Assembly (NCBI GenBank): GCA_041640595.1
Contig: JBEPZY010000009.1
Location: forward strand, 100,263-164,262
Source: Gemmatales bacterium
Lineage (GTDB): Bacteria; Planctomycetota; Planctomycetia; Gemmatales; HRBIN36
Direction of reading: 5' to 3'
Length of the DNA: 64,000 nt
A program made the translations under genes and the position numbers. Shown piece after piece: positions 1 to 64,000 of the stretch (within the stretch, counting starts at the first letter, position 1; every line of letters begins with the position of its first letter). The notes beneath the pieces were generated by a model that searched no databases, was not told the origin of the DNA, and saw only the letters and a program-made list of their open reading frames with translations.

Positions 1-279
1 GGTAAGCCAGCCGTGGTGAACGCAACGGTTGCACCGGCAGGAAACGCACTTCCGCAACGGCGTCCCGCTTGCAATCAAGAGCGGCTGGCGTAAGCCAGCC
101 GTGGTGAACGCAACCGTTGCACCGGCGGGAAACGCACTTCTGCAACGGCGTCCGGCTTGCGATCAGGAGCGGCTGGCGTAAGCCAGCCGTGGTGAACGCA
201 ACCGTTGCACCGGCGGGAAACGCACTTCTGCAACGGCGTCCGGCTTGCGATCAGGAGCGGCTGGCGTAAGCCAGCCGTG
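1..279. repeat. 88-bp tandem repeat (about 3.2 copies, cut by the window start), REP/BIME-like
   Basis: Hairpin CGGCTGGCGTAAGCCAGCCG at 82, 170 and 258 (period 88), partial copy at 1-13; the intervening sequence is near-identical between copies. Confidence 0.9.
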
Positions 280-585
280 ATGGGCGAGCGTGATTGCAAT
301 GGCGAAAACGCAGTTGGTAACGGCGATCGGGCGGTCGCATGTTGTTGGAACCGCGTAGGCATTCCGTGAAATGAACCCGGCTGGCCAACCTCTGCCGCTC
401 CAGGTTGGGGGCGTGGATTTTCCACTTTGCAGGCGGATTCGCCGAGTGTAAATTTGTGGGGGGACGAACAACTGCGGAGCTTTCGGCAACGGCTGCCTTG
501 GTCAAAAGCCGAGGCGAAATTGAACCGCTCCGGACGGCAGCCATTCCCCTGACACTCGGGTGGTGTCCTCGTAAGGAGAACCAGC

Positions 586-1245
586 GTGGGCAGATCAGCA
601 ATAGCGAAGGATGATCGCGACGGCCTTCGTTCTCGCGTTGGCTGGCAATGGTGGACGGGTGCCTGGGTAATTCTCGGCCTGGCTGCTGGGTTCAGCGCGG
701 CGGTTTGGGCACAGGATACCGAAAATCTGCCGCCGGGCATTCGCAAAACCGAGCAAGGCTATTTGCATGTGGCATCGCAATTTGAGCTCCGGCCGGGCAA
801 GGATTGGCTCGTAAAGTCGCCTGAACTGGTGCAGAAGTTTCCCGCGTTTTCGCTGCGGCGACGCCTCCCTGGCCAGGAAAAGGGGGTGGTCGAGGTTAGC
901 ATTACCCTGGTGCCCATGGGGGAGTTGCCGCTCCAGGAAATTGTCCAGCAAGAACTGCAGGTCTTGCAACTGATTTACGGTGCGAAAATGGTTGGCGATG
1001 CGGAAGAGGTGGACCTGGCCACACAACCGCCGCGCAAGGGTTACCGTATTCTCCTGCAGGATGGCCCTTCCCGCAACGGTCGGGAAGCGGGGGTCGTGTA
1101 TCTGTTTGCGACCGGCGACGATCCGAAAACGGCCTGGCGGGTTCGTGTCCGGGCTAGCTGGAACAAACCGGCCACCAAAGAAGCTGCTGCCGAGGTCGAA
1201 AAATTGTTGCCTTCCCTCCACATCGTCCAGCAGGAAGGGCAGTAA
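586..1245 (+). CDS. Hypothetical exported protein
   Basis: 219-aa ORF; hydrophobic segment followed by AVWA-QD signal-peptidase-like site; start uncertain. Confidence 0.7.
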   Translation: MGRSAIAKDDRDGLRSRVGWQWWTGAWVILGLAAGFSAAVWAQDTENLPPGIRKTEQGYLHVASQFELRPGKDWLVKSPELVQKFPAFSLRRRLPGQEKGVVEVSITLVPMGELPLQEIVQQELQVLQLIYGAKMVGDAEEVDLATQPPRKGYRILLQDGPSRNGREAGVVYLFATGDDPKTAWRVRVRASWNKPATKEAAAEVEKLLPSLHIVQQEGQ

Positions 1246-1272
1246 GCTGCCGACTTGCTGACTGCTTCCTCC

Positions 1273-1623
1273 TCAGCGAACCAGACCGTCTTTGAATACG
1301 AAAGCCACCGCTGCGATAATGAGCAAAAACGCCACCAGGTAATTCCACTTGAAGTCCTCACGCAAATACCAGATCGAGAACGCCGAAAACACCATCAGCG
1401 TAATCGCTTCCTGAATGATTTTGAGCTGGGCGACGGTCATGCGTTCGTGCCCGATCCGGTTGGCTGGCACCTGCAGGCAGTATTCGAAAAAAGCGATACA
1501 CCAGCTGGCCAGTATCGCCGACCACAGGGCGCTTTGTTTGTAACGCAGATGCCCATACCAGGCGAAGGTCATGAAGATGTTCGAGAGTGTGAGCAAAAGG
1601 ACTGTCAGGGCGATTTCGCGCAT
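1273..1623 (-). CDS. DMT-family small membrane protein (DUF486-like)
   Basis: SNIFMTFAWYGHL, FEYCLQVPANRIG and QLKIIQEAITL motifs; four hydrophobic segments. Confidence 0.9.
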   Translation of the reverse strand: MREIALTVLLLTLSNIFMTFAWYGHLRYKQSALWSAILASWCIAFFEYCLQVPANRIGHERMTVAQLKIIQEAITLMVFSAFSIWYLREDFKWNYLVAFLLIIAAVAFVFKDGLVR

Positions 1624-2000
1624 AGACCGAATTTCCACCTTTCAGCCGTTCGCTGAGCAGGGCACTACATGCCGCGACACACCGTCCGTTGTCAAGACGA
1701 TCCGCACGGCACGCCTGCCACGGACTGCCTCAGCCCCCACCATCGCCACAAAAGCGGTCATGGTTGTCAAGACAGTCCGCGCGGCATGGCTGCCACGTAT
1801 TGCTTTTGCCGGGCTTGAATCCAAGCACGCTTCCGGCGTCCCTGAATTCTTTGCACACGCTTCCCACTCCGCAAGGGGCGGGAACCTCATCGTGCCTGGA
1901 AAATCAAGGAAAAACGCGTCGGAGACTCTCCCGCAAGCGACGGTAGAGCTATTCTCCCCAACCGCGTGACCAGTCCCAAACTCGCCGGCGCGAACGTAAC

Positions 2001-2090
2001 CCAGATACCACACCCGCACCGAGCCATCCTCACATCCGCATACAGGATACCGGCCATCGAGCATCACGGCCAGACTTAGGAACCAGTTTT
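2001..2090 (-). pseudogene. Single WD40 repeat remnant
   Basis: NWFLSLAVMLDGRYPVCGCEDGSVRVWYL matches a WD40 blade; no flanking repeats or intact gene. Confidence 0.55.
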
Positions 2091-2171
2091 GCGGGACGCT
2101 TCTGGCAGATAAAGCGTGTCTGGCTACCAGTCGCGGCCAGACCTGGAACCTATTTTACTCTGTCTAAAAGA

Positions 2172-2532
2172 TGACCTATCCCCAGCTTTAGTTGGGCAGG
2201 CCGCTTCGCAGAACCCCGTCAGACAATGGCTTATAAAAGTCCTATTTGTCGGTCTCGGGAACCAAACGCCCCCTCGTTCCAGCATTCGGTACGAGAATAG
2301 GACTGGCATTGCTGCAGACGACCATCACCAAACGCCACCTCATTCCAGCGTTCGGTCTGCCCATTGCAGCCCACCGCGTGCCGGGCGATTGACTACCTCC
2401 TTTGAAGCCCCGAAGAAACTCGGCGGAGTTCTCGATGCTCCCTCTGTCCCCGGAAAAACAGGCCATCTGACGGAACCGTCATTATCCGCCCGCCTTACGT
2501 CCGGGTGAGCCCCAAAGCTGGGGGATGAGTCA
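2172..2532. mobile_element. MITE-like element, copy 1
   Basis: Imperfect terminal inverted repeats TGACCTATCCCCAGCTTT / AAAGCTGGGGGATGAGTCA (TG...CA ends); no credible ORF. Confidence 0.6.
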
Positions 2533-2543
2533 GCAATCACGGC

Positions 2544-2843
2544 CGACCTATCCCCAGTTTTGGTAAGGGCAGGCGATTTCGCAACACACCCCCAGACAAG
2601 AGGTTACGAAAACTCCCATTTTTCCGGCCTCACGCACCTGGCGCTCACATCGTTGCAGCGTTTGGCCAAGCCGATCGCAGCCAATTGCGTCCCTAGCGGT
2701 CGGCGGCCCTTTGCCAAAACCTGAGCAAGCACAGGCGGGCCTTGCGTGTTCCAAATGACCCCGGAAAAACAGGCCATCTGACGTAACCGTTATCATCCGC
2801 CCGCCTTACGTCCGGTTGAGCCCCAAAGCTGGGGGATGAGTCA
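2544..2843. mobile_element. MITE-like element, copy 2
   Basis: Left end CGACCTATCCCCAGTTTT; the right ~85 bp is near-identical to copy 1. Confidence 0.6.
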
Positions 2844-2856
2844 GCAATCACGCCGC

Positions 2857-2886
2857 TTGACGCCCATGCGGCGCGGACAGTAAAAT
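2857..2886 (+). promoter_or_regulatory. Sigma70-type promoter of tRNA-Ile
   Basis: TTGACG-18 bp-TAAAAT, 10 bp upstream of the tRNA. Confidence 0.7.
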
Positions 2887-2896
2887 ACGCTGTGCT

Positions 2897-2970
2897 GGGC
2901 GCATAGCTCAGTTGGTCAGAGCGCATCCCTGATAAGGATGAGGTCGCAGGTTCGAATCCTGCTGCGCCCA
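2897..2970 (+). tRNA. tRNA-Ile(GAT), CCA not encoded
   Basis: Acceptor GGGCGCA/TGCGCCC, D arm GCTCAGTTGGTCAGAGC, anticodon arm CATCC-CTGATAA-GGATG, T arm GCAGG-TTCGAAT-CCTGC. Confidence 0.98.
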
Positions 2971-3232
2971 CTGGACGATTGTACACTAAGTGGCACGGAT
3001 TGCTAAGTAGCGATACGGACGTAACTTGCGGTTGGGGGCTGTTTTGGCGGCTGTGCTCTATATCGCTTGATAACGCCGTTTGGTCATGCGGATTTCGCTG
3101 CGCCGGGATATTCCCGCTCTGTATTGTCGGAATTTCGTTGCCTTGCTGGTTCTGGACACGCTGGCTCCGGGCAATGGAACTGGTGCAAAAATGGCTTCTC
3201 CGTCATAGCCACGGCTTCGTACTCCGCTGTCC

Positions 3233-3530
3233 ATGAGAGGGGATAAATTGTCCCTTTCCACTATCCGCACTCTGGTCATTCACAGTCTTGGCCACTCTGC
3301 TGGGCCTCTATCCACCTGGTAAACGCCGCGGCAGATCACGCATCTACGAGGATTCCCTCACTCTCTGGCCGTTTCAGATCCGTCACCGGCTCTCCTACCG
3401 CGAAGGTGCTCAGTATCGCCCAGCAGCAGGGATTTCGAGTGCCGTCTTTGCAAGCCTGCCACTACCGCGTGCATGAGTTGGATCCTGAGTTACTGCAAAG
3501 ACCTTCACTGCCGAATCTCGGCCGGGGACA
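3233..3530 (+). pseudogene. Frameshifted N-terminal fragment of an IS (IS5/IS982-like DDE) transposase
   Basis: Joining frames gives RRGRSRIYEDSLTLWPFQIRHRLSYRE/VLSIAQQQGFRVPSLQACHYRVHELDPELLQ, the GRxRxY...LSYR...PSL..R pattern of transposase N-termini; no DDE core follows. Confidence 0.55.
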
Positions 3531-3598
3531 CCGTGGAACAAAAAAAATTATTGTTCACCAGAGGGCGATGCCGAGCGTATATTAATACAGAGCAACCC

Positions 3599-3982
3599 GG
3601 GGGCGAACTGGCTTCGACCGGGTGTGCGAAAGCGTCAGTGGCGTGTCGTGGTTGGTCGGTGGGCCACGTAAAAAGCCGACCGAACCCAAAGTGCCGAAGC
3701 GCACTACGCTCTGGCTGCCTAACCCTACACCGCAGCCCCGAACCGCGAGCCTTGCCTGAGGGCGAGCGGATCTCGGCGATGCTTATCAGGCCCCCAGCAG
3801 CAGCTACCGGCGGAACTGCTGGCGGTAACCATGGCCGGTTAGCGATGGGTCGGTCCCGCCTGCTGGATCGCCCGGAGCGAAACGGCACGACCGATTTTCG
3901 GTACGGCCACAAAAGCAGGCTACACACGTAGAAGCTGGCGCGGAGCCACTCCGGGACGCGGGTTCGATTCCCGCCGCCTCCA
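3599..3982 (+). ncRNA. ssrA: tmRNA; tag peptide (A)AEAHYALAA at 3693-3722; CCA not encoded
   Basis: 5' GGGGGCGAACTGGCTTCGAC; 3' T arm GCGGGTTCGATTCCCGC and CGCCTCCA with G3.U pair; internal tag ORF ending YALAA-stop. Confidence 0.97.
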
Positions 3983-4165
3983 CTGTCATGCCTCTCCATG
4001 TTGGTTCGCAAAGCCTCGTACCGAGCCGTCCAAACCGTTTCCATGCGATCGCCCCGCCCGCACTACCGTAGCGCGGTTGACGATCTGACGCTGCTTGCAA
4101 GCGGGACCGCTCCATCCGCATAAACCCGACAAGTGTCCCCAGACACGTCCATAGTCGCAGAAACG

Positions 4166-4445
4166 ATCGCGGACAATCGTGGCGGAAACTCCGGGCATAG
4201 ATGGAACCTCCTTCGGGGTGCCCGCGACCACCGCGGATTATCCTTGCGGTAAGACGCTCTGAACGCTCTACTAGGCACTGTGTGCGATACATATCCGAAA
4301 ACGCTGCTGACCATCGCGGGCAATCCTTGCGGAAGGATGCGGCTGTCCCTGACCATCGCGGATTATCGTTGCGGTAGCACGCTCCGATGCCGGCCAAATA
4401 GCGGAACGCTTGCAAAGCCACCGCGGACAGTCCTTTCCAGACGAA
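4166..4445. repeat. Five dispersed ~21-27 bp imperfect palindromic repeats
   Basis: Core AYCGCGGAYWATCSTTGCGG at 4166, 4230, 4313, 4355 and 4420 (last copy degenerate). Confidence 0.75.
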
Positions 4446-4720
4446 CGGTTTGCGGACGTGCTTCTCATCGAGCTTGCGGCCAATCGCCGGGAGCATTCGT
4501 TCGCTCAGCGTGCAGCTAGCTGAAAACGACATCCGTTTCCGTTCGCCATTTTCCAGTTCTTGATGTGGCGTAACGCTTTCCGGGCTTGAAGTTTGCAACC
4601 GATATTTGCCTCCGTGTTTGGGACGTCACGCAACCATCCCTGCCTGATTTGTAACGTTTGCAAACTCTCCAGCGTTAACCATCTGGGCCGAAACAAGGGC
4701 AACCGAAAAGGAGACCCAGC

Positions 4721-7699
4721 ATGAATCTCGTCAACAACCAAGGCTTCCACAATCCTCAACCCGCGACTGGTGCCGAGTTGTTCAGCGCCGACCGGCATCC
4801 TTTGCTTGAACGCGAAGCCGTGCGACAAATTGGTATCCACGGGGCTCGGGGCACCGGTAAAACCTGTTATCTTGCCTCGTTGTACGGCCGCAGGATTAAC
4901 TACGACCTGGGGTTCAGCCTCTCGTTGGACGACAACAATCCCGAGGATTCGCTCGATCACCTCAGCCACGCCTGGCAGGCGTTGCAGAAAGGTAGCGTGC
5001 CTCCCGCCACGGCAGCGGTCAATCCGTTCCGTCTCTCTTTCACCGTAACGCATTGTGGCCAGAGCTGGTCTGTCCGGACTCTCGATTACGCCGGCGTTCT
5101 CGTCGAGCGTACCCCCACCGGCGCCCAGGACCTCAAGATGGAAGTGCAACAATGGCTCTGCCAGTGCGACGGACTGCTCATTTTCGTGGACCTCAGCGAA
5201 CAGCCTCAGAATTTGCTCGACCGCCTCAACGAAGTGGACCTTCTGCTCAACCGCCTCCGCAAACTCAGCCCGGATGGCCAAACCGTACCCATCCCCGTAG
5301 CCGTCGTCTTCACCAAATGGGATTGCGTGGCTAAAGACCTGCAAGGGGCTGATTTCGCCAGTCAACAGCAGAAACTCCGTCACTATCTCGCTAACCATGC
5401 CGAGTTCAAGCAGTTTTATGACCAGATCCAGCTCAGCGGCGAGCGAGTCGAGGTTTTTCCGGTTTCGGTTTTCGGCAAATATCAGGGCAATAATCTCCCG
5501 CCGCCGCAGGGAGCTCAACCTTTCGGTATTCACGAGCCCATCCTCTGGGTGCTTCAGGAATGCGATCAGGCAATTTTCGATGCCACCGAGGCGCGAGTGA
5601 CCCCGCTCCTGAACAAACGCTGGGCCAACTACGCGAAAGCCATTGCTACTTATAACTCAATCGCCAGAAAACGCCTGATTGTTCGTGGGCCGGTCGCAGA
5701 TAGTTTCGCCCAGGCCATTCGCCAGCTGCGTATGCGTGCCGCCTTTCGCTTCACACGCCTGGCCGCTTCTATCCTATTCACCTCGGTGCTGCTGACCCTG
5801 TCCGGAATGTTAGGCTGGGATACCTATCGCTACCACGCCGCCCTTAGGGCACTAAACGACGTTCGGTATTTGCCGGAAATGAAAGAACAAGCCGCCCTGG
5901 ATTACATCAAAACAGCTAACCCCTTTGCACAGTGGCTCGGTCGTCGTCAGCGCGTCGAGGAACATCTCGCTAAGTTGCGCAATGACTGGCACGACGCTGA
6001 CTATAATGAATTACTATCGTTCTGGACAGCACACGAAGCGGACGAAACTAAGCAGCAGGAAATCGTAACCCGCACACGCCAGTTTCTAAATCGGTGGCCC
6101 GATAGTCCTTGCCGTTCTGAAGTTGAAACCTGGCAGCGAAACGCCGATGCCATTGTCCGTAAGCAACACGAGCAAAAAGCCTGGGAGGGTCTGGTGCAAT
6201 TCTTCACCCAGCATGATAAAGACTCCGAGGCGGAACAACGCATTAACAGGATCGAAACGTTTTTGCGTGAGTATCCCGAGTCTGACTATAAGGAAGATGC
6301 ACTAAGCTTAAAAAGAACCGCCGAAGATGCTCACAAGCGCTGGCAACAGTTCCAGACCCTGCTAAGTGACTGGCCACAAATAAAGCAGGAATGTGAGACC
6401 TTGACCATCGGCGGTAATTCTGATGCGGCCGTTAAAAGGTGCGTGGAATTCCGAGCCAAATGCCAGCAGTTTCAACGGTCAGTATGGTCATCTCCAACTT
6501 ATAAAGAGTATAGCGACGAGCTGGCCCGGCTCCTAGACGAGATTGACAAGACCGGCGACCAATGTCAGTGGCGGGGAGTCGAACTTTATACCGCTCGCAA
6601 CCCTTCAAACTATGACGAAATCATCAAGAGGGCGAAAGCATATAAGGACAGCACAACATTCGCCACTAAGTATTTCGAGAAGGCAGCGGATAAGCTTATG
6701 ATGCAGACCCTGCGAAGTGAATGGTCCCAGATACAAGTCGAATGTGAGAACCTGACCAACGGCGGTAACTCTGATGCGGCCGTTGAAAAGTGCAAGGAAT
6801 TCCGAACCAAATGCCGGCAGTTTCAACAGTCCGTCTGGTCATCTCCAACTGATAAAGAGTATCGCGACGAGCTGGCCCAGCTCCTTGACGAGATTGACAA
6901 GACCGGCGACCAATATCAGTGGCGGGGAGTCAAACTTTATGCCGATCGCAACCGTTCACACTATGAGCAAATCATCGAGAAGGCGGAAGCATATAAGGAC
7001 AGCAAAATCTTCACCACTAAAAGCTATGATAAGGAAGCGGATAGTCTCATCGAAAAGACGGCTGAGAGCTGGGACTCCGCACTGTATAACGGTTTTCGGA
7101 ACGCTGCCATCTACGCCGCTGGTCTGGCAGTCGAGACCAACGATATGGAGCGAAAGACCCGCGCATTTGAAGATGCGGCCAAGTTAGCCCGTGCATATCT
7201 TGAGAGCAAATGCCCAAAGAAAAAACATAAGTCAACCGTGGAAAAATGGTTGCAATGGTTCGATGGAATCAACAAACCTGCCGTAGCGTTAACGGTGATT
7301 ATCGTCGATGCTCAATTAGCTGACAATGCGGAGACCATCTATGATCCGTTCGATCCGCCTGATGTGGAAATTACCCTGGAACTCAGCACACAGGCAGGCC
7401 AAAACCAGCAATGGAAAACCCCCGTCGTGAATAATAGCTTTGCTCCGAGGTATAACGTCGAATGCAGGAATGTTATGGTAAGCTGGAACGACCGCAACGC
7501 AAAGCTAAAACTGACTCTAACCGACAAGGACATAGCCTCTGATGACGAGTTGCCTATAACTTTCCAGGGGCCAGATGTGATTTTCCTGCTGGAAGGCTGG
7601 GTTTGGGTACAGGATGGGCCAGGACGCCATCACATTCGCTTTTCCTGTGAGCAATTGCGGCCACCAACCTTGCCTGAGTATGGTAACAATCCTCTATAA
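4721..7699 (+). CDS. Membrane-anchored P-loop GTPase (DO-GTPase2-like) with helical repeats and a C-terminal C2 domain
   Basis: G1 GARGTGKT, G3 DYAG, G4 TKWD, FPVSVFG, PFGIHEPILW; TM near 5750-5820; 117-aa tandem duplication; C2-like KTPVVNNSFAPRYN and DKDIASDDEL; AAGGAG RBS. Confidence 0.85.
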   Translation: MNLVNNQGFHNPQPATGAELFSADRHPLLEREAVRQIGIHGARGTGKTCYLASLYGRRINYDLGFSLSLDDNNPEDSLDHLSHAWQALQKGSVPPATAAVNPFRLSFTVTHCGQSWSVRTLDYAGVLVERTPTGAQDLKMEVQQWLCQCDGLLIFVDLSEQPQNLLDRLNEVDLLLNRLRKLSPDGQTVPIPVAVVFTKWDCVAKDLQGADFASQQQKLRHYLANHAEFKQFYDQIQLSGERVEVFPVSVFGKYQGNNLPPPQGAQPFGIHEPILWVLQECDQAIFDATEARVTPLLNKRWANYAKAIATYNSIARKRLIVRGPVADSFAQAIRQLRMRAAFRFTRLAASILFTSVLLTLSGMLGWDTYRYHAALRALNDVRYLPEMKEQAALDYIKTANPFAQWLGRRQRVEEHLAKLRNDWHDADYNELLSFWTAHEADETKQQEIVTRTRQFLNRWPDSPCRSEVETWQRNADAIVRKQHEQKAWEGLVQFFTQHDKDSEAEQRINRIETFLREYPESDYKEDALSLKRTAEDAHKRWQQFQTLLSDWPQIKQECETLTIGGNSDAAVKRCVEFRAKCQQFQRSVWSSPTYKEYSDELARLLDEIDKTGDQCQWRGVELYTARNPSNYDEIIKRAKAYKDSTTFATKYFEKAADKLMMQTLRSEWSQIQVECENLTNGGNSDAAVEKCKEFRTKCRQFQQSVWSSPTDKEYRDELAQLLDEIDKTGDQYQWRGVKLYADRNRSHYEQIIEKAEAYKDSKIFTTKSYDKEADSLIEKTAESWDSALYNGFRNAAIYAAGLAVETNDMERKTRAFEDAAKLARAYLESKCPKKKHKSTVEKWLQWFDGINKPAVALTVIIVDAQLADNAETIYDPFDPPDVEITLELSTQAGQNQQWKTPVVNNSFAPRYNVECRNVMVSWNDRNAKLKLTLTDKDIASDDELPITFQGPDVIFLLEGWVWVQDGPGRHHIRFSCEQLRPPTLPEYGNNPL
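6353..7054 (+). repeat. Intragenic 351-bp (117-aa) tandem duplication
   Basis: CAGACCCTGC at 6353 and 6704; GGNSDAAV...VWSSPT.KEY.DELA.LLDEIDKTGDQ.QWRGV occurs twice. Confidence 0.95.
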
Positions 7700-7773
7700 G
7701 GCCGACAGCAACCGACTCGCGGCCATGCAGCTTAGTTAGAAATGACCACCATGGGAAAGACAAGTGGACCCCT

Positions 7774-9282
7774 ATGTACCCCAACCTAACTGCTATGAGC
7801 AACGAAACGCCGACTGTCAGTACAAGTGGCAGCGCACCGCCCCCGCAGGAGATCAGCGCTGAGATTGAGGTTCCCTACGCGGTTCATCGCTGGTTCGCCA
7901 GCGGTGAAGGCTGGGCATACCATCCGGACATAGACCTCAAGCAGGTGCGAAGGTGGGCGACCAGGATACTTGCAAATCGTAGCGACGTCTGGCAGCCCAC
8001 GCCCGAGGGCGAACAGGTTAGTGAGGCCCTGGAGAAAGAACAGTTACCTTGCGATACCGGGCATAACCTATGCCTCGTATATAGGCATTACGCGGATAAG
8101 GAGTGTCCGGATCCGAGAGCAAAGCAGCGTTTCCCAACCGTACTTATCGTGGCATTAGCTCACGACCTCAATGATGCAGAAATCAAAGAAGTGCAAAAGC
8201 AACTTAGTGCACTCCACGACAAGGACTTACCGCAACAACCAGGGCGCCAGGATACCCTCAAACTCATAGTAAAGCGAATCCCCGCGCCTACCGCGAACGA
8301 CCAACCGGTAACTCCTGATAATATCCCGGCCAGTAATCAACCTGATGCTCATCCTGACGTTCATCGGCCGGCCCATCGTTCGTTCAAGCCGGTTATGCTG
8401 TGTGGGGCGGTGTCCGTGTTGTTAGCGGTTGGTGTCGCAATCTACTTGGAACTTTTTCTGCCGGAAACACCGGTCAAATCGCAAAGAGTAGATATCAGTC
8501 CGACTGTACCGAGTGAAAGCGGGAATGGTACTGCTTTGGTTGCTCCTACACTGCCTTCTAATGCTGCGCTGTTTGCAAATAACACGAACACTAAGTCCAC
8601 TGATAATCAATCTCCTGGTAGCGCAGCACGTGTGAAGTCCCAACCAGAAGGCGCGGCGCGCTGGAGAAAAGAGGCTGCCGAAGCTATGCTCCGTCATCTG
8701 AAACGCTGGCATAAAAGTGGGCCGCTTATCAAGGAGTTAGACCATGTGCCTTCTCTCAGGCAGGAAGCGCGTCGGCTTCTGGAAGCGAACTTGGAAACCG
8801 TGCCTACAGGCGGCACAATTCCCATGGAGCTGGAAAATCAGATCATGAGCCGATTCTTTCTCGTGCTCAGCCAGGAACCGGTAAGGGATTTATTGAACGA
8901 AGATGTTAAGAACAATACCTGGCAGGGAAAGTTTATGTGGCAGTTTCGTGAGGAACATCCGTATGCTAAGGGGACTTGTCCCAGATGGTATCCAGAATCG
9001 GAACAGGAACTGCGACAGTGGCTCCAAGATCTGGAGCAGTGCTTTACAAGTCATTCCCCAGGTGCACCGAAAGATCATATCGCAGGTGAACCAAATATTA
9101 GGTCTCACGAGGCATCGGACGCAATATCAGACCTGGTTGATCGGGTAGCCGGACGCATTGATTACTTTGCCTGGAAGCAGGCAGTTGAGTCTCTTGGCGG
9201 GAAGCTCAAGGATTGCACAGATACGAGATTGAAAAAATGGGTCGAAAATTTCAGAGCCAGCACGAATGGACCGTCCAGGTGA
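7774..9282 (+). CDS. Hypothetical bitopic membrane protein (N-terminal globular domain, Pro-rich linker, TM, helical domain X)
   Basis: 502-aa ORF; TM VMLCGAVSVLLAVGVAIYLELFL; C-terminus aligns by eye with the downstream gene. Confidence 0.8.
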   Translation: MYPNLTAMSNETPTVSTSGSAPPPQEISAEIEVPYAVHRWFASGEGWAYHPDIDLKQVRRWATRILANRSDVWQPTPEGEQVSEALEKEQLPCDTGHNLCLVYRHYADKECPDPRAKQRFPTVLIVALAHDLNDAEIKEVQKQLSALHDKDLPQQPGRQDTLKLIVKRIPAPTANDQPVTPDNIPASNQPDAHPDVHRPAHRSFKPVMLCGAVSVLLAVGVAIYLELFLPETPVKSQRVDISPTVPSESGNGTALVAPTLPSNAALFANNTNTKSTDNQSPGSAARVKSQPEGAARWRKEAAEAMLRHLKRWHKSGPLIKELDHVPSLRQEARRLLEANLETVPTGGTIPMELENQIMSRFFLVLSQEPVRDLLNEDVKNNTWQGKFMWQFREEHPYAKGTCPRWYPESEQELRQWLQDLEQCFTSHSPGAPKDHIAGEPNIRSHEASDAISDLVDRVAGRIDYFAWKQAVESLGGKLKDCTDTRLKKWVENFRASTNGPSR

Positions 9283-9303
9283 GCAATAAAGGAGACGGCA
9301 CGA

Positions 9304-10368
9304 ATGTTAGGAGCCAGCTTGCGAAGAACGGTCAGGGCAGTCTTACGAGGGTTGGTTGCCGTATTAATCGCGGTATTAATAACCGCGGCCATAGTTGTAG
9401 GCGTACATGGTGCGTTGCGTGCCGCTCAGGATAGGCGTGAATTACAGCCAGCCCTCGAATATATGGCCTCGGTGGTAGAAGCAGCGATCGGCTATACACC
9501 TAAAGACCGCGAAGGGATCACCGAGGCTTTTTTCACTCTTTACAGCAGAACGCACTGGCAGACTGGGGAAATAGGCAACAAAAACCATCCCGATGCACAG
9601 TTCCTTATGCGTCTGCCGGATAACGTCCAGCAAGTACCTCGGTCTTTTCTGGCAAGGTGGCGAACGAGGCCATTGTACGACTATATAGAGCAACACACGC
9701 TGGGATTATTGAACGCGGTGAGCGCACCAACCGACGTGTCTAATTTTCCGTTGGCTGATCGGATAAGGCTATGCAGCGAGCGATGTCGCTATCAGTTGTG
9801 GTGGGAGAAGGATGGCGCAAATAAACTTGACGTGTTGGGACTGGATTCACCCGCCCTGGATGCGAAACGGTTGCAGGCGTTTTATCAATTGTTTTGCAAG
9901 GATAGCAAACCTCCTGCGTGGCAGGTGGAAACAGCCAAGCTGATACTCGGCGACTTACGCCGCTGGCGAGTGGGGGGACTTAGCGATGCCGATTGCGAAC
10001 ATCGTCCATACTTAGTGTTCGCGTGTTACTTTCATCTGCTCTCCCACAAACATTTCAGGAATGACGAATTGAAGCTCGATTGCTATGCTTCGCATTTCGT
10101 ATTGCGCCTCCCGGATAAACCCATTTCTCTCCATGGCAAATTTGACTCTGAGAAAGAACTGGCCCAGGCATTCGAAAAGCTGCTCACTTCTATCTCGCAG
10201 CAGAAACCGGCACAGGATGTTAGAAACGTTTTGGAGCAAATTCGCAAGGAACTGGATTACGATGTTTGGCTCGCCAGGTTCAGGGTCCTGATAAAGACCT
10301 CCGATGAGGACAAGACGACCGTCCATCTGAAGAATTTCGTGGCTCGATTTTCGAGCGGGAAAAATTAG
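9304..10368 (+). CDS. Hypothetical membrane-anchored protein with two copies of domain X
   Basis: 354-aa ORF; N-terminal TM; AAGGAG RBS; F(L/V)(M/L)RLPD occurs twice. Confidence 0.8.
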   Translation: MLGASLRRTVRAVLRGLVAVLIAVLITAAIVVGVHGALRAAQDRRELQPALEYMASVVEAAIGYTPKDREGITEAFFTLYSRTHWQTGEIGNKNHPDAQFLMRLPDNVQQVPRSFLARWRTRPLYDYIEQHTLGLLNAVSAPTDVSNFPLADRIRLCSERCRYQLWWEKDGANKLDVLGLDSPALDAKRLQAFYQLFCKDSKPPAWQVETAKLILGDLRRWRVGGLSDADCEHRPYLVFACYFHLLSHKHFRNDELKLDCYASHFVLRLPDKPISLHGKFDSEKELAQAFEKLLTSISQQKPAQDVRNVLEQIRKELDYDVWLARFRVLIKTSDEDKTTVHLKNFVARFSSGKN

Positions 10369-10792
10369 TTCGGCACCTGAACCGTGTCCTGTCACGTTTG
10401 GCGTCCTGCGTGCGTTAAGGTGTTGGAAAACGAGGAGACACGCAGATAGCTGTAAGGTGCATGCGAAAACACCAGCACTTGCTTCCACTTGTGCATCACC
10501 ACGGGGCTAAGCAAACGGGCGAAGAAGAACAGGAGCAGCTAGTTGCGTGTTCGCGGCGGGGTTGGTCCCGGTAGGGGTTGGCGTTGCGTTGTGGCGGTTG
10601 AGGATCGTAGCGGAGCGGCGTTGGGCCGCTCGTTATCGTTTAAAAGTGCAGTCACGGATGAGGCGAGTTGATGGAATATTGCCTCCGAATGAGGTGCGGC
10701 GGACCGCTTACAGGACTCAGCCAGCATTTCAGTGACGTGTTGGTGGAATGCTGCCTCCGAATGAGGTGCGGTGGTGCGTACAATAGTGAGCT

Positions 10793-11467
10793 ATGCGAGC
10801 GGTGATCTTTTTTGACATAGACGGGACATTGCTGCGCAGTGGTGGGGCAGGTAAACTGGCGATGGAAACCGCTATATGCCAGACGTTCGGCGTACCGCCT
10901 GCCGGTGTTCGCATTCCCTATAGCGGGCGAACCGATCGTGCTATCATACGCGACTTGATGCAGGCTCACGGCGTACCTCTCACCGAGGAGAATTTCCAGC
11001 GTTTCGTGCAAACGTACTTGCAGCTGTTGCCGGACTGCCTCAGGCGAATGCAGGGACGAGTGCTGCCGGGTGTGCTCGAACTGCTCGATCGGCTGCAAGG
11101 TCAGGAAAATTGTGCGGTCGGTTTGCTCACGGGCAATCTGCGCTGTGGTGCACGAACCAAGCTGGGGCATTTTGGTCTAGCGGAGCGCTTCCCTTTTGGT
11201 GGATTTGGCGACCACCATTACGAACGGGATCGGGTGGCTCGAGACGCTCTGGCAGCTGCTCACGCTTACTTGAACGGTCAATACGACCCGAACCGCATCT
11301 GGGTGATTGGCGATACGCCGCTCGATATCCAATGCGCACGCAGCATCGGTGCGCGGGTTCTGGCTGTGGCGACCGGCACGCATTCGCTGGAAGAACTTGC
11401 CGCTCACCGCCCCGATTTACTCCTTCCTGATCTGAGCCAATATCAACTGTTTCTAGAGCACATTTGA
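10793..11467 (+). CDS. HAD-family hydrolase (phosphoglycolate phosphatase-like)
   Basis: FDIDGTL, LLTGN, IGDTPLD motifs. Confidence 0.93.
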   Translation: MRAVIFFDIDGTLLRSGGAGKLAMETAICQTFGVPPAGVRIPYSGRTDRAIIRDLMQAHGVPLTEENFQRFVQTYLQLLPDCLRRMQGRVLPGVLELLDRLQGQENCAVGLLTGNLRCGARTKLGHFGLAERFPFGGFGDHHYERDRVARDALAAAHAYLNGQYDPNRIWVIGDTPLDIQCARSIGARVLAVATGTHSLEELAAHRPDLLLPDLSQYQLFLEHI

Positions 11468-11471
11468 CCAG

Positions 11472-11500
11472 TTGACAAATATACACTATTCGCCTAGCAT
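11472..11500 (+). promoter_or_regulatory. Sigma70-type promoter
   Basis: TTGACA-17 bp-TAGCAT, followed by GGAGG RBS and ATG 11524. Confidence 0.7.
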
Positions 11501-11523
11501 AGTTACGAGAGCGGGAGGAAGTT

Positions 11524-12591
11524 ATGAACGCGCAACCAGCGGATAGCCGCCCAAAGCAAAGCCGCGAAACCAGGCGATGGCAACGCAGTTGCGGTCGCAC
11601 CTCAGGTCGGCGACACAAAGACGTTTGTCTGTCTCGTCCCCGCCGGCTGGAATGCTGGAAAATACCTGGCGTGGAAGCGTTGCCCCAGGCAGGGCGGATA
11701 CGTCGCAACGTGGTGCTCTCGTTGGCCAGTGGTCTGGACGTGGCGGAACTCGATTTGCTGAGTAGCAGTCCCCTGACTTCGGTATCCGCTCCCTGGCGAG
11801 GGCCATCAACAGAGCAAATGCCACTACGCTGGTTGGCTGAAACTTTACCGTACTGGCAAAACCGGGCAGGTCATTTGGCATCTCGCTTCCAGGCAGTGTT
11901 CTTGTCGCCGCGATTCGACCCGTTACCGCCCTGTATTGCGGTGCAGGAAGCCGTCGCTGCCTGGATAAACCTGTGTGCTCGGCTCGGTCTGGCTTGCTGG
12001 TTGCAGACCCGCGGCGTGATTTTGCCGGTTGTATGGCGGGCTTTGCGGGAACATGCGGGCTTTGTGCGGGTAACGATTGCCCTGAGCACGTTGGACGCGA
12101 CTTTGAGCCGAGTCTTAGAACCAGGAACAGCACCGCCGCTACTGCGGTTGCGGCAACTGAAAAGATTGCGCGAACTGGGCGTGCCGGTGCAGGTGACTCT
12201 CGCGCCACTGGTGCCAGGCGTGACCGATAGGGCGGAGAATTTGCAGCCGGTACTAGCGAGCCTGGCCGAGCTCGGTATTAGCCGCGCCACGACCGGCTTT
12301 TTGCTTTTGGATCCGCTGGCGGAGCTAGGTTCTCATGCTGGTGTCTGCCCGGCCGACTGGCTGAAGCCGCTGGAGGAGTTATACCTGGCAGGCAGTCTGC
12401 GTCGCTGGGGCGCCAGCCAGCTCGCCCGATGTTTACCCTACCGCGACCGGCAACGCCGATATGCAGTGATCATGGCACTGGCAGCACAGTTCGGCATGGA
12501 AGTCCGGCCCAACACGCTCTCCGATCCCGATTTCCGCAGTGGCTCGGCCGGTGGTGAGCAACTGGCGCTGGCCTGGTCAGCAAGCGAATAA
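11524..12591 (+). CDS. SplB/PA0069/Rv2578c-like radical SAM homologue lacking CxxxCxxC
   Basis: STLDATLSRVLEPGTAPPLLRLRQLKRLRELGVPVQVTLAPLVPGVTD is typical of the family; no Cys triad in the ORF. Confidence 0.75.
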   Translation: MNAQPADSRPKQSRETRRWQRSCGRTSGRRHKDVCLSRPRRLECWKIPGVEALPQAGRIRRNVVLSLASGLDVAELDLLSSSPLTSVSAPWRGPSTEQMPLRWLAETLPYWQNRAGHLASRFQAVFLSPRFDPLPPCIAVQEAVAAWINLCARLGLACWLQTRGVILPVVWRALREHAGFVRVTIALSTLDATLSRVLEPGTAPPLLRLRQLKRLRELGVPVQVTLAPLVPGVTDRAENLQPVLASLAELGISRATTGFLLLDPLAELGSHAGVCPADWLKPLEELYLAGSLRRWGASQLARCLPYRDRQRRYAVIMALAAQFGMEVRPNTLSDPDFRSGSAGGEQLALAWSASE

Positions 12592-12599
12592 GGTGCACC

Positions 12600-13259
12600 C
12601 TAACCGCGCGACCGCACCAGCATCAGATGGCGTGAGAAGCGTTCCTTCAGGTGGCGGTGGACTTTTTTGAGCAATTCCAGGTCGGATTCGGTGATCTCGC
12701 GCTGCTGGATAACCAGACCATGATGGCTGGCCAGCTCGTGAGCAGCGTCGAGCAGGCTTTCGATAGCTTTCAGCTTGCGATCCACAGCCTCGCCGCTGGT
12801 CTGGTCGCCCAGGTCCCAGAATTTACACGCCTCGGCAAAAGTCAAATCAAAAGTCTGGCCCGTAACGTACTTATCCACGGCGGAAGAATCGAGCAGGTGC
12901 AGGAGTAACTTCTGTTGCTCGCGGGAAAGGCGCTGACTGGCGGGTGGTTCCTCTTCGGGTTCCTGCCCTTCGAGAATGCGTTTAGCGATGCGCTGACCCT
13001 CTCGGGAGACGCTGTAGAGTTTCTGTCCGACCTTGGCCAGCCAGCCCCGTTTGGCCAGGCCACGTTCACCCATAATCGCGGACAATACCCGATTGGCATC
13101 CGGGTACTGGTCGGCGTAACCGCGCAGGCCAAACGCGTTGGGAAATTCTTTCCAGGCGGCCACAATCAGGTCTTCGGCACTGAACGGGGAGTGGCCCTGC
13201 TGTTCGAGCTTGTAAGCAGCCAGAAGAATCATTTCAGGCAGTGTCAGGTCGGTGCGATT
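12600..13259 (-). CDS. Hypothetical protein with probable N-terminal winged helix
   Basis: ILLAAYKL...FSAEDLIVAAW...GLAKRGWLAKVGQKLYSVSREG; start uncertain (frame open to 13319). Confidence 0.7.
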   Translation of the reverse strand, partial: NRTDLTLPEMILLAAYKLEQQGHSPFSAEDLIVAAWKEFPNAFGLRGYADQYPDANRVLSAIMGERGLAKRGWLAKVGQKLYSVSREGQRIAKRILEGQEPEEEPPASQRLSREQQKLLLHLLDSSAVDKYVTGQTFDLTFAEACKFWDLGDQTSGEAVDRKLKAIESLLDAAHELASHHGLVIQQREITESDLELLKKVHRHLKERFSRHLMLVRSRG

Positions 13260-13319
13260 GGGGACGGTGCGAATCAAGGCTGTACCCTTCCGATAGGGCT
13301 GCCTTCCCGGCAGCCGCAA

Positions 13320-13859
13320 TTAGCCCACCCAGAGTCCTTTTCTGGGTGCACGAACCTTCTGCGCTGGGTAAGCTCGACGTTGACCGGCACGGTAGGCCGG
13401 GAGAATTTCCAAGGTCTCTTCCGGAGCCAGACGGGCGACCTCCCGCTGCACTTCGCAGGCCAAACGACCAATAGGCACCAGAAACAACATCTGTCCGCCC
13501 GCCAGGGTGTCAATGACCTTGCGATTCTGGCAGGCCTCCGTGGGATCACTCGTCAACAGAAACACCGAGTTGCCGTCCGTCAGCAAATTCAGGTTGGCCA
13601 ACGGTTGCTCCAGCTGCGGATAAGTTTCCCGGAGAAAGCGAATGCATCGGCGAATCTTTTGCAGACTAATCCCTTCTCGGCGAAGCGTCACAGCCGTTTT
13701 GATTGCCAGGACATCGAGGAAGGAATAAATGCGACGGCTGCCACGTCCGTGAGCGCGAGCAATCGAGGGACGTACCAACTCCGTCCGATCCCAGTGGATG
13801 AGCTGTTTGACTGTTGCCCCGGTCAAACGGGCCACCGTGTCCACCATAAACCCGCCCAT
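13320..13859 (-). CDS. MerR-family HTH transcriptional regulator
   Basis: VARLTGATVKQLIHWDRTELVRPS...GSRRIYSFLD...GISLQKIR; GAGGG RBS before ATG 13859. Confidence 0.88.
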   Translation of the reverse strand: MGGFMVDTVARLTGATVKQLIHWDRTELVRPSIARAHGRGSRRIYSFLDVLAIKTAVTLRREGISLQKIRRCIRFLRETYPQLEQPLANLNLLTDGNSVFLLTSDPTEACQNRKVIDTLAGGQMLFLVPIGRLACEVQREVARLAPEETLEILPAYRAGQRRAYPAQKVRAPRKGLWVG

Positions 13860-13879
13860 GGTTCCCTCAATGGCTTTCA

Positions 13880-13922
13880 AATGACATCGGTGTCATTCTA
13901 AAGCCCCTCGGGCAATCGTCAA
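13880..13922 (-). promoter_or_regulatory. Promoter of the MerR gene with overlapping palindromic operator
   Basis: Minus strand TTGACG-16 bp-TAGAAT; palindrome AATGACA-TCGG-TGTCATT at 13880-13897. Confidence 0.6.
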
Positions 13923-14090
13923 GCTCAATGTACAGAATTCTCGATCGCTTGCCAGCCCCGTCGCCTGACTTTGCGGAAGGTGGAAGGTCGGGCGTTCCCG
14001 TGGTTTGCCTGGGCGGAAGCGAAACAGTAAGATGCACAAAAACGACCGCTGGAACAAAAAGCAAAAACGGCTGCAAGGATCGGAATAATC

Positions 14091-15206
14091 GTGGTTATGC
14101 TGAGGGAAGTGCTGCAAGCTGCCGTGCATGCTGTGACCGATGGTCAACCGGCAGTGCTATGCTCGGTGGTCGAGACGCGCGGCTCGACACCTCAAAAAGC
14201 CGGAGCCGCCATGCTGCTTTTTCCCGATGGCCGGCAAGTAGGAACATTGGGAGGCGGCTGTGTCGAAGCCGAGGTCAAGCAGCGGGCCTTTCGTTGCACC
14301 GACCCTCACCGACCACAACTCCTGACCTTTCACCTCGACCATGATTACGGCTGGGATGACGGTTTGATCTGCGGTGGGCGAATGACCATAGCCGTGCAGC
14401 CTCTGGTGTCGCAGGCATGCTCTGCGTCCGTCGGCGATTACTTTCAGCGCTGGCTCGAACATCTGGCGTCGGGGAAAGGCAGCGTCGAGGTGGTGGCTCT
14501 GTCAGCAGGGGAACACTGGTGCCCGGCAGCACGATGGTTGTTCGACGGGGAAAGGCGATTGGTTGCTTCGCTGCACGCGCAGACCGTACCGGAGGCGGTT
14601 CCGGCCCTGCTGGCTTCGATCCATGCACGACCGCGTCCCTTTAGCCGGGACGGATTCGCGATTCTACCGATCGCCCCACGAATCCGGTTGCTCATCGTAG
14701 GGGCAGGGCATGTGGGGCAGGCTGTTGCTCGTTACGCCGCGGAAGCCGACTTTGCCGTCTGGGTGCTGGATGACCGGGAAGCCTATGCCAACCGCCAGCG
14801 ATTTCCCCAGGCCGAGCGCATTCTGGTCGGGTCGCATGGAGAGATGTTACAACGGCTGCTCCAGCATGAGATCACGCCGCAAACCTATTGCGTGATCGTT
14901 ACGCGCGGCCACCATCACGACGAAGAAGCGCTGTATTATCTGGCGAACAGCCCGGCCGCGTATGTGGGTATGATCGGTAGCCGCCGCAAAATTCGGCTGA
15001 TTTTTGAGGATTTGCTGGCGCGAGGCGTTCCCAAAGAAGCGTTGCTTCGCGTCAAAGCACCGATTGGCATCCCCATTGGCTCGCAGACGGTGCCGGAGAT
15101 CGCCATTAGCATCGTGGCGGAATTAATCGCATTTCGCAATCTGGGCAGGGAAGCGGAAAGTTTGCGGAATTGCAAGCCGGTTCCGGTGATCGAGGATGGC
15201 CCATGA
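14091..15206 (+). CDS. xdhC: XdhC/CoxI-family xanthine dehydrogenase accessory protein
   Basis: GSTPQKAGA, GTLGGGCVE, ICGG, GAGHVG, YVGMIGSRRK, PEIAISIVAEL. Confidence 0.95.
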   Translation: MVMLREVLQAAVHAVTDGQPAVLCSVVETRGSTPQKAGAAMLLFPDGRQVGTLGGGCVEAEVKQRAFRCTDPHRPQLLTFHLDHDYGWDDGLICGGRMTIAVQPLVSQACSASVGDYFQRWLEHLASGKGSVEVVALSAGEHWCPAARWLFDGERRLVASLHAQTVPEAVPALLASIHARPRPFSRDGFAILPIAPRIRLLIVGAGHVGQAVARYAAEADFAVWVLDDREAYANRQRFPQAERILVGSHGEMLQRLLQHEITPQTYCVIVTRGHHHDEEALYYLANSPAAYVGMIGSRRKIRLIFEDLLARGVPKEALLRVKAPIGIPIGSQTVPEIAISIVAELIAFRNLGREAESLRNCKPVPVIEDGP

Positions 15207-15805
15207 TCGCTGCCATTGTCCCGGCAGCTGGCAAAAGCACGCGATTCGGGCGAAATAAACTGGCACTGTCAATCGGCGGTCGCACGGTGCTGGAGCGTGT
15301 TACCGATGCGCTTCGGACTGGTGGTGCATCGCCGGTGCTTATGGTCCTTTCCCCTGAAAACGCCCCGCTGGCGGATCTCGTGTCGCGTGCGGAAGGCCTG
15401 CCGCTGGTGCTGGACGAACCTACTCCGGATATGCGTGCAACGATTGAAGCGGGTCTGGCCTGGTTAGCCGACCAGTTCCCAGGAGCACTGCGCGGCTGGC
15501 TGGTATGCCCTGCCGACCATCCAGCCGTTCATCCGAGCGTTGTTCGGGCGCTGATCTCAGCCTTTCATGCGGGTCCAGCCGATGCCGTGTACGTGCCGAC
15601 TTATAACGGTCAACGCGGCCATCCGGTATTGTTGGGCTGGCAGCATGCCGAACGATTCCGTCGGTTTCAGGAATCGGCCGGCCTCAACGTGTATGTGCGC
15701 CAGCAGATTGTCGTGGAAGTACCAGTAAACTGGCCCGGCATTCTCTGGGACCTGGATACGGTCGAAGACCTGGCCCGGTTCCAGACTTTCCCCGGTTCGA
15801 TGTGA
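15203..15805 (+). CDS. mocA: Molybdenum cofactor cytidylyltransferase-like nucleotidyltransferase
   Basis: AAGKSTRFGRNK, PADHP, RGHPVL, DLDTVED; ATGA overlap with xdhC. Confidence 0.88.
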   Translation: MIAAIVPAAGKSTRFGRNKLALSIGGRTVLERVTDALRTGGASPVLMVLSPENAPLADLVSRAEGLPLVLDEPTPDMRATIEAGLAWLADQFPGALRGWLVCPADHPAVHPSVVRALISAFHAGPADAVYVPTYNGQRGHPVLLGWQHAERFRRFQESAGLNVYVRQQIVVEVPVNWPGILWDLDTVEDLARFQTFPGSM

Positions 15806-16546
15806 GAAATGGCCAGACCGTAGAACTGTGGAGTGACCGGGCCGTTTGGTTGGCGCCGACCATGACCGGCAGGGCGCAGGCGGAGCGACACCGTTTCGAG
15901 CGCTGCAAAGCAAAACAGCATTGCCGCAAAACGCTACAGAGGCCCAGGCGATTACCGGGATAAGTTCCTGCCGAGCCGGTCTCTTGGATTTTTCACAGTC
16001 GCAAGTTGTTACCGCAGCGGGCAATACGGCGCATGTTCGGTGGTGATGGTTCTGGCACCGTCCTTGCTGCTGACTTAGGAATGGTGGGGCTTGCAGGCGA
16101 GTCGTAAGTCCCACGGAGAGGCCCAACTCTCCCGACCCTCCCCACACCTTCTGGGCGCGAGGCGAAACCGCAAGCGAGTCCCGGTGCACAGCCTCGCGCC
16201 CAATCTTTTTGCCCGACCGCTCTGCCAGATCGGTCGCACCAGTTAGGCGAATTCACGGTTATGGGCTATCGAAGAAAGGTGCGCACCCTCGAATGAGCCT
16301 GGCTCGGTGAAAAGGAATGGTAATTCGAGGAACGATCGTCCTGGCTACCCGCGGAGAAGTGGTGTTCCTCGCTCGTGAGTCTGATGGAGCGTTTGCCCGG
16401 TTGCGAATCGCTTTCGGGTTTCGGGACGGAAAAGCCCGTTTATTGGCTGCCCCGGTGCATCAACTTTTCGGGCGGCATGGCCGTAATTTCAGGCGTTGCC
16501 AGTTCGCCAGAGGTGTGCTCTGCGGGGAATAAGTCTGCCCTGGTCG

Positions 16547-19500
16547 TCACCGTCGCGACTGCCGAACCGTGGCCAGGCGTTGATAGGCGGGAAAGCGATC
16601 CTGGATCGCACACACCTGGATTTGCCGCTGTCGCAAAGCTCGACAAGCCTGAACAGCAGCTTCGGCTGCCGGCAAGGTCGTGATGCAGGTGACCCCTAAT
16701 TGCACGGCTGTCGAACGGATTTTTCCTTCGTCGGTGTGATAACCGCGACCGCTGGGGGTGTTGATGATCAAAGCGACTTCGCCATTGCGCATGAGGTCGA
16801 GGAGATTCGGCCGACCTTCCTGAATCTTGGGAATGATATCCACCGGTATTCCGGCAGCTTTCAGATGTTGACCGGTGCCCCGTGTCGAGATAATGCGATA
16901 GCCGAGAGCGGCAAACTCCCGGGCAATCGGTACAATCCGCTGCTTGTCGCGATCGTTGACGGAAACGAAAATGGTTCCGGCAAGGGGCAAGGGTGTACCG
17001 GCAGCCAGCATACTTTTGGCAAACGCCATGGGGAAATCATCGTCTATACCCATGACTTCGCCGGTGGACCGCATTTCCGGCCCCAGGACAATGTCCACTC
17101 CTGGGAACTTATTGAACGGCAACACGCTTTCCTTGCAAGAAAAATGTCGGGGCGTGGGCGGTTCTTCGACTCCAAGTTCGTCCAGTGTGTAGCCGACCAT
17201 CACCAGTGCGGCATAACGAGCCAGCGGGAGTCCCACTGCTTTGGACACAAACGGCACAGTGCGACTGGCCCGCGGATTGACCTCCAGAACGTAAATTTGC
17301 GGTTCGCCTCGCCCATCCAATCCCGTAATTGCAAACTGGACGTTCATCAGGCCGCAAACCTTCAGTTCCCGCGCCAGCGCACGGGTCTGCTCGCGGATAG
17401 CTTCGACGACTGGCTCCGGCAAACTGTAAGGCGGAATCACGCAGGCCGAATCGCCAGAATGCACGCCGGCCTGCTCAATGTGCTGCATCACACCGCCAAT
17501 GATCGTTCGCCGCCCATCGCACAGCGCATCTACATCCACCTCGACGGCATCTTCCAGGAACTTGTCAATCAGCACGGGTTTGCCAGGCGACACCTCCAGG
17601 GCACGGGTTACGTAGCGAACCAGCGCTGGCTCGTCATAGACGATTTCCATGGCCCGACCACCGAGTACGTAACTGGGCCGCAATAGCAGCGGATAACCAA
17701 GCCGCCGGGCCACCCGCAAGGCCTGCGGTAAGTCGTAGGCCACGCCGCTTTCCGGTTGTCGCAATCCCAACCGTTCCACCAGAGCACTGAAGCGTTCGCG
17801 ATCCTCGGCCAGATCAATGGAGTCCACGCTGGTGCCAATAATCGGCAACCCGGCGGCTTCCAGCGCTTTGGCCAGATTCAACGGCGTTTGTCCGCCGAAT
17901 TGTACAATCACGCCATCAGGACGCACCTTTTGGCAAACGGCAAGGACATCCTCGACCGTGAGCGGCTCGAAGAACAGCAGATCGCTGGTGTCATAATCGG
18001 TGGAAACGGTCTCCGGGTTGGAGTTGATCATCACCGTCTCAAAACCGGCCTCGCGCAAGGCAAAGCAGGCCTGCACGCAACAATAGTCGAATTCGATGCC
18101 CTGGCCAATACGGTTCGGCCCGCCGCCGAGGATGACTATGCGTTTGCTGTGACCCTTGGGACGCACCTCATCTTCGCAGACGAGTTCTACACGAGCCTGA
18201 CCATTCGTCGAAGGCTCCACCAGAGCTGCGGCCGGTCGTTCATAGGTGGAGTAATAGTAAGGCGTGTAGGCTTCAAACTCCCCCGCGCAGGTATCCACGC
18301 ATTTATAGACCGGTTCTATTCCCAGGCTGATGCGGTGGCGGCGAATTTCGGATTCGCTTACACCCCAGATGTGGGCCAGCTGATGGTCGCTGAAACCATA
18401 TTGTTTCGCCTGGCGCAGAAGTTCGGCATGAACTTCACGGTAGTCGCTGTAGCTTCGCAATCGCTTTTCCAGTTCGACAATTTCCTCGATTTGCCGTAAG
18501 AACCAGGGGTCTATATGGGTTCGCTCCGCGATATCCTCCACCGCCATGCCAGCCAGCAGGGCGTAGCGGATGTAGCGGATTCGTTCGGCGTTGGGAGTGA
18601 TGAGTTTGCGGCTGATTTCTTCGAGGGAGGGCTGTTGCGGGGTTCCCCATAAATCGTGGCGGTCGCAACCGAGGCCAAACCAGCCAGTTTCCAGACCGCG
18701 AAGAGCCTTTTGCAGGGATTCCTTGAAATTTCGGCCAATGGCCATGGTTTCGCCGACCGACTTCATCTGGGTAGTCAAAGTGGGGTCGGCTTCCGGGAAT
18801 TTTTCAAAAGCCCAGCGCGGAATTTTGGTCACCACGTAGTCAATGGTCGGCTCAAAGCAGGCCGGCGTCTCTCGGGTAATATCGTTACGGAGTTCATCCA
18901 GGCGATAACCCACCGCCAGTTTCGCGGCAATTTTGGCAATCGGGAACCCCGTCGCTTTGGAGGCCAGTGCACTGGAACGACTCACCCGCGGATTCATCTC
19001 GATAACCACCATGCGGCCGGTCTTTGGGTCCACGGCAAACTGGATATTGGAACCTCCCGTCTCCACACCGATTTCCCGAATGACGCGGATGGCAGCGTCG
19101 CGCATCCGCTGGTATTCCTTATCGGTGAGGGTTTGGGCAGGGGCAACGGTGATGCTATCGCCCGTGTGCACGCCCATGGGATCGACATTCTCAATGGAAC
19201 AGATAATAACAACGTTGTCGGCGTTGTCCCGCATCACCTCCAGCTCAAACTCCTTCCAACCCAGTACCGATTCTTCAATCAGGACACTATGAACCGGACT
19301 CATTTCCAGGCCGCGGGTTGCCAACTCCGTGAATTCCTGGCGGTTGTAAGCGATGCCGCCTCCGGTGCCGCCCAGGGTGAAACTGGGCCGTAACACACAC
19401 GGCAAGCCCACGTAATCGCGCAGTGCCAGCGCTTCTTCCAAGCTGCGTGCCAGACCGCTTTTGGGAACCTCCAGGCCGATTCGCAGCATCGCCTCTTTGA

Positions 19501-19894
19501 AAAGCAGCCGATCCTCGGCTTTGCGGATGGCCTCCGGCTTGGCACCGATCATCTCAACGCCGAACCGTTCCAGGATGCCGCGTTCATGAAGGGCGATAGC
19601 GGTGTTCAGCCCTGTCTGACCGCCGAGCGTTGGCAACAACGCATCTGGCCGTTCCCGTTCGATGATGCGAGCCACTACTTCCCAGGTAATCGGCTCGATA
19701 TACGTGCGATCAGCCATTTCCGGATCGGTCATGATGGTGGCGGGATTGGAATTGACCAGCACCACCTCATAACCTTCCTCCCGCAGGGCTTTGCACGCCT
19801 GGGTACCGCTGTAATCAAACTCACACGCCTGGCCGATAATGATCGGCCCCGAGCCGATGATCAGAATTTTGTGGATATCCGTTCGTTTGGGCAT
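16547..19894 (-). CDS. carB: Carbamoyl-phosphate synthase large subunit
   Basis: [30 protein letters not shown]; two ATP-grasp halves; MGS-like tail. Confidence 0.99.
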
Positions 19895-20163
19895 GGTGGC
19901 GTAATGGATTTCCTGGTAATCAGCCTGGAAAGAGACGGTTTCACCTGGGCTGGGGTAAGATGCTACCAGCTAACGCCCTTCCGGCGCGCTCCCGTCCATG
20001 TTAGGGAATCTTTCTTGTGGTGAAAAGAGCGCAGCCTAAGCCGCACTTCGGTCTGGCCGGCTTACGGAAACAAAACACACCCTATCCGGTGGCCTGGCAA
20101 ATTATTCCGACCGCTTTTCGCCCGACAATGCCCAGAACCGGAACTTTCGGGCAGAGCTTAGAG

Positions 20164-20913
20164 CTAATTGCGGCTCCTGAGCAATGCCAGGAGGATGTAG
20201 TAGAAGAGCGTTACGACAGAAGCAAACAGTCCCAGGGCGGCAGCGACATGCTGGTCGGTGCGATAGTGATACATCACGTTGGAAGTCTGGTAAATAATCG
20301 CTCCGCTCACCAGGCCCACCATCGCCAGTGCAAACCACAATCCCAGATTGAATCCGAACAAAATGGCGGCGACAATCAGGCCCAGGGCCAGCCAGGAAAG
20401 CACCCAGAGAATCGGCCCGAGGTAACTGAAATCTTTGCGGGTCGTGAACACGCAAGCCGTCAATCCACCGAACACCGCCAGCGTCAAAATGGCGGCCTGA
20501 CCGATGAGTGTTGGTTCGCCCAGCACGTGCTTTACCACAAACAGCAGCGGCAGGCAAATAATCGCCTCTGCAACCGTGTACACGGCCAGGCCAGCATACT
20601 GCAAAGCTGGCGAAGCGTCGGACATCGCCCACTTTTCCGCCAACCAGGCCACCAGCATGAATAGCCCCAGCACGACCAGCCAGCTGTAGTTTCCCAGCGC
20701 GACCATGCTCTTCAAGATTTGCACCGATAACGGCCACAAGGGCACCAGGAGCAGGTACTCGATGGCTACGAAAGCTAAAAGTGCACCGGCCACATGCGCA
20801 TACACTCGGCGAATAAAAGCCGCCCGTTCCGCCGGAATCGCAAACGCTGCTGGCAGCGAACGCACATCCTGACCTTCGTAGAATTCGTACTCGGCCGCAT
20901 GGTATTGGGACAT
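20164..20913 (-). CDS. Bax inhibitor-1/YccA family membrane protein
   Basis: FIRRVYAH, RKDFSYLG, about seven TM segments; AAGGAG RBS. Confidence 0.92.
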   Translation of the reverse strand: MSQYHAAEYEFYEGQDVRSLPAAFAIPAERAAFIRRVYAHVAGALLAFVAIEYLLLVPLWPLSVQILKSMVALGNYSWLVVLGLFMLVAWLAEKWAMSDASPALQYAGLAVYTVAEAIICLPLLFVVKHVLGEPTLIGQAAILTLAVFGGLTACVFTTRKDFSYLGPILWVLSWLALGLIVAAILFGFNLGLWFALAMVGLVSGAIIYQTSNVMYHYRTDQHVAAALGLFASVVTLFYYILLALLRSRN

Positions 20914-21288
20914 GGCTAGCTCCTTGTAAGCAGGTGCCACACTTTGCTTACCCCCGCTGACCAATTTTAGCACCGCAGCCAGCAACATTCAATAGAGCCA
21001 CCAGCGAGTGTCGGCCTTCGCTTATTAGCGTTATGACGACTGCAACCAGGTCACGGCCGAAGAAACACAGAAGGTCGTCGTGACTCGCACGTCAGCCATC
21101 CGCGCAAAGACGAGCGAAACCGGTCACACACGCACAGCTGACGGAAGGTCACCGGGATTTGCACGTCAGCTATCCGCTCTGCGGTCGGATGTCGTGGCAG
21201 AAGAGACACGGAAGGGCGCCCATTGCGCTTTCTACAATGCCATCGGTCAGGAACGGCAAGCAGCTCGTTCACGAATGGAACTTTTGCC

Positions 21289-21861
21289 ATGCCCGCAAGC
21301 AGCGCCTATCCAGAAACGATTGCCTCTTTGCTGCAACCTCGCCTGATGGCTCTGGGGCCGGGTGAGCCGGTACTGGAACAGCGTCCGCGTTTGGAACGGC
21401 TAAGCCCCGAGCATCTCCTCAAGCCGGGACAATCACTTGCCGACCAATCCGCCGCCGCATGTTGCCTGGCAGGGCTCTGGCTGCTCTACGACTTTCTCGA
21501 CGAATGCCATGGCATTTGCCAGCGGATTTCGACTGCGGAGGGCAGTTACTGGCACGCCATCATGCACCGCCGCGAACCAGACGAGGGTAACAGCAAGTAC
21601 TGGTGGCGGCGTGTCGGTAACCACGCCATTTTTCCGCAGCTTGCCCGCGAGGCGTCGGCGTTAGCGTCGAAGTTTGGCCAGCTGCCTTCGTATGCGACAT
21701 GGCTAGCTGACGGGCAACGCTGGGATCCTTTTTCGTTTGTGGATTTATGTGCCACCGTTCGCGACACCGGCTCGCCCCTGGAAGTGCTCTGCCAGCAAAT
21801 ACAACTTGCGGAGTGGCGTCTCTTGTTTGATTACTGCTATGCTCGGGCGGTGGTCGGTTGA
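21289..21861 (+). CDS. Conserved hypothetical protein
   Basis: LAGLWLLYDFLDECHGICQ, YWHAIMHRREPD, NSKYWWRRVG, EWRLLFDYC look like a conserved family. Confidence 0.8.
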   Translation: MPASSAYPETIASLLQPRLMALGPGEPVLEQRPRLERLSPEHLLKPGQSLADQSAAACCLAGLWLLYDFLDECHGICQRISTAEGSYWHAIMHRREPDEGNSKYWWRRVGNHAIFPQLAREASALASKFGQLPSYATWLADGQRWDPFSFVDLCATVRDTGSPLEVLCQQIQLAEWRLLFDYCYARAVVG

Positions 21862-22862
21862 GACACTTCGGATGAATCAGGAAGCAGCCGGACGAGCAGC
21901 GTCTCCAGCACCAATCGCGGTGGCAGATTGGTGCTTTTGAGTTGGGAGTCGGCTTGCAGAAGCCAGTCATACAGCCGCAACGCTCGCCGACCAAGACGCC
22001 GCAAAAGCACCAGCACACGTTCACGCTGCCACGGTTGTAAACCCACACGCGGCAACGCCTGCTGCTCGGTCCAACCCTGCCGCAACAGCCGCGCTATCTG
22101 AGCTACTTTTCGCAATTGCCAGCTCAGCGCTGCCAGTATGGCCAGCGGTTCCTGGCCCTGATCGAGAAGCTGGTTCAAGATGGTCAGGGCTCGATGGCCC
22201 TCTCCCGCACCTGCTGCCTCCAGAATCTCCCACACCGTTTGAACCCGATTTCGGGCCACCAGACCATCCACGTCCTGCACCGTGATGGTGTCGCGCGAAC
22301 CAACGTAAACGGCCAATTTCGCAAGTTCCTGCTCCAGCAAACCCAAATCGCCACCGGTCAATTCCACAAGTAATTCCGCCGCGTCGCTGCTGATCTTTTT
22401 GCCGTGCACGTTCTCCGCTCGCGCTACGAACCAGGGTACCAGCTGCCTGGGTTTGGGCGGGTCGCAAACGATTACCGCGTCGCCCGGCAAAGCCCTGGCC
22501 AGTCGGGTATTGCTCGCCCACTTGTCAACCAGCAAAACCAGCACTGCCGTCGCACTGCCCCCTGCCAGTTTCTCCAGCGATTCCCGAAACCGTGATACAA
22601 ACCCGTCGGCATCATCTACCACGATCACTCGCCGCGGACCCCAGAGTGCAGGCGTTTGCAACTCGCTGAATACTTCCGCCAGATTCTCGCTTTCCCCAGT
22701 GTAAAACGACCGCGACCAGTCCGAAGCATCTTCGCCAGCCAAACGGCCTAACAGTCGCTCCAGCACCAGCCGTTTCAGATACCGATCGCCGCCTGCCAGC
22801 ACATAGATTGGTCGAACGCTACGCAGGGGTTTGTTTTCCGCCAGGAATTGCAGTGCATCCAT
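21837..22862 (-). CDS. holA: DNA polymerase III subunit delta
   Basis: PIYVLAGGDRYL, LWGPRRVIVV, LEQELAKL, DSQLKS; 341 aa. Confidence 0.93.
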   Translation of the reverse strand: MDALQFLAENKPLRSVRPIYVLAGGDRYLKRLVLERLLGRLAGEDASDWSRSFYTGESENLAEVFSELQTPALWGPRRVIVVDDADGFVSRFRESLEKLAGGSATAVLVLLVDKWASNTRLARALPGDAVIVCDPPKPRQLVPWFVARAENVHGKKISSDAAELLVELTGGDLGLLEQELAKLAVYVGSRDTITVQDVDGLVARNRVQTVWEILEAAGAGEGHRALTILNQLLDQGQEPLAILAALSWQLRKVAQIARLLRQGWTEQQALPRVGLQPWQRERVLVLLRRLGRRALRLYDWLLQADSQLKSTNLPPRLVLETLLVRLLPDSSEVSQPTTARA

Positions 22863-22917
22863 TGTGCTTCGCCGCCACGATCAACGTTCATTTCGCCTCA
22901 GGCTTCATTGCCTTGTT

Positions 22918-23346
22918 TCATTGTATCGGGCGTGGCTGCGGTAGCTGCAAAGGCGGTGGCGAGGATAGTCGCGTGGCCTCGGGAACTGGCAACGGTGCCT
23001 CCCCTTCAGGCGGTAACGCTCCGGGGCCAAACCAGTAGCCCGGCATGTGCACATAGTAGTTGTAGTACGCATAAGGGTACCAGTAGTAATCGGTGGCAAA
23101 CCGGATGTTCGGATAATACCGCCATGCCGATGGATAATACAGCTCCACCTGGGAAAAGTTCGGCTGTACCGGTGGGACATAGGGAATGAAAACTGCCCCG
23201 GCGGGATAATAGTGGCTGATGGATGGCACCGTGCTCACCCGTACGAATACCCGTCCGCTCGGACTGAGTATTTCCTGGGCCGTGGCTTGCCCGGATGCCC
23301 ACAAAGCTACCACGAAACACGCTGCCACGCACCACTGATTTTTCAT
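22918..23346 (-). CDS. Hypothetical secreted Tyr/Pro-rich protein
   Basis: Signal peptide (ATA-QE), Tyr-rich core, Pro-rich tail, AAGGA RBS. Confidence 0.75.
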   Translation of the reverse strand: MKNQWCVAACFVVALWASGQATAQEILSPSGRVFVRVSTVPSISHYYPAGAVFIPYVPPVQPNFSQVELYYPSAWRYYPNIRFATDYYWYPYAYYNYYVHMPGYWFGPGALPPEGEAPLPVPEATRLSSPPPLQLPQPRPIQ

Positions 23347-23524
23347 TCCTTTTCTCCCTGTCGCACGGTTACCGTCGGCCCGTCAAGTCATGGCCGGGGT
23401 CCGGGAAACTTCGCCCGATTTTTCTCGTGGGGCACTTTCTACCAGCCAGTCCAAGCATAGCTTACGGGGAAACTCTCGGCCAGTGTCTGCGGCTGAGCGT
23501 TCGCAAAGCCGCCCGCACTATACA

Positions 23525-24724
23525 ATGGCAGGTATGCGGGTGCTGCATTTTGATTGCTTCAGCGGTATCAGCGGCGATATGACCCTGGGAGCCCTGGTGA
23601 GCCTGGGTGTCCCGCCGGAGGTTATCCACGATGCTCTTGCCCAGTTGCAGCTGCCTGTGCGAGTCGAGTTCGAAGCTGTGAAGCGTTGCGGTTTTGCCGC
23701 CATCCACGCCCGCGTAATTGCAGAAGAGGATGTTGCTCATCACAGGCATCTCCGCGATATCGAGGTCATTTTGAACCAGAGCCGATTGCCTGAAGAAGTT
23801 CGCCAACTCGCCGGGCGTATCTTTCGCCGTCTGGCCAGCGCCGAAGCAACAGTGCACGGGCAACCCGTGGAAACAGTGCATTTCCACGAAGTTGGGGCTC
23901 TGGACAGCATTGCGGATATTGTGGGAGTTGCTGCCGGCTTGTGCTGGCTGCGAGCCGAACGCTATTCGGCAAGCCCGGTGCCTACCGGTTACGGTCAAAT
24001 ACGCGGTGCCCACGGTTGGATGCCGATACCCGCTCCCGGAACCCTGGAACTGCTCAAAGGCGTGCCGCTGGCTCCTTCCCAAATTGAAGCGGAATTGACC
24101 ACGCCCACCGGTGCCGCCATTCTGACCACCCTGGTTCAGGAATGGACTCCGACGCCTGCCCTGACCGTGCAGCAGGTGGGTTACGGTGCCGGCAGCCGCG
24201 ATTTTCCCGATCGGCCTAATATTCTCCGCCTCATCCTGGGCACAACTTCCGGCCTGTCTGGTGTGGTGGAAGAAACCGTCGCCGTGCTCGAAACGCAACT
24301 CGATGACGTCAGCCCCCAGGTGCTGGCTTATTGTCAGGAACAGCTCTTTGCCGCGGGCGCCCTGGATGTTGTGCTACAACCGGTTTACATGAAGAAGAAC
24401 CGACCCGGCACCTTGATTACCGTGCTGGCCCGACCGGAATCAGTAGCGTCGTTGGAAGCGATACTATTTCGCGAAACGCCCACCCTGGGAATTCGCCACT
24501 ATATTTGCACCCGTCATAAACTTCCTCGCCAGCAAGCCGAGGTGCAAACTCCCTGGGGCAACGTCCGCGGAAAAATAATTCACCTTCCCGCTGGCCAGGT
24601 GCGTTTCGCTCCGGAGTACGAAGACTGCGCACGTATCGCCCGCCAGACCGGTTTGCCAATTCACATCGTTCGCGAAACGGCCCTAAAATGTTTTCAACCG
24701 CCCGCTACTCAACAACAGACCTAA
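23525..24724 (+). CDS. larC: Nickel-pincer cofactor biosynthesis protein LarC
   Basis: DCFSGISGDMTLGAL, VHFHEVGALDSIAD, ELTTPTGAA, MKKNRPG, PEYEDC. Confidence 0.95.
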   Translation: MAGMRVLHFDCFSGISGDMTLGALVSLGVPPEVIHDALAQLQLPVRVEFEAVKRCGFAAIHARVIAEEDVAHHRHLRDIEVILNQSRLPEEVRQLAGRIFRRLASAEATVHGQPVETVHFHEVGALDSIADIVGVAAGLCWLRAERYSASPVPTGYGQIRGAHGWMPIPAPGTLELLKGVPLAPSQIEAELTTPTGAAILTTLVQEWTPTPALTVQQVGYGAGSRDFPDRPNILRLILGTTSGLSGVVEETVAVLETQLDDVSPQVLAYCQEQLFAAGALDVVLQPVYMKKNRPGTLITVLARPESVASLEAILFRETPTLGIRHYICTRHKLPRQQAEVQTPWGNVRGKIIHLPAGQVRFAPEYEDCARIARQTGLPIHIVRETALKCFQPPATQQQT

Positions 24725-24757
24725 GTCAGGGATTCCTGTCACAGGGAGCGCGGAACT

Positions 24758-26176
24758 ATGGATCGGCCTCGCACTCTCGGCGAACTCAAAGCCTCCGGTT
24801 ATCAGCCAGTCAGTGTCAAGGAGGAAATGCGCAGAAACTTGATTCGCATGCTCCAGCAGGGAGAACCTTTATTCCCCGGCATCCTTGGTTATGAAGAAAC
24901 TGTTATCCCCGAGATTTGCAATGCTATCCTTTCTAAGCATGATATGCTGTTATTAGGTTTACGGGGCCAGGCCAAGACTCGCATCATTCGCATGCTGACC
25001 CGATTTCTCGACGACTATATTCCCGTGCTGGCTAATACTCCGACGAACGATAATCCCTTCGCTCCTATCAGCCGGGAAGGGAAGGATTTGATCGAACAAC
25101 TCGGTGACCAGGCACCTATCGCATGGCTGAGCCGCGACCAGCGCTACCACGAAAAGCTGGCGACACCTGACGTTACCGTCGCCGACTTGATAGGTGAGAT
25201 TGACCTCATCAAGCACGCTGAAGGGAAATACCTCTCCGATGAGCGAATCATTCACTATGGCCTGATTCCTCGCACCAATCGAGGCATTTTCGCCATTAAT
25301 GAGCTACCGGATCTAAGCCCGAAAATCCAGGTAGCACTGTTCAACGTGCTCGAGGAGCGGGACGTTCAAATCCGTGGTTTTCCGATACGCCTGCCGCTGG
25401 ACATTTGCCTGGTATTTACGGCCAACCCCGAAGACTATACGAACCGCGGAAGAATCGTTACGCCTTTGAAAGACCGTATAGGTTCCGTGATTCGCACACA
25501 TTATCCCCGCGACCGCAAGACAGGCGTTGCTATTATCGAAAACAATGCCTGGCTTAGACGGGAAACTTTACCCATTTACGTACCCGATTACATAAAGGCG
25601 ATCATTGAAGAGACCGCGCGACTGGCACGGCAATCGCCGGCCATCAACCAGACATCCGGCGTAAGCGTCCGCTTTTCGGTCGCGGCTATGGACAATGTCC
25701 TAAGCAACGCGGAACGTCGGGCGATTTTGCTGGGCGAAGCGGTTGCCGTTCCGCGGATTACAGACTTAGCATACATAGTGGCCAGCGGCCGAGGCAAGAT
25801 CGAGCCGGTCATCACCGAGGACGACAGCCAGGAAGACCGTATCCTGCACAAGCTGCTGGGCGAGGCGATTAGAAATATATTCGCGGAATCTTACGATCTA
25901 AAGTCGCTGCGGGCTGTTGTTGAATGGTTTGACAGCGGTCATACCTTTATTATCGGCGACTTATTACCATCACGCCGGTATTGGGAACAGCTGGAGGAAA
26001 TTCCGGCCCTCCGGAAAGAGGTCGTTCAGCAACTTAGTGAACACGCCGGGAAAGTGCCCGCAGCGGGACGGGATCCGCTTGCGGCCAGCCTGAGCGAGTG
26101 GATACTTGAGGGGCTTTACGTACATAACAAGATTAGCAAGGCCAGTCGGGAAGGGCAGATTGCTTATCGGCGTTGA
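24758..26176 (+). CDS. Mg-chelatase ChlI-like AAA+ ATPase
   Basis: GLRGQAKT, INELPDL, ANPEDYTNRGRI, KDRIGS. Confidence 0.9.
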   Translation: MDRPRTLGELKASGYQPVSVKEEMRRNLIRMLQQGEPLFPGILGYEETVIPEICNAILSKHDMLLLGLRGQAKTRIIRMLTRFLDDYIPVLANTPTNDNPFAPISREGKDLIEQLGDQAPIAWLSRDQRYHEKLATPDVTVADLIGEIDLIKHAEGKYLSDERIIHYGLIPRTNRGIFAINELPDLSPKIQVALFNVLEERDVQIRGFPIRLPLDICLVFTANPEDYTNRGRIVTPLKDRIGSVIRTHYPRDRKTGVAIIENNAWLRRETLPIYVPDYIKAIIEETARLARQSPAINQTSGVSVRFSVAAMDNVLSNAERRAILLGEAVAVPRITDLAYIVASGRGKIEPVITEDDSQEDRILHKLLGEAIRNIFAESYDLKSLRAVVEWFDSGHTFIIGDLLPSRRYWEQLEEIPALRKEVVQQLSEHAGKVPAAGRDPLAASLSEWILEGLYVHNKISKASREGQIAYRR

Positions 26177-26342
26177 CACGAAGCGGTCACTTTTTCGCCT
26201 GTTTAAAAAACCAATAAGCCCGGCGAAACTTAGCAGGGCAGGCATTTCGGTCCGAGCCTGTTTTAGGAGATCCCCTAATCTCGTTCGGCCCGCGTTGACC
26301 GGAGTATGCTTTGTTAGAAAGCTAGCGATTCGACTTGCATGC

Positions 26343-26816
26343 TTAGACGGGCAAACCGAGGGCACGTCGCTTTTCTTCGATAAATTTTACGTGGTGGGGA
26401 ATGTGGTTAATCGCGGTTTGCAATAACTGTTCGACCGTCCGCGGTCCTGCCTGATTGTGTACGGCCACACGTTGAAAATCCTCAGGCTTGAGTGTGCGCA
26501 GGATTCGCGCCAGTTGCCGTCTTGTCCACTCGATAATGTTAAGTTCCTCTTCCAGGTCGCGCTCGTGATAAGCAAGGCGCTGCACGAATAAGTCGTGATT
26601 TGCCGCAAGAATCGTGGGGCGATCTTCGGCGATCGCGCGTTTAATGCGATCGGCGAAAATCGGCTCAAAGTCGGCCAGATGGCAAACGACTTCCATAGTG
26701 CTCCACCGACCCGGAACCGGTCGGGCCAGGAGTTGCTCTTTAGTCATCCCGGCTACAGCACGACGCACTAAATCCGGGCCAGCTAAATATTCTCGAATCC
26801 GCGCTTCTATATCCAT
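26343..26816 (-). CDS. DinB-family protein
   Basis: PGRWSTMEVVCHLADFE...NHIPHH. Confidence 0.9.
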   Translation of the reverse strand: MDIEARIREYLAGPDLVRRAVAGMTKEQLLARPVPGRWSTMEVVCHLADFEPIFADRIKRAIAEDRPTILAANHDLFVQRLAYHERDLEEELNIIEWTRRQLARILRTLKPEDFQRVAVHNQAGPRTVEQLLQTAINHIPHHVKFIEEKRRALGLPV

Positions 26817-26841
26817 AGTGTTGCTCCTTGATGGCGACCGG

Positions 26842-27780
26842 CTATAGTTCAAGTTGTTGTTTTTGCCACAGCCATTGCCGACGCAAGCCTTCATCGAGAC
26901 CGACCCGCGGCTGCCAGGAGAAATGAAGCCGCAATTTAGTGGTGTCCGCGAAAGTATAGCGCTGATCTCCAGGACGAGCGGCTTCCTGGCGAATCCTGGC
27001 TCGCCGACCGGTGATCATTTCCAGCTTGCGCACAATATCCCAGACAGTAGCAGTTTCGCCACCACCGACGTTGTATGTCTCGCCTGGACAGGCGTCCATA
27101 GCGCGGAGAGTGGCTTCGACGCAATCGCTGATATAAGTGTTACCACGCACCTGCAGGCCGTCTCCGTAAATAATCACCGGCTCATCGCGCAGGAGCGCCT
27201 CGATAAAACGATGATAGGCCATATCGGGCCGTTGCCGGGGGCCATATACGGAAAAATATCGCAACACCACAAGCGGCAAACCATAAGCCTCGGCGTGAGC
27301 GCGGCATAGATGCTCAGCCGCCAGCTTGGTCACTCCATAGGGGGAAATTGGTTTCAGGGGCAGACTTTCATCTCCGGAAGCGTAACGGCCATAGACGGAG
27401 GAAGTGCTGATATAGAGGAATCGTCTTAGCCTCGAAGCAGCAGTGCGAATCGCCTCTAATAGTCGGTGTGTAGCCAGCACATTGCAGGTCCAGTATCCTT
27501 CAAAATCCTGCCATGCCTGTACCAGACCAGGCATAGCCGCCAGGTGAAATATGTATTCGACCGAACTCACCAGCTGATTGAGATCGGCGGTTCGCAGATC
27601 AAGATCGTAAAAGCGAAAACGTGAATGGTTCAGCAATTCGGCTAAATTACGTTTTTTGATGGCGGGGTCATAGTAAGGGATGAATGCGTCAATTCCAAGA
27701 ACTTCGTGCCCCTCTTGCACAAGCCGCTCGCACAAATGGGAACCGATGAAACCAGCAGCACCGGTAACCAGACATCGCAT
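26842..27780 (-). CDS. NAD-dependent epimerase/dehydratase
   Basis: [30 protein letters not shown]. Confidence 0.95.
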
Positions 27781-27827
27781 CTGTCGTCCTCCCTGACTTA
27801 GTTAGTACGGGTGGCATTTATCTAAGC

Positions 27828-29771
27828 TTATTGCTTCAGGAGCTTGACCTCCGCTCCCTGACTATCCAGGCACTGAATTTCGAGAAAATCGGGCGGCTGA
27901 TTTGGCACCACGTGGATGAGTATCTGCATCTGCTTGCGTTCTTCCAGCGAACTAATATCCTTGCGTCGGCGATTGAGTAAATAATGAGCGACCGCTTCAG
28001 CGACGCGAAGATGAACCCGACGAATGTCGCCGTGGTGAGCAGCCAGCTGAAGCAGGCGCATGATTTCCAGGCTCATACTTTCCGCGGTTTTCACCTGACC
28101 GGTCCCGTGACACCAGGGGCAATCTTCAAAGATGCTGCGTTTCAGTGAGGGACGTATGCGTTGCCGAGTCATTTCTACAATGCAGAACGGCGACATTCGC
28201 AAAATCTTAGTGCGGGCCCGGTCTCGCTTGACAGCCTCCCGCAACGTGCGCTCCACGTCGCGTTTATGCTGTTCATCACGCATATCAATGAAGTCAATAA
28301 CAATAACTCCCCCTAAGTCCCGAAGGCGAAGTTGACGTGCAATCTCTTTGGCGGCGGCTAGATTTACTTGATATGCCGTTTGCTCGGCATCGTTATCTGC
28401 TCGAAAGTTACCGCTATTGACATCCACGGCCACCAGGGCTTCGGTGGTGTCAATGACGATCGAGGCTCCACCAGGTAGTTGCACACGCCGACTTTGCACA
28501 CGGGCAATTTCCTGTTCGATGCCGTAGCGGTGAAATAGGGGTTCGCTTTCGGAGTAAAGATGAAGGCGATTGGCATAACGCGGCATGACGATTTGTAAAA
28601 ACTCGCGGGCATGCTCGTAAGCGTGCGGCTCGTCCACCCAGATGTTTTCGATATTGCTATCGAAAACGTCGCGGATGGTGCGGATAATCATGTCGCTTTC
28701 CTGATAGATAAGGGCTGGTGCCCGCGTTTTCCGCACCCGTCGGATAACTACTTTCCAGACCCGCGACAGATAAGCCAGGTCGCGCTGCAATTCTTTCTTG
28801 GTGCGGTCTATGCCGGCTGTGCGAATAATAAAACCCAGCCCTCGAGGGGGATTTAGTTCCTGAAGGATTTGCCGGAGTCGCCGTCGTTTTTCCTCGTCCG
28901 TGATCTTGCGGGAAACGCCGATCCGGTTCAGACCCGGCATAAGCACCAGGTATCGGCCTGGAATACTAATATAAGTGGAGAGCGTGGGACCTTTCGTGCC
29001 TACACCTTCTTTGATCACCTGGACTAACACTTCTTGTCCGCGGCGAAAGATTTCCTGAATAGGTGGTTTGGGTTGACGGCGAGGGCTTATGCGAACTCGT
29101 GGCCGAGAACGAGTTGCCGTGGACGTCTCACCGGACACAGTAAAGGTTATCCTTGGAGCGTTTTCTGCACTGATAGCGGGCGGTTCGGAGGGTGCCTGGG
29201 TAATGGGCAGGGAATCGCTATCAACGGTGGCTAAAGCAGATTCCGGAGATGGAGTAGCGGTCGAGGCGGTTAATGTTTGCACTGCCTGGTCGGCGGGCGG
29301 CGAAGTTACTGAGGGAAGCGGTTCGGCAAAGCCACCAAACGGTCGCTCTCGGCCACGCGGCTCCGGAGGCGGGTGATGAGCCGGGACGGTTTCGATCTGC
29401 GTGAACGTAGTGCTGGCCGCTTCTGAAGATTCGTCCAGGCCGAATTCGTCGTCTTCCGGCGCTTCGTAAACAGGCATATCGGGAAGTTCCAACAACGGAT
29501 CCGCTGGAGCCGGCTTGCCTTCGAGAATGTGACGATAATACTGGGGAGCCACGTCGCTAACGTGCAGGAAGCCATTGCGGCCGACGCCGAAATCCACAAA
29601 AACTGCCTGGATGCTCGGCTCGATATTAACGATGCGTCCTTTGTAAATATTGCCGATATAGCTTTCGTGGGAAGTGCGTTCGATGTAGAGCTCTTCAAGA
29701 ACGCCATCCTCCAGAATAGCGATGCGACATTCTTCGGGCTCCAGGACATTAATAAGCATTTCCTTTTTCAT
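27828..29771 (-). CDS. rne: Ribonuclease E/G family
   Basis: GNIYKGRIVNIEPSIQAVFVDFG, DVNSG, RLRDLGGVIVIDFIDM, CPWCHGTG; low-complexity insert in the S1 region. Confidence 0.95.
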   Translation of the reverse strand: MKKEMLINVLEPEECRIAILEDGVLEELYIERTSHESYIGNIYKGRIVNIEPSIQAVFVDFGVGRNGFLHVSDVAPQYYRHILEGKPAPADPLLELPDMPVYEAPEDDEFGLDESSEAASTTFTQIETVPAHHPPPEPRGRERPFGGFAEPLPSVTSPPADQAVQTLTASTATPSPESALATVDSDSLPITQAPSEPPAISAENAPRITFTVSGETSTATRSRPRVRISPRRQPKPPIQEIFRRGQEVLVQVIKEGVGTKGPTLSTYISIPGRYLVLMPGLNRIGVSRKITDEEKRRRLRQILQELNPPRGLGFIIRTAGIDRTKKELQRDLAYLSRVWKVVIRRVRKTRAPALIYQESDMIIRTIRDVFDSNIENIWVDEPHAYEHAREFLQIVMPRYANRLHLYSESEPLFHRYGIEQEIARVQSRRVQLPGGASIVIDTTEALVAVDVNSGNFRADNDAEQTAYQVNLAAAKEIARQLRLRDLGGVIVIDFIDMRDEQHKRDVERTLREAVKRDRARTKILRMSPFCIVEMTRQRIRPSLKRSIFEDCPWCHGTGQVKTAESMSLEIMRLLQLAAHHGDIRRVHLRVAEAVAHYLLNRRRKDISSLEERKQMQILIHVVPNQPPDFLEIQCLDSQGAEVKLLKQ

Positions 29772-30523
29772 GCTGGTTGGGCCTCCACGACCGCCTCGTC
29801 GGCGAGTTGAAGTGTGACGCGTTCGATAACTGTACCTTCGTCCACTAAATGTTCGAGATCGAGAAGCCGCAGGATTTCTTCAGGCCGGGCTGTTCCTTGC
29901 GGTGTAATTGCACAGGAGAAATATAGATAGCCGCTGTCCAGCCAGATGCGTTCCACCCAGGGGCGAATGTCCAGGGAACGAATTTGCCGGCGCTGTACCG
30001 GGGCCACCAGCGGTACTTCGATATCCCCCATCGCCGGATCGGGTCGCTGAGTACCGCCTTCTAAAACGCGGACACGCTCGACCCACCAGTGCGGTTGCTG
30101 CTCCAGTTGGGCCAACCGTTGCGGAATGACGCTTTCCTGAAGTTCCGCCGGAATGGCCAGCCTGTAGATGGCTCGAACCGGTCGGGCAGTTTGCCTGGGA
30201 TCGATCAGGCGGACGGAGACGATTTCCAGGCCCGGTCGGCATTGCTCGGCGAGACGCCGGTGGATTTCCTCCGCGGGAATGGGTTCGGTGAATTCGATTT
30301 CGACAACCTCGTCCAGACCGGCGATACCCAATGCTAACGCACAAGCGAAGGCCATACGGGGCATCGGGTGGAACCCCTCCGACAGCCGGAAGGGTAAACC
30401 CGCCCGACGGAGCATGCGCTCGAACATCCGCGCCAGGTCGTGGTGACTGAAAAATCGCAGGTCACCGACCTTACGAAAGCGAATACGCGCCTTGGTAATC
30501 GTATTCATGTCGCCAGGAATCAC
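29768..30523 (-). CDS. Radical SAM-associated protein (TIGR03936/DUF2344-like)
   Basis: RIRFRKVGDLRFFSHHDL...RRAGLP...SEGFHPMPR; ATGA overlap with rne. Confidence 0.9.
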   Translation of the reverse strand: MIPGDMNTITKARIRFRKVGDLRFFSHHDLARMFERMLRRAGLPFRLSEGFHPMPRMAFACALALGIAGLDEVVEIEFTEPIPAEEIHRRLAEQCRPGLEIVSVRLIDPRQTARPVRAIYRLAIPAELQESVIPQRLAQLEQQPHWWVERVRVLEGGTQRPDPAMGDIEVPLVAPVQRRQIRSLDIRPWVERIWLDSGYLYFSCAITPQGTARPEEILRLLDLEHLVDEGTVIERVTLQLADEAVVEAQPA

Positions 30524-30652
30524 TCCTGGCCGGACACCTCTGCAGTAGGGAGCACATCGGCCAGAAACGAATTGCCCTGAGGCTGGTCGGAATGGGCAGA
30601 CAATTCGCCGGCCTGAAGTATTTGCTTGCGATGGCAGCAGGCATCCGGCACG

Positions 30653-32410
30653 CTATAAGGCCAGTGCCTCGGGCAAAAGACGCCGGATTCGTTCGCGTAA
30701 ATAAGTGGCAATATCCTGTGCGGTTTCCATTTGCAAGACGGTTTCTGCGTCCCGACGGGCTTCTTCGGCGCTAATCGAGCGGACCAGCTTTTTGATCTCC
30801 AGAATGGCGTGAGGAGGGGTACTGAGCTGGCGCAAGCCCAGTCCGATGAGCAAATAGGCGTACATGGGCTCGCCACTCATTTCTCCGCAGACATTGACGG
30901 GAATGCCAGCCCGTTCAGCAGCACGGACAACCTGGTCAATCAGCCGAATCACCGCCGGGTCGGAAGCGTTGTACAGGTAGGCGACGTTTTCGTTGGTGCG
31001 ATCCGCAGCCAGTGTGTACTGGATGAGGTCATTGGTGCCGATGGAGAAAAAGTCCACTTCCCGGGCGAGGAGATCCGCCAGCAGTGCGGCGGACGGCACC
31101 TCGATCATGGTGCCCACAGGAATACGGTGGTTGAAAGGAATTTTCTCCTCGTCGAGTTCCTCCATAACATCGTTGAGCAGCAGCTTGGCTTCGCGGAGTT
31201 CGGAAATGGTGCTGACCATAGGGAACATAATGCGAACGTCGCCGAAAGCGCTGGCTCGCAGAATGGCCCGCAATTGGACGCGGAAAAGGTTCTTGTTACG
31301 CAAGCACAAACGCAGGCTTCGCACGCCCAAAAAAGGATTCCGCTCCTGCGCCAGCGGGTCGGTAACGGCACTGAACTTGTCGGCGCCGACATCGAGAGTG
31401 CGAATAACAATGGGCTTGCCAGGAAGCTGCCGAATGACTTTCAGATACGCTTCCAGATGTTCCTGCTCGGTCGGGTCCTCCTTGCGGCTCAGGTAAAGGA
31501 ATTCGGTTCTGTACAGCCCGACGCCTTCCGCGCCTCGTTCAAGAATCTGGCCGGCTTCTTCGGGAAATTCAATGTTGCCGTATAGATGAATGTGCACACC
31601 GTCGCGAGTAACTGCGGGCAGGTCGCGCAACTCGATGAGTTCGCGTTCCAGGCCGGCAAGCGCTCGCTGAGCCTGGCGGTAGTGTTCCAGCGTGTCCGAA
31701 TCGGGGTCGAGAATAACCACGCCGCGATTGCCATCCACGATCACCAAGTCGCCACCGGAAACGTCGGTAAGAAATTTTCCCAGACCGACCACGGCTGGAA
31801 TTCCCAAAACGCCCGCAACGATGGCCGTATGACTGGTGCGACCACCAACCTCGGTGGCGAATGCCAGCACATGCTGACGGTCCAGTTGAGCTGTTTCGCT
31901 GGGAGTTAAGTCGTGGGCCAGTAAAACCACCGGTTGAGCCAGTTTGTGCAATTGCTCCTGCCGCTGGCCGATCAGTTGCCGTAACAGACGCTTCTCGATG
32001 TCAAACAAATCGCTCTGACGGTCTGCAAGGAAGCGCTGGTTCAGTCCGGCCAGAAGTTTGGCGCGGCGTCGAATCACACGGCTCAGGGCATATTCGGCAG
32101 TGAAGCCACGGTCGCGGATATTCGCGGCCACTTCGTTGCGTAAGCCGGGATCCTCAATCAGAGCGGCGTGGGCACCGAAAATCTCCCCGTATTTTTCGCC
32201 TAACTTTTCGGCAACTGTCCGCTGGTCAGCGCGAGCCTCTGCGGCGGCGGCTTTGATCGCCCGGTCGAAACGCTCAATTTCCTGCGGATAGGTTCCCTGG
32301 GGGATAAACCGCTCCGGGATGCGCACTTCCTCAGTGTCCAGCACCCAGGCTGGGCCAATGGCTACTCCTGGGGAGACAGGTATTCCCCGTTTGATCTCCA
32401 TAAGGACCAC
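30653..32410 (-). CDS. ptsI: PTS enzyme I
   Basis: GGRTSHTAI, GVGLYRTEFL, ERNPFLGVR, SIGTNDL, CGEM. Confidence 0.97.
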   Translation of the reverse strand: MVLMEIKRGIPVSPGVAIGPAWVLDTEEVRIPERFIPQGTYPQEIERFDRAIKAAAAEARADQRTVAEKLGEKYGEIFGAHAALIEDPGLRNEVAANIRDRGFTAEYALSRVIRRRAKLLAGLNQRFLADRQSDLFDIEKRLLRQLIGQRQEQLHKLAQPVVLLAHDLTPSETAQLDRQHVLAFATEVGGRTSHTAIVAGVLGIPAVVGLGKFLTDVSGGDLVIVDGNRGVVILDPDSDTLEHYRQAQRALAGLERELIELRDLPAVTRDGVHIHLYGNIEFPEEAGQILERGAEGVGLYRTEFLYLSRKEDPTEQEHLEAYLKVIRQLPGKPIVIRTLDVGADKFSAVTDPLAQERNPFLGVRSLRLCLRNKNLFRVQLRAILRASAFGDVRIMFPMVSTISELREAKLLLNDVMEELDEEKIPFNHRIPVGTMIEVPSAALLADLLAREVDFFSIGTNDLIQYTLAADRTNENVAYLYNASDPAVIRLIDQVVRAAERAGIPVNVCGEMSGEPMYAYLLIGLGLRQLSTPPHAILEIKKLVRSISAEEARRDAETVLQMETAQDIATYLRERIRRLLPEALAL

Positions 32411-32420
32411 TCAAAAGCAA

Positions 32421-32699
32421 CTATTCCGGTTCAGCGCGGGTGAGGATAGCAGCGAGTTCTTCGACAGCTTGACCGGCATCCGGACCGACAGCTTCGATGA
32501 CGACTTCGGCCCCGTGAGCGGCTCCAAGCTGAAGAATATCGAAAGGGCTGCGGCAATTCTCGGCACGCCGATCCCCATGGGTCAGGACAATCTGACAGTG
32601 ATAGCGAGCCGCCGCCCGGGCACATTCAGCCGCCTGCCGGATATGCAACCCCTGCGGGTCGCCGATTCGCACACTTCGCACCACGCGGTCCTGCGTCAT
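32421..32699 (-). CDS. ptsH: HPr phosphocarrier protein
   Basis: GLHIRQA (His15), RSPFDIL (Ser46 equivalent), GPDA. Confidence 0.9.
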   Translation of the reverse strand: MTQDRVVRSVRIGDPQGLHIRQAAECARAAARYHCQIVLTHGDRRAENCRSPFDILQLGAAHGAEVVIEAVGPDAGQAVEELAAILTRAEPE

Positions 32700-32785
32700 C
32701 CTCGCCTGGCCCTGGTGGGGCTGATTTGAGGAAAAGGTTAAGCCGGTTCGCTGTGAGGTGATTGCTTTTACCTGCTTGCCGCCAG

Positions 32786-33253
32786 TTAGCTTCCACTCTC
32801 CGATTCCAGAATTAACTCCCAAATTTCCTGGGCCGTAGTCGCCTGTCGCAGGAACCGGCAAAAGGTCTCGTTGCGGAGATTGCGTGTGACGTTTTCCAAT
32901 GCCCGCAAATGTTCACCAGTCCTATCCACGGGCGAAATAAGCAACACAAAGATGTACACAGCTTCGTTGTCAATGCTCTGGAAATCCACGCCCTGGTGGG
33001 AAACGGCAACGGTACCGATAGGCCGATCTACACTTTCGTGCTTGGTGTGGGGAATAGCTACTCCGTGCCCGATACCGGTGGAACCCAGTTGCTCACGCTT
33101 CAGCAGAGCTTTGACAATGCTCTCCACCTGGTTGGGCTTGATATGGCCGGTGCGTTTCAGCGCCTCGACCATTTCCCGGATGACGCCTTCTTTAGTGGTC
33201 TGGGTCAAGTTAGGGATCAGCGCGTCCCGGACCACGAACTCGGACATTCGCAT
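32786..33253 (-). CDS. ptsN: PTS EIIA (Ntr/Fru type)
   Basis: REQLGSTGIGHGVAIPH. Confidence 0.92.
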   Translation of the reverse strand: MRMSEFVVRDALIPNLTQTTKEGVIREMVEALKRTGHIKPNQVESIVKALLKREQLGSTGIGHGVAIPHTKHESVDRPIGTVAVSHQGVDFQSIDNEAVYIFVLLISPVDRTGEHLRALENVTRNLRNETFCRFLRQATTAQEIWELILESESGS

Positions 33254-33419
33254 GGGATGCGCCCTTTCTCTGCTCAATTTTCGCTGGTTTGCCGGAGCCA
33301 AGTCGTACTGGCCAGGCCAGGATGGATAGTGAAAGCCCGGCCCTGCTGGGTCGCCAGAACCCCGGCTCCGAATCATAATAATACGGACAACGGCGTCCCG
33401 TGCCTCGAACTGCAGGAGC

Positions 33420-33740
33420 CTACGGGACACCGCCCATTGGCGGTGTACGGCGGTGATCCTGGATTTTTTCCTTGTAGCGAGTCAGCTGTTTTTCGAGTTT
33501 ATCCATGATCAGATCCACCGCGGCTCGCACATCGCCAGCCGACTCACGGGCGACGAAATCGTGTTTGTGTTCCGCGGAAACGAGAAATTCCACCTGCTTG
33601 ATGTCTCCCTTGAGGTCCACCGTGACCTCGATGGCGGTCAACCGGTCGAAATGGTGGATTAGCCGTTCCGCTTTCTCACGAATGAATTGTTGCAGTTCTG
33701 GTGATAGTTGCCCGTGTCGTGCTGAGATTTTGATAAGCAC
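33420..33740 (-). CDS. hpf: Ribosome hibernation factor HPF/RaiA
   Basis: IKISARH, AAVDLIMDKLEKQLTRYKEK; GTG start with AGGAG RBS. Confidence 0.9.
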   Translation of the reverse strand: MLIKISARHGQLSPELQQFIREKAERLIHHFDRLTAIEVTVDLKGDIKQVEFLVSAEHKHDFVARESAGDVRAAVDLIMDKLEKQLTRYKEKIQDHRRTPPMGGVP

Positions 33741-33911
33741 GCGCCAACTCCTGAGCCATTCAGCCAGCTTACGCCAGCCGCCTTCCAGGTGTTTGCCTGC
33801 ACTCTGGTTCGTCAGGCACACTAATCATAGAAGCAGTTCAAAAGCGGGTCAATCGAGCTTGGCATTCACCCTGGCCCAGGGGCGAAAATCACGCGGAAAA
33901 CAATCGTCGTT

Positions 33912-34112
33912 ACAGTGGCCACTGACCAGTGACCAGTGGTCGGTGGCCGGTGGTCAGTGGCCGGAGGTCAGTGGCTGGTGTTCAGTGCTCGGTGATCAGT
34001 AGTCGGTGGCCAGGGAACTAGACGGCGTGACTTGCCGGTACGGGCTGGCGTTTGTTTGTGTTCGCATCACGCTCGCCTGTTCCGCTGACCACCGACCACT
34101 GACCACCGGCCA
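33912..34112. repeat. Degenerate heptamer tract (CAGTGGT/C) with an inverted tract downstream
   Basis: CAGTGGT/CGGTGGC units at 33912-34012; complementary GACCACC/GACCACT units at 34085-34112. Confidence 0.85.
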
Positions 34113-34327
34113 CATTTATGGCCTGTCATGCTGGCCTGTTTCGGTCTGGTAAGCCCCAATGCACCCGGCGTTGGACATTGGTAGGCTGTCTGTCGACTGG
34201 TCATGTTGAGGGGAAGCCGGTCGGGCTCGTGGTCAGTTTTGGTAAAAGGCTGGCGACTTCTTAGCCGATACATTCGATACCAGCTGCAAAGTTTAACATG
34301 CTTTGTGGCTGGGGCGGAGAATCAGTC

Positions 34328-36145
34328 ATGCCGCTGACTAGCCTACTTTTATCCTGTCTGGTAACACTGGCGCCCAGCGATGCCGGGCCTCCGCGGGGTC
34401 CGGTTTTCATCAACGAACGCGCCGTGCCCATACCGGTCAATTGTGAACGTCCCGAACTTGTGCAAAAGGTCGATCTGTATGTTTCCGCCGACCAGGGAAA
34501 ACAGTGGCACCTTTATGCCGCCATTCAGCCGACCCAGAAGGAGATTTCGTTTGTGGCGCCAACCGACGGGGAATACTGGTTCGACCTGGTTACCACCTTC
34601 AAGGACGGTCGCAGTGAACCGCGAGCGCCTGGCCTGCAACCCCCGCTTCTGGTCCTCATCGTGGACACTAAACCGCCGCGAATTACCTTGCGGCCACAGG
34701 ACAGTTCTGACGGACAAGCGTCGGTAGCGTGGGAAATTGAGGATGATCATCTCGATCTGCGGAGCTTGAAGCTGGAATACCGGGATGCGACCACCGGCAG
34801 CTGGGTCAGCCTACCTGTTATTCCTCCTTCCGCAAAAGGCGAGAAACGCTGGCCCGTTCATGGGACCGGTTCCGTGCTGGTTCGTTTAAGTGTTTCGGAC
34901 CTGGCAGAGAATCAGGCACAAGCTCAGGTGGAAATACCACTGGGAAAGGGAAGTGGCCAGTTTGCGGTGGCCGGTGGTCAACCTGGTGGGCAGTTACCGG
35001 TGGGTGGTCAGGGCACGGTGGCGGCAAGTGCTGCCCCAACCCCTGCGATGGGCCTTCAGGCTCCCACCTGGCCGTCCAGTCATGGCCAGAACCTGCCTGC
35101 CGCGGGTTCAACTGCCGGGGCGAACACAGGGGCGCGAACTTTCAGCCCGGCGGAAAATCCCCCTTCTGTGGTTCCACCGCCGCCGCCACCACCTGGCTCG
35201 GCCACCACCGCGACGAACGCCGCCAATCCAGGCACACCCGCGTTTTCGCCAGCGTCTTCCGCCCAACATGCCAGCAGCCAAAGCTATGGGCCGCAGAGCT
35301 TTAGTTCGACACTTCCTGCTTCGGCAGGAACCGTTGCACCTGCCCAAGCATCGGCTTTGCCGCCTCCGCCAGCGCCTCTGCCGACGGAAACCGCTGCTCC
35401 GCGAGTCATTGCTCGCTCAGACAGTAGCGGTCTGCCCACACAACTGGCCAGCTGGAACCAGCACAGCCCAGGCGGGACTAACACGAATTTCCGTAGCCGA
35501 TTCAACCTGCCGACACCGCGTTATCTGAACAGTACCCGGGCCAGTCTGCAGTACGAGATTTCCCGCGTTGGCCCATCCGGTATCGGCAGTGTCGAGGTCT
35601 GGATGACCCGCGACGATGGCCGGACCTGGTTCAAAGCTGCAGAGGATCCGGACTTGCAGCCTCCGGTGCAGGTGGAGTTTCCCGGCGAAGGAGTGTATGG
35701 CCTGACACTGGTGGTTCGCAGTCGCGCTGGTCTGGGACGTCAGCCGCCACAGCCTGGCGAACCGCCGGACTTGCGCGTCGAGGTGGATCTCACGCCGCCT
35801 TACGCAGAACTGTACAACGTCGAAGCCGACCCGCAGCGCCGCGATTGCCTCATTTTGCTTTGGAGCGCCACCGACAAGAATCTCGCGGCTAATCCTATCA
35901 CGTTGAAATGGGCGGAGCGCGAATCGGGGCCCTGGCAGGTAATCGCCGCCGATCTGCCCAATACGGGCCGTTACGTTTGGAAAATGCCCGAGCATTTGCC
36001 GTACATGGTTTACTTACGGCTGGAGGCACGCGACCTGGCTGGAAATCTCGCCGTCGCGCAAACACCGAAACCCATTCTCGTCGATCTCCAGGAGCCGGAA
36101 GTGAAACTCCTCGACATCACCCCGCCACTGGACGCTAACCGATAG
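34328..36145 (+). CDS. Secreted protein with beta-sandwich domains flanking a Pro/Ala-rich linker
   Basis: Signal-like N-terminus; two related modules (VDTKPP/VDLTPP, DLAEN/DLAGN). Confidence 0.85.
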   Translation: MPLTSLLLSCLVTLAPSDAGPPRGPVFINERAVPIPVNCERPELVQKVDLYVSADQGKQWHLYAAIQPTQKEISFVAPTDGEYWFDLVTTFKDGRSEPRAPGLQPPLLVLIVDTKPPRITLRPQDSSDGQASVAWEIEDDHLDLRSLKLEYRDATTGSWVSLPVIPPSAKGEKRWPVHGTGSVLVRLSVSDLAENQAQAQVEIPLGKGSGQFAVAGGQPGGQLPVGGQGTVAASAAPTPAMGLQAPTWPSSHGQNLPAAGSTAGANTGARTFSPAENPPSVVPPPPPPPGSATTATNAANPGTPAFSPASSAQHASSQSYGPQSFSSTLPASAGTVAPAQASALPPPPAPLPTETAAPRVIARSDSSGLPTQLASWNQHSPGGTNTNFRSRFNLPTPRYLNSTRASLQYEISRVGPSGIGSVEVWMTRDDGRTWFKAAEDPDLQPPVQVEFPGEGVYGLTLVVRSRAGLGRQPPQPGEPPDLRVEVDLTPPYAELYNVEADPQRRDCLILLWSATDKNLAANPITLKWAERESGPWQVIAADLPNTGRYVWKMPEHLPYMVYLRLEARDLAGNLAVAQTPKPILVDLQEPEVKLLDITPPLDANR

Positions 36146-36489
36146 AGCCAGACGATTACAGGCTCGTCTGCGGTCAGCAAAAGTCGTTTGGCCAGACATA
36201 GCCAAATCCCCCAGGCCGGTTATAGCCACTCAGGGGCGGTCAGCACAAATCGTGTGGCCCTTCGCTGACTGCTCCGTGTGCGGCGTGTCAGCGTATGACC
36301 TGCACAGTTGTGTTGTTTCAGCTAGGTAAGAATTGCGTGCAAATTCTCATCGCCAGCAAGTATGACCTGCACAGTCGTGTTGTCGTCAGCACAAGGAGCG
36401 TACTCCATCGCTGACCGGCCGGGCTGGAATTGGCTGGTCACTGAAACTTCCGTCGGCCCCGCACAATTACCGGAAAACAGTCCTTTACC

Positions 36490-36958
36490 ACTGCCACTGA
36501 TCACCGCCCACTGGCCACTGGTCACCGGTCACCAGTCACTCCCGCCCCGCCCACCGCCGCTGGTCACCGACTACTCACTGCCGATCGTGCGTCACCGACC
36601 ACCGCCCACTTAATCGCCTGCCACTACCCGCCGGCTGCTGATCAGCGACTACTGGTCACCGGCCACCGATCACTGGCCACTGGTCACGGGTCACCAGTCA
36701 CTCCCGCCCCGCCCACCCGTCGCTGGTCACCGACTAATCACTGCCGATCGTGAGTCACCGACCACTTAATCACCTGCTGCTAACCGCCGACCACTGATCA
36801 CCGCCCAATGGCCGCTGGTCACTGGCCATCGGCCACCACTGACTGGCCACTCATTGGCAACTCCCACCGGCCACTGGTCACCGGTCACCGGCCACCGATC
36901 ACTGGCCACTAATCACCGGCCACTGGTCACTGGCCACTGATCGCCGGCCACCGGCCAC
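36490..36958. repeat. Long heptamer tract (CCACTGG/TCACCGG) containing a ~120-bp higher-order duplication
   Basis: Block GGCCACTGGTCAC...CAGTCACTCCCGCCCCGCCCACC...CACTTAATC at about 36513 and 36675. Confidence 0.9.
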
Positions 36959-36999
36959 GTTGTGCAGCATGGTGCGAGGTAAACGACCTTCATCCCGGC

Positions 37000-37929
37000 T
37001 CAATCGGCCAGATGCCGCCGAAACAAACGATGCAGGTATTCGCGCAGGATCGGTACCTGAACTTCGGTAATCAGTTCCACGTTGGGGGCGGCTCGATGCG
37101 GTGTCAAATCCACAACCAGCATGCCGCGTGTAAGTTCGCCGCGAGTCTCCACATCCACCGTCATGGGATGCGTGCGCAGTGCGTGCGGGCAAGTCAACGC
37201 ACATACCCCAAGCACGTCTTTCAGGTGGAACCCTTCGATGCCGTAGAGCCGAGCCGTTGCACCGATGCCGTAATGGAGAATCCTGCGCAAAAAATAGCAG
37301 GCTCGCGACTCGCGATCCGTCAGGGAAGCAATTTCGGCCGGCGACAGCAGCAACTGGCGGGTTACATCCAGGGGAGCAAGAACAATCGGGGCACCGCAAC
37401 GCAGCACTTGCCGTGCTGCCTCGGGGTCGCAGTAGAAATGAAACTCAGCGACCGCAGAAGCGTTGCCAGGTTCCCGCCAGGTCCCGCCCACAATCACGAA
37501 TTGTCGCACTCGTCGTGCCAGGGTTGGGTCGCGATCCAGGGCCCGGGCGATCACGGTCAGCGGACCCAAACACACTACCGTAACCTCATTCGGATACTCG
37601 CTGGTTAACTCCAGCAGGAGCCGATCCGAAGGAAATAATCGGTGTCTGCCGACGTGCGGCCAGGAGATACCGCCTAACCCACCGGGGCCATGCAATCGCG
37701 TACCGTCGCTGTCATAACGAACCGGCGGGGCTTCGCCAAGACGGGGCCAGCGCGGCGGATCCAGGTAGTCCATGATGATATGGACATTCCGCGTCGCCTC
37801 TTCGGCAGACACGTTGCCTGCCGTGGCCGCGATTCCCAGCACCTCCACTTCCGGGTCGAACAGCGCCACCGCAATGGCGACCGCGGTATCAATTCCAGGA
37901 TCAGCAACCAGCACGACCTTCCGAGGCAT
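37000..37929 (-). CDS. Nucleoside hydrolase (IU-NH family)
   Basis: DPGID, AGNV, HGPGGLG, GPLT, AEFHFYCDPEAA. Confidence 0.92.
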   Translation of the reverse strand: MPRKVVLVADPGIDTAVAIAVALFDPEVEVLGIAATAGNVSAEEATRNVHIIMDYLDPPRWPRLGEAPPVRYDSDGTRLHGPGGLGGISWPHVGRHRLFPSDRLLLELTSEYPNEVTVVCLGPLTVIARALDRDPTLARRVRQFVIVGGTWREPGNASAVAEFHFYCDPEAARQVLRCGAPIVLAPLDVTRQLLLSPAEIASLTDRESRACYFLRRILHYGIGATARLYGIEGFHLKDVLGVCALTCPHALRTHPMTVDVETRGELTRGMLVVDLTPHRAAPNVELITEVQVPILREYLHRLFRRHLAD

Positions 37930-38114
37930 ACCGTTATCTTAGTGGTGCAGTCGGTGGGTGGCGGGAATCCGCATGGCGCGAGTGGCCGGTGGTCGGTGAA
38001 CGGTGCCCAGAGCGCCGTCGCTGATTTTGCTTGCCTTTGGTCGGGCCAGCAGCCAAAATAAAGCCAGCCTCTTGCTGCACCGAACGGACAAATGGCAAGC
38101 AAAGGAAGACGCTG

Positions 38115-39653
38115 ATGCTGGCGCGGTTAAAGACGTTTACCCTGGTGGGCATTGATGCTGTCTGCGTAGAAGTCGAGGTGGATGTTGCTCCCGGGTTGCC
38201 AAAAACTGTCCTGGTGGGTTTACCGGAAGCAGCGGTCAAGGAAAGCACCCACCGTATCGAACGTGCGTTAGCCAATCTGGGCTACCATCCACCCCAGGGC
38301 CGTGTCGTCATCAATCTCGCTCCCGCCGATCTTCGCAAAGACGCCGCCAGTTTCGATCTCCCCATCGCCCTGGGCATGTTGATCGGGTCGGGGCAGGTGC
38401 ATGTGGATGCGCGGGGAGAGAACTGGGCAGTGGTGGGCGAGTTAGCGCTGGACGGTTCGACGCGACCGGTCAAGGGTGCGCTTTCTATGGCCATGACCGC
38501 GGCTCGACGGGGTATCCACCATTTCCTGGTACCTTCCGCCAACGCCAAAGAGGCAGCGGTAGTCCAGGAAGTGACTGTTTTTCCCGTCGGCACTCTCACT
38601 GAAGCCGTGGGTTGGCTCACCGGCCAGCTGGAGTTAGAACCTGTGCCGGCGGACGTGGATGGCGTTTTTGCCAAACTCAACGTGTACGATGTGGATTTTG
38701 CTGATGTGCGGGGACAGGAGTTCGCCAAACGTGCCCTGGTGATCGCTGCGGCGGGCGGACATAACGTGCTGATGAGTGGCCCGCCGGGTTCCGGCAAGAC
38801 GATGCTGGCGCGACGGTTACCGACCATTTTGCCACCGCTAACGCCCGAAGAGAGCCTGGAAACGACGCGGATTTACAGCGCCATGGGTTTGCTGCCGGCG
38901 GACCAACCTCTGCTCACGGTGCGGCCGTTCCGCGCTCCTCATCACACCGTCAGCGATGCCGGTCTGGTCGGGGGTGGTACGACTCCAACGCCCGGGGAAA
39001 TATCGCTGGCGCATCACGGCGTGCTGTTTCTGGACGAATTGCCGGAATTCGACCGCCGGACTTTGGAAGTATTGCGTCAACCGCTGGAGGAAGGGCGAGT
39101 GACCATCTCGCGGGCGCTGGCTTCCACAACTTTCCCGGCCAGTTTCATTCTGGTGGCCGCCATGAACCCGTGTCCGTGCGGCTATTTTGGCGATGCTCGC
39201 CGACGGTGTTTGTGTACGCCGACCGCAATCGAACGCTACGTTTCGAAAATCAGCGGGCCGCTTCTCGACCGTATTGACCTGCATGTCGAGGTCCCGGCAG
39301 TACCGTGGCAGGAACTGAGTGCGCCACGGGACGGCATGACCAGTGCACAAATGCGCGAGTTAGTTCTCCGGGCCCGCCAGCGGCAGCAAAAACGCTTCGG
39401 CAATCCCCAGCTGCTGAACGGACGGATGTCCAGCCGACAGTTGCGTCAGTTTTGCCGGCTTGACTCGCAGTCGCAAAACATCCTCCGTGGAGCCGTCGAA
39501 CAATTAGGCCTGTCGGCTCGGGCTCACGATCGCGTCCTGCGGGTCGCCCGGACGATCGCCGACTTAGAAGACCAGGAGGAAATTCGCCCAGAACACGTTA
39601 TCGAGGCTCTCAATTATCGCATTCTCGACCGCAAGCTCTGGCTTCGCTATTAG
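38115..39653 (+). CDS. comM: YifB/ComM Mg-chelatase-like AAA+ ATPase
   Basis: GLPEAAVKES, GPPGSGKT, RPFRAPHH, FLDELPEF, NPCPCG, SGPLLDRID. Confidence 0.95.
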   Translation: MLARLKTFTLVGIDAVCVEVEVDVAPGLPKTVLVGLPEAAVKESTHRIERALANLGYHPPQGRVVINLAPADLRKDAASFDLPIALGMLIGSGQVHVDARGENWAVVGELALDGSTRPVKGALSMAMTAARRGIHHFLVPSANAKEAAVVQEVTVFPVGTLTEAVGWLTGQLELEPVPADVDGVFAKLNVYDVDFADVRGQEFAKRALVIAAAGGHNVLMSGPPGSGKTMLARRLPTILPPLTPEESLETTRIYSAMGLLPADQPLLTVRPFRAPHHTVSDAGLVGGGTTPTPGEISLAHHGVLFLDELPEFDRRTLEVLRQPLEEGRVTISRALASTTFPASFILVAAMNPCPCGYFGDARRRCLCTPTAIERYVSKISGPLLDRIDLHVEVPAVPWQELSAPRDGMTSAQMRELVLRARQRQQKRFGNPQLLNGRMSSRQLRQFCRLDSQSQNILRGAVEQLGLSARAHDRVLRVARTIADLEDQEEIRPEHVIEALNYRILDRKLWLRY

Positions 39654-39664
39654 TACACTGCCCT

Positions 39665-39800
39665 CTTCGAGCAACTGACCACTGGCCACTAACCACTGGC
39701 CACCATAATCTGCGACGAAATCTCTTGTCCAGGTTCGAACTTCGAGTAACTGACCACTGGCCACTGACCACTGGCCACCGATTGCCGATCACCGGCCACT
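39665..39800. repeat. Heptamer tract; 40-bp direct repeat, two copies
   Basis: CTTCGAGYAACTGACCACTGGCCACTRACCACTGGCCACC at 39665 and 39740. Confidence 0.9.
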
Positions 39801-39829
39801 GCTCAAAGCTACCGCACGGAGCATAGCTC

Positions 39830-40117
39830 ATGAAATTCGCCGCTATTATCGAATACACGACCGACCGCGACAAAATTCAAGCCGTGCGTCCCGTGCATCG
39901 GCAGTATCTAGCCCAGCTCAAGGCCCAGGGCAAACTGGTTGCTTCGGGACCATTCACGGATGATAGCGGTGCCTTGATTATCTACGAGGCGGAAAATCGC
40001 CAGGAAGCTGAACAACTCGTCCAGAACGATCCTTTTTGCCGCGAAGGGATATTTCGCAGCTGGCAATTGCGACCCTGGAACCCGGTGCTGGCCAATCGTG
40101 CCCTGTTGCCCGAGTAA
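39830..40117 (+). CDS. YciI-family protein
   Basis: RPVHRQYL, SGPF, GALII, DPF. Confidence 0.92.
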   Translation: MKFAAIIEYTTDRDKIQAVRPVHRQYLAQLKAQGKLVASGPFTDDSGALIIYEAENRQEAEQLVQNDPFCREGIFRSWQLRPWNPVLANRALLPE

Positions 40118-40119
40118 CC

Positions 40120-40644
40120 ATGAGCATGGGGGACTTTTCGGTGGACCGATGGAACACTTTCGTTCAGCAAGTCGGCGAAGCACTGCGGGTAAGGCGGTTA
40201 GGCCCACTGGTCTTCGCCCGTTGCCACTGGGAGAGTGATACACCACTGGAAAAGCTCCCGCCCAAACTGGCCCGACTGGTGGAGACTCTGGCCCAGTGGA
40301 TGCAACAACCGCCGGAGCGGTTCTATCTCACCCGCAAGGCCGAGCTGGCCAGTGTGACGCTGGTCGTGGAATTCCGACCATCGGCAACGGCCATCGTTTC
40401 CCACGCCCGCGGCTTTGCCGACTTGCATGCGCCGACCTCGGCAGGAGTGAGTGATACCGAAGCGGCGAAACCCAAAGCCTTCCCAGGCATCCGCCCGCTG
40501 GGGCTGGACCTTTTCCTGCTGGGCACCCAGGGGGCGATCTACCTCGATGGCACCCAGGATGACCGGCCAGGCGATCCGCTTGTCGTTCCCGATCTCCCCG
40601 CGGATCATCCCATCCATAAGCAACTCGCACAAGTTTGGCCATGA
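40120..40644 (+). CDS. Hypothetical protein
   Basis: Starts 2 nt after the yciI stop; LFLLGTQGAIYLD resembles Gfo/Idh/MocA C-terminal strands. Confidence 0.65.
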   Translation: MSMGDFSVDRWNTFVQQVGEALRVRRLGPLVFARCHWESDTPLEKLPPKLARLVETLAQWMQQPPERFYLTRKAELASVTLVVEFRPSATAIVSHARGFADLHAPTSAGVSDTEAAKPKAFPGIRPLGLDLFLLGTQGAIYLDGTQDDRPGDPLVVPDLPADHPIHKQLAQVWP

Positions 40645-40990
40645 CCGGACCGATTTGCTGTCGGTGAGCGCAGAAGTGGACGATACTTACGCACGGTTTG
40701 GGCGGCTCCAAAGTTGGTTCCTGAATCGCCGTTCCGGAAAGTGAGCCCACCCCAATCAGCTCCTGGCAAGTGGTCTGCGTCCTGGCTGTAAGGCACGATT
40801 GGCGCTGCATCCTGTTGCCCGCTTACCACTGGCAAAATGGCTCGATAGACTAACCAGGATGCTAAAATACCTTGCCGTTGCTGCAATCGGTAGGCGGCCG
40901 ATGGCCGGCACAGATGGCTGGTGGCTGGCGGTCACTGGTCGGTCATTAGCTGGCTGAGACCCTGAGATTGGGCAAAGAGGACTGATTGGC

Positions 40991-42880
40991 ATGGGCGCGC
41001 AAAAAGTGGCAGTGGCGGGTTCACGTTATTTGCGAGGAACACGGGTTCCCACCCTGGTGTTCCGTAGCAGTGCCGAAGCATCTCGGCACGTGGCGCTGTT
41101 GATTGAAGCACTCATCCGCACCAACAACTCGGCGGGTCGGCCCACCGTGCTGGGTCTGCCTACCGGTTCCACGCCCGTTGGCATGTACCGCGAGCTTATC
41201 CGTATGCACCGGGAAGAAGGGTTGGATTTCAGCCGGGTAATTACGTTCAACCTGGACGAATATTATCCCATGTCGCCGCAGGACCGGCATTCGTACCACG
41301 CCTGGATGTGGGAAAACTTCTTCAAGCACGTCAATATTCGCCCTGAGAACATCCACATTCCCGATGGCACTGTGCCGCTCGACCGCATGGAGGAGTACTG
41401 TGCTGAATACGAACAGGCCATTCGCCGGGTCGGTGGGATTGACCTGATGGTGCTGGGAATCGGCCGAACCGGACACATTGGTTTCAACGAGCCTGGTTCC
41501 CTACCGACCAGCCGAACCCGGCTCGTTACCCTCGACCCGGTAACTCGCCGCGACGCAGCCAGCGGTTTCTTCGGTGAGGAAAATGTGCCTCACCAGGCCA
41601 TCACCATGGGCATCGGGACTATCCTGGAAGCCAGAAAAATCGTGTTGTTAGCGTTCGGCGAACACAAGGCTGCGGTCGTGCGGAAGGCAGTTGAAGAGGA
41701 GCCCTCGGACGCTATTGCTGCCAGTTTCCTCCAAAGGCATCTGGACGCCACGTTTATCCTGGATGAAGCGGCAGCGGCAGAACTGACGGCGGTGCGTCAA
41801 CCCTGGCTGTTTGGCCCGGTGAACTGGACACCGCAACTCATCCGCCGCGCCGTGCTGCACCTGAGCCTGACCAGTAACAAACCCTTACTGCTGCTGACCG
41901 AAGACGACTTCCGCGAACACCACCTGTACGAACTGCTGCGCGAATTTGGCCCAGCGCAACGGTTGAATCAGCGGGTGTTCGACGAGATGCTGGCTACCAT
42001 CGAGGATAATCCAGGTGGGCCGACGCCAAAGACCGTCGTCGTCTTCAGTCCCCATCCGGACGACGATGTCATCAGCATGGGCGGTACGCTGATCCATCTG
42101 GTTGAGCACGGGCACACCGTGCATATTGCCTACATGACCAGCGGCAATATCGCCGTGTTCGACCACGACGCGCTGCGTTTCACCGATTTCGTGGCCGCCT
42201 TTAACAAATACTTCGGAATTGCTCCCGACCGCACCGAAGAGGTTTCCCAGCATATCCGCGATTTACTGGAAAACAAAAAGGGGGGCCAACCCGACGAGCC
42301 GGAGGTGTTGAAAATCAAGGCCCTGATTCGTGAAACCGAAGCCCGTGCGGCGGCGCGTAGTGTCGGCATACCGTCGCAGCAGTTGCATTTCCTCGACATG
42401 CCTTTCTACCGTACAGGAACCATCGAGAAGAAAGCGATTTCCGAAGAGGACATTGCTGAAGTGATGGAACTGCTGGAACGGATTCGGCCGGAGCAGATCT
42501 ACATGGCCGGCGATCTTTCCGATCCTCACGGCACGCATCGCCTGTGTGCTGAGGCGATTTTCCAGGCAGTGCGGCGATTGCGGGATCGCGGCTTGCAGTT
42601 CGAGGTATGGATGTACCGCGGAGCCTGGCAGGAATGGGAAGTTCACGAGATTGACCGCGCCGTTCCTCTCAGTCCGGAGGAAATGGAGCGCAAGAAGCTG
42701 GCCATCTTCAAGCATCAGTCGCAGAAAGATCGCCCTATGTTTCCAGGCAGCGATTTGCGAGAATTCTGGCAACGTGCCGAGGACCGTAACCGCCACACCG
42801 CCCAGCTCTACGACCGGCTTGGTTTGCCGCAATTCTACGCTCTGGAAGCTTTTCGACTCTGGCGCGACCAGGACTACTGA
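40991..42880 (+). CDS. nagB: Glucosamine-6-phosphate deaminase fused to a PIG-L/LmbE deacetylase-like domain
   Basis: GLPTGSTP, FNLDEY, GHIGFNEPGS; then SPHPDDD and DPHGTH. Confidence 0.95.
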   Translation: MGAQKVAVAGSRYLRGTRVPTLVFRSSAEASRHVALLIEALIRTNNSAGRPTVLGLPTGSTPVGMYRELIRMHREEGLDFSRVITFNLDEYYPMSPQDRHSYHAWMWENFFKHVNIRPENIHIPDGTVPLDRMEEYCAEYEQAIRRVGGIDLMVLGIGRTGHIGFNEPGSLPTSRTRLVTLDPVTRRDAASGFFGEENVPHQAITMGIGTILEARKIVLLAFGEHKAAVVRKAVEEEPSDAIAASFLQRHLDATFILDEAAAAELTAVRQPWLFGPVNWTPQLIRRAVLHLSLTSNKPLLLLTEDDFREHHLYELLREFGPAQRLNQRVFDEMLATIEDNPGGPTPKTVVVFSPHPDDDVISMGGTLIHLVEHGHTVHIAYMTSGNIAVFDHDALRFTDFVAAFNKYFGIAPDRTEEVSQHIRDLLENKKGGQPDEPEVLKIKALIRETEARAAARSVGIPSQQLHFLDMPFYRTGTIEKKAISEEDIAEVMELLERIRPEQIYMAGDLSDPHGTHRLCAEAIFQAVRRLRDRGLQFEVWMYRGAWQEWEVHEIDRAVPLSPEEMERKKLAIFKHQSQKDRPMFPGSDLREFWQRAEDRNRHTAQLYDRLGLPQFYALEAFRLWRDQDY

Positions 42881-43762
42881 TAAGGCATTGAAAAGAAGGG
42901 GCGTCAACTCCGCGTGTTTTTTCGTTATCGGGTGCAATCAGTCCGTCGAACAGACAATCATTCGAGAGCGGGGGAAGTCGGTCTCCCGTGTTCAGCTGTT
43001 GTCCAAACGAGAATCGCTCTATCGGGCGAAAATCGTTCAAGAGCGGGGGCGTCAGACTTCCGTGGCACGCGGTTCTGGCTGCGACCAAAAACGATGAACC
43101 TGGTCGGGCCAGAATCTCCCCAGGCACCCTGGATGGGTCGTTCGGAAGCTGGTTGTTGTTCCAGGAATCCTCTTGCCCGTTCGCGTTCGGCAGAATGGCG
43201 CTCCCCGATTCTTGCTGGGCAAGTAAAAAGGCCATACAGTAAGTTAAACGAAACGTCATCGCTCAAGAGCGGGGACTAAGCCCTCGTGGCAATCAAATAG
43301 AGTGGTAGAAGGCAGATACACTACCAAGACGGCGGCAAAGACATGACGTATTGCCCCGAAGCAACAAAGCGGTGCTTCAGGGCGGGGTCGAATGATTGCC
43401 GGGCCAAACAAGCAGCGGCGGATCGGCAAGTGATTTGCCGCTGGTCGTTCGCCGTGCAGACTCGCAAGCTCTGCTCCGGTAACGCCATGCCTCATCCAGC
43501 TTGGCTACTCGGCGATATGGGTCGGCTTGAAAACCTCGAACTTCGTTCCCGACCTGGCTTGCAAGGTACATCAATTTTTCGCGGTCGGGTCTTTACAATC
43601 TGGCAGCTTAGGACTCCAAAGAACCTCATAATTGCGGAGTAGCCAGTCGCTTCGGGAGCGCGAGACGCAAGTCGCCGTGCTCTTGAGAACGCGGAGGCGG
43701 AAGGCGCATATCTTTTACAGGACTTGTCTGGCGTATCAAATTCATCAAACGGGGGACCTTTT

Positions 43763-44734
43763 ATGAGCGTGGCGAACTCATCGAACGGCGAAGTCATTGT
43801 CGAAACCCGCAATCTCACCAAGGTTTACCTCGACTTCTGGGGCCGACGAAAAAAGGAAGCGCTGCGGGCTCTCAACTTGCAAATCTATCGCGGCGAGGTA
43901 TTTGGCTTGCTCGGCCCGAACGGTTCCGGCAAGACGACAACCATTAAATTGCTGCTCGGCTTACTGTTTCCCACAGAAGGTGAAGCGCTGGTCTTCGGCA
44001 GGCCGGGTACGGATGTCGCCAAGAACGAACGCATCGGCTACCTTCCCGAAGAATCGTACCTGTATCGTTTTCTGACAGCGGAGGAAACGCTGGATTTTTA
44101 CGGGCGACTGTTCAATCTCAGCCCTGAGGTTCGGAAAAAACGAGCCGAAGAGTTGATCGAAAAAGTCGGACTCAGTCGGGACAAGAAACGTACCCTCCGC
44201 GAGTATTCCAAGGGTATGCGGCAGCGTATCGGCCTGGCCCAAGCGCTCATCAATGATCCGGAATTAGTTATCCTGGACGAGCCAACGTCGGGGCTCGACC
44301 CGATTGGTACCCGCTGGATGAAAGACCTGATTCTGGAACTCAAGGCGCAGGGCAAAACGGTGATCATGTGCAGTCACCGTTTGGAAGATGTGCAGGACGT
44401 TTGCGACCGCATCGCCATCCTTTATGAGGGGGAGTTGAAAGAGCTGGGGCGGGTAGATGAGTTGCTGGAGATTGCCGAATTGGTTGAACTGCGGGCACGC
44501 GGTGTTCGCCTGACCGAAGAGCTGAAACGCGACCTGGCCGAAGTCATCCGCCGCCACGGAGGCGAAGTTGAGAGCGTGCAACATCCCACCACCACTCTCG
44601 AGGACCTGTTCCTGCGGATCGTCAAAGAGAGCCAGCTGCATCCGGGCCGGCGGTATCTGCCTCGACAGGAACGCCCGACTCCCGCAGCCGTACCCGCTGG
44701 TGCTACTCCCGGCGGCAATTCGTCAAATTCCTGA
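43763..44734 (+). CDS. ABC transporter ATP-binding protein
   Basis: [24 protein letters not shown]. Confidence 0.96.
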
Positions 44735-44760
44735 GCATTCAGTTGGTAAGGAGAAGCGCC

Positions 44761-46674
44761 ATGCTGGGCGTTCTGGTCATCGAAACTCCCTACGCTTCGC
44801 TTGACCGACTCGGCTCCGCCTGGGCTGGCTGGCTCAATAGTGCAGGGGTGTGCGCTCTGCTGTTCCTGCTGGCGGGCGAAATTCTGCGCTGGACATTTGG
44901 TCGGGGAAGTCTCGTCATTCATGGGCTGGCTGGGAACTTGAGCCAGCTCACCATGCAAGAAGTTTGGAAACGGCGAACGCTGTGGTTGTGGTTGAGCCTG
45001 ATTGCAGTGGGTTTACTGACCGCGGCCATCGCTTTGCTCCTGGCTCGCCGCAGTCCCGACACGTATTCCCCGTGGCGAACCATAGCCGTTCGCGCCTGGC
45101 AGGTCAGTGCCATAGCGGCTATCCTGGCCTTTGCCTGGGAGTTTATCCTGGAGTTACTGGTTTGTCGCTGGCGGCGTATCTGGGCGGTGGCCCGTCTGGT
45201 TATCCTCGAATCCATCCGCCAAAAAGCACTCTGGGGCTTTGCTGTGTTGTTGCTCCTGGTTCTGGTGGGAAGCTGGTTCATCCAGGTGGAACAGCGCGAT
45301 CAATGGCGGACCTACGTGGACATTTTTTATCGAACGTTGATGCTGCTGATGGTGATTACGGCTTCGGTGCTGGCCTGTTTCGGGATTCCCAATGATCTGC
45401 GTCGGCAAACGATCCATTTGCAGGTAACTAAACCCATTCGGCGGCTGGAAATCCTGCTGGGACGCATCATCGGCCTGATCGTGCTGATGACCGCGATGCT
45501 GTTCATCATTGGTAATCTTGGATTTTTGTATGTGTTGCGCGAAGTTTCTCCTGAGGCGCGAGCTTCCACGATGCGGTCGAGGCTATACCAGCTTGGAGAG
45601 CTCCATTTCGAGGAGCTCGACAACGAAGGCAACTGGCAGCGTAAGAGCACCGGTACGGATGTCGGAGAGGAATTCACTTACCGCTCGCACATTCGGGGTG
45701 GGGCACCCCAGGAGGCAGTGTGGACTTTTAGGCAGCTGCCGCCGCATTTGTTTGACAAGAACTGGCAGCAGCGCAATCGTCGGCTGGTTGCCGAATTCAT
45801 GTTCGACATCTACCGCATGACTCGCGATTATGAACGCGGCGGAGCCGGAGGAGTGGCGGTGCTCATCCGCTTCATCAACACCCGGTTGTGGGATGCCGCC
45901 CTCGAAGCTCAATATCGCCAGGAAGCCCAGGAGTTGCGGTATCGGCAGGATTGGGAGGAGGTGCTGGCGAAGAAATACGGTTTTTACGAGGTCCCGCTCC
46001 ATATCGCCGACCTGCGCACTTATAGCGTGGATTTTCCGGTGGCCATTATCGAGCGACTGCAAGAAGGGGGAGGCTTGTTGCAGGTTCGTGTCTCCTGCCG
46101 CAGTTTCGGACAGTATCTGGGCATGGGGCCGAACGACCTGTATCTGGTGGTTGGCGAAAGCAGCCTGTACCTGAACTTCATGAAAGGGCTGGTAGGCATC
46201 TGGGCGATGACGGTGATGGTGATTGTGCTGGGAAGCTGCTTCAGCACTTACACCGGAGCCCTGGCCAGCCTGTTGCTCTGCTGGTCGCTCATGTTTCTGG
46301 GCATCCCACCGGTGCAGCAGTTTTTAGGCCAGCTTGGTCCAAGCACCATCCATCGCATGGACGTCAACCCCGGTGGTGGCCCCTTAGAAGCGCTCTACCG
46401 TCTGGCACGCGGTATGACCATGTCCGCACCTTTGCCCGACCACTGGGGCATTGAATTGATGCGGCAGATAGATACGGGATACGGCTACTTGTTTAATGCA
46501 GTGGCGAATATCGTTCCTGACCTGTACCAGTATGACCGGACCTTGCATGTGAGCGAAGGATTCAACATCCCGGGTGGCGAACTGGTAATGAGCCTGATCC
46601 TTCTGGGCGGCTACGTGCTGCCATATCTTCTGGCGGGTTATTATCTGCTCAATGCCCGCGAGATTGCTGCATAG
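44761..46674 (+). CDS. ABC-2-type permease with a large extracytoplasmic domain
   Basis: Multiple TMs; IPNDLRRQTIHLQVTKPIRRLEILLGR motif. Confidence 0.85.
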   Translation: MLGVLVIETPYASLDRLGSAWAGWLNSAGVCALLFLLAGEILRWTFGRGSLVIHGLAGNLSQLTMQEVWKRRTLWLWLSLIAVGLLTAAIALLLARRSPDTYSPWRTIAVRAWQVSAIAAILAFAWEFILELLVCRWRRIWAVARLVILESIRQKALWGFAVLLLLVLVGSWFIQVEQRDQWRTYVDIFYRTLMLLMVITASVLACFGIPNDLRRQTIHLQVTKPIRRLEILLGRIIGLIVLMTAMLFIIGNLGFLYVLREVSPEARASTMRSRLYQLGELHFEELDNEGNWQRKSTGTDVGEEFTYRSHIRGGAPQEAVWTFRQLPPHLFDKNWQQRNRRLVAEFMFDIYRMTRDYERGGAGGVAVLIRFINTRLWDAALEAQYRQEAQELRYRQDWEEVLAKKYGFYEVPLHIADLRTYSVDFPVAIIERLQEGGGLLQVRVSCRSFGQYLGMGPNDLYLVVGESSLYLNFMKGLVGIWAMTVMVIVLGSCFSTYTGALASLLLCWSLMFLGIPPVQQFLGQLGPSTIHRMDVNPGGGPLEALYRLARGMTMSAPLPDHWGIELMRQIDTGYGYLFNAVANIVPDLYQYDRTLHVSEGFNIPGGELVMSLILLGGYVLPYLLAGYYLLNAREIAA

Positions 46675-46713
46675 GCCTGATACTTCCGACTGGTTGGAGC
46701 AAAGGAGCCGGCC

Positions 46714-48870
46714 ATGATTCAGGAGACTTTTACCAGCACACGCTGGCGGAAGCTGATTTACACTGCGCTGATCCTGGTGCTGTTTGTCGCCATGCTGGTG
46801 CATCGTCGCGAGGTGGTCGAAAAGAAGGCGGAGCAGCACAGTTTGACGGAAACGAATCTGGCGCAGGTGGATTTAGGCGGCTCAGCAGCGCGGTTCATTT
46901 TGACGAGCTTCCGCGGGCCACTGGTTTGCTTGCTCTGGTGGGAATCGCGGGCCTTATTCACGCGCAAAGAATGGGGCCGCCTGGAACTGATCTTGCGCGC
47001 CATCACTAAACTGCAACCACATTTCCGAGGCCCGTGGGAATTTATGGGCTGGGACCTGGCTTACAACGTCGCCGTGGAGTTTGACGCTGCCGAAGACAAG
47101 TATCTGTATGTCGCCAAAGGTGTCAACTGGTTGGCAGAAGGTGAGCGCACTTTGCGGCGGCTGGCCTATGATCCGCAGACGCAATCTCGCAAAGAGGTCG
47201 GCAATCCCGATGTGCGGTGGTATATCGGCAACGTGATCCACCACAAGATCATTTACAGCGACGAAGCTGCCATTTTCCGTTGCTTTTTCCACCTGGGTTG
47301 CATTCCTCCGGAATTGTGGGATCCCGATGTGCTGCAACAAAACCCGGACCGCCTGCGGGAATTCAAGCGCACCTATCCGGTCTTCACAGAGTATTTGCGG
47401 CGATTCCGGCACATTGCGGAAGGTGCCGAGGCTCCCATGGATGATGCGATTGTGCAATTCTGCCGGCAATACCGGGGCGTCGTCGGGCGGTATCGCTTAC
47501 TGACAGGGGGACAGGCCTCGCGTCTGAAACAGCCGGACGAGATGCCTTTCCCGATCTGGCCTCGCGAAGTAGATTTGCCACCTCGGTATCACCCCGACAC
47601 TCACCTGGAAAAAGAACAGGAGCCGCACGAAATCCTTTACCACTGGAGCGTCTTTGCCCAGGAACCGTTGCCGCCATTCGACCCGGAAAACCCGTTCCAG
47701 AGCGAAACCAGTCGGCTCTATCAGAATACCAAGAAAAGCCCATACTTCTTCCGTGCTCATCCAGCCCGAGCGAAAGGCATGAAGGCTCGGCATCTGGGCA
47801 AAGATGGTTGGCCAGAAGAGGCCCAGCAAGCCTGGGCGGAATCTTACGAAGAATGGGTGCGGTTCGGGCGACTGGTGGGGCTTCTGCGTCCCCCGGAGGA
47901 AATGCAACTGCTCCAGCAACAGGCGCAGGAGCTGACCCGGCGTTATCCAGCTTTTCTTCAGACTGGCCAGCTACCGCCTGAAGCCACGCGTGATCCTGAT
48001 GCCTTGCGATGGTACCGTGCCTGGCGGACGCTGGAACAGATGAACAGCAACCGTGGGCCGTTCGATACGTGGATGGTGTTATCAGTCAATGGCCAAACCG
48101 AAAAATCCAAAGAAGCCCGACGCCTTGCCTTTGTGGCCGATCGCAAGCTGGCCGGACACACCCTGCAGGCTATCGAAACTTATCAGCAGAGCTTCGATTT
48201 GTGGCGGGATTTGCTGACGCGACCGTTTCATCCGGCCCGCGACGGGACAGTGCTGCTCGGTTTGCACCCGGAGGCTGGCCAGTTCCCCATCTGGGCAGTG
48301 CTCTGGCAGAAACTTCTTGGCAGCGCTTATCGGCAGGTGTTTTACACCGATCACCACGGAGCCTTCCTGCTCAGTCTGGGTAGCGCTGCTGGTGCACCGT
48401 GGACGGCGGGCTGGCCGGTTGGTTTGATGCTGCAGGATGTTGGTCCGCTGATGCGCACTCCTTACGGCCGCAATGATCAGGTTCAGCGGGAGATTGTGGA
48501 CATGGAAATCAATTACATGCGTTTGTGGGCTGAGAGAGAAGCGCCACACTGGTTGCCGGTCGGTTCGGGCTTGCATTTGCTGACGCACTGGGGGCTGGGA
48601 ACCGCTACCCCGGCTACGAATCTGGTTGCCACCCTGTTGCCGCGACCCGGCCAGCTTTCGCTCGAAAACTGGGAATATTTACTCGAACGTATGCCAGGCC
48701 CGCTGGACGATGTTCTGCCCAAAGGTGCCCGTGAATCGGCAGAATCGACCCTCTTCCGCAGTGGTATAGGTGCCCAGCGCCGCTTGATTTCTCCGGAAGA
48801 GGTGCAGGAGTTGCCCCCGCTTCTGGAAAAAATGAAAAAGCCGACTCCCGATACGCTGGGCAAGCCGTGA
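46714..48870 (+). CDS. Hypothetical membrane-anchored helical protein associated with the ABC system
   Basis: N-terminal TM; LQPHF..PWEFMGWDLAYNVAVEFD motif; AAGGAG RBS. Confidence 0.8.
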   Translation: MIQETFTSTRWRKLIYTALILVLFVAMLVHRREVVEKKAEQHSLTETNLAQVDLGGSAARFILTSFRGPLVCLLWWESRALFTRKEWGRLELILRAITKLQPHFRGPWEFMGWDLAYNVAVEFDAAEDKYLYVAKGVNWLAEGERTLRRLAYDPQTQSRKEVGNPDVRWYIGNVIHHKIIYSDEAAIFRCFFHLGCIPPELWDPDVLQQNPDRLREFKRTYPVFTEYLRRFRHIAEGAEAPMDDAIVQFCRQYRGVVGRYRLLTGGQASRLKQPDEMPFPIWPREVDLPPRYHPDTHLEKEQEPHEILYHWSVFAQEPLPPFDPENPFQSETSRLYQNTKKSPYFFRAHPARAKGMKARHLGKDGWPEEAQQAWAESYEEWVRFGRLVGLLRPPEEMQLLQQQAQELTRRYPAFLQTGQLPPEATRDPDALRWYRAWRTLEQMNSNRGPFDTWMVLSVNGQTEKSKEARRLAFVADRKLAGHTLQAIETYQQSFDLWRDLLTRPFHPARDGTVLLGLHPEAGQFPIWAVLWQKLLGSAYRQVFYTDHHGAFLLSLGSAAGAPWTAGWPVGLMLQDVGPLMRTPYGRNDQVQREIVDMEINYMRLWAEREAPHWLPVGSGLHLLTHWGLGTATPATNLVATLLPRPGQLSLENWEYLLERMPGPLDDVLPKGARESAESTLFRSGIGAQRRLISPEEVQELPPLLEKMKKPTPDTLGKP

Positions 48871-49035
48871 CGGGCAAGTTTGTGGTACTGCCCGGCTTGG
48901 CTTTTCTGTATTAGCGGCTCGCCGTAACATCACCGCGTCTGCCGGAAAATGCCCTGCCCACGCTGTTACGGCTTGCTTTGACGAAGGGAAGCGAGGCTGC
49001 TATGTTTCATCATCGGTACGCTAACCAACTGAACT

Positions 49036-49058
49036 GGGGCGAGCCTACTGCTCGCCCC
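49036..49058. terminator. GC-rich hairpin between convergent genes
   Basis: GGGGCGAGC-CTACT-GCTCGCCCC; no clear U-tract. Confidence 0.5.
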
Positions 49059-49133
49059 GACTGCTGACGCATACTGTTTTCCACATCCGTTCGGACTGCG
49101 TCAACTTTTCCGCCGCGCTAACCCATCAGCGTA

Positions 49134-49544
49134 TCAATGTCCGGCTGGTCCAGGCATGGGACAAGTGGCCGGCGTAGTCGGTACTGCCCATTGCATCGTC
49201 GGGCTGACGAAGACCGGGGCGTATTGAGGCCGACCACAGTATCCGTAAGGTCCACACATGCCTGCCCCACCGCCGTTGATCTGATAACCGTGGAACTTGT
49301 AATAGGTTACCCAGTCAATATGCGCCAGCCGTCCGTAGTAATGCTCCAGGGCATCATAGTAGTCGTGCCAGAACTTGAGCCAGCGCTCTTCCTCGGTGGT
49401 GCAATGGCTGCGATTGAAGCGAGTCCAGAATGCCCAGCGAGGCTGATAGCCGCCATAGTTGAGGGTGCCCCAATCGGCGTGGCTCACGTGTGTGCTAGCC
49501 AGAACGCCCAGCCCCACCAGCGCCCACACAACCAGCTTTCTCAT
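49134..49544 (-). CDS. Hypothetical secreted Trp/Tyr-rich protein
   Basis: Signal peptide (SHA-DW); AAGGAG RBS. Confidence 0.8.
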   Translation of the reverse strand: MRKLVVWALVGLGVLASTHVSHADWGTLNYGGYQPRWAFWTRFNRSHCTTEEERWLKFWHDYYDALEHYYGRLAHIDWVTYYKFHGYQINGGGAGMCGPYGYCGRPQYAPVFVSPTMQWAVPTTPATCPMPGPAGH

Positions 49545-50341
49545 GAGTTTCTCCTTTCCCCGACTGGCTTGCGGCGAGTCCCACCCAGGCTTATGGGTCG
49601 CTCGGTATCGGCCTGAGTTGCTCGCTCCGCTTTTCGTGCTTCCCTAATCTTTCCCGCTCGCTTGTTCTACTTTCCCTGCGTGCAATACACTTATCGGCTA
49701 TTTCGACCGAAAAATACGCTAAATCCGCCGCAACACCGTTCCTGCTCGAAACCCCCAGAATAAGAAGGTTCGCACAAAGCCGGAATTTCCCTTTTCCGCC
49801 TTATACGAATCCCCTATGCTCGAATTGGGCAAACTCCTCCAGCCTGCACTGGACGGTATCGGACACACTGAAGTTTGCGGCTGTGTGGTGATGCGGATGA
49901 TCGAATCGCGCATGTGCAGCGTGTCGAGTACACTGAAGTTTTCGGCTGGTGCTATTGGGACTGAAGTTGATGGTTATCCAGCGCCGACTGCCGAGTTCAC
50001 AGAGGCTTGCGGCTGGCGCTGATTTTCTCCGCAAAACCATCCGCTTTGGTACGACCAGCCGGTTTCTGCAACAGCGATGTCGAGCAGCAACCGGATAATG
50101 CGAGTCGATCGCTCGCCAAACTGACTTGACAACCGCGGATTGCGGTTTGGAGCCGCAGGATAATGGGAGTAGAGCGCTCGCCGAGCCAATCGGTTTGTGC
50201 AACTGCCTGGGCTGCCAAACCCGCTATTGCGTTTACGCAATCGCCGGCAACTACCATGTCTTGACGGGGCGTTTGCGTGGTTCGATAATAGTAATGGTGA
50301 ATTGTACCCACCCTTTACGCCCTCCCTAACGGAGACCCGCC

Positions 50342-51670
50342 ATGGCCCGACGAATTTCCCGCCGAACCGTCCTCAAAAGCATGGGAGCGACGATTGCCCT
50401 GCCTTTGCTCGACGCGATGTTGCCGATGTCATCGTCAGCGGCTCCGTCGCAAACCAAGCCTGTGAAACGGCTGGCCTTCTTTTACGTTCCCAACGGTATC
50501 CACATGCCCGCATGGACGCCGCAAGCTGTCGGGCGAAATTTCGATTTGCCCTATATCCTCGAGCCGCTCCGGCCATTCCAGGATGACCTGCTGGTGCTGA
50601 GCGGACTCACTCTGGACAAGGCCCGACCCAACGGCGACGGTCCCGGCGACCATGCACGAGCCATGGCATCGTTTCTGACCGGCGTGCAGGCCCGCAAAAC
50701 TGCGGGGGCGGATATTCGAGCGGGTATCTCCGTCGATCAGGTCGCGGCCCGGCATTATGGTAAACAGACCCGCTTTCCATCCTTAGAGCTTGGTTGCGAA
50801 CCTAGCCGCACCAGTGGCAATTGCGATTCGGGTTACAGTTGCGCTTATTCCTCGACGATCTCCTGGCGGGGCGAGTCCACGCCTTTGCCCAAGGATATCA
50901 ATCCCCGCTCGGTGTTCGATCGCTTATTCGGTCGTGGCGGTGGCATCGGGGGAGTGGGCAAGCCAGAACGGCAAAAGAGCATTCTCGATTTCGTCCTTGA
51001 GGAGGCCAACGATCTGCGTCGGCAACTCGGTCGCAACGACCAGCGTAAACTCGATGAGTATTTCACCGCCGTGCGGGAAATCGAACAGCGCATCGCTCGG
51101 GCAGAAAAGGAGAATGAGCAGAACGTCGTTGGCTTCAATCGGCCCAACGGCATTCCTCCCGAATATGCCGAGCACATCCGGTTACTGTGCGACCTACTGG
51201 TGCTGGCATTCCAAACCGACCAGACACGCATCGCCACCATGGTTTTTGCCAATGAGGGAAGCAACCGCAGTTACCGGTTCATTAACATCCCCGACGGACA
51301 CCATGATCTGTCGCACCACGGCCGCGACCCGGTTAAACTCGATAAGATTCGCGCCATCAACCGCTTCCACATGGAGCAGTTCGCTCGCTTCATCGGGAAA
51401 CTGAAAGCGATTCCCGAAGGCGATGGCACACTGCTGGACAACTGCATGATCGTTTACGGCAGTGGTATCGGCGACGGTAACCGTCACAATCACGACGACC
51501 TTCCTATTTTGCTGGTGGGTAAAGGCGGCGGTGCAATTAAGACCGGCCGGCATTTACGTTATCCGAAGGAAACGCCTCTCATGAACCTGTTCCTGGTTCT
51601 GCTCGACCAGCTCGATATCCATCTCGACAAATTCGGCGACAGCACTGGCCGGCTGCCGGATTTGGTCTGA
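50342..51670 (+). CDS. DUF1552 (HXXSHH) protein with Tat-like N-terminus
   Basis: SRRTVLK, LPLLDAM, YVPNG, HHDLSHH, FGDSTG. Confidence 0.93.
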   Translation: MARRISRRTVLKSMGATIALPLLDAMLPMSSSAAPSQTKPVKRLAFFYVPNGIHMPAWTPQAVGRNFDLPYILEPLRPFQDDLLVLSGLTLDKARPNGDGPGDHARAMASFLTGVQARKTAGADIRAGISVDQVAARHYGKQTRFPSLELGCEPSRTSGNCDSGYSCAYSSTISWRGESTPLPKDINPRSVFDRLFGRGGGIGGVGKPERQKSILDFVLEEANDLRRQLGRNDQRKLDEYFTAVREIEQRIARAEKENEQNVVGFNRPNGIPPEYAEHIRLLCDLLVLAFQTDQTRIATMVFANEGSNRSYRFINIPDGHHDLSHHGRDPVKLDKIRAINRFHMEQFARFIGKLKAIPEGDGTLLDNCMIVYGSGIGDGNRHNHDDLPILLVGKGGGAIKTGRHLRYPKETPLMNLFLVLLDQLDIHLDKFGDSTGRLPDLV

Positions 51671-52048
51671 TACCTGGTGCGTGGGTAAACCTAACGGATT
51701 GCGCTCGCGTCGTCAGTCCGCTATCACTCTGCGCGATAAAGTTCCGTTCGGCTTGGTTTTACGCTGAGACTATATCTGGCGGTCGTCATCCGGCATAAAG
51801 CGCGAGTGCCTGTACGGAAGGTCGGTTGCTCATGTGCGTGCGTGATTTTTGCGCCGCCGGTTCAGGAACCCCGGTCTAAGTTTTCTTTTGCGCGGATGGT
51901 TAGCCACAGATCCTGCCCAGTGGTAGTATCTGCGCTCTGCATCGCAACAAGTCTAATGTTGTCCCTGGTCGGTTTTTTCGCTAAACGTGATAAAGGACGT
52001 AGCCGGTCTGAACAGAGCCATCACGGGGCATCTAAGTAAAGGAGGCCA

Positions 52049-54175
52049 ATGATGCGGTTACGAATGCTCATCGTATGCTTGCTCATTCCCCTAAGTGAAT
52101 GGGTTTGCTTAGTCCCGCACTTATACGGGCAGGAAAAGCCGAAGGTCGCCGGCAAATTGCAGGTGAAAGCTACCATCCCTGAGCGACCGGGGAAACGTCC
52201 CATTACCGTGGAGGATATCTGGCAGGTGAAACGCATTGGCCGGATATCGCTGTCTCCCGACGGACGCTGGGTGGTCGCAGAAGTTACCAGTTATGACATG
52301 GAACAAAACGAGTCGAACACCGATTTATATTTATTTAGCACTGAAGGCCACCCAGCCCGTCAACTCACCACGCATCCGGCCAGCGATACGCATCCCGTCT
52401 GGTCTCCGGATGGGCGATGGATCGCCTTTATTTCCAAACGTCAGGGCGACATCGCTCAGGTATGCCTGATTGCTCCCGATGGTGGCGAAGCACGAGTCGT
52501 TTCTAAGTTTCCATCGGACGCCGTTGGTATCAAGTGGTCCCCTGACAGCAAGATGATCTACTGCGTGGTCTGGACCTGGCCGGATACACCGGACGATGAA
52601 AGCCACAAGCGCCGGGAAAAGGAACGCAAGGAGCGCAAATCGCAGGCCGCGATCATTGACGGAGCATTATTTCGTTACTGGGACCGGTGGCTGACCGATG
52701 GTAAAGTGCCGGTACTGTTCGCACTGGATATTGCCACCGGGCAGCACCGTAATCTGTTCGCAGGACTGAACATTCATCTCATCCCCACAAGCGTCTCCGC
52801 TGACGATTTCGACATTGCTCCCGACCATTCCGAGCTTTGCTTCGTCGCCGACAGTAGCAAGGACTTTGGCCGTGAATTCAACGCCGACCTGTATATTCTA
52901 TCTTTAGGTAACAAGCGCACACTAACTAACATTACCGCCGACAACCTCGGCCAGGATTTCTCACCCCGCTATAGTCCCGACGGTAAGTACCTCGCTTTTC
53001 TGCGACAGACTACCCGTTACTTCTATGCGGATCGGCAAAGGCTTATGGTTTACGACCGTTCGACCCGCCAGCATCGGGAAATCACAGCCCAATTCGCTCG
53101 CTCCTGCTCGAATCCTGTCTGGCATCCCGCATCGCGCTTTATATATTTTGAGGCGGAAGATCAGGGTTATGTTAGACTTTACCGTGTGGGACTGGAACAG
53201 GGCAATATCGAGCCTCTGACGAGCGGTTACAGCGATCGGTCGGCGGCATTATCACGGGACGGGAATCGTTTGGTGTTTTTGCGGTCGGACTTCGGCTTGC
53301 CTCCCACCCTCATTGCCATGAACCTGGAAACGCACACCCTTCGGCAATTAGACACTCTAAATCGGGAACTCGTAACTAGCTGGAATCTGGGCAAGGTTGA
53401 AGACGTGTGGTTCCCAGGTGCTGATGATAAGCCCGTGCAGATGTGGGTGGTCTATCCTCCCGAATTCGATAGGACTAAACGCTGGCCTCTATTGCAGATC
53501 GTCCACGGTGGGCCACATAATGCGATCACCAATGAATTTCATTTTCGCTGGAACTTGCACCTGTTTGCTTCTCGCGGTTATGTAGTCGCCTGTGTTAACT
53601 TCCACGGTTCCAGCGGGTTTGGTCAGGATTTCACCGACTCCATTACCGGGGATTTAGCAAATAAGCCTTTTACCGACATTATGAAAGCCACCGACTATTT
53701 AGTGCAACAACCCTATATAGATAAAGAGCGATTAGCAGCGGCAGGAGCCAGTTATGGTGGCTATATGATCGCCTGGATTAACGGCCACACGGACCGATTC
53801 CGATGTTTAGTTTGCCACGCCGGCGTCTATAACTGGCATAGCATGATGGCCTCTGACATCCTGAAGTTTCGCGAACGTGCCCTGGGTGCTCCTCCCTGGG
53901 AAAATATGGAGCGTGTGGATGCACAGTCGCCGCAACGGTTTTCCGCTCATTTCCGTACGCCCACACTTATTTCTCACGGCGAAAAAGATTATCGCGTTCC
54001 GGTTACGCAGGGGTTTGAGTTTTATAACACGTTGCGGCAGAAAGGAATTCCTACTCGACTAATTTACTTCCCCGATGAAAACCACTGGATTCTCAAGCCG
54101 CAAAACTCACGCCTTTGGTATGGTGAGGTTTTTGCCTGGCTGGAACGATATATCGGTCGGGGACCATCTAAGTAG
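52049..54175 (+). CDS. S9-family (prolyl oligopeptidase-like) serine peptidase
   Basis: WSPDG propeller repeats, HGGP, GASYGG, DYRV, ENH. Confidence 0.95.
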   Translation: MMRLRMLIVCLLIPLSEWVCLVPHLYGQEKPKVAGKLQVKATIPERPGKRPITVEDIWQVKRIGRISLSPDGRWVVAEVTSYDMEQNESNTDLYLFSTEGHPARQLTTHPASDTHPVWSPDGRWIAFISKRQGDIAQVCLIAPDGGEARVVSKFPSDAVGIKWSPDSKMIYCVVWTWPDTPDDESHKRREKERKERKSQAAIIDGALFRYWDRWLTDGKVPVLFALDIATGQHRNLFAGLNIHLIPTSVSADDFDIAPDHSELCFVADSSKDFGREFNADLYILSLGNKRTLTNITADNLGQDFSPRYSPDGKYLAFLRQTTRYFYADRQRLMVYDRSTRQHREITAQFARSCSNPVWHPASRFIYFEAEDQGYVRLYRVGLEQGNIEPLTSGYSDRSAALSRDGNRLVFLRSDFGLPPTLIAMNLETHTLRQLDTLNRELVTSWNLGKVEDVWFPGADDKPVQMWVVYPPEFDRTKRWPLLQIVHGGPHNAITNEFHFRWNLHLFASRGYVVACVNFHGSSGFGQDFTDSITGDLANKPFTDIMKATDYLVQQPYIDKERLAAAGASYGGYMIAWINGHTDRFRCLVCHAGVYNWHSMMASDILKFRERALGAPPWENMERVDAQSPQRFSAHFRTPTLISHGEKDYRVPVTQGFEFYNTLRQKGIPTRLIYFPDENHWILKPQNSRLWYGEVFAWLERYIGRGPSK

Positions 54176-54221
54176 CCGACACCACAATCAAGCACCCAAT
54201 TAGAATGGCGAAAACCCGGTC

Positions 54222-55427
54222 TTAGCGTAAGGCTTCTAAGGGACGCAGGCGCGTGGCTATCCAGGAGGGTATTAGTCCGCCGAGTAATCCCATCAGCAGC
54301 GTGAACGAAAAAGCGGTCTTCAACACAAAAGGCGTTACGGTGATCTGAAAGACAACAGTTTTTCCGCCGCCCTGACCGGAGCTGATGAAACTCTTTTGTT
54401 CTATGCCGTGAAACAGGCTGCCAATGAGCATGCCGGTCAGCCCGCCGAGAAGTGCCAGCAGCATCGCTTCGATGAGAAACGAAAGCAGAATTTGCCAGCG
54501 CTGGTAACCGAGAATGCGGAGCACAGCAATATCTTTAGTTCGCTGGCTGACGGCAGCAAACATGGTGTTCATCAAGCCGAACATGCCGCCGACCGCCATA
54601 ATGGCCGCAATAAAAAGTGCCGCGGCCAGAAACAGGGTGTTGGCCTCGGACATGCGCTCGTAATACTTCGGCTCCGGGATAGCACTAAGCTCTAAACCCG
54701 TACGGTCTTTCAGGGTGTCGGCAAACCATTGGGCTAGAGCGGGATCGCGAAGTCGAATAAGGATGGAAGTGAAAAACCGCTGGCCCCGTTCGACATTGTC
54801 TTTACCAAATTGCTGACCGACTACTTCTCGCTTGGCCCAGGTTTCTGAATCAAACGGTGAGCCGCGCGAATCTAATATACCGACCACTTTCCAGGTCAAG
54901 CCTTCGCGGATGTCAAAGGTGCTACCCACATCCAGGCCCAGCAAATTGGCAATACCCTCGCCCATAACGCACTCATCGCCGACCGAACTGAACCATCGTC
55001 CGCGCAACAAACGCAGGCCGTGAACCCGTGCGGCACGCTGCGGATCCATAACGCCCCGCAATTGCAAAAAGCGATAGCGCGGGCGACCGTCTCGTGGATC
55101 GGGCGGCAGTTGCTGAGTGGCGATGGCATAGATTTCCGCGCTGAACAAGGGTTCGCCGGCTTCGTCGGTAGCGACATACTCGTTCAGCCAGACACGAGCC
55201 AGGTCGGCAGTGTCGAGAATATCGCTGAACAATTCGTCGTTCGTACCCTCGCGCAGGACCAGCAAATTGTCCGGTCGGCCAGCGCGGCGAGCAAGCTCGT
55301 TGATACCTTCAACAAACGCCAGCATCACCACCAGTATGGCCACCACCAGCACGAAACCGAGAGCCGTCAAGGCAGTAACACGCCAGCGCACTATCAGATT
55401 CCGCAGGTTATAGCGAAGCGGGATCAT
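54222..55427 (-). CDS. MacB/FtsX-type ABC permease
   Basis: NTMFAAVSQRTKDIAVLRILGY. Confidence 0.93.
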   Translation of the reverse strand: MIPLRYNLRNLIVRWRVTALTALGFVLVVAILVVMLAFVEGINELARRAGRPDNLLVLREGTNDELFSDILDTADLARVWLNEYVATDEAGEPLFSAEIYAIATQQLPPDPRDGRPRYRFLQLRGVMDPQRAARVHGLRLLRGRWFSSVGDECVMGEGIANLLGLDVGSTFDIREGLTWKVVGILDSRGSPFDSETWAKREVVGQQFGKDNVERGQRFFTSILIRLRDPALAQWFADTLKDRTGLELSAIPEPKYYERMSEANTLFLAAALFIAAIMAVGGMFGLMNTMFAAVSQRTKDIAVLRILGYQRWQILLSFLIEAMLLALLGGLTGMLIGSLFHGIEQKSFISSGQGGGKTVVFQITVTPFVLKTAFSFTLLMGLLGGLIPSWIATRLRPLEALR

Positions 55428-55518
55428 CTATCAGGCCCCAGAATCTCGCCGATCGGTTCGTGGGAAGTTCGCATCTGCTAGTGGAGAAGCGAGGTCGCCC
55501 CAGAGCGCCAGGCCATCT

Positions 55519-56772
55519 TTAGCTGACACGGCTGAAAATTTCGGCCACACGCACTCGACAGCCGTTTATCGCCGGCAAGATGCTACCCACCAGTGCCGTT
55601 GCCGCACCGATCCAGGGTCCCCAGTAGTATGCGCGAAGGGGCACGAAGAAAACCGGGAAAAATCCCAAAGGCAGTCGAATTCCTTTGAAGACATAGTTGA
55701 CCAGAAGATGCGGCAGAGCAACGCCGAAAAACCCGCCGCAAATTCCCAGCATCAGACCTTCGCCGAGAATCAGCACGAGAATTTGCCCCGGACTGAAGCC
55801 GAGCACTTTCAAAACAGCGATCTCTTTGGTTCGTTCGCGGACGGTGATACCGATCGCATTGGAAATAACCACCGCCATCACCACCAGAATAGTGGGAACC
55901 AGCAGATAGCGAACCCCGAACAAAATATCTTTGAGCGGTTCAAAGAAGCGATTGACGGCAGTAGCAGCGGTTTCGCATTTGATGTTGCGATTCTGGCTCT
56001 CGATGATAGCACACGCGGCCTGGGCAGTAGGCTGGTCGCGGACAGTCAACCATCCCAGGTTGATGAGGCCCGCCAGTTCGCTCCCGACGTCGGTGAGAAC
56101 GCGCTCGACGTAATCGTAATCAATAAAGGCCGCTTCGTCCCAGCGGGTGTTCTCGGGCAAAACTCCAACCACGATGAAATCCATCTTGACCGGCTGACCA
56201 GTGCGGTCGCGGTGACTGAGTGAGAAAACCTGAAGGCGGTCGCCAACCCGCACCCCCAATCGAGCCAGGCGTTTCGGCCCTAACAATAATCCCGCGTTTT
56301 CCATTCCCGAAACACCGGGATTTTTCAATTTCGCACACAACTCGGGACTTATTCCTTCCAGGCCATCAATCATCGTGGGCATTTTGTCCGGCAGGGTGGC
56401 GATGGCAAAGAAAAACCGGTTCGGATCGCGTCGGCTGAGATCGGGATCGAGGCTGAAAGCCAGGAAATGCCAAAGTGTCCAGGCTTCCGGCAGAAAGCCG
56501 GGCAGTTGCATCAGTCGGGCGTAGGTCTCTCCGCCGGGCAGAACGATGCGATCGAAGTCGGCTTTCTGAAAACGACTGGGAATGCGGAAGCGCTCAGTGA
56601 TAATCAGCCGAATGTTGGTGGTTTTCTCTTCCATTTGCTGATCGAGGAAAGTCAGCACAGACTGAATGAGCACATAAATGGTAACCAGCACGAGAACCGC
56701 AAGTCCGGTCAAGCTGACGCGGACAGGATTGCGCCGAAGATTCTTGAGGATGAGGAGAAAAAGTTTTGCCAT
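55519..56772 (-). CDS. MacB/FtsX-type ABC permease
   Basis: KNLRRNPVR, VRERTKEIAVLKVLGF. Confidence 0.93.
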   Translation of the reverse strand: MAKLFLLILKNLRRNPVRVSLTGLAVLVLVTIYVLIQSVLTFLDQQMEEKTTNIRLIITERFRIPSRFQKADFDRIVLPGGETYARLMQLPGFLPEAWTLWHFLAFSLDPDLSRRDPNRFFFAIATLPDKMPTMIDGLEGISPELCAKLKNPGVSGMENAGLLLGPKRLARLGVRVGDRLQVFSLSHRDRTGQPVKMDFIVVGVLPENTRWDEAAFIDYDYVERVLTDVGSELAGLINLGWLTVRDQPTAQAACAIIESQNRNIKCETAATAVNRFFEPLKDILFGVRYLLVPTILVVMAVVISNAIGITVRERTKEIAVLKVLGFSPGQILVLILGEGLMLGICGGFFGVALPHLLVNYVFKGIRLPLGFFPVFFVPLRAYYWGPWIGAATALVGSILPAINGCRVRVAEIFSRVS

Positions 56773-56992
56773 CGCTGATATCCGTTTTTATCGCTCTGAG
56801 CGCCTGGCTCGCGGTCTGGATCAAGCAACATTTTAGGTATTGCCGCTCGGAGCATTGTATTCGCTGGCCGAGTAATTCTCCTGAGCCGGGGCTTTGACAG
56901 ATACTCCAGCGCTGGGTATGATGACGTTGGCAGAAGCGCTGTGCCACGACAAGTGGAGCGGCGTGCTGTAGAGCAAGGTAGGGCGAAGGCCC

Positions 56993-58006
56993 ATGTGGTC
57001 GGAAACGATTGGGCTGATGCAGCGTATGTGGCAGCAACTGCTGCGAGTGATTCGCCAGTTTTGCTCGCCAGGTCCTGGGCAAGAGCAACTGGCTCCGCCA
57101 CCTGGGCCAGGCAGAGCGATGCCGCTTCGCCGTCTCGAACGGGTGCTGGTCAGTTCTGCCGTGTTGCAATCGCTGTTCGATATGTTTGCCGATCACCGTA
57201 ACGGCGATCGCGGGGAAGAAGAAACTGGCTGGGTGCTGCTGGGTTATCGGCGAGATGCGGAAGCGGTTGTTTTAGCAGCGTTACCGGCTGGCACGAATCG
57301 GGAAGCTGGGGTTGCTCACGTTCGGTTCAATACTCTGGCGCAGGCGGTAGCCACGCGGATTTTGCGAACGCGCGATCGTCAGTTGACCATCCTCGGCGTT
57401 GTCCATACGCATCCTGGGAGTCTGCGTCATCCTAGCCGGGGGGATTACGAAGGTGATAGCGAGTGGGTAAAATTATTGCGCGGAAAAGAAGGCGTGTTCG
57501 GCATAGGGACTGTCGAGGCCGAGCAAGACGACAACTGGCTGCCGATGGTCGCGCAACCCACCGATAATAGCTGGTCATGGCGGGGCATGCGATTCAACTG
57601 GTACGCTTTAGCGGCCGGGGATCGCAACTACCGTACCATTCCCGTGCAGGTGGTGCTTGGAGAAGACCTGGCCCGACCGTTTCTGCCTGTTTGGGAAACG
57701 CTCGAATGGCACGCCGCGGGATTGGAGGAATTGTTCCGGCGTCTTAGCGCCTTGCATGTGGAAGCCTGCTCGGACAGCGACGCTGCCGGGCTGAACTCGT
57801 ACCTGAGCGTTTCTATTCCTCTGGAAAACGGACAAGAAATCCGCGCATTGCTTCACGGCCCGAAGATGCGGTTCTTCTACGACGACGGGGAACAGACATA
57901 CGAAGTCGCGGGAGAACCGCCAGTCGATCGGGGAATTTTCCTGCTGCTGGCCGAACTGGCAAGACGGCGGGAGCTTTGCCAAGCTAGCATCGAAAGCGAA
58001 CCCTGA
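56993..58006 (+). CDS. JAB/MPN/Mov34 metallopeptidase with an additional C-terminal domain
   Basis: EETGWVLLG and HTHPGSLRHPSRGD (HxH-x7-S-x2-D); start uncertain. Confidence 0.9.
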   Translation: MWSETIGLMQRMWQQLLRVIRQFCSPGPGQEQLAPPPGPGRAMPLRRLERVLVSSAVLQSLFDMFADHRNGDRGEEETGWVLLGYRRDAEAVVLAALPAGTNREAGVAHVRFNTLAQAVATRILRTRDRQLTILGVVHTHPGSLRHPSRGDYEGDSEWVKLLRGKEGVFGIGTVEAEQDDNWLPMVAQPTDNSWSWRGMRFNWYALAAGDRNYRTIPVQVVLGEDLARPFLPVWETLEWHAAGLEELFRRLSALHVEACSDSDAAGLNSYLSVSIPLENGQEIRALLHGPKMRFFYDDGEQTYEVAGEPPVDRGIFLLLAELARRRELCQASIESEP

Positions 58007-58095
58007 CGGGACGGCAGAAGAGGAAGGTCCGCGGACTGCGGTAGTCCGCCCTCGCTGGTGTCCCCAGGCGAGTCGCAGGTGAGGAGGTCTGAGCC

Positions 58096-58278
58096 ATGGA
58101 TTTCCGTCCGCTCAACGACACGGAACGACGTACCCTGTTGGCTGCCCTGCGCGCCAACGCACAGGAAGACCGCGCCATCCTCATGGATCGGCGGAACACT
58201 CGTTTTGTTGGTACTGCAGAAGAGGTGCCCGAAGAGGAGGTGATCACCGCCATCAAATCCGTGCCCTGCCATTACTAA
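58096..58278 (+). CDS. 60-aa protein, candidate modifier or substrate of the JAB/E2/E1 cluster
   Basis: GAGGAGG RBS 8 nt upstream of ATG; lies between JAB and E2; ends VPCHY. Confidence 0.75.
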   Translation: MDFRPLNDTERRTLLAALRANAQEDRAILMDRRNTRFVGTAEEVPEEEVITAIKSVPCHY

Positions 58279-58525
58279 ACCGATCAGCGGTTTGTCTGGC
58301 GGTCCAGCCAATCGGGCAGCACGCAAGAAGTGCTGCCGAGCCATTGGGAGCGTGCGCCTGCAAAGCTGTCAGGATCGCTGCCGATTCTGACCGTATCGGT
58401 TAGCGACCTGCAGTTGGGGGTGTGCCACCAAGCACCAGGAGCAACGCGCTTGGTCGCAACGGTGGCCGCCGACAAAGCGGGATTACGGGGAGGGTGCCGG
58501 TCTTCGACAGCGGGTGGTTAGAATT

Positions 58526-59092
58526 ATGACACGCGCGAGCGATGCAGAATGGCGCGGCTCGTTTCGCCACCTACTGCGTCATCTGGTAGGCAGGCATACG
58601 GGCGATTGGACACTGAGCGAATTACTCGGTGAACACTTGCTTGCAGACAGCAGGCAGGAACAGGCCATGGGCTTGCTGGATAGCGAAGTAGGAAAACGAC
58701 GCTTGTTGACCGTCGAAATTCCGGCTATCGAACGCTACAACGAAGGACGTGATCCGGAGTTTCGTATTCGCCTGGTTCGTCAGGGAAGCAATCTGGTGCT
58801 GTGCTACCGTTTGATGCCGACGCACAACGTGTATGAACTGGAGACGCGGCTCTACTCCAGTTATCCCATTGTGCCTCCGGAAACGCGAGTCTTGACGCCT
58901 CTGCGCCACTGTCCGCATCTATTAGAAGGGCAGACTTTGTGTTTGTGGCGGCAGGGTAGCAGTCGGCAAAACAGCCGCTGGGACCCCGCTCGCTACACCT
59001 GCGTGTTTGCGGTGCAAGCAGCTTGGCGGTGGCTCGCTTGCTACGAAGTGTGGTACGACACAGGGGAGTGGCCATTACCGGAAGCTCGTTAG
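58526..59092 (+). CDS. Prokaryotic E2/UBC-fold protein
   Basis: YPIVPP, PHLLEGQTLCLW (Cys codon 58940), WDP, WLACYEVWYDTGEW. Confidence 0.85.
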   Translation: MTRASDAEWRGSFRHLLRHLVGRHTGDWTLSELLGEHLLADSRQEQAMGLLDSEVGKRRLLTVEIPAIERYNEGRDPEFRIRLVRQGSNLVLCYRLMPTHNVYELETRLYSSYPIVPPETRVLTPLRHCPHLLEGQTLCLWRQGSSRQNSRWDPARYTCVFAVQAAWRWLACYEVWYDTGEWPLPEAR

Positions 59093-59130
59093 AATCCGCC
59101 TGACGCGATTCTCGCCCTGGAGCAAACAGC

Positions 59131-59946
59131 ATGGCTCATGTAGTACAGGTGGGTGCCGGAAGTGGTGGAATGGTCGTTCTCGACCTGCTGGCGCGTGAGC
59201 CAGTTGTCTCGCGCATCACCATCATCGAACCGGACATCTATAAACCCCACAACGTGGTTCGGCATTATTTCCCCAGAGAAGCGGCTGGTGCCCATAAAAC
59301 CGAACTGGCACGCCAGTGGTTGTCAGCACTCCGGCCGGAACTTGAGGTGCACTGTCTGGAAGCAGATTTGCTGAACCCAGCGGCGCAAGCCCAAATCGAA
59401 GAACTCGTAGCGACCGCTGATATTGGCGTGTGCGCTGTGGATAATGAGCCGGCGAAATATCACTGGGACGGCTTGATGCGGAAATACAAAAAGCCGTGGA
59501 CACTCGGGGAGGTATTGAGTGGCGGCATTGGGGGCTTTGTGCACCTGTTTCGACCGGATGGCCCATGCTACGGGTGTGTGGCCAGTTATCTAAAGCGCAG
59601 CGTGGAGACGGATAACTCTCCTCCGCCTGATTATTCCCAGCCCGGTGGGCCGGTCTATGAGGTTACGATACCGGCGACCAAGGCAGCCATCACGGCGATC
59701 GCCAGTTTGCATGCCCTGGTAACGCTGGAACTATTGCAGGATCGCAACTACGATCCTGGCTTTACCAGCGTTTTGTTGACGTTGCGGAGAGTACCGCAGG
59801 TGTTTGAGGAAGTCTTGCGACCTTATCGCTTCCGCATTGAGCGAATGCGGGAGTGTTTGTTCTGTGGAGAAGCGGCAACAGCAGGCGCCGCGGAGGACCT
59901 CGATGTGGCGTTGGCTCAGGCTCTTGACCGGTTGGCACATGCGTGA
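59131..59946 (+). CDS. E1/ThiF-family adenylyltransferase
   Basis: VGAGSGG, D..KPHNVVRH, CAVDN, Zn pairs CYGC and CLFC. Confidence 0.93.
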   Translation: MAHVVQVGAGSGGMVVLDLLAREPVVSRITIIEPDIYKPHNVVRHYFPREAAGAHKTELARQWLSALRPELEVHCLEADLLNPAAQAQIEELVATADIGVCAVDNEPAKYHWDGLMRKYKKPWTLGEVLSGGIGGFVHLFRPDGPCYGCVASYLKRSVETDNSPPPDYSQPGGPVYEVTIPATKAAITAIASLHALVTLELLQDRNYDPGFTSVLLTLRRVPQVFEEVLRPYRFRIERMRECLFCGEAATAGAAEDLDVALAQALDRLAHA

Positions 59947-61192
59947 CTGGCTGGCGCATACTTTCAGCTCGCTGCCTCTGGTAACCGCACCACAGGTGCG
60001 GAGCCTGCGCATCAGCTGGAAGAAAAACGGTCTGGAATTCGATACCGTACCGGTTTTGGGCACGGCTGACGAAATCATTGTTCGAGCGGAGTTGCGGTAT
60101 TCCTCATCCACACCCGCCCGCAAGGCCGACCTGCGTTTGCGAGTGGGTCGGCAAAATGTCCCGCCGGAGAGTCTGGTTCTCGCTGAATCCGCCGGCCGGC
60201 TGAACATACACGTCTGCGAGTTTCGTCTGGAGCCGCTTGAAAGTAGCGAGACGGTGGAGCTCTGCTGGCAGGGTCAACTCCTGTGCCAGGCAGCTTTACC
60301 TGTGCTGCCCTTGCGTCAATTCGTAGAGCAGTTGCAGCTGGTACAACCCACCCTGTATGTTACCTTGCGTTCCAACGCCAGCACCGACGCGACTGTTTGC
60401 GAACACACGGTGCCATGCTCGAAATATCCGCGGATCCAGGGTCGGCATGTGCTTGCCAGTGCCCAACTGATAAGCCCGACGCCGCTGGTAGGTTTGCTCG
60501 ATTGCCAGCCGGTTATTCGCTTCCACGAACGGTCAACCGGTCAGTGCTGGGAGGTGCCTTTGCGGCTGAGCGCTGAACAGTTGCAGGCACGGCAGGCCCT
60601 GGTAACCGTACAATGTCCTGTCCGACCCCGCCGTCTTAGCAGCTGGAAAGTCGAGTGGCGGTTGTTGCAGAAGACCCTGGCCTGTTGCGACCTGGAGGTA
60701 CGATCCATGCGCTCGCTGCACCGCTACATCGAACTGGTCGAATCCTACTTCCTTTGCTCCGAAGAGAAAGGCAACCGCATCCGCTTGGAACGGCGATTAC
60801 CCAAGCAATTATCCTGCTCGCGCGTCGGACCGTGCTTTTTGCTGCGCAGCAGAGAAACAGGCTTTCCTTTCCTGATGCGCGTGGAAGTATTCGCTACGCC
60901 TCGTAATGGCGGCGAACCAGTCAAACTGGCCAGCGAGGAAATTCTGGTCAGCGATGCACCAACCCCTTATGTGCCCGGCACGATAGCGGTGCACGACCTG
61001 AGCGACCTGGCTTCCTTTGAGCTTCGCAGTAACGGGTACACCATCGGCCATCTGCCTATCTCACCCGCTCCCAGCGCCAAAATTAACGCTGAAGGGGCGA
61101 TTGAATCAGTTCCGGAGGATAACCGGAGCTGGTCGCGAAGTGACGAGGACGAGTTGAATGAGCGACTTAACCGCCTGATGGAATCTCCGTAA
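59903..61192 (+). CDS. Hypothetical beta-rich protein overlapping the E1 gene
   Basis: GGAGG RBS at 59892, ATG 59903 (alternative 59939); long ORF without TM. Confidence 0.8.
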   Translation: MWRWLRLLTGWHMRDWLAHTFSSLPLVTAPQVRSLRISWKKNGLEFDTVPVLGTADEIIVRAELRYSSSTPARKADLRLRVGRQNVPPESLVLAESAGRLNIHVCEFRLEPLESSETVELCWQGQLLCQAALPVLPLRQFVEQLQLVQPTLYVTLRSNASTDATVCEHTVPCSKYPRIQGRHVLASAQLISPTPLVGLLDCQPVIRFHERSTGQCWEVPLRLSAEQLQARQALVTVQCPVRPRRLSSWKVEWRLLQKTLACCDLEVRSMRSLHRYIELVESYFLCSEEKGNRIRLERRLPKQLSCSRVGPCFLLRSRETGFPFLMRVEVFATPRNGGEPVKLASEEILVSDAPTPYVPGTIAVHDLSDLASFELRSNGYTIGHLPISPAPSAKINAEGAIESVPEDNRSWSRSDEDELNERLNRLMESP

Positions 61193-61195
61193 GGC

Positions 61196-62593
61196 TCAGG
61201 CGAAAACCTCTTCCACTACCTGCCCTGCGGAGATAGGCAAAGGTCGGTTCAGCCGGTCGAACACTTCGGCATGAGGATCTAATCCGAGTGCGGCAAACAT
61301 GGTGGCGGCCAGGTCATCCGGTTTGACGGGATTGGCAGTGGGCCAGGCCCCGTAACGATCCGAGGTTCCGTACGCAAAACCGCGTTTGACGCCGCCCCCA
61401 GCAAGAATCACTGAGTAGCACTGCGGCCAGTGATCACGACCGGCAATGTTGTTGATGCGTGGCGTCCGGCCAAATTCTCCGGCCCAAACCACCAGGGTGG
61501 TGTCCAGCAAACCACGAGCTTCCAGGTCCTCTATCAATGTCGGCAACGCCTGGTCGGTGATGGGCAAGAGATAGTTCTTCAGAATCGGGTACATCGGGTG
61601 GCCATTGAAGCCATGCGTATCCCAGCCGCCGGTGTTTCCCTGGCCACCGATGTTGGGGGCGAAATAAACATTGACAAATCGCACACCCGCTTCGACCAAC
61701 CGCCGGGCCAGCAAACAGCTCTGCCCATAAGTGGTTCGTCCGTAACGATCCCGTAAGCTGGCCGGTTCTTTGGACAAGTCAAATGCCTCGCGCACCTTGG
61801 GGGACGTGAGTAAGGCAATCGCACGCTGGTAGTACTCGTCCAGGCCTTTTGCAGTAGCCGAGTAATCGAGCAGGCACCGTTGCTGGTCAATCAGCCGCAG
61901 CACTTGCCGCCGATCTTCCAGCCGATCCAGAGTCAGTCCTGCCGGCAGAGACAGTTCGGGTAGATGAAAATTCGGGCTGTTTGGGTCCTGGCCAACGAAG
62001 AACGGATCGTGCTTGCGGCCCAGGAAGCTGGCGTGCTGCCCAGGTGTCGCGGTCCCGTCAGCAATGATGTGCGGGAGCGCCACGAATGTCGGTATCCCAG
62101 GACGGGACGGCAGGAAATAGTCCACCACCGAACCATAGGCGGGAAACAACTCCGGCGAGTCCTGCAGACGGATATCATCTGTCGGCGGAGCATGACCGGT
62201 GAGAGAGTAATAGCCTGCGGGATTGTGATTCGTCGCGGTATGGCTCATCGTGCGGATGACCGTCAACCGATCCGCTACCTGTCCTAATCGGGGCAGGCGG
62301 TCGGTGAACAGTATTCCTGGTGCTTTCGTGGGCACCGCCTGAAACTCCCCTCGTACTTCCGCAGGGGCATTCGGTTTAGGATCCAGCGTATCCAGGTGGC
62401 TTGGCCCACCCCACTGGTGTAAGAAAATCACCGCCTGAGCTCGTGCTCTCCGCTTCCCCCGCTTATTCGTTTCAGCTCGCAAGCACTGCGGCAGGCTCAG
62501 CCCCACTAATCCCAGCGTCCCGACACGCAACAGGTCCCGGCGTGTGTATCGGCTGCGGTGAAAGTCTGGGCAGGCAAAACTTCTCTGCACCAT
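61196..62593 (-). CDS. DUF1501 protein
   Basis: TRRDLL, GGPSHLDTLDPKP, LLARRLVEAGVRFV, WDTH, GEFGRTP, GRDHW. Confidence 0.95.
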   Translation of the reverse strand: MVQRSFACPDFHRSRYTRRDLLRVGTLGLVGLSLPQCLRAETNKRGKRRARAQAVIFLHQWGGPSHLDTLDPKPNAPAEVRGEFQAVPTKAPGILFTDRLPRLGQVADRLTVIRTMSHTATNHNPAGYYSLTGHAPPTDDIRLQDSPELFPAYGSVVDYFLPSRPGIPTFVALPHIIADGTATPGQHASFLGRKHDPFFVGQDPNSPNFHLPELSLPAGLTLDRLEDRRQVLRLIDQQRCLLDYSATAKGLDEYYQRAIALLTSPKVREAFDLSKEPASLRDRYGRTTYGQSCLLARRLVEAGVRFVNVYFAPNIGGQGNTGGWDTHGFNGHPMYPILKNYLLPITDQALPTLIEDLEARGLLDTTLVVWAGEFGRTPRINNIAGRDHWPQCYSVILAGGGVKRGFAYGTSDRYGAWPTANPVKPDDLAATMFAALGLDPHAEVFDRLNRPLPISAGQVVEEVFA

Positions 62594-62809
62594 AGTCAGT
62601 CTCCAGGGCAGGTCTGATGGTGGCAGGTATTGGTGGTAGGAAGTTGGTGGAAGCCGTGCACTTATAATTTCGGCACTGACTCGCGCGTGTTCACGATTAA
62701 TCTACCAGCTAAGCTCCGACTCGGCCAGTCGGGCTTCAGAGTCAGTACGGGTGTCGGGCTCAGGCTCGGTTCAACTTGGGTTTACCGCCAAGGACTGCCA
62801 ATAGCCGGA

Positions 62810-64000
62810 TCAGGCTTGCAATTTCCAACCGGATCGCGGCTCGCGCAATAGATAAGCGTTCGCCTCACCATCTTCAAAGACCAGAACTTTTTTGACCGGG
62901 TCGTAACCGCGGAAGCACCGCTCCTGATTCGCATCCCAGTAAATTTTCCGACCGACGCGGTAGCTGATATTGGCAAGATGGCAGACCGCTGTGGCGTAGT
63001 GCATATCTTCGATGGACGAGTTCGGCAGTTTGGAACGGTTGCGGATACATTCCAGGAAATTCTGTACGTGAGCGAAGTGTTGCTCGGAACCGGGGAATTT
63101 TTCCTGCGCTCCATCCTTCCAGGTCACCATCCACCCACCCCGATCCAGTGTCAGGGTTCCCTGAGTGCCGACAAATTCCATACCGTGATGGCGACCGCCA
63201 AAACCGCCGTGCATGCGACCCTGCCGCACCGTGTACAGGTGCACAAATGTCGGATATTCGTAGGTAACGTCCAGAGTGTCTGGGGTGTCGCTAATGTCTT
63301 TCATCTCGTGCTTGCCACCGCAGGCGTGTACCGCGAGAGGAGCTTTCACCTGCATGGCCCACAAAATAACGTCGTTCAAATGCACACCCCAATCCAGACA
63401 AAGCCCGTTGCCGTAATCCCAGAACCACCGGAAGTGGTGATGAAAACGGGCCCGATTGAAGGGACGTTTGGGCGCTGGCCCAAGCCAGAGATCGTAATTG
63501 ACACCCGGCGGTGGGCTCGGTTCATCCGCAGGATTACCGCATCCTGTGGGCGGATAGTTATTGGTGATCCATGTCCGGCAAAGATAAACGTGCCCCAGTT
63601 TGCCTGAGCGGACGAAATGGACAGCGTCTCGAAAATGTGCACCGCTGCGTTGCTGGGTTCCAATCTGGCACACGCGCTTCTGCTGCTGCACCGCCTTGAC
63701 CATTGCCCGACCTTCGACGATGCTGTGGGCCAGGGGCTTCTCGCAATAAATATCCACACCTTGCCCATTCCGCCCGGCATAACAAGCGTGGATCAGCGCA
63801 TAAGCATGATGATGGTCGGGAGTCGCAATGATGACCGCATCGAGGTCCTTACGTTCGTCCAGCATTTTGCGGTAGTCTTCGTAAACGGCGACGGAATCCG
63901 TGGGCCGACCAGCTTTCTTCAGGTCGTCCATCGCACCTGCGATCTGGTTTTTATCCACATCGCACAATGCCACGCACACAAAGTCCGGGAGGCGAACAAA
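62810..64000 (-). CDS. Gfo/Idh/MocA oxidoreductase (5' end beyond the window)
   Basis: IATPDHHH, CEKP, GTQQRS, WLGPAP, DWGVH. Confidence 0.93.
   Translation of the reverse strand, partial: FVRLPDFVCVALCDVDKNQIAGAMDDLKKAGRPTDSVAVYEDYRKMLDERKDLDAVIIATPDHHHAYALIHACYAGRNGQGVDIYCEKPLAHSIVEGRAMVKAVQQQKRVCQIGTQQRSGAHFRDAVHFVRSGKLGHVYLCRTWITNNYPPTGCGNPADEPSPPPGVNYDLWLGPAPKRPFNRARFHHHFRWFWDYGNGLCLDWGVHLNDVILWAMQVKAPLAVHACGGKHEMKDISDTPDTLDVTYEYPTFVHLYTVRQGRMHGGFGGRHHGMEFVGTQGTLTLDRGGWMVTWKDGAQEKFPGSEQHFAHVQNFLECIRNRSKLPNSSIEDMHYATAVCHLANISYRVGRKIYWDANQERCFRGYDPVKKVLVFEDGEANAYLLREPRSGWKLQA

Follow-up and report, generated by a model that had tools for sequence, protein, structure and literature searches.

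The three co-oriented genes that follow a tmRNA gene in the stretch of DNA analysed here (64,000 nucleotides, hereafter the window) encode a GTPase (gene 1) and two proteins (genes 2 and 3) that share three copies of one unnamed helical domain, which we call R. Domain R is predicted to be periplasmic. The reading that we prefer, tentatively and at a little less than an even chance, is that R is a likely non-catalytic binding platform on the outside of a two-protein, membrane-spanning GTPase switch, and that this switch likely handles an exported nuclease toxin. The features of the operon are as follows.

3599..3983, + strand: tmRNA gene ahead of the operon, given for context
4721..7699, + strand: gene 1 (992 aa), with a DO-GTPase-like domain, a transmembrane helix, a helical ectodomain and a C2-like end (Pfam, hydropathy)
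4820..5560, + strand: GTPase domain of gene 1; G1, G3 and G4 motifs, valine at the DO-GTPase glutamate position
5759..5815, + strand: transmembrane helix predicted at residues 347-365 of gene 1 (hydropathy scan)
5816..7696, + strand: gene 1 ectodomain, combining TPR/BamD-like helical repeats with a C2-like beta domain (Pfam matches to both are below cut-off)
7774..9282, + strand: gene 2 (502 aa), in which the N-domain and a linker precede the transmembrane helix and a hypervariable linker leads on to copy A
7861..8274, + strand: N-domain at about residues 30-167 of gene 2; a longin/profilin-like fold and a cytoplasmic location are predicted
8392..8448, + strand: transmembrane helix predicted at residues 207-225 of gene 2 (hydropathy scan)
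8656..9264, + strand: domain R, copy A, at residues 295-497 of gene 2; of R2 type, bearing insertions and predicted to be periplasmic
9304..10368, + strand: gene 3 (354 aa), in which copies B and C follow an N-terminal signal peptide or signal anchor
9349..9405, + strand: transmembrane helix predicted at residues 16-34 of gene 3 (hydropathy scan)
9433..9906, + strand: domain R, copy B, at residues 44-201 of gene 3; a divergent copy of R1 type
9907..10362, + strand: domain R, copy C, at residues 202-353 of gene 3; of R2 type

The three copies of domain R and their origin

A sequence-only reading of this DNA had described a helical segment recurring at the end of gene 2 and twice in gene 3. All of the motifs that it quoted were found, in the same order, in the translations of the two genes, and the arrangement was confirmed, with copy A ending gene 2 and copies B and C forming gene 3; the domain measures about 155 aa. 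When the window's three copies alone were compared, the A-C score of 66 was reached by none of 2000 shuffles, the B-C score of 42 was marginal (36 of 2000), and the A-B score of 27 was not significant (1486 of 2000). The reading had made the repeat depend on significant pairwise profile alignments, and this held for A and C and, by way of the two repeats of distant relatives (R1 and R2), for all three copies, but not for A and B compared directly. HHalign comparison of family profiles gave 97.5% for A-C (E 7e-12), 21% for B-C (E 1e-3) and a non-significant 1.8% for A-B, while against the relatives' repeats copy A matched R2 at 98.3% and R1 at 97.5%, copy C matched R2 at 99.96% and R1 at 99.2%, and R1 and R2 matched each other at 99.8% (E 5e-30). 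Since copy B matched R1 at 98.4%, and control N-domain profiles gave 0.1-3%, copy B is a divergent but genuine copy; the W of the first motif is absent from it. The sequence comparisons thus confirm A, B and C as true copies of one domain, linked through relatives. With gene 3 as query, 40 proteins at E<=0.001 were retrieved from 1.84 billion representatives, two of them spurious or tiny (a 3275-aa repeat protein, which was excluded, and a 69-aa fragment), and no further R copies were found in the window's genome.

Twenty relatives about 500 aa long align over their whole length, each having the N-domain, one transmembrane helix, R1 and R2. In a quick tree of 61 R copies with long branches, copies A and C fell among the R2 rows (SH-aLRT 82) and copy B among the R1 rows (86). 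The three copies are likely best explained by an old tandem duplication of R that was followed by a gene duplication in the window's genus. After the latter, with moderate support, gene 2 likely kept the N-domain and R2 and lost R1, and gene 3 likely kept R1 and R2 and lost the N-domain. A similar two-gene split is present in one other locus (L029), and proteins composed of a transmembrane helix, R1 and R2 without the N-domain occur elsewhere (P0042 and P0045).

AlphaFold modelled residues 44-354 of gene 3, which cover copies B and C, from 50 sequences with a pLDDT of 95.5 and a pTM of 0.92, as two all-helical units of seven helices in identical order. This model, together with the lack of any Pfam match for gene 3 at E<=1, bears out the earlier description of a helical domain of unnamed family. 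Pfam searches with 20 relatives gave nothing convincing, NCBIfam and PHROGs had no match for genes 2 and 3, a PDB sequence search with a 20-sequence profile had a best E of 0.25, and Foldseek with the gene 3 model found no match at E<=0.001 in PDB or BFVD. A wide fold search of 48,161 chains with the two-copy model, which mostly probed copy B and does not imply a new fold, returned nothing at Z>=5; the best match was to Hook3, a calponin-homology candidate (Z 4.9, rmsd 4.3, 106 aligned), and TssK scored Z 4.3 (rmsd 3.8, 90 aligned). In the ESM Atlas, copy C led to IcmF-related clusters at 0.78 and 0.75, which we treat as a lead only, and one relative, whose Atlas model was poor, led to nothing usable.

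Fifteen positions are conserved in at least 70% of the 61 R copies, and 13 of these are hydrophobic, aromatic or proline, which argues against R being an enzyme; the sole polar ones are a serine and an arginine. From this pattern of conservation, R is likely a helical domain without a catalytic role. Measured against a relative at a dS of about 0.3-0.4, the dN/dS values of copies A, B and C were 0.45, 0.20 and 0.39, compared with 0.07 and 0.17 for two downstream housekeeping genes and 1.1 for the linker before copy A. All R copies are therefore maintained by purifying selection, yet are fast-changing.

The GTPase, its partner and their predicted placement in the membrane

Gene 1 encodes a single-pass DO-GTPase with an ectodomain. 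It matches PF19993 (DO-GTPase2) with an E of 2e-7 and 31.3 bits against a cut-off of 27, and its relatives match PF19993 or PF19975. A valine replaces the Walker B glutamate, which was present in 4 of the 17 family GTPases that we read. The gene 1 GTPases formed a group separate from three canonical ones (SH-aLRT 91) in a tree that was again a quick one with long branches, and from which L023 was left out by a motif filter. The ectodomain of gene 1 has weak BamD-like and C2 Pfam matches.

The linkage to a GTPase gene, which the sequence-only reading had put forward for checking, was found: a GTPase match lies directly upstream in 25 of the 28 fetched N-domain loci, and of the remaining three loci one is cut by the contig end with the ectodomain kept and two are without a GTPase match. 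All 14 R loci that have upstream DNA carry an ectodomain-bearing GTPase gene there, and where the GTPase lacks an ectodomain, so does the partner (6 of 6 loci). Four loci (L026, L103, L104 and L105) encode a GTPase ectodomain with no detectable R, the partner ectodomain being different or absent, and one locus has a degenerate half copy of R. The idea, formed by eye, that the partner ectodomain of L104 and L105 is a repeat of the GTPase ectodomain was discarded (HHalign 0.2%).

A simple hydropathy scan detected one helix ahead of the R copies in 29 of the 32 proteins tested, and in 27 of these 29 there were more K/R residues before the helix than after it. Because R follows a single membrane helix with basic residues before the helix, it is predicted to lie in the periplasm, outside the inner membrane. 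The long C-terminal part of gene 1 is likewise predicted to be periplasmic, and the GTPase domain of gene 1 and the N-domain of gene 2 are predicted to be cytoplasmic.

The N-domain leads straight into a linker and the membrane helix. Its model (pLDDT 92.9) had longin and roadblock chains as top fold matches, headed by the VAMP7 longin at Z 7.5 (rmsd 3.6, 100 aligned), a value below the level that the tool calls clear; the Loki longin (Z 6.7), DENND1A (Z 5.9) and TagF (Z 5.7 and 5.5) scored lower, and profilin, GAF and beta-lactamase chains reached 5 to 5.6. Foldseek found no match for the model at E<=0.001. These model-based matches are suggestive, not clear, of a longin-like fold. Longin and roadblock families pair with small GTPases. 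The strand-helix order of the N-domain resembles GAP1-N by eye only: 40 N-domains had no Pfam match to GAP1-N1 or GAP1-N2 among the matches listed (25 of 55 families), and HHalign comparison with the GAP1-N1 and GAP1-N2 profiles was not significant, the positive control of N1 against N2 being missed as well. A search for TagF_N gave no match anywhere, controls included. Prediction of a complex between a relative's GTPase ectodomain and the R1-R2 pair scored 0.00 twice, a result that says nothing either way. According to unpublished observations cited in the accessible part of a 2026 preprint (10.64898/2026.10.19.760177), profilin-longin-like domains often accompany GTPases in anti-selfish-element systems, and the pairing of N-domain and GTPase may already be known to its authors.

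Distribution of the family and its link to toxin genes

The family is rare, being present in 6 of the 61 nearest genomes, in 17 of 267 genomes of the order with N-only matches counted, and in 0 of 400 other genomes drawn from the phylum. Named records are mostly from planctomycetes, with one from Verrucomicrobiota, a few labelled Pseudomonadota, and one IMG/VR contig. The window's genome also has a separate zinc-ribbon GTPase that adjoins a GAP1-N2 gene on contig C8.

The neighbourhoods were screened for toxins in 31 loci, comprising 12 R loci outside the window's genus, 12 N-only loci, 5 loci of the window's genus and 2 truncated loci that were not counted; the profiles were built from the toxin-like genes themselves, so that unrelated toxin types would be missed. 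An adjacent, co-oriented toxin-like gene was observed in 10 of the 12 R loci outside the genus, compared with 0 of the 12 N-only loci; the 10 loci are not independent, as they include two near-identical pairs and represent about 7 lineages. In five R loci, an RHS gene of 2,200 aa with a signal-peptide-like start and an HNH-like or GH-E tip lies directly downstream. RHS and DUF6531 were identified by Pfam in four of these and by a profile of the four in the fifth, and SMI1/KNR4 or SUFU immunity genes follow the RHS gene in four loci, the fifth having been read by eye; in one locus both the tip and the immunity type are swapped (GH-E and SUFU). In the other five toxin-linked R loci, a gene lying two genes upstream encodes a membrane-anchored, restriction-fold nuclease-like protein of about 830 aa, and an exported protein of 350 aa comes next. 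The larger protein had no Pfam, PHROG or PDB-sequence match, and it ends in an E-D-ExK-Q pattern, read by eye, that is typical of restriction-fold nucleases; we regard it as a putative nuclease of this fold. No cytoplasmic immunity gene was seen beside it. In the GTPase tree, each kind of toxin is found on at least two branches.

No adjacent toxin was found in L019 and L023, in the window or in the five fetched loci of its genus. In the window's genome, which is 95% complete, there is neither a DUF6531 gene nor any relative of the restriction-fold protein, and the one RHS remnant lies elsewhere. The neighbours of N-only loci encode caspase or CHAT peptidases, kinases, ClpB-like ATPases and FHA-ABC proteins. 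Because relatives outside the genus mostly adjoin a gene for a likely exported, DNA-cutting toxin, the gene set is likely a device that handles or senses toxins.

Possible roles of the module and its likeness to known systems

Under the preferred reading, we infer that the longin-like N-domain of the partner would bind the cytoplasmic GTPase domain and set its nucleotide state, while the R1-R2 pair and the TPR-like ectodomain of the GTPase would jointly hold a Sec-exported toxin precursor in the periplasm. The precursor would be the RHS shell or the membrane-anchored restriction-fold nuclease, and the GTPase cycle would gate its release or activation. The window lacks a linked toxin, and its copy of the module would therefore act on an unlinked client. 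A bolder version, to which we assign a modest chance, is that the module constitutes a minimal toxin-deployment machine of PVC bacteria, in which a single-pass GTPase and a single-pass longin-domain partner adopt a TssM/TagF-like layout without a type VI secretion system (T6SS), and periplasmic R holds Sec-exported RHS or restriction-fold nucleases until their GTPase-controlled release. If this were true, bacteria would possess a longin-GTPase pair that gates the passage of proteins through a membrane.

Clearly less probable than the preferred reading, with a modest chance, is an envelope-spanning defence sensor of the DO-GTPase/GAP1 kind, in which the ectodomains would detect envelope damage or an invader, the GTPase would license a self-directed effector, and the nucleases would be one interchangeable effector class. 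The DO-GTPase Pfam match of gene 1 is in agreement with this idea, as are the caspase/CHAT peptidase, kinase, ClpB-like ATPase and FHA-ABC genes of the N-only loci, the patchy spread over the order and phylum, the faster evolution of R than of the neighbouring housekeeping genes (dN/dS 0.2-0.45 against 0.07-0.17), and the restriction-fold operons without a visible cytoplasmic immunity gene; in the systems described in the consulted part of the published account (PMC7159879), a DO-GTPase is likewise accompanied by a downstream partner and by variable effectors, and membrane helices are frequent. However, RHS genes with signal-peptide-like starts and cognate SUKH or SUFU immunity genes have the layout of toxins directed against other cells, and the module proteins had no match to GAP1-N (among the matches listed), GAP1-M, GAP1-C, GASH or FNIII. 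The lack of a classic immunity gene in the restriction-fold operons would also fit an immunity or surveillance module, in which R and the GTPase ectodomain would catch the cell's own or an incoming toxin in the periplasm and block its entry, giving orphan protection where the toxin has been lost. Orphan immunity genes are usually kept without a linked toxin, and the module is intact and under purifying selection in a genus without one; duplication and fast change of R would also fit a widening recognition. We nevertheless think this unlikely, as the RHS loci already own dedicated immunity genes, the RHS and restriction-fold precursors have no detected common sequence that one domain could recognise, and we know of no immunity protein of which a GTPase switch is a part.

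More unlikely still is the view of the sequence-only reading, that R is a homotypic adaptor coupling gene 2 to gene 3 by the binding of A to B or C, in the manner of EAD or death-like domains. The same domain does occur in two adjacent genes, copies B and C are packed in the model as one rigid unit, so that R-R surfaces are predicted, and L029 has a comparable two-gene layout, with transmembrane-R1-R2 proteins lacking the N-domain present elsewhere. In most relatives, however, both repeats lie in one chain, and gene duplication, not the tagging of different effectors with an adaptor, explains the three copies; moreover, R is predicted to be periplasmic and was never seen fused to variable effectors. 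What stands of the inference is an unnamed, helical, likely non-enzymatic and GTPase-linked domain, and what finds no support is a cytoplasmic homotypic adaptor. Unlike the EAD, GAAD and death-like adaptors, R follows a membrane helix, has no effector fusion in the proteins examined and has no EAD or GAAD Pfam match.

The closest comparison is with the DO-GTPase/GAP1 systems as given in the consulted part of Kaur et al. 2020 (PMC7159879), which likewise have a DO-GTPase gene with a partner gene directly after it, membrane helices, a patchy planctomycete spread and variable neighbouring effector genes. In contrast to these, the window operon has one GTPase, no zinc ribbons and a valine for the Walker B glutamate, both proteins of the present module have large ectodomains, and its relatives are linked to pairs of RHS nuclease and immunity genes. 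Pfam gave no match to GAP1-M or GAP1-C in genes 2 and 3 or in 20 relatives, and no match to GASH or FNIII was found in genes 1-3 by a scan that detects GASH in a canonical locus. The operon thus appears to work like the DO-GTPase/GAP1 class without being a typed member, its GTPase matching the class and the GAP1-M/C and GASH/FNIII domains and the glutamate being absent. The main text of PMC7159879 contains 0 occurrences of RHS and none of IcmF, and two of its supplements contain no RHS, DUF6531 or SUKH, although its neighbourhood source file could still list such loci. Our relatives resemble the polymorphic toxin systems described in 2012 (PMC3482391, as far as its text was accessible) in having SUKH or SUFU immunity genes after RHS genes whose tips are of HNH or GH-E type, with a swapped tip in one lineage; five relatives show this arrangement, unlike the window, which has neither toxin nor immunity gene. 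No GTPase module is given as a trafficking partner in the 8 GTPase passages of the accessible text of that paper, and our literature searches, whose coverage did not extend to subscription papers, found no paper on this module or its toxin link.

Outside these two classes, the predicted N-domain fold and its constant pairing with a GTPase gene are shared with longin, roadblock and DENN partners (VAMP7 longin, DENND1A, MglB), from which the N-domain differs in its identity of 9-14%, its Z of at most 7.5 and its being a single domain fused to a membrane helix. TssM (IcmF) of the T6SS has a cytoplasmic NTPase, a membrane helix, a periplasmic helical part and a terminal beta domain, and tagF often adjoins its gene. 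The module is similar in layout, and further leads are the TagF matches of the N-domain and those of R to IcmF-related clusters and TssK, all of them below the tools' bars; NCBIfam T6SS models had no match at E<=1 to gene 1 or gene 3 of relatives, and no T6SS core genes were among the neighbours scanned.

The module would add a third type of partner, with two unnamed domains, to the DO-GTPase systems, and would tie DO-GTPases to exported polymorphic toxins, a link that was not found in the papers searched. The operon is a candidate few-part apparatus by which signal-peptide-bearing planctomycete RHS toxins would leave the periplasm. A longin-like domain acting with a GTPase across a planctomycete membrane would bear on the origin of the longin-GTPase traffic switches of eukaryotes. 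The window itself is more modest, being a duplicated, toxin-less version of the module.

Some minor observations were made on the locus. Promoter and terminator scans were no better than shuffles, and in three hot-spring RNA runs pieces of the locus were present as contigs only, one of them at even depth across genes and spacers; transcription is therefore not demonstrated. In one copy of the operon (G002), genes 2 and 3 are both broken. Integration at the tmRNA gene was considered and rejected, as no duplicated tmRNA end was found downstream of the operon. The GC content of the operon is slightly low (0.51-0.53, compared with 0.576). The same HAD gene follows the operon in two other genomes, and in two more the operon is located elsewhere.

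Variable parts of the operon in the window

Within its ectodomain, the GTPase-like protein encoded by gene 1 repeats a stretch of about 117 aa in tandem (window 6353-7050), and the two units share 85% DNA identity over 347 bases. The duplication is recent, and the aligned relatives lack it.

The gene 2 linker, which runs from the membrane helix to copy A of the helical R domain (window 8452-8655), is hypervariable. Among close variants its identity was 44-88%, with the longin-like N-terminal domains (N-domains) of the same variants 94-96% alike, or 74% in one more distant variant. The dN/dS for the linker before copy A was approximately 1.1. A contig from an RNA run lacked 132 bases in this region, at window 8447-8580. 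Short imperfect direct repeats of approximately 37-39 bases lie on both sides of the operon (window 4220-4420 and 10660-10780), and the two sets are unrelated to each other. In another genome, G002, the partner genes are broken (L010:8496-11340) by a frameshift in gene 2 and a stop in gene 3; the GTPase gene, which is preceded by a MoxR gene, is intact.

Loci with toxin-like genes

An IMG/VR contig (L073:5346-16275) holds an entire operon of GTPase, partner, RHS and immunity genes, adjoined by phage-like genes, and this contig could possibly be a vehicle for spread of the operon. At all five restriction-fold-like loci (L013, at 4620-5669, L014, L015, L016 and L020), the GTPase gene is separated from the restriction-fold-like gene by one for an unnamed protein of 350 aa, which has a signal peptide and, at its C-terminus, a membrane helix. 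Elsewhere in the window's own genome there is an RHS remnant (G000:C3:78828-80453), which, as read by eye, possibly carries a small RNase-like tip.

The N-domain in other kinase and GTPase settings

Two neighbouring genes (L024:2041-7242 and 7851-9479) encode N-domains fused to Ser/Thr kinases, and no GTPase gene was found nearby at that locus. At L022, L025, L101 and L102, a kinase-GTPase fusion is followed by a short gene encoding an N-domain, a coiled coil and a membrane helix; a ClpB-like ATPase precedes the fusion in three of the four, and a canonical GAP1-N1 system adjoins the L022 locus. The GTPase and N-domain pair of L104 and L105 is as elsewhere, but the partner ectodomain is different. 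In both loci the pair is preceded by an ABC transporter gene. In L104 this gene is fused to FHA, and a caspase-Sel1 gene lies downstream.
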